Assembly (NCBI RefSeq): GCF_044704955.1
Contig: NC_091989.1
Span: 21,328,001 to 21,392,000, forward strand
Length of the DNA stretch: 64,000 nt
Reading direction: 5' to 3'
Origin: Pristiophorus japonicus
Taxonomy: Eukaryota
Shown piece after piece: positions 1 through 64,000 of this stretch. The notes below the pieces were generated by a model. It was not told the origin of the DNA. It searched no databases and was given only the letters and a program-made list of their open reading frames with translations. The translations under genes and the position numbers were made by a program. Numbering within the stretch: position 1 is the stretch's first letter; each line of letters starts with the position of its first letter.

Positions 1-245
1 CTTGCTCAAGTGGATGTAAAAAATTCCCTCAAAAGAGCAGAATTCTCCTTATTTCCTGGTCAACATTCTGTCCTTATCAAACACCACCAAAAACAGATTT
101 ATGGTTCAGTTGCTGTTTGTGGGGTGTACAAAGTGGCTGCCATGTTTACCTACATAACAGTGAGTGCACTTCAACAGTAATTTGTTGGTTGTAAGGCATT
201 TTGCAATGTCTTGAGGATGTCATAAGCTCTATAAATGCAAGTTCA
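1..245 (+). mobile_element. Deu-like SINE, partial
   Basis: gtggatgtaaaa core; ctataaatgcaag tail. Confidence 0.6.
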
Positions 246-898
246 TTTAAAAAAGAATCATATTTTAGCCATTAGATGATGTGCAGCATTGGTTGAAGTA
301 GAAAAACATTAAACAATTGGACCCACTAAATTATCTAGATCTATCTTGAGCTCTAACCTGCCCTTTTAGGTCCTGAGGGAAATTTCTATATAAATACAAT
401 GATCTCAAAAAGTAATTAAGCATGTTCCAGAATTCAACTACCCTCCTCTAACTCCACTATTAAACTCTCACCCACTGGAGTTCACTAGCCTCAAAAGGTG
501 CTGGCACAACTGGCCCAAGGGGAAAATCGGCAAGTTTCCTGATCACAATCACTGTTCAGCAACCCTCACTGGAGGATAGGATCTGCTGTGTCCAAGTCTG
601 CTGACACTCAACCTCAAGGCTCACACATGATTAGCAGCCACTTGGACAATTTACAGCATGGGTGCTTAGCTCCCCAGAACTGTACTCCAGCAGTGTCAAC
701 TCTGAGTGGAAAACAGCAAGGGAATGAAAACCTCTACCCTGCTGCTGTATACAGGGGAAATATTTGATAATTTCATTCCCCAGCAACATCAGACACAATG
801 CACCAAGTGGTGATTCTTCACACTATCATAGAATTGTTACTGTAGGTTAGACATATGAATGTTTCTCTCAAAGAATGGACCCATCAAAGGCTAAACAG

Positions 899-1252
899 TA
901 TTGAAATGTATAAAATTCTGACTGGGTTGGATAGACTGGATGCAGGGAGGATGTTTCCCCTTGCTGGGAAGTCTAGAACAAGGGGTCAGAGTCTCAGGCT
1001 ACGGGGTAGGAAATTTAGGACCGAGATGAGGAGAAATGTTTTCACTCAGAGGGTGGTGAACCTGTGGAATTCTCTACCACAGAAGGCTGTGGATGCCAAG
1101 GCACTGAATATATTTAAGAGTGATAGATAGATTTCTAGAAACAAAAAGGTATCAAGGGGTATGGGGAGAAAGTAGGATTATGGTGTTGAGATAGCAGATC
1201 AGCCACGATCATATTGAATGGCCTACTACTGCTCCTATTTTCTGTTTCTATA
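899..1252 (+). mobile_element. CR1 LINE 3' fragment
   Basis: YKILTGLDRLDAGRMFP...RTRGQSL...RVVNLWNSLP. Confidence 0.85.
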
Positions 1253-2117
1253 GAATGGAATCTCAATGGCCCTGAAACATTTAAAATATTGTGCAAAAAG
1301 CTGTGCATTCTTATCCACTTAATAGGATCTTTCTCTTGTACCCAACGTAGCTAAAGATGGAACTGCAATGAGGAATTGTTCCAAGATCTATTTTCTGCAA
1401 CGTCTGTGCTGTTTATGAAAACATGTATTACATTTTAAATACCAGAGCTGGACTTCCCACACTGGCATGTGAGAATTGACCAGAATCCTTGGTCACAGTC
1501 CCATTCAATGAGTGTATTCTCCTTCTGGAATGCTGTGGTTCAGATCCAGCACTCCATACTGTACCATTTCTTTTTTTGGGGGGGGGGGGGGGGGGGGGGC
1601 ACAATTTCCATTCTCCCTCCACCTCAAATTGCCTCCCCCACGTCAACTTAATGTTGCAGCATTGATTGCTGGTGGGCAGTGTCAGCCTGTGTTGTTCGTC
1701 ACTCCGTTTACAATTCCGTCCAGCGCTGTCCCCTACCATACGAGGCTGTATCCTTTTGCCCTGCCCAGGACAGGCGCCCATATCCCAGTTTGAATCAAAT
1801 GGCGGATGAGAGGGGAAACCATTGTGCAAAAAAAAAAACGACCAGGAAACCAAGGGTACAAATATGTACAAATTATTACACTGTTGGATAGTTACAGGTG
1901 TAGGGAGGGGGTCACAATAGTTGCCAGTCAGATTGCATAATATCAAACTGTTAATCTACTGTGCCCAACAAATCAAAATAGATCCCAGATCTCAATAAAC
2001 CGAACCACTGCCATCTCAATTTGTAAAAACAGAGGCAGATTTCTGTATAAGACAAATGCTCATCGGTATCAAATTGAACATTTTTATAGCAACCACACTC
2101 AGGTTCTGTAGCTAGAC

Positions 2118-2250
2118 GTAAAGCTCTCGCTATAGTGACCCATCAGGCTCTCCCAGGCCAGGTACTGCATAGATAATGTAAAGCTCTCGCTATAGTGGCC
2201 CATCAGGCCCGCCCAGGCCAGGTACTGCATAGATAATATAAAGCTCTCGT
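2118..2250. repeat. 60-bp tandem repeat, ~2.2 copies
   Basis: gtaaagctctcgctatagtg...tactgcatagataat recurs at 60-bp period. Confidence 0.85.
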
Positions 2251-4284
2251 TGATGTGCCTCAGTCCCAATCTCAGAAGAGTGCCCTCTATCACACCTGAG
2301 ATTTTTCCATATCCCACACCAGCCGAGAGAGGCGCACCTCTAAATGAGATTGCTACATGCCATTCACTGTGCTTTACTTCACCTTGCTGAAGGCATTGAC
2401 TCCTGCTGGTGTATGTTCCACAGGCATTAGTCACCCCCTAGTACCTTGTTCAAGTGGCAATTCACCTGTGGTACTAGATGGCAATTACAGCATGACCCAA
2501 TCCCAGCCATGCTCACACTCCCAGTAGTGGAGTCACTCGGTCGTGATCAGGAGTGGGTTCCTGGCCCTAACCCAGCGACACCAGTGCAGCCAAAGTTAGC
2601 AGAGCGAGGGGCAAGGACTTCCTGGTCTGTACAGCTGAGCTATTGAAGGAGCCCAAAACAAATTTTTGCAAAGGCCTGACCTCAGCCCCACCAGCCTGGA
2701 GAGGGAAGCTAAAATAAAGTCATAGGTTTCTGTTTCTGAACCTTATTTAGCGAGTCTTGCTGGAAAGTGGACAGAATTTGGATCTGCTGCACTGCCCACC
2801 CAGTCAAATAGCCTGCCAACATTCACATCTGAAGAATGGCCACTTGGGGGGGGGGGGGGGGGGAAGTACAGGAGGGCTGCTGGTATTCAGAGCACCGTAT
2901 GACAGAACAGAGAAGAGGGTACAAGCTGCTTTCTTTAAACAGAGCAGCTTGCTTTAACACATCCCTTGAACTGAATCCAAGCACCATCCTGGTTTTCACT
3001 GACTTAGCGCAGTATTAAAAAAAGTTAAGATATGTAAAAGCCTTTAACCTGCAGCAGCCAATTGTGAAGATTCTGCAGCACAGTCAAAACAAAATACTTA
3101 TTTAGAGTCAGCAGAACTTGCTCAGAGAAATATAATTTGTCACTGAAGGGGCGAGTGATACCATGGTCAGGAATAGATCACAGTTCCAATATAGACATCC
3201 AGAGTGGGGTCCAGCATTTCCTAGGCTGGCTTCAGAGTGGTGTCCAGCATTGCCTGCAACACCACTCCTGACAAAGCCAACTTAGCCTTGAATTGGAAGG
3301 CCGGGGGGGGGGCGTCAGGATGAACTCAGTGCTACCAGCCCAGAGGCAGCCCAGATTAAATTCAGAGGACCCTCACAGTTTGAACTGATCCCAGAAGTGA
3401 TTTTACTTGAATTATTTTTCATTACCCTCCCCAGTGAAACCCATCAGCCTTTCACAGCCACCTATTTTCATTCTCAGGCCATTCTTACTGGAGATAGTTT
3501 GTCAAGACAGAACCCCACACCCCACTGCACTGTGCTTCCTGCAGTACTTTATAACTGGACTACTCAGAGTATCAAAAAACCCTAATAAAAGGCCCAGTTT
3601 GCTTTGCATTGACACCACCAATTAAAAAGAGGCAACACAGAATGAGAGAGATGCTGAAGAAAGCAGGATTGTGCATGTGATGACTCCAGGAGTTTGAGGT
3701 ACCACCACAATGACCTTTGCCCACAGAACGACAGCAGCAGAAAAACATTACAAATTCTGTCGCTCTCCCCCACCCTCGAACACTTCACACAATGACCCCC
3801 CTCGCCGAAGAGGAATTCCACAATCCCGACAGGAATTCATTCCATTTTTCCACAGCAAATAGTGCTGTTTTGCTGCCTCCCACACAACGCGTTGAAGATT
3901 ATGAAAAGTACACACTCGCTTCCATTCATCAGTATAAAAGATGTCCTTTTCTTCAAACGGTGGGACGGAGAAAGTTTTTGCTTCTAAAAAAGGAAACATT
4001 ATAAAAAGGTGTCTCAATATTGAAGCAGCTGCACTGCAGCCAGATACTCGGAATGAGCACGGAGTGACGGCGGGAGCACGGAGTGACGGCAGAATCACAG
4101 GGAGATGTCACAAGGCTGGCTTCAGAGTTTATTTTCCAGAGTCCTGCTCCTCTCCGTCAGATATCAGTACAGAAAGGTCAAGGAGAAAGAACTGTGGGGG
4201 AGCAGGGGTGGGGTGAAGGGTCAGATGCTGAATGAGATCAGTTTCTGCACAAATCGAACACAAATGTCTCCCAGACACTGTTCC

Positions 4285-27809
<23,525 letters not shown>

Positions 27810-28105
27810 CGGCTCCGCCGCCACCGGATATAGAAAGGGACACTTCCGCTCACACACGTCACATGCGTCAGCGGGAAATCTTTAACATGTGACCCTGGTA
27901 CTGCCCCAGGATACGCCCACTGACACTCGGGAGACGCCCACTGACTACAGGGCACGCCCACGATCCCAGGACACGCCCACTGCCCCCAGGACACGCCCGC
28001 GGACAGTCAGGACACGCCCGCGGACACCCAGGACACGCCCACTCACAGGACACGCCCACTGATTACAGGACACGCCCACTGTCCCAGGACACGCCCACTG
28101 ACCCC
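27810..28105 (-). promoter_or_regulatory. TMEM209 CpG-rich promoter / 5'UTR
   Basis: ETS-like ACTTCCG at 27842-27848, CACGTCACATG (CRE/E-box-like) near 27856, ten (C)ACGCCC SP/KLF-type boxes at 27911-28100. Confidence 0.6.
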
Positions 28106-28394
28106 AGAGCCTCCCTCCATTCACATGGAGTGCGACCCCACCCACACTGACCCAAGGCCACTACCTCCGTCTCTTCCCTCCAAGGACTGTCCAAAGGGAC
28201 CCCTTGCACTGACACCAGGCTTACTCACCACCCCAGGCCACGGCCCCTGCATTGACCCCGGGACATCCAATCTCCACTGACCTCAGCCCATTTCCCCCTC
28301 TAGCTCCAGGCCACAGCCCCAAGTATCTTGAACTTCACACTACCACTCTCTCCTTACGATGCGAGCCACCCCACCCACTGATCCCAAAGTGATA

Positions 28395-29024
28395 TAATAT
28401 TGGCAGAAAAAATCAAAGTGCAAGTTATTATTTAAATGGGGAAAGATTGCAAAGTGCTGCAGTACAGCGGGACCTGGGGGTACTTGTGCATGAAGCAGAA
28501 AAAGATAGTATGCAGGTATGGAAGTGATCAGAAAGGCCAATGGTATCTTGGCCTTTATTGCAATGGGGATGGAGTATAAAAGCAGGGAAGTCTTGCTACA
28601 GTTGTACAGGGTATTGGTGAGGCCACACCTGGAATACTGCGTGCAATTTTGTTTTCCATATTTACAAAAGGATATACTTGCTTTGGAGGCAGTTCAGAGA
28701 AGGTTCACTAGGTTGATTCTGGGGATGAGGGGGTTGACTTATGAGGAAAGGTTGAGTAGGTTGGGCCTCTATTTATTGGAATTCAGAAGAATGAGAGGTG
28801 ATCTTATCGAAATGTATAAGATTATGAGGGGGCCTGACAGGGTGGATGCAGAGAGGATGTTTCCACTGATGGGGGAGACTAGAACTAGAGGGCACGATCT
28901 TAGAATAAGGGGCCGGCCTTTTAAAACCAAGTTGAGGAGAAATTTCTTCTTTCAGAGGGTTGTAACAGGCTCGAGGGACTGTATGGCCTACTCCTGTTCC
29001 TATTTCTTATGTTCTTATGTTCTT
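28395..29024 (+). mobile_element. CR1 LINE 3' fragment
   Basis: ORF 28518-29051 ([10 protein letters not shown]); (TTCTTATG)n tail. Confidence 0.88.
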
Positions 29025-29380
29025 ATTAATAGAAAGAATGTGCATTTATAGAGCACCTTTCATGTTTTCAGCATGTCCCAACAGTGCCAGCAAGCAACAC
29101 CTACTCACCAACAACCTGCTAATCTGCATTCAGTTCAATGCCAGGACTCTCGGCTCCAGACCTCATCACAGCCTTGATCCAGACACAGATGCAGGAGCCC
29201 AATGCCAGAGGAACGGAACAGTGAGAGTAGCCACCCTCAACAACAAGGGAGAATATGATCACGCACGGCACCAAGGATCCCTTGGAAAAAGGAGGTCAAT
29301 GGAGGTCAAGGGAAACACCCTCTAGTAGCTGGGGTTATACCTGACACAAAGGAAGATGGCCATGGTTGTTGGAGGTTAAT

Positions 29381-30566
29381 CATAGAAACATTAGGAACAG
29401 AAGTTCCTCGAGCCTCTTCTACCATTCAGTCATGGCTAATCTGTATCAACTCCATTTACCCACCTTTACTCCATATCCCTTGATACCCTTACCTAACAAA
29501 AATCTATCGATCTCAGTCTTGAAAATTTCAATTGACCTAAAACAGACAGCTTTTTAGGGTAGCGAGGTCCAGATTATTAGCCTTTTTGATTACTTGTTGC
29601 AGCGGTGCACTAGCTGTTAGTGATTTGTGTTCATGGACACCTAAATCCCATTGCTCCTCCACAGCTCCTCGTCTTTCTCCATTAAGAAAATATTCCAATT
29701 TGTCTTTCTCCAATCCAAAGTGGATGACCTCACACTGTCTTATCTTGAACTCCATCTGCCAATTTTGCCCACTCATTTAGTCTGTCTGTGTCCCTTTGTA
29801 ACTTCCTGCTCCCATCTTTCCAACTTATTGCTGGCTGGAATACAAAAGTGAAGAAGTGACGCAACAGTTGTACTGAGCCTTGGTCAGACCCCATCTGGAA
29901 TGCAGCGTTCAGTTTTGGGCACCACACCTCAGGAAAGATGGCCTTTGGAGGGTGTGCAGCACAGATTCAACAGAATGATACCGGGACTTAAAAGGTTAAA
30001 TAACGAGGACAGGTTGCATAAACCTTGTTTGTATTCCCTTGAGTATTGGAGATTGAGGGGTGATCTAAAAGAAAGAAAGATTTGCATTTATATAGCGCAT
30101 TTCACGAGCACCGGACATCTCAAAGCGCTTTACAGCCAATTAAATACTTGAAGTGAAGTCACTGCTGTAATGTGGGAAATGCGGGCAGGCAATTTGCGCA
30201 CAGCAAGCTCCCACAAACAACAATGTGATATTGACTAGATAATCTTTTGCTTTGTTATTTTGATTGAGGAATAAATTTTGGTTAGAACAGCAGAGATAAC
30301 TCCCCTGCTCTTCTTCAAAATAGTGCCATGGGATCTTTTATGTCCACTTGAGAGAGCAGAGGTTTAACGTCTTATCCAAAAGACAGCACTGCACTGGAGT
30401 GTCAACCTAATTTTTGTGCCCAAGCTCCTGGAGTGGGACTTGAACCCACAACCTTCAAACCCAGAGGCGAAAGTGCTACCCACTGAGTCACTAGCTGACA
30501 CTAATCAAGGTGAATAAAATAATGCAGGGATTCGATGGGGTAGATGCAGAGAAACTATTTCCTCTG
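29381..30566. mobile_element. Rearranged CR1 (minus and plus pieces) with a nested SINE
   Basis: Minus piece 29381-29828; plus piece 29830-30066 and 30502-30566. Confidence 0.7.
30067..30501 (-). mobile_element. Deu-like SINE nested in CR1
   Basis: Full head-to-tail copy on minus splitting CR1 ggtgatctaa|tcaagg. Confidence 0.75.
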
Positions 30567-30919
30567 CTCCCCCCTAACACTGCCCCAGCTGAGATCAGGT
30601 AACTCAACACAGAACAGGCTTTCTGTGACCTCCCTGATCTGAAGGGGTCAATAACACATTAACTTAATAAACTGTCTGCACACTTCCCCGCACCCCACCC
30701 CTTCCCCTTACCCTGCCATCCACAAGTAAGTTTTACAAATAATCACAAAGAGAAATAAAGTTGAAAGATTTGGTTGAACTGGAAGTCACCAATGCTCAGC
30801 TTTTTCACCTCCAATTTATTTGCACATCATCGAGTTATTAAGTTGATACCCACTTTTATTCACAATCATTAGGATTTTGCTGGAAAAACAAACAAGGTTT
30901 TGATATCAACAACCTCAAT

Positions 30920-31049
30920 TTGCGTGGGAATTATTCCATGTTTCTACAGATTAATGCTAGTCATTAATCTTTGGTCCAGGTGACTGTCTGTGCACCTCTC
31001 CCCCTTTAAATATGGCCCGGCACAGTGTGAGTTTCCACAAGACTTCACC
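30920..31049 (+). promoter_or_regulatory. Carboxypeptidase proximal promoter
   Basis: TTTAAATA TATA-like box at ~31005, E-box CAGGTG at 30977-30982, RBPJ-type CGTGGGAA at 30923-30930. Confidence 0.5.
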
Positions 31050-31114
31050 ATGAGGACGCTTCTGGTTTTCTCGGCTCTGTTGGTGGCCGTTTGCGCTCAA
31101 AGAAGTTTCGAGGG
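31050..31114 (+). CDS. CPA2: CPA exon 1, signal peptide ([22 protein letters not shown])
   Basis: accATG context, gtgagt donor. Confidence 0.9.
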
Positions 31115-34100
31115 GTGAGTTGCCTTGTGGCCAGAGTTCTTTTCAAGGAGATTCCCCGAGCTTAGTTTATCGGATCAGGCTCAAGGTTGGTAGGTCTTTA
31201 TGAGGATCTCTTGGTGTGGAACTGGAATGGTTCCAGATCCAATCCTCGCTCTTTGTTGAGTTAGCTGACCTCAGCTGGTGCAGAGTGGAGGGGGCACGAC
31301 AGTTGACCTGTGTGGCCCTTTCACTTTAAGAATATGGATGGCAACAGTCTGAAGTTTTTCTGCTAAAGCACTGATAGCCTGAAATAATGTCGCTTATTTA
31401 ATGGTGACTCGCCTCTGGGCTCTTGACTATCTGGCTCTATACTCCTCATATTTAATGGGCTACAAATTCGGTTGTGTAGTGCCCATTGTTTGGGTGATAT
31501 GGATGCTGTTTTGGGTCGAAAATGGCGCTCACTAAAGGACTGATCCTATGATTTGCACCCAGTCCCTGGTATTAACCTTACACTAAAGGATTGATCCTGG
31601 GATTTACACCCCATCCCTGGTATTAACCTTATACTAAAGGGACCTCCCTATAAAAGCTCTCCATTGAAGAATGACCTGGGAGCCATAGAAGCAGACGCAG
31701 CAGGAGTCAGCTCGTTCAGAATGGGAGGGAGAGAGGGGAGAAATAAATAATTGCTAAAATATATTTGTTCACTTTAATTGTTCCCAGAAGTTGTGATGCA
31801 TCCTGCAGATCAAAATGACTCCAGAAATTTCTCTCATAGCTTCACAAAGTATCTATCAACATAGGTACCAGTACTGTGTCAGCTTGTGATCAAACTCTCA
31901 CATCTGAAGGTTGTGTATTCAAGCCTCACTCCAAAGACTTGAGCACAAAATCCACGCTGGCATTCCCAGTGCAGGGCTGTGGGAGATGGAGATGCCTTCA
32001 TTCGGATGAGACGTTAAACCAAGGCCCCAACTGCCCTCTCAGGTGGACGGTGAAAGATCTTATAGCACAATTGGAAAACGAACAAGGGAGTTCTCCCCAG
32101 TGTCCTAGCTAATCGTTATCCCTCAACCAACATCATTAAAACAGATTAGCTGATCACTTATCTCATTGCTTCTTGTGGGACCTCGCTGTGTAAAAATTGG
32201 CTTCATTTCCCTACATTACAACAATACTTTGAAGTACTTTGCTTTGGGACAGCCTGGGGTCATGGTAGAAAGGCAAGTTCTTTCTTTCTTAATAATTAAT
32301 AAAAGGCCCTGCAACAAAACATTGTTACTGACACTTGGTCTGTTTGTAGGGACCAGGTCCTCCGGATTACACCTACAGATGAAAACCAGGTCAGCCTGGT
32401 GATGTCCATGGAGGACCAGGAACATCTCCAGGCAAGTCAGAGTGGAAAACAGCATCTCTTGCCATAAACTACAGAGGGAGCTACAAATACCTAGCAACTC
32501 TTCACTAGTGCACCGCCTATGCCATTGCTGATAGACCACAGTCTGCCCCACCATTGTGCTATTTCAGTGTTAATCTGTCCTGTCCCTTTAAAACCGCCAT
32601 TTTAACCGGGCTCATCCAGGTTTGGTAGCTGCTTATAAACTACCGGACCCAATCAGAGGGTGGTTCTAACTAGTTGTAAATTTCAGGCTCCGGGTTAATG
32701 AATGGCTTCCTCCCACTGTTATCAAAAAGTTGCTTTGCTTGTGAAGCAAAGTGTGACATCTGGTGTGTGACGGATACTGGCGGTAACTGTTTGGCTGCCC
32801 GTTATACACATAGTCACAAGTACCAGGGAATGGTAGCGTAGTGGTTATGTTACTGGATGAGTAATCCAGAGGCCGGGACTAATGATCCAGAGACGTGAGC
32901 TCAAATCCCACCACAGCAGCTGGGGAATTTAAATTCAGTTAATTGAATATCAGTAATGGTGACCATGCAACTACCGGATTGTTGTAAAAAATGAATATCC
33001 TTTAGGGAAGGAAATCTGCTGTCTTTACCCGGTCTGGCCTCTATGTGACTCCAGACCCACAGCTATGTAGTCGACTCTTAATGGCCTAGCGAGCCACTCA
33101 TTTGTTAAGAAGGCGGCTCAAAACCACCTTCTGAAGGGAAATTAGGGAAGGGCAATAAATGCTGGCCTTACCAGCGACACCCGCATCCCAGGAACAAAAA
33201 AAATGTAGCCTGATATTTCCTTCCTGTTGTGTTTCCCGTCACTGAAGTAGAATGAAGCTAAGGCCAGAGGACTCAGTGTGAAACAGTCACAGTAAATTCA
33301 TCGAGAAATATTCAGCAGCTGATCACTGGGAGCTGGCCGAGATATTACACGCACTGATTAGTGACACCGTGTGAGAACATCTGGTTCTTGGGAGGCATCC
33401 TCCTTCTGATGACGACATCAGATGTGCACTAGTTGACAGGTCATTACCTGAAAACACAGCTTTCATTATATAATGTATTGCATATATATATTATATATGT
33501 TAAAAATAAGCATCATTTTTGTTCTCTCTCTCGATCTAGCTTGACATCTGGCGCAGTCCCGTCAAGTCTGACCTCATTATAGATGTCCATGTTCCGCAGG
33601 GTAGTCTTCAGTCTTTCAAAGTGTTTCTGGAGTACAATAGGATTCAGTATTCGGTAATGATTGAAGACCTGCAGGTACGTCACTAAACCAAACCATGCCA
33701 GGTCGAGGGGCTACAATCGGGCTCAGTGTCCTAGGCTGGAGAGGGAGATATTCGGCCAGGTTTCCCATTCTTAATTTGATTCCAGCGGCCCCCTTTGGAA
33801 GTGTGTGTGACAGGGGTGGGTGGTAGTCTGTGCAAGTGGTTGTGTATACGAGCTGTGTGTGTATGTAGTTGTGTGTGAGTAGGGGTGTGTGTAGCTGTGT
33901 CCAAGTATGTGTAAGTGGGTATGAGTGTGGGGTGCGTGTTTGTGACTGCATGCGCTTGGGTGTGAGTGTAGGGTGTGTGTGTGAACTGTATGCGGGTGTG
34001 TATTAAGCTATGCAAGTGGGGTAGTGTGTGGGGTTGTGTGTGGGCACATATGCATGTGTGTGAGGGGTGTATGTATACGTGAGTAGGGGTGTGTGTACAG

Positions 34101-37100
34101 TGTGTGTTTAGGGATATGTGAGGGAGGGGTGTGTAAGTATATGTGAGTAGAAGTGTTTATTAGGAGGTATATGGAATGTGTGTGGTGTGTGTGTTTGGAG
34201 GGGGTTGTGTGTAGGGTATGTATGTGGAGGTGTGTGTGTGTGGGGAGTATGTGTGTGTGGGGTATATGCATGGGCTATGTGTGAGTGGGGGTGTGTTTGG
34301 AGGAGTGTGTGTGTGGAGGGTATTTGTGTGTGTTTGGAGGAGTGTGTGTGTGTGTGGGGGGTGTGTGTGTGGAGGGTATTTGTGTGTGTTTGGAGGAGTG
34401 TGTGTGTGTGTGGGGGGGGGAGGTGTGGAGGGTATTTGTGTGTGTTTGGGGGAGTGTGTGGAGGGTATTTGTGTGTGTTTGGGGGCGGGGGGGGCTGTGG
34501 AGGGTAATGGTGTGTGTTTGGGGGAGTGTGTGTGTGGGGGGGGGAGGTGTGGAGGGTATTTGTGTGTGTTTGGGGAGTGCGTGTGGATGTGGGGGGGGAT
34601 GTGTGGAGGGTATTGGTGTGTGTGGGGGGGGGGTGTGTTGAGGTTATTTGTGTGTGTTTGGGGGAGTGTGTGTGGATGTGGGGGGTGGTGGAGGGTATTG
34701 GTGTGTGTTTGGGGAGTGTGTGGAGGGTATTGGTGTGTGTTTGGGGGCGGGGGGGGGGCGTGGAGGGTATTGGTGTGTGTTTGGCGAGTGTGTGGAGGGT
34801 ATTGGTGTGTGTTTGGGGGCAGGGGGGGTGTGGAGGGTATTGGTGTGTGTTTGGGGGAGTGTGTGGAGGGTATTGGTGTGTGTTTGGGGGCGGGGGGGGA
34901 TGTGGAGGGTATTGGTGTATGTTTGGGGGCGGGGGGGTGTGGAGGGTATTGGTGTGTGTTTGGGGGCGGGGGGGTGGTGTGGAGGGTATTGGTATGTGTT
35001 TGGGGGAGTGTGTGGAGGGTATTGGTGTGTGTTTGGGGAGTGTGTGGAGGGTATTGGTGTGTGTTTGGGGCGGGGGGGGAGTGTGTGGAGGGTATTGGTG
35101 TGTGTTTGGGGAGCGTGTGGAGGGTATTGGTGTGTGTTTGGGGCGGGGGGGGAGTGTGTGGAGTGTATTGGTGTGTGTTTGGGGAGTGTGTGGAGGGTAT
35201 TGGTGTGTGTTTGGGGCGGGGGGGGAGTGTGTGGAGGGTATTGGTGTGTGTTTGGGGAGTGTGTGGAGGGTATTGGTGTGTGTTTGGGGCGGGGGGGGTG
35301 TGGAGGGTATTGGTGTGTGTTTGGAGAGTGTGTGGAGGGTATTGGTGTGTGTGGATGTGGGGGGGGGGGGGGGTGGAGGGTATTGGTGTGTGTTTGGGGG
35401 AATGTGTGCACGGGGGTATGGCATATCAGATGAGGATTAAGCTGGTCTGTAATGCCTCTAGCATTGGGTAACCTGCGGAAGTGAAGCAAGGAAGTAGGTG
35501 GGAGATAAAATCGACTGTTAACGATATTGATCTTTGTTTCCCCTCCCAACCGACATCACAAAAACAGATTATCTGGTCATTTATCTCATTGCTGATTGTG
35601 GGATCATGCTGTGCACAACAGCAGTGACAACCCATGAACTGTACTTCTGTGAAGTGCTGGGTGATGTCCCGAGAGTGTGAAAGGTTGTGTATAAAGCCAC
35701 GCCTTGTCTTTAGGTGATGATTGATGATGAGAAAGCTGAGCTGGAGCAGACGACCATGATGGAACACACCTCCAACACCTTCAACTACGGCAACTACCAC
35801 ACACTGGACGAGGTACGTATGCAGCGACTTTACTGGTAAGGTGTTGCTCCACATTTGTCCGCCAGGCGCTGACAACACTGTGACTCGGGGGGGGGGGGGG
35901 GCGCAGAGGGAAGGCTATAACCAGCGGACACAACACTGGCGCCAGCCAACTCCTGAAGCTCTAGGTCGGTGTGTGGAGACCTTGCAGATACAGTAGATGA
36001 GAGAGGAAGGGACAGGGTCATGAACATGGAAAGAGCACTGGCCCATCAGGCTCCTTCCATCCACTGACCTTTCAGTCACTCTCATCCACAGAGATACTTC
36101 CAGCAAAATTCCAGACAACCCATCTAACCTCATTCTCATTACATGTCCCCAACCACTTGCCTCAGTTAGTATGACAGGTCTGAGTTCTCAATTACTAGTT
36201 AGAATGGTTGGTGAGTATGTCAATTACTAGTTAAAGTGGTTAGTGAGTATGTCAATTACTAGTTAGATCAGATAGTGAGCATGTCTAGTACCAGTTAAAT
36301 TGGTTAATGAGTATGACCATTACTAGTTAGATTGGTTAGTGATTATGACCAGTATAAGTTAGATTGGTTAGTGAGTATGACCATTACTAGTTAGATTGGT
36401 TAGTGAGTGGCAACCAAATTGGTAAAAATGTTTTTTTTTAGTTTTCAGTATCTTTATTCCCGACTGATAGTTTTGAAAACATTTAGAAAAGACCTCCTGG
36501 CCTTTTGGCACAATTCAGTTGGATACACTGCACTTTTTGGGGTTTGGATGGGGCTGGAATGAGGAGTATACGTTTTATTGAATGAAACGATCCTAATGTG
36601 TATGGAATGAGTCACTGAGTGGTACAAGCTAGAAATGAGCTGATGTGACCCCGGCCTGCACTGGGTTGGTGTGTCTCAACTGGCCAGTGATTACCACACT
36701 ACATTCTCAGTGCCCCTGGATTAAGGAGAGGATGATCAGCCAGTGTTCCCACTCCCGATTGCAATCCAACATCACTCCTTCCCCTAGAAGTGGAAGAGAG
36801 TATGATCAGATACAGCTGTGACGCCCCAGCAGCGGAATAGCCAGGTCTCGAGTTTTTTCAATCACTGTTTTTCTATCTTGTGTTATTTCCTCTCCTATTC
36901 CTCCTTAGATCCAAAAACATTGTCCAATACACTCTTCCTCCCCCTACATCCTCATGGTGTTCAAATCAAGACTTGTTGCACGGTCTTCTACTCTAACTCA
37001 TTCTGTTCCAGGCCTGTACCTCTTCACCGGGTCACAAGTTGGGTTCAGGTGAAGTTGGGCCCTTCAGCCCATTTGATCTCATCCTTAAAGAAGACCAACT

Positions 37101-40100
37101 CTACCACCAACATATTGCACTATCTAGCTGTTCTTTAATGAGCCCAGTGTCCTGCCCTTTGTGGAAACCCATTCCAGTTGTTGATCACCTTTGGTGTAAA
37201 GACACATTGCCCGATTCCTACCTTCATTTGCCCATCATAATCCTGAACGAGAGTCATCAAGTCCTGCTGTTAAGGCACCTCTTGATTTACCTCATCAATT
37301 CTCCAAACTCAGTGTGACGATGGGCCTTCCGTGCCCCCCCTTAGCTGGTTTCCTCAAGAATGACAATAAATGTTTACCGTTGCGCGGAAGAGTGTCGGTG
37401 TGTGTTGTTTTAATTTGCGTCTGACTTTTGCCCCAGATCTATAGTTGGATGGACAGTCTTGTTGTTGAGTATCCAGGACTGGTACAGAAGCAACAGATTG
37501 GGAAATCATTCGAAGGCCGCCCACTCTATGTGCTGAAGGTATGGAAATGGTTTGGGAGTGATTGAGGTGTTTGAGTAAATGAAGGAACAGGAGGAGGCCA
37601 TTCAGCCCCATGAGCCTGTTCTCTTGTTTTTTCTAATCCTTCGACAAATCCGCTGCCTCTGCTCAAGGGAAGGGTAGACAATTGATGTGTGAATTAAAAT
37701 GCAACTGATTCGCTGGAAGGCAACTGGCCCCTTTGCTAGAGATTGCCTCTATCTCTCTGTCTCTGGTATCGCCCAGACTGCAGCCAATGGATTGACTGAG
37801 CTGCTCCCGACGCTGCTGTTACTCAGCCCACTGCAGACACAGCTTGGAGTCAGAGATTGAAGGCCAAGCAGGTAAATCTACCGCAGGGTGCTTCTCATTC
37901 TTCAACTGATCTACATCAACAACAACATAGGCAGTCCCTCGAAGCGAGGATGACTTGCTTCCACACCAAAAAGGGATGAGTTCACAGGTGTTTCAATGAA
38001 GGACCTAATATTCCAGGTCCCGAACTACATATTGAAGGGTGGAAGATGCCTGTGTGTGGATTTTTTTAACATGTGATGGCCAGCCACCACACGGGCTTGA
38101 CAGAGCTAGGTCTTGCTCCAGTGGCAAGATTAACCAAGACGATTGGAGACCAGCTCTGCTGCACGGACCTAGTGCGCGCACATATTGCAGTGTGGGCTGG
38201 TCCGTGCTGCCCCTGGGCCCTCGCCTCGTCTGAGCCCCAAACCCACGCCTCTTCTGGGCCCCGATCACTTCCATCTACAAACTCTTGCCGCTCCTTGGGC
38301 ATAGGAACAGGAGCAGTCCATTCAGCCCCTCGAGCTTATTCAGCTATTCAATTAGATCATGGCTGCTCTGCATCTCAACTCCATTTACCCACCTTGGCTC
38401 CATACCCTTCGATAGATACCCTTATCCATCAAAAATCTTGGTCTTGAAAGCTTCAATTGACCTCCAACATGCACAGTCGTTTAGGGAAGAGAGTTCCAGA
38501 TTACTAGCCTTTTGATTACTTTTTTATCTGTATTCTCTAATACCTTAAGTGTGAACAAAAATGCTTCCTGATTTCCCATCTGAACGGCCTAGCTCTAATG
38601 TTAGGATTATTCCCTACGTTCTGGATTCCCCCACCAGTTTCTCAGTATCTACCCTTTCAAATCCCTTTGTCACTTTAAATACTTTGATTAGATCACCCCT
38701 CAACCTTCTGAACTCAAGGGAATACAAGTCTAGTCTATGCAACCTGGCCTCATAATTTAACCCATTAAGCCCCGGTATCATTCTGCTGAACCTGCGCTCC
38801 ACCCCCTCCAAACCCAACGTATCCTCCTCGAGGTGCGGTGCTCAGTACTGAACGCAGTACTCCAGATGTGGTCTGACCAAGGCTCTGTACAACTGAAGCA
38901 TGAAACATTGGTGGGGCTGAGGAGTCGTGGGCTGCCCCTCTTCAAAGTAGATACTGCATGTAGTATTGGTCCTTGGTGTGCATCCTGTTGCTCAGTTTGT
39001 ACCGAGGTTATTTCGCTGACTGTGTAGAAGCTGCAGAGTGGGGGTGGGGTGGGCCCAAAACCAGCCAAAATAACTTAAAGAATAATTTAAACTCTCGAAA
39101 GAAAATCCCTTCTCAACCAAAAATATCGGACAGGAAGAAAACCAGCCGTCCTATACTGGTGGCTGCTTCATGCTCAACGATTAGTCACTTTCTCCCAGTG
39201 TCCTGGCCAACCGTTATCCCTCAACCACCTCAATCAGATCATCACATTGCTGTTTAGTGGGATCTTGCTGTGTGCAAATGGTCTGCCGCTTTCCCCCAAC
39301 ATTACAACAGTAACAGCACTTCCGAAGTACTTCATTCACTGCTCTTCAGGCTCTTTGGGACATCGAAAGGCGCTATATAAATGCAAGTTATTTCTTTTCT
39401 TTTGTTCTACCCACGAGGAGCCATATTATCTCCTGGGAGCGGTGAAAAACCAATAAAACCCCGAGGCCAGTTAAAGCAAAACAAAATACGGAAAATATCT
39501 CCCCCGCCCCGGCATTCTGTCCAATTAAATGAACGAATGGAAAATCGGGCGGGCTCCATGACGGGTGGCGCTCTCGGTTTTCTCTCTGCTCCGCCCAGGT
39601 GATGCTTTAATCCCCTGAGTAGCCGCGGGAACGGTGGCATAGTGGTTATGTTACTGGACTCGTAATCTAGAAGCCTGGAATAATGAGTTCAAATGACAGC
39701 TGGGGAATTTAAATTCAGTTAATTAACTAAATCTGGAATAAAAAGCTAGTATCAGTAATGGTGACCAGAAAACTACTGGATTGCTGTAAAAACCCATTTG
39801 GTTCACTAGTGTCCTGTATGGAAGGAAACCTGCCGTCCTAACCTGGTCTGGCCTACATGTGGCTCCAGACCCACAGCAATGCGGTTGACTCTGAAGTGGC
39901 CAAGTAAAAACCACTCAGTTTTACCAAACCGCTTCAAGGAACAGCCGTTCAAGGCGGCGGATCACCACCACCTTCTCATGGGCAATTAAAGATGGGCAAT
40001 AAATGCTGGCCTTGTCAGCGACGCCCACATCCCGTGAACAAATAAATTAAAACAAGAGCCCTAAAGGGGGAAAATCTGTCCCTTTCGGCACTGGGCCACG

Positions 40101-43100
40101 CTCCTGCTTGTAACCGTATCCCATTCACTCTTGACAGTTCAGCACCGGTGGGATTGGGCGCCCGGCCATCTGGATCGACAGCGGAATCCACGCTCGGGAG
40201 TGGGTCTCTCCCGCCAGCGCAATCTGGATGGCGAAGAAGGTAACGAAATGTTGAGCGGAAGTGCAGGAGGGGGAGGGGGGGCGGTGCTTAAAGGGAAGCG
40301 CAGGTTCAACTGAGCTACACAGACTGGGAAAGGTCGGGATCCATCCCTGTTTAGTGCTTCGTTAGCTGACCTCGGTGCTGGGGGGAGGGGACGGCAGAGT
40401 TGGCCTCAGCTCCAGCGGGCAGGGCGGGGGGTGGTGGCAGAGTTGGCCTCAGTACTAGTTGGAAGTGGGGGCGGAAGAGTTGGCCTCAGCACCCTGGGTC
40501 TCGGGGGAGAACAAACGTGTGAGGTTTGTGTGACAGAGGGCGACTGACTGACCCTGGTGACAAGGTACCTGTGCATACACTCCGGGGTCGGGCAAACAAA
40601 TAGACTTCCCAAAATAACTGATTGTTGGGGAATCCCATCGGGAAGTCTGTTGTCCGGGGAATGTTAAACTCTCTAGTGAATTTAGTTATTTTCATTCAAA
40701 ATAATGAACTCAATTTCCCTGCTCTCTACTTATCTGTTTGTTGTTCCATCTCACTCATTATCTCTCTATTTGTGTCTTGTTCTATCTCACTCTCTGTTTC
40801 TCTCTTCACCTTACTCTCTGTCTCACTCACTATCTCACTCTCCGTCTCTCTCTTCACCTTACTCTCTGTCTCACGCACTCTCTATCTGTGTCTTGTTCTA
40901 TCTCTCCATCTCTCTCTTCACTTTACTCTCTGTCTCACTCATTATCTCTTTATCTGTCTTTTGTTTTCTCACTCTCTGTCTCCTCACCTCACTCTCTGTC
41001 TCACTCACTATCTCTCTATCTGTATTTTTCTATCTCACTCTCTAGCTCTCTCTTCACCTTACACTCTGTCTCACTCACTCTACCCCTCTATCTGTTTCAC
41101 TTGCTTTGTCTACTTCTCTCTTTCCTTCTCTCACTCACTCTTAATTCTCTTTGTTGCCCCCCAAACACTCCCAATGAGACACACAGGTTTGTCGAGGCAG
41201 CAGTTGTACTGTGCTGGACAGGGATGTGGGTTCCTCAGGGCGGTACGAGGTCACACACACCAGGAATGTGCCAGCTTTGATCCTTGAGTGGTGTACAGCT
41301 GCAAACATCTGTCAAACTTAAACCCGGCCCCAGGCGACACTTTGAGGAAAAGAGCAGGGCTCAAACACCACTCGTTATATCGCAAACTCTTTCTTTCACC
41401 GACAGATCACCTCTGACTATGGCCAGGAGCCCTTTCTCACATCACTGCTGAAGAAAATGGACATCTTCATGGAGATTGTGGTGAACCCAGATGGTTATGT
41501 TTACACCCACACCAGGGTCAGTACTCCAGGGGCTTCCAGCGTGACTGTGTCACTCAGCGTCGTCTCCGAGCCCTTGGATTCGGCCGTGTGAATGATCACC
41601 ACAAACACTGAGCACCTTCCCTTTGGTCCCTTATTTAAAAGGAGATGGCCTGCTTATGAATGAGTCAGTTCACCACCAGTTCAGTGTTTGTCGGTGATGT
41701 ACACACAGGCTGAGGGTTCGGTAAATATCGATGATCTGGTCATTTATCACGATACTGTTTGTGGGATCTTGCTGTGCACAAACTGGTTGCCGCGATGCCC
41801 TTACAACAGTGACTACACTTCAAGAAAGTCCTTCATTGGCTGTAAAGTGCTTTGTACGCCCTGGGGCCATGAAAGGGGTGATATAAATGCAAGTTCGTTC
41901 TTTTCTTTTGTTCTATCCACGAGGAGCCATGTTAGCTCCTGGGAGAGGCGAAAAACAAGGTCAAAACTTAAGATCTTTTTTTCTTTTCCCTCTCCCCCGG
42001 GTGGTTTCGCAATCCTTTAATTATTTTGGAATTTTTTTCCCTGACCTCATGAGCATGCTGTAATACTCGTGCTCTGACCTCACGAGCATAAGAACATAAG
42101 AAATAGGAACAGGAGTAGGCCATACGGCCCCTCGAGCCTGCTCCGCCATTCAATAAGATCATGGCTGATCTGATCATGGACTCAGCTCCACTTCCCCGCC
42201 CGCTCCCCATAACCCCTTATCCCCCTATCTTTTAAGAAACTGTCTATTTCTGTCTTAAATTTATTCAATGTCCCAGCTTCCACAGCTCTCTGCGACAGCG
42301 AATTCCACAGATTTCCAACCCTCTGAGAGAAGAATTTTTTCCTCATCTCAGTTTTAAATGGATGGCCCCTTATTCTAAGATCATGCCCTCTAGTTCTAGT
42401 CTCCCCTATCAGTGGAAACATCCTCTCTGCATCCACCTTGTCAAGCCCCCTCATAATCTTATACGTTTCAATAAGATCACCTCTCATTCTTCTGAATTCC
42501 AATGAACCTACTGAACCTTTCCTCATAAGTTAACCCCCTCATCCCCGGAATCAACCTAGTGAGCCTTGTCTGAGCATGCTGTAATACCCATGCGCTGACC
42601 TCACGAGGATGCTGTAATCATCATAGCCGGACCCTCAAACCAGGATGACTTGCTTCCTCAAGAGTTCACAGATGTTTCAATGAAGGACCCGATATTCCAG
42701 TCCTGAACTCCAATTGAGGGGGGTGGAAGATGCCTCTGCGTGGATTTTTTTAACGTGTGGTGATCGTTGCACATCAGCCACCACACGGACGTGACAGAGC
42801 TAGGTCTTGGTCCAGCGACAAGGGTTAACCAGGACGACTGGAGACTTGCTCTATTGCATGGACCTAGTGCGTGCACATATCGCAGTGTCGGCTGGCCCTT
42901 GCTGCCCCTGGGCCCTCGGCTCTTCTGGGCCCCGTAGCCTCATTCGCCGCACCTCCTCCACGATCTCCCACTGCAATACTCGTGCTCTGACCTGAAGAGG
43001 ATGCTACAATATTCATGCTCTGACCTCACGAGCATGCTGTAACATAATGCTGGTGTTCTAATATCGTGTGCCCTTTTTCTAGAACCGAATGTGGCGTAAG

Positions 43101-46100
43101 ACCAGGTCCACAGTCCCGGGAAGGAAATGTGTTGGGGTTGACGCCAACAGGAACTTCGATGCTGGGTTTGGAGGTGTGTGAGGTGATTTTTTTTTCCTTC
43201 TTCCAATAGCTCCCTCCCCCACACCACACACACTTCTCTCCATCGTTTCACAAGCAGCACAACTCCACATAGTACCTCGATGATCTGCCCGCTCAGCTGG
43301 GTTTGGAGGAAAATTCAAAGTGCTGTAAAATAGGAATATAATTACACTCAGGACTGGGCCGGAGGTCATCAGTCAGGGGCAGAGAGCTATTCGACTGCTG
43401 TAGGCACTGCCGCTGTGTCTGATCTTGCCCTCACCCAACATCTACACACACGCATTTTGCAGCAGCCGGGGGATGGGGGGAGGGGGGCGGGATGGGAGCT
43501 GTGGTGATCACTGGATAAGCCACCAGGAGCCATAATCCTGGCTGAATTTTCCTCTCCCCCAAGTGCACTGAGGCTAGTCGCTGAGAACAGGTAAACTCAG
43601 CGCAGTCACTCGGGTTCCAAGATTTGATATCAGGACCATCGCTGGAAGTAAGAGAGTGCAGACATCGGGTGAGGACAGGATCAAAGTTGGCTGCGACGCC
43701 CCTGTGGTTGAACAGCCTGGCAATACCGACTCTGGGCTCATACAGTTTGGGCAAGACAGTGGCGGGCGCCAGTGCCGATGAATCAGCACCTGCCGCAGAG
43801 GAGGAAACAGTGCGATGGGCTGGGAGCAATACACATACGTGTCTGTGTAAAGATTAACGCCGTCTGCTGTTCACGCAACAGGTCCTGGAACCAGTAACAA
43901 TCCGTGCATGGAGACGTACCATGGGCCCCACGCCAACTCCGAGCCCGAGGTCGCTGCCATCGTGGACTTCGTGCGGAGTTACAGAAACATCAAGAGCTTC
44001 ATCACCATTCACAGTTACTCCCAACTTCTCATGTTCCCCTTTGGCTACAAGTGCGTGCACCCTGCTAACTACCAGGAGTTGGTAGGTCAACACCTTCTTT
44101 ACGTTATTAATTCTCCGTTTCCCCCCCCCCCCCTCCCCGTTTCCCGCTCTGCTGTGAATTCCCCTCCCTGCGTCCCCGTTCCTTCTCCTGAACAGGCTTG
44201 AGCCCATGCTTGGGCGGAGGGAGACGAGGGGGTGGGCTCCTGTCTCACCAAAGCTGAGTGCCCTCTATTATCTCCTCTGAGTGGCCAGTCTATTCAGCGA
44301 CGGGCGGCATCACAGCCAGGCCCAGTGCTGGCCGAGCCCCTGGCCTGCACTCCCAGTAGGAGTCACTGGCGAGCAATCAGGAAATGGGAACCTGTCCAAT
44401 ACTTCCCTCCCCAATCCAGAGACACAGACGACAACTTTAGTTTCTCTGGTGCGACCCTGGTTGAGACCAGTCAGCTCAGCACCGACCAAGAATCGAGGTA
44501 GTGCCATCCAGTTTGAATGCCGCTCCTTGCTGCCTTACCCCACAGAGCCATCGGGGGAGTGGAAGCAAAGCCCACTAGTTTAGTGCAATTCCAAAACATT
44601 CCCTTTAAAGGTGAATATAGTGGAAGGATCACTTTAATTGTTTACTGAAGTCTTATGAAATAATTGTTTATTATATATAAATAATGGCACACGAAAACCA
44701 AGTGTCAGCTTGGCTAAGTAGGTAGCATCTCGCCTCTGAGTCAGAAAGTTGTGTGGTTCAACCCAGAGACGTGAGCACGTAAGCTAGGCTCGTGCTTCAG
44801 TGGAGCGCTGCACTATCAGAGGAGCCATCTTTCAGATGCGACGTTAAACAGAGGCCCCACCTGCCTTTTCATAAAAGATCCCACGGTTTTTGAAGGAGAG
44901 AAAGGAGTTCTCTTGGTGTCCTGGCCAATATTTATCCCTCAATTAACGCCAGCAAAACAGATTAATTGGCCATGCATTTCCTTTGCTGTGCGTGTGGGAT
45001 CTAGCACTGTACAAATTGGCTGCTGTGTCTCAGTGGGTAGCACTCTCACCTCTGAGTCAGAAGGTTGAGGGTTCAAACCCCACTCCAGAGACTTGAGCAA
45101 AAAAAATCTAAGTTGACACTCCCGTGGAGTGCTGAGGGAGTGCTGCACTGTTGGAAGTGCCGTTTTTTGGATGAGACATTAAACTAAAGCACTGCCTGCT
45201 TTCTCAATTGGATATAAAAGATCCCTTGGCACTATTTTGAAGAAGAACAGGGGAGTTATCCCTGGTGTTCTGGCCAATGTTTATCCCTCAATCAACATCA
45301 CTAAAAAAACAGATTATTTGTTCATTATTACATTGCTGTTTGTGGGAGCTTGCTATGTGCAAATTGGCTGCCACATTTCCTACATTACAACAGTGACTAC
45401 ATTTCAAAAGTACTTCATCGACTGTAAAGCGCTTTGGGGTGTCCTGAGGTCGTGAAAGACGCTATATAAATGCAAGTCTTTCTTTTTTTTTCCAAAAGTC
45501 ACTCATTGGTTATAAAGGTTTCCACCTGCCCTAGAGAAGCGTTCTTTCTCCCAAATAGAAAGCATAGTCTGAAATGATCAATTGTCACTCACGTTAATGA
45601 TATATCGAACGGCTGATTCAAAAAGGAACTGGATCAGTATCTGGTTTGGAACAGCACTGAGGGGTACAGGAGTAAGGACAATGAGATGATCAGCTACTCC
45701 ATGATGGGTGGTGGGTCTCTGGGTCTGGAAGGGGAGGGGAGAGAGAATAGCAGGCCAGGGCTGAATAGTATTTTACATTTCAGTAACAGGGAGTATTTAT
45801 ACACAACTTTCTCTTTAGATATTAAATGGCTGGGTAGATCCCGTGATACAATGGACTGTACGTGGACTGTGGAAGGAGAGGGCCTAAGGGACAAAGTGGC
45901 CTTTTCTCATTCTGTTATGGATAGAGTATACAAGTAAGGAAGTCCTGCTACAATTATACAGGGTATTGGTGAGACCACACCTGGAGTACTGCGCACAGTT
46001 TTGGTCTCCTTATTGAAGGAGGGATGTACTTGAATTGGAGGTAGTTCAGAGATTGAGGTTGATTCCTGAGATGAGGGGGTTGACCTATGAAGAAAGGTTG

Positions 46101-47875
46101 AGCAGGTTGGGCCTATACTCATTGGAGTTTAGAAGAATGAGAGGTGATCTTATTGAAACGTATAAGGTTCTGAGGGGACTGGACAGGGTAGATACAGAGA
46201 GAATTTTCGTGTCGTGGGGGAATTTAGAACTCGGGGGTATAGTTTCAGAATAAGGGGTCGCCCATTTAAAACAGAAATGAGGAAGAATTTCTTCTCTCGG
46301 GGGGTCGTGAATCTGGGAATTCTCTGTCCCGGAGAACTGTGGAGGCTGGGTATATTTAAGATGTAGACAGATTTTTGAAAGATAAGGAAGTCAAAGATTA
46401 TGGGGAATAGACGGGGAAGTGGAGTTGAGGCCAAGATCAGATCAGCCATGATCTACGCAGGCTCGAGGGGCCATGTGGCCTACTCCTGCTCCTATTTCTT
46501 ATGTTCTTATGTTCTCACTTTGAACGATGGGTATTCTGGACCGGATCGTAGGAAGCAAGCAAAGTGAGCAGTGAGGTGTGACCCTGTTGCTGATTCTCAT
46601 CACTCTTTCCCGCAGGAGGCACTTGCCAAGTCCGCCGTCAACTCTTTAACCTCACTGTACGGAACGCGGTACAAGATCGGATCCATCTGTGATGCAATTT
46701 GTAAGTACAGTAAACCTGTACCATAACAGTCACTAGATCGCAGCACCCAGTAACCCAGTGTCGGAAGGGATAGAATGGAAGTAGCTCCCCCTAGTGGTCG
46801 TTAGCTATACGGCTCAGTGTGCTGCAAACCCATACAGCCCAGAAAGTCTGCTGTCTGTACTGATGTGGCTGATTTCTGCTTCGGGCAATGGGATTGCTAT
46901 AAAGGCCTTCAGCCCCGTGGCCTGGGGAAGGACAAGCTGAGTGAAGGGCCCCGCTCCAAATTGGTATCTGGTGATTCCCACTGCAAAGTTGAGGGCAGGA
47001 TCAGGCTTAACCTCAAGCCCCCTTGTGGCTAAATGACCCACTGACCTCGCTGTCTTGGCTCAGACAGGATCTAGCCACTCGGATGAGGTCATGGATGGTG
47101 GTTGGGGCCCATGAAACTGTGGCCCAATCAAGCGTCAGCTCAGGAGAAAGCTGCTTTTTATTTAATTGGCTCAGTTGCCCCTGAATCAGAAGGTCATGGG
47201 TTCAAGTGCCACTCTAGGGACTTGAGCACATAAACCAGGCTGACACTCCAGCGCAGTGTTGAGGGAACACTACACTGTCAGAGGTACTGTCTTTCAGATG
47301 AGATGTTGAACCGAGGCCCTGTCTGCCCTCTCAGGTGGATGTAAAAGATCCCATGGCACCATTTTGAAGACAACCAGGGGAGTTCTCCCCAGTGTCCTGG
47401 CCAATATTTATCCCTCAACCGACATCACCAAAATACATTATCTGGTTGTTTATCATTGCAGTTTGTGGGATCTTGCTGTGCACACATTGGCTGTTACGTT
47501 TCTTATATTATAACAGCGTGGACACTTCATAAAGTACTTAATTGGCTGTAAAGCGCTTTGGGACATCCTAAGGTCGTGAAAGGCACTATAGAAATGCACA
47601 TCTTTCTTGGAGCGAGGAGGGACATAAACTGAGATGATAAAACACTCTGAGGCTGAACTGTTTCTCTTACTCTCTCCTTTCCCATTTTAGACCAGGCCAG
47701 CGGAGGCAGCATTGACTGGACTTACAACCAGGGCATCAAGTACTCCTTTGCCTTTGAACTCCGTGATACCGGTCGCTATGGTTTCATGCTACCGTCCAGT
47801 CAGATTGTTGCAACCGCCCAGGAGACCTGGCAGGCGATGAAGACAATCATGGAGTACGTTGGTGACCGCTCGTGA
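31050..47875 (+). CDS. CPA2: Pancreatic-type pro-carboxypeptidase A (M14A), CPA2-like, 11 exons, 1257 nt, 418 aa
   Basis: Exons 31050-31114, 32350-32431, 33540-33674, 35714-35812, 37437-37538, 40138-40239, 41406-41516, 43083-43173, 43882-44081, 46616-46700, 47691-47875 join in frame. Signal peptide, pro-domain, GIHAREW (H69/E72), WRKTR, NRNF, IHSYSQ (H196), Y248, I255, FELRD (E270). M203, C210/C244, A268 and adjacency to TMEM209 favour CPA2; the exact paralog call is tentative. Confidence 0.9.
31531..31641. repeat. ~51-bp tandem duplication
   Basis: actaaagga.tgatcct...ccctggtattaacctta twice. Confidence 0.75.
31876..32290 (+). mobile_element. Deu-like SINE
   Basis: ggatgagacgttaaacc core. 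Confidence 0.7.
32350..32431 (+). CDS. CPA2: CPA exon 2 ([27 protein letters not shown])
   Basis: ttgtag acceptor; GC donor cag|gcaagt. Confidence 0.88.
32826..33203 (+). mobile_element. Second tRNA-derived SINE family
   Basis: tagcgtagtggtt A-box-like and gagctcaaatccc B-box-like; tail accaccttct...gggcaataaatgctggcc plus A-run; homolog at 39627-40052. Confidence 0.7.
33540..33674 (+). CDS. CPA2: CPA exon 3 (LDIWRSP...YSVMIEDLQ)
   Basis: tctag acceptor, gtacgt donor; pro-domain motif LDxW. Confidence 0.9.
33800..35410. repeat. GT-rich low-complexity tract grading into a ~30-35-bp minisatellite
   Basis: Unit gtgtggagggtattggtgtgtgtttgggg(n). Confidence 0.93.
35714..35812 (+). CDS. CPA2: CPA exon 4 ([33 protein letters not shown])
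   Basis: tttag acceptor, gtacgt donor; FNYxxYHT mature N-terminal motif. Confidence 0.9.
36188..36410. repeat. 32-bp minisatellite, ~7 copies
   Basis: Unit tactagttagattggttagtgagtatgaccat. Confidence 0.85.
37437..37538 (+). CDS. CPA2: CPA exon 5 (IYSWMDSLV...[14 protein letters not shown])
   Basis: cccag acceptor, gtatgg donor. Confidence 0.93.
37915..38296 (-). mobile_element. RTE-tailed non-autonomous element
   Basis: Reverse-complement homolog of 13808-14187. Confidence 0.7.
38300..38905 (-). mobile_element. CR1 LINE 3' fragment
   Basis: [15 protein letters not shown]...[12 protein letters not shown]. Confidence 0.8.
39627..40052 (+). mobile_element. Second tRNA-derived SINE family
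   Basis: Homolog of 32826-33203. Confidence 0.7.
40138..40239 (+). CDS. CPA2: CPA exon 6 (FSTGG...[14 protein letters not shown]), zinc-binding motif
   Basis: gacag acceptor, gtaacg donor. Confidence 0.94.
40715..41145. repeat. CT-rich low-complexity repeat
   Basis: Recurrent ctctctgtctcactcac units. Confidence 0.85.
41406..41516 (+). CDS. CPA2: CPA exon 7 (ITSDYG...[13 protein letters not shown])
   Basis: gacag acceptor, gtcagt donor. Confidence 0.93.
42090..42571 (-). mobile_element. CR1 LINE 3' fragment
   Basis: ORF 42182-42526; (CATAAGAA)n tail; GAGCAT on both flanks. Confidence 0.88.
42619..42970 (-). mobile_element. RTE-tailed non-autonomous element
   Basis: Homolog of 13808-14187; CTGTAAT / CTGCAAT flanks. 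Confidence 0.7.
43083..43173 (+). CDS. CPA2: CPA exon 8 (NRMWRKTRS...[15 protein letters not shown])
   Basis: ttctag acceptor, gtgtgt donor. Confidence 0.93.
43882..44081 (+). CDS. CPA2: CPA exon 9 (PCMETYHG...[16 protein letters not shown]...QEL)
   Basis: aacag acceptor, gtaggt donor; overlaps ORF 43908-44201. Confidence 0.94.
44702..45520 (+). mobile_element. Two Deu-like SINEs (second copy ~45027-45490 nested in or following the first)
   Basis: Two heads and two cores in the same orientation. Confidence 0.7.
45915..46515 (+). mobile_element. CR1 LINE 3' fragment
   Basis: [27 protein letters not shown]; (TTCTTATG)n tail. Confidence 0.85.
46616..46700 (+). CDS. CPA2: CPA exon 10 ([28 protein letters not shown])
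   Basis: cgcag acceptor, gtaagt donor. Confidence 0.93.
47165..47608 (+). mobile_element. Deu-like SINE
   Basis: gggttcaagt B-box, core and tail. Confidence 0.75.
47691..47875 (+). CDS. CPA2: CPA exon 11 (QASGGSIDW...[13 protein letters not shown]...DRS*)
   Basis: ttttag acceptor; TGA at 47873-47875. Confidence 0.94.
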
Positions 47876-48053
47876 CCTGTGCACAGACCGGTGGCACCAA
47901 AGCACTCGGGACGACACAGAGCTCGCTTTTGATGGTCATTTATTCCGTCAAGCACGTTGTAATTTGCGACGATTTCTGTTGAGCTGCTTCTGGTTTACTT
48001 GTACTTCTGTCATTAAATGTGGCATTAATGTATAATCTCCACCCCAGCCTCTC

Positions 48054-48059
48054 AATAAA
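48054..48059 (+). terminator. Probable CPA polyadenylation signal AATAAA
   Basis: ~180 nt after the stop; ATTAAA at 48012 is an alternative. Confidence 0.55.
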
Positions 48060-48199
48060 AAGGGAAAACAAACTCCAGAAAGGGAAAATCTTGGCTGATG
48101 TCTGGAGTCCAATCCTCTCAAACTGAGGTGTAGGTTTACTTATCGGATACGGAGACAAATGGGAACAAATGGATGGCATAGTACTTGAGATGATTATCC

Positions 48200-49670
48200 A
48201 TGATCACTAGTGATCACGTGTGAACCCTCCCCATCACTAGTGAACCTTCCCTATCACTAGTGAAACACCTCCATCACTAGTGAACCCTCCCCCATCACTA
48301 GTGAAAACCCCCATCACTCGTGAACCCTCTCCATCACTAGTGGACCCCCCCCCAACACTAGTGAACCCCCTCCATCACTAGTGAAACACCCCCATCACTA
48401 GTGAACCCTCCCCATCACTAGTGAACCCTCCCCCCATCACTAGTGAAACCCCCATCACTAGTGAACCCTCCCCATCACTAGTGAACCCTCCCCCCATCAC
48501 TAGTGAAACCCCCATCACTAGTGGAAACCCCCCCATCACTAGTGAACCCTCCCCCATCACTAGTGAAACCCCCCATCACTAGTGAAACCCCCCCATCACT
48601 AGTGAACCCTCCCTATCACTAGTGAAACACCTCCATCACTAGTGAACCCTCCCCCATCACTAGTGAAAACCCCCATCACGAGTGAACCCTCCCCCATCAC
48701 TCGTGAACCCTCTCCATCACTAGTGAACCCCCCCCCAACACTAGTGAACCCCCTCCATCACTAGTGAAACACCCCCATCACTAGTGAACCCTCCCCATCA
48801 CTAGTGAACCCTCCCCCCATCACTAGTGAAACCCCCATCACTAGTGAACCCTCCCCATCACTAGTGAAACCCCCCCATCACTAGTGAACCCTCCCCATCA
48901 CTAGTGAACCCTCCCCCATCACTAGTGAAACCCCCATCACTAGTGAACCCTCCCCATCACTAGTGAACCCTCCCCCATCACTAGTGAAACCCCCATCACT
49001 AGTGAACCCTCCCCCATCACTGGTGAACCCCCCCAACACTAATGAAACCTCCCCCATCACTAGTGAACCCTCCCCATCACTAGTGAACTCTCTCCATCAC
49101 TAGTGAAACCTCCCCCATCACTAGTGAACCCCCCCCAACATTAATGAAACCTCCCCCATCACTAGTGATCCCTCCCCATCACTAGTGAACCCTCCCCCAA
49201 CACTAATGAAACCTCCCCCATCACTAGTGAAATCCCCCATCACTAGTGAACCCTCCCCATCACTAGTGAACCCTCCCCCAACACTAGTGAAATCCCCCAT
49301 CATTAGTGAACCCTCCCCATCACTAGTGAAATCCCCCATCACTAGTGAACCCTCCCCCAACACTAATGAAACCTCCCCCATCACTAGTGAACCTCCCCAT
49401 CACTAGTGAACCCTCCCCATCACTAGTGAACCCTCCCCATCACTAGTGAACCCTCCATCACTAGTGAACCCTCCCCCAACACTAATGAAACCTCCCCCAT
49501 CACTAGTGAACCCTCCCCATCACCAGTGAAATCCCCCATCACTAGTGAACCCTCCCCAATCACAAGTAAACCTTCACCCCAATCACGAGTAAACCCTCCC
49601 TCTAATCACGAGTAAACCCTCCTCCCAATCACGAGTAAACCCTGCCCTAATCACAAGTAAATCCTCTCCA
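48200..49670. repeat. ~20-bp minisatellite with a palindromic core
   Basis: Unit ccatcactagtgaaccctcc, roughly 70 copies. Confidence 0.95.
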
Positions 49671-51377
49671 ACCGCTGAAAAAAGAATTAACTTGCATTTT
49701 TATGGCACCTTTCATGATCTCAGGAAGTCCCAAAGCACATTACAGCCAATGAAATACTTTTCAAGCTCCACTCCATAGACCTGGGCACATAATTCAGGCT
49801 GATACTCCCAGTGCATTACTGAGGGAGTGCTGCAGTGTCGGAGGTGTCATCATTTGGATGAGACGTTAAACCGAAGCCCCGTTTGACCACTCCGGTGAAT
49901 GTAAAACACCCAATGGCATTATTCAAAGAATAGGGGAGTTCTACTGGTATTCTGGCCAATATTTATTCCTCAACCAACATCACTAAACAAATTATTTGGC
50001 CTTTGATAATTGAGAAGGACATAGTTATGGCAAAGGCCAGAGTAATGGATTGAAAAAAGCTGATTTTGAGGGACTGAAAATAGAACTTGGGAAAATAAAA
50101 CGGACAACAATATTGACAAACAATGATGTAGAACAGCACTGGGAAACATTTAAAACAGTGTTCAACAGAGTCCAGGAAAAAAATTTCCACTAATAAACAA
50201 GAACAAGCTAAACATTAATGAGATTATTTGGTCTTTGATAATTGAGAAGGACATAGTTATGGCAAAGGCCAGAGTAATGGATTGAAGAAAAGCTGATTTT
50301 GAGGGACTGAATGAATAAAGTGACCATGGATGAATAAAGCCAAAAGGGAAAAATTGAGGGTAAGGAAAGAGGCATACATTAAGGAAATGGACAGCAGGGG
50401 AGAACATGATAATGGAGAATATGAAGGCATGAGGAGTGAATTCAAAAAACAATTAGGAAGGCAAAAGGAAACTATGAAATTAAATTATCAAGGGACATAA
50501 AACAAAATAGTAAAATATTTTACAGACCCATAAATTAAAAAAAGGAAGGTTCAGGAAGGGACTAGGGCCACTAAGGAATGGACAGGATAATACCACAGGC
50601 AGCAATAGAGAGATGGCAGAAATATTAAATCATTACTTTGCTTCAGTATTAAACAGGGAGACAGAACAGGCGGCGATGACATTGGATGATGAGAATGGTA
50701 ATGAGTCAACTACATTGAAAATAAAATGAGATATACTAAATAAACTAATGAAACTCAAAGAAGATAAAACCCCTGGTCCGAACAGATTACATCCACGCAT
50801 TTAAAAAGAATCGAGGGAAGAAACAGCAGAGGCATTACTACACATATTTAGTAATTTGTTAAAAAATGGTGCAGTGCCAGAGAACTGGCAGATAGCTAAC
50901 ATAATATCTATATTTAAGAAGGGAGATAGAACATGTCCGGGGAATTATAGACCAGTCAGCTTAACATCGGTGGTAGAAAAACTAATGGAATCCCTACTAA
51001 AGGAGAAAATAGAACATCTACAAACAAAAAATATATTAATAAATAGTCAACATGGATTTCAAAAGGGAAAGCTTTGCTTGACCAAACTCATTAAATTTTT
51101 GGAAGAGGTAACAGAGTGAGTCAACGAGGGAAATGCAATAGATGCAATTTATCAAGATTTTCAAAAGGCCTTCGATGGGGTACCACATAAAAGAATAATG
51201 AATAAGGTCAGAGAATGTGGAGTCAGGGGAAAAGTAGCAGAATGGATAGCTAGCTGGCTTCAAAACAGAAAGCAGAGAGTTGGGGTAAAGGGTACCTATT
51301 CAGAGCGGCAGAAGGTGGGTAGTGGTGTTCCACAAGGATCAGTGCTGGGACCACTGTTGTTCACAATTTATATTAAC

Positions 51378-51588
51378 TATTGTGTTCCTAACACAGATGA
51401 GACTGCACACAGGGAGGTTAAAGTAACAGTGACCTCAGTCTTTAATAAGACACTCCATAGTGAGGAACAGGCCTTAGGGGCCGGCTTATATACAGCGCTC
51501 CCAAGGGGTGCTGGGATCCCTTGGGACTTCAGGTGATGAGCTCCCTGGTGGCGGAACATGGGAGTGCATGCTTTACAGATACACAACA
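51378..51588 (-). repeat. Gypsy 3' LTR (211 bp)
   Basis: TGTTGTG...CACAATA on minus; TATATAAG and ATTAAA inside. Confidence 0.93.
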
Positions 51589-52099
51589 TCACTCCCCCCC
51601 CCCAAAGTCAAAGTGAAGACTGTTTACGAGGTGAGGAGGTCAGGAGCCTTTCTTTCCCTGGTGGACCGCCTCGGTACAAATGTCTATTCTGGTGTGTTGG
51701 CTGTGCCCTCGCTGGGCTGGTGTGTTGTTGGCTCTGCAGGGCTGCTAGGTGAGCCTGGCCTTGCTGGGCTGTTGGGCGTGATGGGGTCAATTTCCTAGTC
51801 CGGCGTGGTGTCGTTGATCCTTTGGGTGTGTGTTGTGGGCTCGAAAAAGGTGGTGTCTGCTGTGGGTTGTTCAGGGCAGTCTGTGAACCGCAGCCTCGTT
51901 TGGTCCAGGTGCTTTCTGCAAATTTGTCCATTTTCTAGTTTGACTACAAACACCCTGTGGTTCTTTAGCTATCACCATGCCCGCGATCCACTTGGGACCA
52001 TGTCCATAGTTTAGCACATACACAGGGTCATTCAGATCAATTTCCCGTGACACAGTGGCGCGACCATCGTTTATATTTTGTTGCTGCTGCCTGCTCTCT

Positions 52100-54911
52100 A
52101 CCTAATCATGCAGGTTGGGGTGAACCAGTGAGAGTTTGGTTTTAAGTGTCCTTTTCATGAGTAGCTCAGCCGGGGTCACCCCTGTGAGCGAGTGGGGTCT
52201 CGTGCGGTAGCTGAGCAGTACTCAGGACAGGCAGGTTTGGAGTGAGCCTTCTGTGACTCGTTTAAGGCTCTGTTTGATGGTTTGTACTGCCCGCTCTGCC
52301 TGCCCATTGGAGGTTGGTTTAAACGGGGCCGAGGTGACATGTTTGATCCCATTGCGGGTCATGAATTCTTTAAATTCGGCACTGGTGAAACATGACCCGT
52401 TGTCACTGACCAGTTGTCAGGCAGGCCGTGGGTGGCAAACATGGTCCTCAGATTTTCAATGGTGGCGGTGGCGGTGCTTCCCAACATTATTTCACATTCA
52501 ATCCATTTTGAAAAAGCATCCACCACCACCAGGAACATTTTACCAAGAAACAGGCCCGCATAGTCGACATGGATCCTCGACCATGGTCTGGAGGGCCAGG
52601 ACCACAAACATGGTGGTGCCTTTCTGGGCGCGTTGCTCAGCTGAGCACACACGCTGCATTGCCGTACAGAGGACTCTAAGTCAGAGTCGATACCGGGCCA
52701 CCACAGGTGGGATCTGGTTATCGCTTTCATCATTACTATACCCGGGTGTGTGCTGTGGAAATCCGAGATGAACGTCTCCCTGCCCTTTTTGGGTAGCACT
52801 ATGTGGTTACCCCACAATAGGCATTCTGCCTGAATGGACAGCTTGTCCTTTCGCTGCTGGAACGGTTTGATTGGCTCTTGCATTTCAACGGGGATGCTGG
52901 CCCAGCTCCCATGCAGTACATAGATTTTTGCTAGGGACAGCAAAGGATCTTGGCTGGTCCAAGTCCTAATCTGGCGGGCCGTGACAGGTGATTTATCATT
53001 TTCAAACGCTTCGATGACCATCAACAAGTCTGCGGGCTGCGCCACCATCAACAAGTTTGCAAGCTGCGCCATTTCCACCTCCGTGGTGGGCAATGGTAGC
53101 TGCCTGAGAGCATCCGCACAGTTCTCGGTGCCTGGCCTGTGGCGGATGGTATAGTTATACACTGATAGCGCAAGTGCCCACCTTTGTATGCGGGCTGAGG
53201 CATTAGTATTTATCCCCTTGTTTTCAGCGAACAGGGATATGAGGGGCTTGTGATCAGTTTCCAGTTCAAATTTGAGGCCAAACAGGTACTGATGCATTTT
53301 CTTTACCCTGAACACATACGCTAATGCCTCTTTCTCAATCATGCTGTAGGCCCTCTCGGCCTTAGACAGCTCCTGGAAGCATAGGCGACAGGTTGCAACT
53401 TCCCCGCAACATTAGCTTGTTGTAATACACACCTGACTCCGTACGACGACGTGTCACATGCTAGCACAAGTCTTTTACACGGGTTATACAATACAAGCAG
53501 CTTGTTGGAGCATAAATGTTTCTGGCTTCTCAAAAGCAATTCCTTGTTTTTTTCCCCATATCCAGTTCTCACCTTTGCGCATTAACACATGTAGGGGCTC
53601 TAAAAGGGTGCTTAACCCCGGTCGGAAGTTACCAAAATAGTTGAGGAGTCCCAGCAACGACCGCAGCTGCGTGATGTTCTGTGGCCTGGGTGCGTTCCTG
53701 ATAGCCTCTGTCTTGGCGCCTGTGGGCCGAATGCCGTCCGCTGCGATCTTTCTCCCCAAAAACTCCACTTCTGTTGCCATGAAGACGTATTTCGACCTCT
53801 TCAGCCGCAGCCCGACACGATCCAGTCGCTGGAGAACCTCCTCCAGGTTTTGTAGGTGCTCAACGGTGTCCCGACCCGTGATCAATATGTCGTCCCTGAA
53901 AGACCACCGTGTGTGGTACCGACTTGAGTAGGCTCTCCATGTTTCTCGAGAAGATCGCTGCAGCCGACCGAATCCCAAACGGGCATCTGTTGTAGATGAA
54001 CAGTCCCTTGTGCGTATTGATGCAGGTGAGGCCCTTCGAAGACTCCTCCAGCTCCTGTGTCATGTAGGCCAAAGTCAGGTCGAGCTTGGTGAACGTCTTG
54101 CCTCTTGCCAGCGTTGCAAATAGGTCGTCTGCCTTAGGTAGCGGGTATTGGTCCTGTAGCGAGAAACGATTAATAGTTACTTTATAATCGCCGCAAATCC
54201 TGACCGTGCCATCACTTTTGAGTACTGGAACAATCGGACTGGCCCACTCACTGAATTCCACTGGGGAGATGATGCCCTCGCGTTGCAGCTTGTCCAGCTC
54301 GATTTCCAGTCTCTCTCTCATCATGTGAGGTACCACTCGCGCCTTGTGGTGAAAGGGTCGTGCCTCTGGGACCAAGTGGATCCGCACCTTCGTCCCGGAA
54401 AAGTTTCCAATGCCTGGCTCAAAAAGGGAAGGAATTTGTTAAGAACCTAGGTACATGAGGCCTCATCGACATGTGATAGCGCTCGGATGTCATCCCAGTT
54501 CCAGCGGATTTTGCCCAGCCAGCTCCTTCCAAGCAGTGTGGGGCCATCGCCCGGGACAATCCAAAGTAGCAGTTCATGCATTGTGCCCTCGTAGGTGACC
54601 TTGACCATGGCGCTGCCCAGGACAGTGATGAGCTCTTTGGTGTATGTTCTCAGTTTCATGTGGATGGGGCTCAGGGCTGGTCTGAATGCCTTGGTGCACC
54701 ACAGTCTTTCTAACATCTTTTTACTCATGATGGATTGGCTAGCGCCAGTGTCCAGTTCCATGGCTACGGATAAGCCATTCAATTTGACGTTTAGCATTAT
54801 AGGTGGACATTTCGTCGAAAATGTGTGCACCCCGTGTACTTCAGCATCTGCCTCCTCTCTCTGAGGCTCTAACTTGCTTTGATACACCATGGACCGATCT
54901 TCCTCTGCCAC
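52100..54911 (-). pseudogene. Gypsy pol (protease, RT, RNase H, integrase), frameshifted
   Basis: ELDTGAS protease; WASPIVPV/RICGDYK RT; ETDHKPL RNase H; HPGI...CSVC zinc finger and RIHVDYAG integrase. Confidence 0.9.
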
Positions 54912-54956
54912 GTGGTGGTTAGCAGGTTTTGCAGAGCTTGCAGCTCGTCTGCAAGC

Positions 54957-55741
54957 TCATTGGAGGTGCTGCATTGTTCCACAGCTCTTGCAAACATACC
55001 CTTTGAAGCAGCATGAATAGGCTGAATGGAAGCCTCCACAATGCCCACAAGGTGTGAATTGCCTTGCATTCATCCTTTGTTGCGGACTCTGAGTCATCTG
55101 GGTCACCTGAGGCCTGCTGGCAGTTGCAAACTCGTGTTTTCTGCCCTGTACATTTCTGCTCGCAAACACAGTTCCAGTTAATTTATGAACATTGCTAGCA
55201 CTTGTGTGCTGAGAGATTTGTTTGATGTTATCACTGGTGGACATAAACGCCTGTGCTATCACAATGGCCTTACTGAGGGTCGGTGTCTCTACAGTCAAAA
55301 GTTTTTGTAGGATGGTCTCGTGGCCAATGCCCAGTACAAAAATGTCTCTGAGCATTTGCTCCAGGTAGCCATCAAACTCACATTGTCCTGCAAGTCGCCT
55401 AAGCTCGGCGACGTAGCTCGCCACTTCCTGACCTTCAGATCGCTGGCACGTGTAGAATCGATACCTCGCCATCAGCACGCTCTCCCTCGGGTTAAGATGC
55501 TCCCGAACCAGTGTGCACAGCTCCTCATACACCTTATCTGTGGGTTTCACTGGATCCAGAAGATTCTTCATGAGGCTGTAGGTCGGTGCCCCACAGACCG
55601 TGAGGAGGTCCGCTCTCCTTTTGCAGCGCTTCCTTCTCCGTCCAGCTCGTTGGCTACAAAGTACTGGTCTAGCCGTTCGACATAGGCTTCCCAGTCCTCA
55701 CCCTCCGAGAACTACTCCAGGATGCCCACAGTTTGCTGCAT
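54957..55741 (-). pseudogene. Gypsy gag (disrupted)
   Basis: ORF 54957-55571 (RYRFYTCQRSEGQEVASYVAELRRLA) with C-terminal Cys/His knuckles. Confidence 0.8.
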
Positions 55742-55773
55742 CTTTGCGTTGGATTTATATTCTCGTCATCAGT

Positions 55774-55965
55774 TATTGTGTTCCTAACACAGATGAGGCT
55801 GTACACAGGGAGGTTAAAGTAACAGTGACCTCAGTCTTTAATAAGACACTCCAGAATGAGGAACAGGCCTTAGGGGCTGGCTTATATACAGTGCTCCCAA
55901 GGGATGCTAGGATCCCTTGGGACTTCAGGGGAACATGGGAGTGCATGCTTTACAGATACACAACA
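55774..55965 (-). repeat. Gypsy 5' LTR (192 bp)
   Basis: Direct repeat of 51378-51588 with a 19-bp deletion. Confidence 0.93.
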
Positions 55966-58232
55966 TTAACGTTTTAGACTTTGGAATCAAAAACACAATT
56001 TCTAAATTTGCGGACAACACCAAATTGGGGGGGATAGCCAATACTGTGGAGGACTGCAACAAATGACAAGAAGACATTAATAAACTTGCAGAATGGGCAT
56101 ATAATTGGCAAATGAAATTCAACACAGATAAATGTAAGGTATTACATTTTGGTAAGAAAAATAGGGAGGTCACATATTACTTGGAAAATAAGAATCTGAA
56201 TAGGGGTGGAGGAGCAAAGGGATCGCAGAGTACAAATACACAAATCACCAAAAGTGTCGACACAAATTAACAAGGCCATTAAAAAGCAAACCAAGCACTA
56301 GGGTTTATTTCTAGAGGGATAGAATTGAAAAGTAGAGTTATGCTAAACTTGTATCGAACCTTGGATAAACCACACTTGGAGTACTGTGTGCAATTCTGGT
56401 CACCATATTATAAAAAGGATATAGAGGCACTGGAGAGGGTGCAGAGAAGATTTACAAGGATGATACCAGCAATGCAAGGGTACACCTATCAGGAAAGGAT
56501 GAACAGACTGGGTCTCTTTTCTCTTGAAAAGAGAAGGCTGAGGGGTGACCTAATAGAGGTCTTTAAAATCATTAAAGGTTTTGATTTCATACGGAGTGTT
56601 TCCACTTATGGGGAAGAGCAAAATCAAAGGCCATCAATATAAGCGAGTCACCAAGAAATCAAATAGGGAATTCAGAAGAAACTTCTCTAACCAAAGAGTG
56701 GTGAGAATGTGCAACTCGCTACCACAGGAAGTGGTTGAAGTGAATAGTATGGATGCATTTAAGGGGAGGCTAGATAAGCATATGAGGAAGAAGGGGATAG
56801 AGGGTTATGCTGATAGATTTAGATGAGGAAAGATGAGAGGAGGCTCAAGTGGAGCATAAATGTCAGCATGGACTGGTTGGGCCGAATGGCCTGTTTCTGT
56901 GCTGTATATCCGATGTAATCCTATGTAAAATAAGAAACTGGCTGGGGGCAGGCAGGGAGGAGCCTGAATGGTTATGTTACAGAAACATGAGACCTATAAC
57001 TCAACCTAATAATATCCGGACACCACTGGGCCTGGAACTGGGAACGCCCTAATTACAGGGCTAGGGTTGTTTATTGAAATGTATACACCTCGCGAGTTAT
57101 TTTTCCACTGTTTCCTTGTTCCTTTTCTCTTGGTTTCCCTGTGGTCACTGCCATTCTGGTGAAAGGGGCGGCCGGTGACCTACTCCCTGCCAATAGCACT
57201 GAGCAGTTGACACCACATTTAAGTGCGGTGGATCACATTTGGTACAAAGGTAGCATAACGTCAGAGGAAGAGGTGGAGGAGGCCATTCAGCCCCTCGAGC
57301 CTATTCCGCCATTGAATTAAATCACAACTGATCTGTACCTCAACTCCATTGTCCCTTCTTTGTTCCCTTGATACCCTTACCCAACAAAAATCAACGATCT
57401 CAAGTTTTGAAAATAGCAATTAGCCTCCAGCATCCACAGCCTTTTGGGGGAGAGGGGGGAAAGAGTTCCAGATTTCCTCCTTCAACTTCTAACACACTAC
57501 CTTGTGTCATAGCAACCATTCTAAATAGAACAAACGGGGAAAAAAATGGAACCTGCATTTATATAGCACCTTGCACATCCTCAGGACATCCCAAACCACT
57601 TTGCAAATAATCAACTACTTCTTAAGTCTATTCACCTTGGCACCAATTAACTACTTTGAAGTCCAATCACTGTCATTATGTAGGGAGGTGCAGCAGCCAA
57701 TCAGAACATAACAGCAAAATTAGATAAATGACCACTTAACCTTTTTTGGTGGTGGTGGCTAAGGGAGGAATGTTGGCCAGGACACTTGAACTCCCTTGCT
57801 CTTTGACTAGTGCAGTGGGACCTTTTACATCCACCTGGTATTTGTTCCCTATAGTTGCCCGGGTGAGACACAGCTTCTCTCTCTCAGCTGTCTCGTTTAG
57901 TTGCCGGCTGGTTCACACTGCAGCGACAGGTTTGCAAATCCCGGGTATATGCCCCACCACTGATTTACCGATAAAATACAATAAATTTTCTGTTTTTTTT
58001 TAAACACACCACCCCCCTCTTTCTCCCAGGTTTCTGCCAAGCTGCTAAGGTATCAGATGGCACCCAGTGCCAATGGGACTGTACCCATCATGCCTTGAGG
58101 TGGGGATTGGCATGGGGTTGGGGGATTGAAATAAAATGTGCCATCAAGAATCAGCTCGGACTGAGAAATGCAGAGAATTCTTTGCTTCCGTACGTGAGGT
58201 ATTAAAACATTAGATAGTTAGTTCTCTGTCTA

Positions 58233-58246
58233 TTTATTTCTTTATT
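58233..58246 (-). terminator. SMKR1 polyadenylation signals (two AATAAA)
   Basis: tttatt on + at 58241-58246 and 58233-58238, immediately after the stop. Confidence 0.6.
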
Positions 58247-58254
58247 GAACCAAT

Positions 58255-58509
58255 TCACCTCCGTCTTTTCTTCTTGGCAATGCCAGGCCATTGGAAGCCC
58301 CGTAGGGCCAGAGTGTTGGCCACATTGTGAGAGATGTAGTACAGGTTGTACATGGCTGCTGGGCTCAGAATATCTACCTCCGGTTGGACTTTGGAAGCTT
58401 TGTCCTTCTTCTTTTTCTTCTTCTTGCCGCCCGCACGCTGTTTGCCGCCCTTGGCCTTCTTGCTGCCTGCGCTGCTGGCCTTCCCCGTCGGCTTACTGCC
58501 TTTGGTCGG
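58255..58509 (-). CDS. SMKR1: Small lysine-rich protein 1, main coding exon
   Basis: ttgcag|CCG acceptor; PTKGSK...[34 protein letters not shown] matches recalled human SMKR1 [34 protein letters not shown]; TGA at 58257-58255. Confidence 0.92.
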
Positions 58510-59066
58510 CTGCAACAAGAAGCAGACAAGCTCGGCTTTATTCCACCAAATGGTCACTCGCGGCAGAAAGCGTCTAAGGCCGAGCGTCAATGTTCCCTCT
58601 CATTTGTGTGTGGTCGCGCACGGTATCCTTTCCAGCAGCGACAACTGGTGAACGGCTGGCGCGGGACTTCCCGATCGATGCTCGAGTGCCCCCGCACCTT
58701 AGGGAGCCATTGGTGAGAATCCCCACACCCCCGTGCCCCCAACAGGAAACGGGTTTCTGATGGCACGCCACCAACTTCCTCAGCTGCTGCCCCACCCTGC
58801 CGAGCAGCCGCGGCACGGGCAGCGTGAGGTGCCACTGGAGCCCATGGATTTTACCCGCTGGGGAATCGGAAGGAAGAGATGGGCGAGGTGGTCGTCAATG
58901 AATCAGTATCACCCAACTCCCGCTGGTCAACCAAAGAGGTGGCGAGGCTGCGGAAATCCATCCAGCAGTCCATTCTCACCCCAGCAGAAGCACTGCACGT
59001 AGGGATGCAATGGAGAGGAAATTGATGGGCAAGGCTTAAAACAGAGAAGATAAATCAATACTGTAC

Positions 59067-59131
59067 CATTGCAAAATGATCTGGATCACGGGGTGAATAA
59101 CTTCCTAGTGCTGTTCAAAGGCATCCATCTC
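59067..59131 (-). other. SMKR1: Candidate SMKR1 5'UTR exon ending in the start ATG
   Basis: tttttctctag acceptor; ends ATG|gtacag, giving M|PTK in phase 0. Confidence 0.55.
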
Positions 59132-59395
59132 CTAGAGAAAAACACCAATTGGACAGTCACCATCGACACAGCCAATACCCTATAATTCCATCATTGACAT
59201 TATGACAGCCTGAATCCACCTCCATAACATCGCCGACCTTTGCCTCCGCTGCTGAAACCCTCCTGCGTGCCTATGCCACCTTCAGACTCTATTACTCCAG
59301 TGGTCTCCTGGATGGCATCCCAACTCCCACCCTCCATTAACTTCAGCTCATCCCAGTCTGCTGCCCAAACACCAAGTCACTTTTGCCCATGATGC

Positions 59396-59648
59396 TGAGA
59401 TGAGGAGGAATTTCTTCTCTCACAGGGCTGTAAATCTATGGAATTCTCTGCCCCAGAGAGCTGTGGAAGCTGGGTCATTGAATATATTTAAGGCGGAGAT
59501 TTTTGAGCGATAAGGGAATAAAGGGTTATGGGGAGCGGGCAGGGAAGTGGAGTCCATGATCAGATCAGCCATGATCTTATTAAATGGTGGAGCAGGCTCG
59601 AGGGGCCAGATGGCCTACTCCTGCTCCTATTTCTTATGTTCTTATGTT
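59396..59648 (+). mobile_element. CR1 LINE 3' end
   Basis: gagatgaggaggaatttc start; (TTCTTATG)n tail. Confidence 0.8.
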
Positions 59649-59976
59649 CCCCTTAAATGCATATATGCTCACCTCAATTACTCCTTGTGGTAGAGAGTTC
59701 CACATTCTAACCACTCTCTGGGTGAAGATGTTTCTCCTGAATTCCCTATTGGATGTATCTTGTATTTATGGCCCCCAGTTCTGGTCTCGCCCACAAGTGT
59801 AAATATCTTCTCTACATCCTCAGAAATGTTAATGCTACCTTTCATTGACCTGTGTGTATTGCCACCATCTGTACTGTGTGTGTTTTTTTACATTTTACAG
59901 TCTGCGTCACTTGGTTGTGTTTGTCCGAGGGAGGAATTGCCTGGATGTAAAGCACTTACCGGATGTGTCCGTGGCC

Positions 59977-60677
59977 CTGGAATAATAACAGAAAATGCTG
60001 GAAATCTCAGCGGGTCAGGAGAGGAAACAGAGTTAACATTTCGGGTAGATGACCCTTCGTCAGAACTGGAGAGTGTTCAAAAAGATCAGATTCTTAACAA
60101 GGGGGGGGGGGAGAAAGAACAAAAGGGAAGGTCGGTGATAGGTTGGAAGACAGGAGAGATTAGAGAGACAAAAGGGATGATGGCCCAAATTCAAATGGTA
60201 ATGCTAGGAGTTAGAAAAACATTAGTCAAGCTAGGGTGTGAATGGTGGGATAATGACCAACTGCCATTCGAGACAAGGAGAGAAAAAAAGAAACAGGCTC
60301 TGAGCAGGGACGGGGCAGGGGAAAGGAGCCAAAGATTGGCGGGGTTATGCTCTGAAATTGTTGAACTCAATGTTGAGTCCAGAAGGCTGTAAAGTGCCTA
60401 AACGAAAAATGAGGTGCTGTTCCTCGAGCTTACGTTGAGCTTCATTGGAACAGTGCAGGAGACCGAGGGAGAGGTCAGAGTGGGAATGGAGCGGAGAATT
60501 AAAGTGACAGGCGATCGGAAGCTCAGGGTCACACTTGCGGACTGAACGGAGGTACTCCGCAAAGCAGTCACCCGATCTACGCTTGGTCTCCCCAATGTAG
60601 AGGAGATCGCATCCTGAGCAGCGAATACAGTACACTGAATTGAAAGAAGTACAAGTAAATCGCTGTTTCACCTGGAA
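59977..60677 (-). mobile_element. 5'-truncated Penelope-like element (GIY-YIG C-terminus plus 3' terminal region)
   Basis: VYCIRCSGCDLLYIGETKRR...HF...LGTLQPSGLN in ORF 60345-61049; flanked by a CCTGGAA direct repeat. Confidence 0.88.
60028..60069 (-). ncRNA. Minimal type I hammerhead ribozyme motif of the Penelope element
   Basis: agtt-CTGACGA-agggtcatctaccc-GAAA-tgtt-aact: conserved core, stem II gggt/accc, stem I agtt/aact. Confidence 0.6.
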
Positions 60678-60783
60678 ATGCTGCAGAGTCCGTTTCGGAT
60701 CTGCCTCCGACAGAACCAGGTCTGATTCTGAAATCCAACCTGCGGCAGAGGCGGCGCGGGTCACAGGAGAGTTGAAGAGATCG

Positions 60784-60920
60784 ACACACACACACCGGGG
60801 CAGGACACACACACACACACACACACCGGGGCAGGACACACACACACACACCGGGGCAGGACACACACACACACACACACACCGGGGCAGGACACACACA
60901 CACACACACCGGGGCAGGAC
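60784..60920. repeat. Compound (AC)n-CGGGGCAGG repeat, 5 copies
   Basis: Seen directly. Confidence 0.9.
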
Positions 60921-61053
60921 CGACTGGGGAAGGTTTCCCTCAAAGTTGCAACAACTTTGCTCGCTCTCAGAGACTTTTCCTGTTTGTTCCCGAGGCCGGG
61001 ATGTTGTTGTGAGCTCTCTCTCCCTCTCGCTGAAGGATTTACCGGTCACTCAC

Positions 61054-61170
61054 CTGCCTACGTTGCCTGGAATCTGTCACATGCCGAGTGAGAGCCGGAC
61101 TCTACCTCCCCGCTCAGTCACTGACTGTTTACAACGCGTCTCCTTAGAAACACTCCTCCCCGTCCAATGA
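61054..61170 (-). promoter_or_regulatory. Candidate SMKR1 exon 1 / promoter with X-box, forkhead and CCAAT motifs
   Basis: cag|gtgagt donor at 61053; GTTGCCTGGAATC 61062-61074; TGTTTACA 61126-61133; GTCTCCTTAGAAAC 61138-61151; CCAAT 61164-61168. Confidence 0.5.
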
Positions 61171-61775
61171 TCTCCTCCCACCCTGGCCCCCGCGGTTAGG
61201 AGGAAGTTAAGAGCAGGGAGGTCTCCAGGGAAACCTTCTGCCCTCTGCTCATTTCACTGACTGGGATCTTGCTCTGCACAACATATCCACTGCACCAGCC
61301 TGCACGTTACTGCAATCTACCGCATGTGAAGCATTTTGGGAGGCGCTCTACAAATGCAAATGTTATGAGTCGATTCCACAAATAATGCGATTCCTTGCGT
61401 TGTTCTCAATGGTCGAACAGTTGATGAACTCACCATTTAAGCTCACACACGAAAAATAAGAGATAGAGGGTGTAACCTCAGTGAGGGGCAAAGCCTTTAG
61501 AGTGCGTGTATGTGAGGGAAAACAATCTGGATGTAGCACAACCAGAGCTTGCACTATCCTTCAGCGATTACTCAATGAGGGAGTATTCTACTTATGAGGC
61601 TCGGTGTCAAATTCTTATTGCATAATACTTATTGAAGTGCCATGGGACGTGTCACTACGTTAAAGGTGCTATATAAATACAAAGTGTTATTCTGCAGTGA
61701 TCTCTCAATGAGGGAGTATTCTACACTGATTACGCAAAGAATCCACTGCAGGGATTACTCTATGAAGGAGTATTA

Positions 61776-63547
61776 CATAGAAACATAGAAAATAGGTGCA
61801 GGAGTAGGCCATTCGGCCCTTCAAGTCTGCACCACCATTCAATAAGATCATGGCTGATCATGCAACCTCAGTACCCCTTTCCTGCTTTCTTTCCATACCC
61901 CATGATCCCCTTAGCCGCAAGGGCCATATCTAACTCCCTCTTGAATATATCCAATGAACTGGCATCAACAACTCTCTGCAGTAGGGAATTCCACAGGTTA
62001 ACAACTCTCTGAATGAAGAAGTTTTTCCTCATCTCGGTCCTAAATGACTTACTCCTTATCCTTAGACTGTGACCCCTGGTTCTGGACGTCCCCAACATCT
62101 GGAACATTCTTCCTGCATCTAATCTGTCCAATCCCATCAGAATGTTATATGTTTCTATGAGATCCCAACTCATTCTTCTAAATTCCAGTGAATATAAGCC
62201 TAGTCGAGCCAGTCTTTCTTCATATGTCATTCCTGCCATCCCGGGAATCAGTCTGGTGAACCTTCACTGCACTCCCTCAATAGCAAGAATATCCTTCCTC
62301 AGATTAGGAGACCAAAATTGCGCACAATACTCAAGGTGTGGTCTCACCAAGACTCTGTACAACTGCAGTAAGATCTCCCTGCTCCTGTACTCAAATCATC
62401 TTGCTATGAAGGCCAGCATGCCATTTGCTTTCTTTACTGCCTGCTGTACCTGCATGCCTACCTTCAATGACTGATGTACCATGACACCCAGGTCTCGTTG
62501 CACTGCCCCTTTTACTAATCTGTCACCATTCAGATAATAATCTGCCTTCCTGTTTTTGCCACCAAAGTGGATAATCTCACACTTATCCACATTATACTGC
62601 ATCTACCGTGCATTTGCCCATTCACCTAACCTGTCCAAGTCCCTCTGCAGCCTCTTAGCATCCTCCTCACAGCTCGCACTGCAATCTAGCTTAGTGTCAT
62701 CTGCAAACTTGGAGCTATTACATTCAATTCCTTCGTCTAAATCATTAATGTATATTGTAAATAGCTGGGGTCCCAGCACTGAACCCTGCGCACCCCACTA
62801 GTCACGGCCTGCCATTCTGAAAAGGACCCGTTTATTCCCACTCTTTGCTTCCTGTCTGCCAACCAGTTCTCTATCCACATCAATACATTACCCCCAATAC
62901 CATGTACCTTAATTTTGCACACTCATCTCTTGTGTGGGACCTTGTCAAAAGCCTTTTGAAAGTCCAAGTACACCACACCCACTGGTTCTCCCTCATCCAC
63001 TCTACTAGTTACATCCTCAAAAAACTCTAGAAGATTTGTCAAGCATGATTTCCCTTTCATAAATCCATGCTGACTTGGACCGATCCTGTCACAGCTTTCC
63101 AAATGCGCTGCTATTACATCTTTAATAATTGACTCCAGCATTTTCCCCACCACCGATGTCAGGCTAACCAGTCTATAATTCCATGTTTTCTCTCTCCCTC
63201 CTTTTTTAAAAAGTGGGATTACATTAGCTACCCTCCAATCCATAGGAACTGAACCAGAGTCCATGGAATGTTGGACAATAACCACCAATGCATCTACTAT
63301 TTCTAGGGTCACTTCCTTAAGGACTCTGGGATGCAGACAATCAGGCCCTGGGGATTTATCGGCCTTTAGTCCCTTCAATTTCCCTAACACCATTGCCTGA
63401 CTAATAAGGATTTCCCTCAGTTCCCCCTTCTCGCGAGACACTCGGTCCCCTAGTATTTTTGGAAGGTTATTCGTGTCTTCCTTAGCGAAGACAGAACCAA
63501 AGTATTTGTTCAATTGGTCTGCCATTTCCTTGTCCCCCATTATAAAT
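61776..63547 (-). mobile_element. CR1 LINE ORF2 relic (~1.8 kb)
   Basis: KSPGPD, NYRLVSLTS, YLDFQKAFDKVPH; (CATAGAAA)n tail; frameshifted. Confidence 0.92.
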
Positions 63548-63669
63548 TCTGCAATGATTATTCAATAAGGAGTACTCTGCAGTGATGATTCTTCTTCTTA
63601 GGCAGTCTCTTGGAGTTGAAGATGACTTGCTTCCACACTAAAATGGGTTCTAAGGTGACTGATGAGACC

Positions 63670-64000
63670 AATTATTTTGCTTCGGTCTTCACAGTGGAAG
63701 ACACAAAAACCATGCCAAAAATTGCTGGTCACAGGAATGTGGGAAGGGAGGACCTTGAGACAATCACTATCACTAGGGGGGTAGACAAGTCCCCTGGTCC
63801 TGATGAAATGCATCCCAGGGTATTAAAAGAGATGGCGGAAGTTATAGCAGATGCATTTGTTATAATCTACCAAAATTCTCTGGACTCTGGGGAGGTACCA
63901 GCGGATTGGAAAGCAGCTAATGTAACGCCTCTGTTTAAAAAAGGGGGCAGACAAAAGGCAGGTAACTAGAGGCCGGTTAGTTTAACATCTGTAGTGGGGA
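63670..64000 (+). mobile_element. CR1 LINE fragment running off the window end
   Basis: NYFASVFTVED...KSPGPDEMHPRVLKE. Confidence 0.85.

Follow-up and report, generated by a model that had tools for sequence, protein, structure and literature searches.

Candidate accidental intron gain from a 5'-truncated Penelope-like retroelement upstream of SMKR1 in the shark Pristiophorus japonicus

Has a Penelope-like retroelement fragment that landed upstream of the SMKR1 start codon become an intron? Transposons are described as creating introns by two routes, duplication of a host AGGT or insertion of an element carrying splice sites of its own (PMC3443670), and recent intron gains with a traceable source are rare in vertebrates (PMC12130899; PMC2746811). 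Here, we report an analysis of a 64,000-nucleotide stretch of Pristiophorus japonicus DNA (the window), for which a previous sequence-only reading had proposed that a Penelope insertion, exactly removable by splicing, split an 85-nt SMKR1 5'UTR exon.

Insertion locus and gene

The coordinates proposed in that reading (acceptor 60740, 68 nt, 695 nt, 17 nt, donor 59959) were all correct on the minus strand. Read in this direction, a host AG acceptor ends at 60740 and is followed by 68 nt (60739 to 60672), by 695 nt (60671 to 59977) with GT at the start and a T-rich tract plus CCAG at the end, and by 17 nt (59976 to 59960) leading into GTAAGT at 59959. The heptamer TTCCAGG stands at both junctions (60677 to 60671 and 59982 to 59976). 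By sequence inspection, removal of the 695 nt leaves one copy of the 7-mer and joins the flanks, as had been claimed; the insert is bounded by GT...AG and its removal rejoins the host sequence. The features of the locus are as follows.

59977..60671, minus strand: Penelope-like insert, 5'-truncated, 695 nt, sense to SMKR1; putative new intron with both ends element-encoded
60671..60677, minus strand: left TTCCAGG, all 7/7 bases as in the interior of the element; probable host duplication combined with 5' microhomology
59976..59982, minus strand: right TTCCAGG, bases 1 to 6 equal to the element tail motif, final G non-element
60345..60677, minus strand: GIY-YIG endonuclease remnant, the C-terminal part of the element open reading frame plus stop, in a frame common to the longer copy L116
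60035..60063, minus strand: minimal hammerhead-like core CTGACGA...GAAA, by motif pattern; no Rfam match
60672..60739, minus strand: candidate half-exon A, upstream, 68 nt, single copy; acceptor 60740 moderate (97.2nd percentile)
59960..59976, minus strand: candidate half-exon B, downstream, 17 nt, flank single copy
59954..59959, minus strand: strong host donor GTAAGT (99.9th percentile)
61048..61053, minus strand: host donor GTGAGT, strong, following 61054, where a first exon may end
60784..60920, no strand assigned: compound microsatellite array with five cryptic CCG/GTGTGT donors on the minus strand
59067..59131, minus strand: SMKR1 exon whose last three bases are the start ATG; 99.0th-percentile acceptor, 59127 to 59067 within a spliced contig
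58241..58509, minus strand: SMKR1 coding exon, codons 2 to 85; stop at 58257 to 58255, AATAAA at 58246 to 58241

The exon at 58509 to 58255, preceded by the ATG that closes the exon at 59131 to 59067, gives an 85-aa protein (P0001 in the protein collection). Its closest proteins found were the SMKR1 of three sharks (61 to 71% identity), and its Atlas scores for SMKR1 were 0.92/0.91, which bears out the earlier assignment of the gene. The coding sequence is single copy in genome G000, where a search for a retrocopy or paralogue preserving the spliced UTR returned only the locus itself. The coding junction expected by the sequence-only reading, 59067>58509, is present in contig 17 of run X6, in which 59127 to 59067 is joined to 58509 to 58263 (61 letters on one side, 247 on the other); this contig begins at 59127, and its other end stops before the poly(A) signal. 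No RNA set was listed as containing the coding exon. Runs X5 to X7 belong to one study of a kind not on record and were taken as RNA-like (exon-only cover, one spliced contig), X6 in particular because its cover is restricted to exons. A single SMKR1 protein sequence carries two accessions in Mustelus, and a single one carries three in Heptranchias, which suggests UTR isoforms of the gene in sharks; no N-terminally extended isoform was found among three homologues of 46 to 147 aa. By title, SMKR1 gene structure was the subject of no SMKR1 paper among the matches listed.

The start ATG closes its exon, placing a phase-0 intron directly after the start codon, and the same exon holds a short out-of-frame upstream ATG frame. 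Old repeat sequence lies just upstream of it (59350 to 59190). The last SMKR1 intron is CpG-rich at 58401 to 59000 (GC of about 0.6; observed/expected [o/e] ratio, 0.7 to 0.9), with extra contig depth in three runs at 58550 to 58639; this stretch may represent either a promoter or an old repeat. Just upstream of the candidate exon, the array at 60784 to 60920 consists of a GC-rich unit plus (GT)n in about four copies of 31 nt, with a cryptic donor in every unit. Decayed minus-strand frames resembling LTR retroelements (gag/pol) and LINEs were seen by eye in translations at 52359 to 55697 and 61790 to 64000, and the next 30 kb upstream contained repeat-type frames only, without neighbor genes (by eye).

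Element family and origin of the splice signals

The family was searched for in the 5.9-Gb genome G000 (8,092 candidates, 40 scored), and the insert proved to be the 3' end of a Penelope-like retroelement present in high copy number. The Penelope identity put forward earlier was upheld by a C-terminal GIY-YIG domain (Atlas scores of 0.96/0.95 to GIY-YIG clusters) and by the longer copy L116, whose 497-aa frame has a YIDD motif, which we take to be that of a reverse transcriptase, ahead of the same domain. Pfam returned PF01541 for L116 at an E value of 5e-4, under the curated cut-off, and no reverse transcriptase family for this copy; it returned no family for the 234-aa frame of the window, and a PDB sequence search with the GIY-YIG remnant gave one match only (E value, 1.1). 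The window copy is without the reverse transcriptase region owing to truncation. The 5' ends of family copies lie 14 to 1,531 nt above the anchor, and duplications are short and variable. Compared with the majority sequence of the 29 sister copies that match it best, the insert is 5.0% diverged (sister median, 5.1%).

The hammerhead-like core at 60063 to 60035 carries C>T at 60038 relative to the family majority, and its motif occurs in 33/69 copies by a simple pattern. Rfam gave five chance-level matches and no hammerhead, and the fold of the segment had a z score of 0.23; the motif may be a ribozyme, given its agreement with the hammerhead consensus and with the description in PMC6155905. 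Minimal hammerheads have been reported for endonuclease-bearing Penelope-like elements (PMC6155905). In L039 (identical to L058), L044 and L069, an inverted element segment lies head-to-head at the 5' junction. Such head-to-head arrangements are known for Penelope elements.

The splice signals of the insert come from the element. It extends upstream of TTCCAGG in 25/29 sister copies and beyond the tail TTCCAG in about 19/29 (both by eye), and the donor 9-mer is present in 61/69 copies, 40 of which were chosen by a pattern containing it (21/29 among the unselected). Donor GT, pyrimidine tract and AG all belong to internal family sequence of the element, which the truncation points of this copy happen to expose. 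The mechanism that the sequence-only reading had pointed to, a duplicated host AG/G target supplying the splice sites, is not supported, given this origin and the recurrence of the same ends at L034, a site free of exon signals. Because the splice signals belong to the element, the classical host-AGGT duplication route does not apply; the base after the right AG/G is G, not T.

The repeat itself is likewise almost wholly element sequence. Of the 14 bases in the two TTCCAGG copies, 13 match element-internal sequence (7/7 on the left, 6/7 on the right), G 59976 being its sole non-element letter, and TTCCAGG has just two occurrences in a 1,955-nt reference copy. The 7-mer repeat is therefore not independent proof of a host duplication, and with one non-element base it leaves the empty site unproven. 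Duplications were surveyed in 40 successive copies on a single contig, with BLAST boundaries that may be off by a few bases. Direct repeats of at least 9 nt joined the ends in 7/40 copies (0.36 expected from mispaired flanks) and those of at least 7 nt in 14/40 (2.46 expected), leaving 26/40 without a repeat of 7 nt or more. Six of the seven long repeats (at least 9 nt) begin within the aligned tail, and three overlap the element at both ends. Since the family makes duplications that overlap its ends, a 7-bp duplication is still likely, and the window copy is probably flanked by a true one. The earlier claim of a TTCCAGG duplication thus stands as plausible, given the family excess of long repeats, but the repeat offers one informative base only. 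Microhomology at Penelope 5' junctions, with or without duplication, has been described (PMC3846280).

Copies sharing these ends are few. Letters that depart from the consensus precede TTCCAGG in 26 hits. Of these, 17 were true truncations at that point, and 10 of the 17 reach the tail. Two of the 17 end at TTCCAG/G, the window copy and L034 (identical to L049; G000:C7:71946892), amounting to 2 of about 1,630 exact-match copies with the geometry at both ends. L034 is an independent copy that TTCCAGG bounds on both sides and that has no exon signals nearby (no donor scoring >2 within the next 300 nt), a natural control; because it shares the ends yet lacks donor signals, splice-ready ends can arise without an exon. 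Among 15 copies ending at the tail TTCCAG/G (two of which run on in the tail and two of which are duplicates of each other), a 7- to 8-nt repeat was present only in L132 and L135, and none started at the internal TTCCAGG. The family does not show the many splice-ready copies expected of introners (2/17 from the start point, 0/15 from the tail end, no enrichment of starts). The geometry is a rare by-product of what we infer to be microhomology-guided insertion in an ordinary family, not an introner family.

A hotspot at the 5' start point was considered and rejected: after removal of non-truncation rows (1/8 at the start point, 7/12 at the control), 7/1,631 copies start there, against 5/1,466 at a control position lying 12 nt from it. 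Seven of the 12 control hits (L070, L072 to L075, L077 and L078) have the same 9-bp in-frame deletion between CAG triplets at the internal donor, which is either recurrent slippage or a subfamily mark. One copy, L067 (G000:C12:41489947), is the reciprocal case to the window insert: about 710 nt are cleanly missing between its internal TTCCAG and that of the tail. Because the base before the motif is that of the tail, a template jump between the two TTCCAG motifs fits this junction better than splicing does. Genome-wide, an L067-type junction gave no exact hit and one hit at one mismatch, and spliced Penelope retrocopies were rejected on the same counts (0 exact, 1 at one mismatch).

Flanks and predicted splicing of the insert

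Splice sites were scored with our own approximate weight matrix of splice-site base frequencies and are expressed as percentiles within the window. Donor 59959 ranks at the 99.9th percentile of 7,337 GT sites in the window, a strength equaled once per 5.5 to 13 kb, and donor 61053 at the 100th; acceptors 60740 and 59132 rank at the 97.2nd and 99.0th. The element donor and acceptor rank at the 98.4th and 99.8th. Donor and acceptor signals alternate at 61053, 60740, 59959 and 59132, both flanks of the insert are single copy, and a donor scoring at least 5 near the 3' end was found in 1/40 control copies. The exon-like host splice signals noted earlier (donor 59959, acceptor 60740) were thus reproduced, within the approximation of the matrix. 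A sense donor of this strength only 17 nt away from the junction, and 0.8 kb upstream of an ATG exon whose acceptor is good, makes a real exon at the flanks likely, even after a discount for selection in a large scan. Such an exon may have been internal, with 85 nt, or the terminal part of a first exon. CpG-rich bins such as 60501 to 61000 are common in the window (14/128), so a promoter reading of that bin is weak. A search for an RFX X-box gave a single loose match near 60950.

Within the insert, a branch-point-like CTGAC lies at -39 of the element acceptor, and nearer AGs score below 0. The element donor is unchanged and is without a +5 G, the pyrimidine tract has one T>A, and cryptic acceptors occur at 60397, 60299 and 60203. 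With divergence at 5.0% against the 5.1% median, the splice signals show no sign of improvement or conservation. Retention of the insert would add five upstream ATGs, and a cost from these and the possible ribozyme is possible. Under vertebrate exon definition, an exon of 17 nt that follows a 695-nt intron makes a poor splicing substrate. Junctions 60672>59976 and 59960>59131 were absent among 15 of the 172 rows of the joint table for 58100 to 60780, all 15 repeat-derived. Depth was 0 over 60710 to 60780 in X5 to X7 and likewise in DNA run X1; over 60925 to 61580, there were 0 contigs from X5, X6 and X7, and X1 spans the stretch. These blanks were counted neither for nor against splicing of the insert.

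Candidate mechanism and rival readings

Our leading reading, with a probability of roughly 0.4, is accidental intron gain: a Penelope-like copy would have split a likely SMKR1 5'UTR exon and is predicted, from its signals, to be removable as an intron in at least part of the transcripts. The element bears TTCCAGG/T internally and TTCCAG in its tail. Priming of reverse transcription by a nicked target may have taken place at the TTCCAG of the tail, and joining of the second strand at the internal TTCCAGG, which would make the whole 7-bp duplication also microhomology at both ends. The resulting geometry is that of a GT...AG segment, and taking it out leaves a single 7-mer. The flanks would formerly have been one exon, and use of the element-borne sites by the spliceosome would putatively make the insertion tolerable. 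This reading is favored because the ends match element signals, the family makes duplications, the flanks are single copy, the splice signals alternate and the acceptor is strong; the same ends at L034, the five ATGs of a retained insert, the hint of UTR isoforms in sharks and the spliced X6 contig point the same way. It is weakened by the single informative base, the 26/40 copies without a repeat, the missing exon at L034 and the absence of adaptation, and further by the 17-nt exon, the donor without +5 G, the cryptic acceptors and the approximate matrix.

If the exon was real, it may still be minor, skipped or dead, or its promoter may be, with the 695 nt not an intron of its own and SMKR1 mRNA either starting near the ATG exon or jumping both halves. 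The weak element donor, the 17-nt second half and the neutral-looking divergence would suit such a fate, as would the CpG-rich 58401 to 59000 (o/e, 0.7 to 0.9), which follows the ATG exon and would fit a promoter. The ATG exon, however, looks internal, with an acceptor at the 99.0th percentile and the old repeat at 59350 to 59190 upstream, and donor 59959 has stayed intact through about 5% of element divergence; we consider this outcome unlikely, though deserving of serious weight. That the flanks were never an exon, with an ordinary intronic or upstream Penelope fragment and a GTAAGT thrown up by a large scan, is suggested by the same ends at the non-exonic L034, by a start point that is no hotspot (7/1,631 versus 5/1,466) and by 8,092 candidates, which are many trials. 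Yet a donor so strong occurs once per 5.5 to 13 kb and here lies in sense 17 nt from the junction, with the ATG exon 0.8 kb downstream and another top-scoring donor at 61053, and coincidence appears improbable.

The strongest pair of sites, acceptor 59977 (99.8th percentile) and donor 59959 (99.9th), would also allow exonization, in which the tail or a cryptic element acceptor and donor 59959 define an exon of 17 nt or more that is spliced to 61054. The two weakest sites (97.2nd and 98.4th) are those of half-exon A, which also has five cryptic donors upstream. Microexons, however, usually need dedicated enhancers, and we hold this course to be very improbable. L067 lacks almost exactly the 695-nt segment and two loci hold exactly it, as would follow if the segment were the Penelope transcript's own intron, relocated through reverse splicing or in excised form. 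The L067 junction is nevertheless better read as a template jump, the start point is not enriched and reverse splicing is described as extremely rare (PMC3443670), so the chance of such a transfer is close to negligible.

Accidental intron gain at SMKR1 would, if confirmed, represent a new route, in which internal motifs of a retroelement and microhomology-guided truncation yield a precise intron without dedicated introner design. Copies with the same two ends are then predicted to form a class that can be searched for in shark genomes. At present, it is a single unproven UTR case. The wider proposition, that Penelope integration chemistry yields precise vertebrate introns, with a hexamer common to an internal CAG/GT and the pyrimidine-rich tail steering both junctions through microhomology, the SMKR1 case cleanly removed together with its hammerhead and upstream ATGs, and more cases in shark genes, is put forward tentatively and with odds short of even.

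Comparison with known systems

No report of Penelope-derived intron gain was found by title or abstract opening; most subscription journals, as well as introner datasets and supplements, lay outside the search and may bear on novelty. The word "Penelope" is absent from the main text of PMC12130899 (text only, datasets apart), and the text available of PMC12124190, which surveys human coding introns, does not cover the element-motif route.

As an insertion, the element resembles EN+ Penelope-like elements as described in PMC3846280 and PMC6155905: a putative reverse transcriptase followed by a C-terminal GIY-YIG domain, 5' truncation, short variable duplications, likely microhomology at the 5' junction and a candidate minimal hammerhead motif. 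The element itself is no different from these; what sets the locus apart is only a chance pair of TTCCAG motifs 695 nt apart, flanking GT...AG. With introners (PMC9860276; PMC12130899), of which non-LTR retrotransposons make up about 5% of those categorized (PMC12130899), it shares a transposable-element origin, splice sites of its own and a short duplication. Introner-derived introns, in contrast, are family-wide, whereas both ends occur here in 2/17 starts, or about 2/1,630 exact-match copies. The closest likeness is to transposon-mediated intron gain (PMC3443670), with its GT...AG-bounded insert, short direct repeat and single target copy left after removal. In the textbook AGGT route, the host supplies the GT, whereas the target here would be AG/GG, with the GT and the acceptor tract coming from the element, as internal motifs exposed solely by truncation of the window copy. 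On its sequence, the SMKR1 locus is thus best read as a putative case that works like transposon-mediated intron gain, of neither the AGGT-duplication type nor the introner type.
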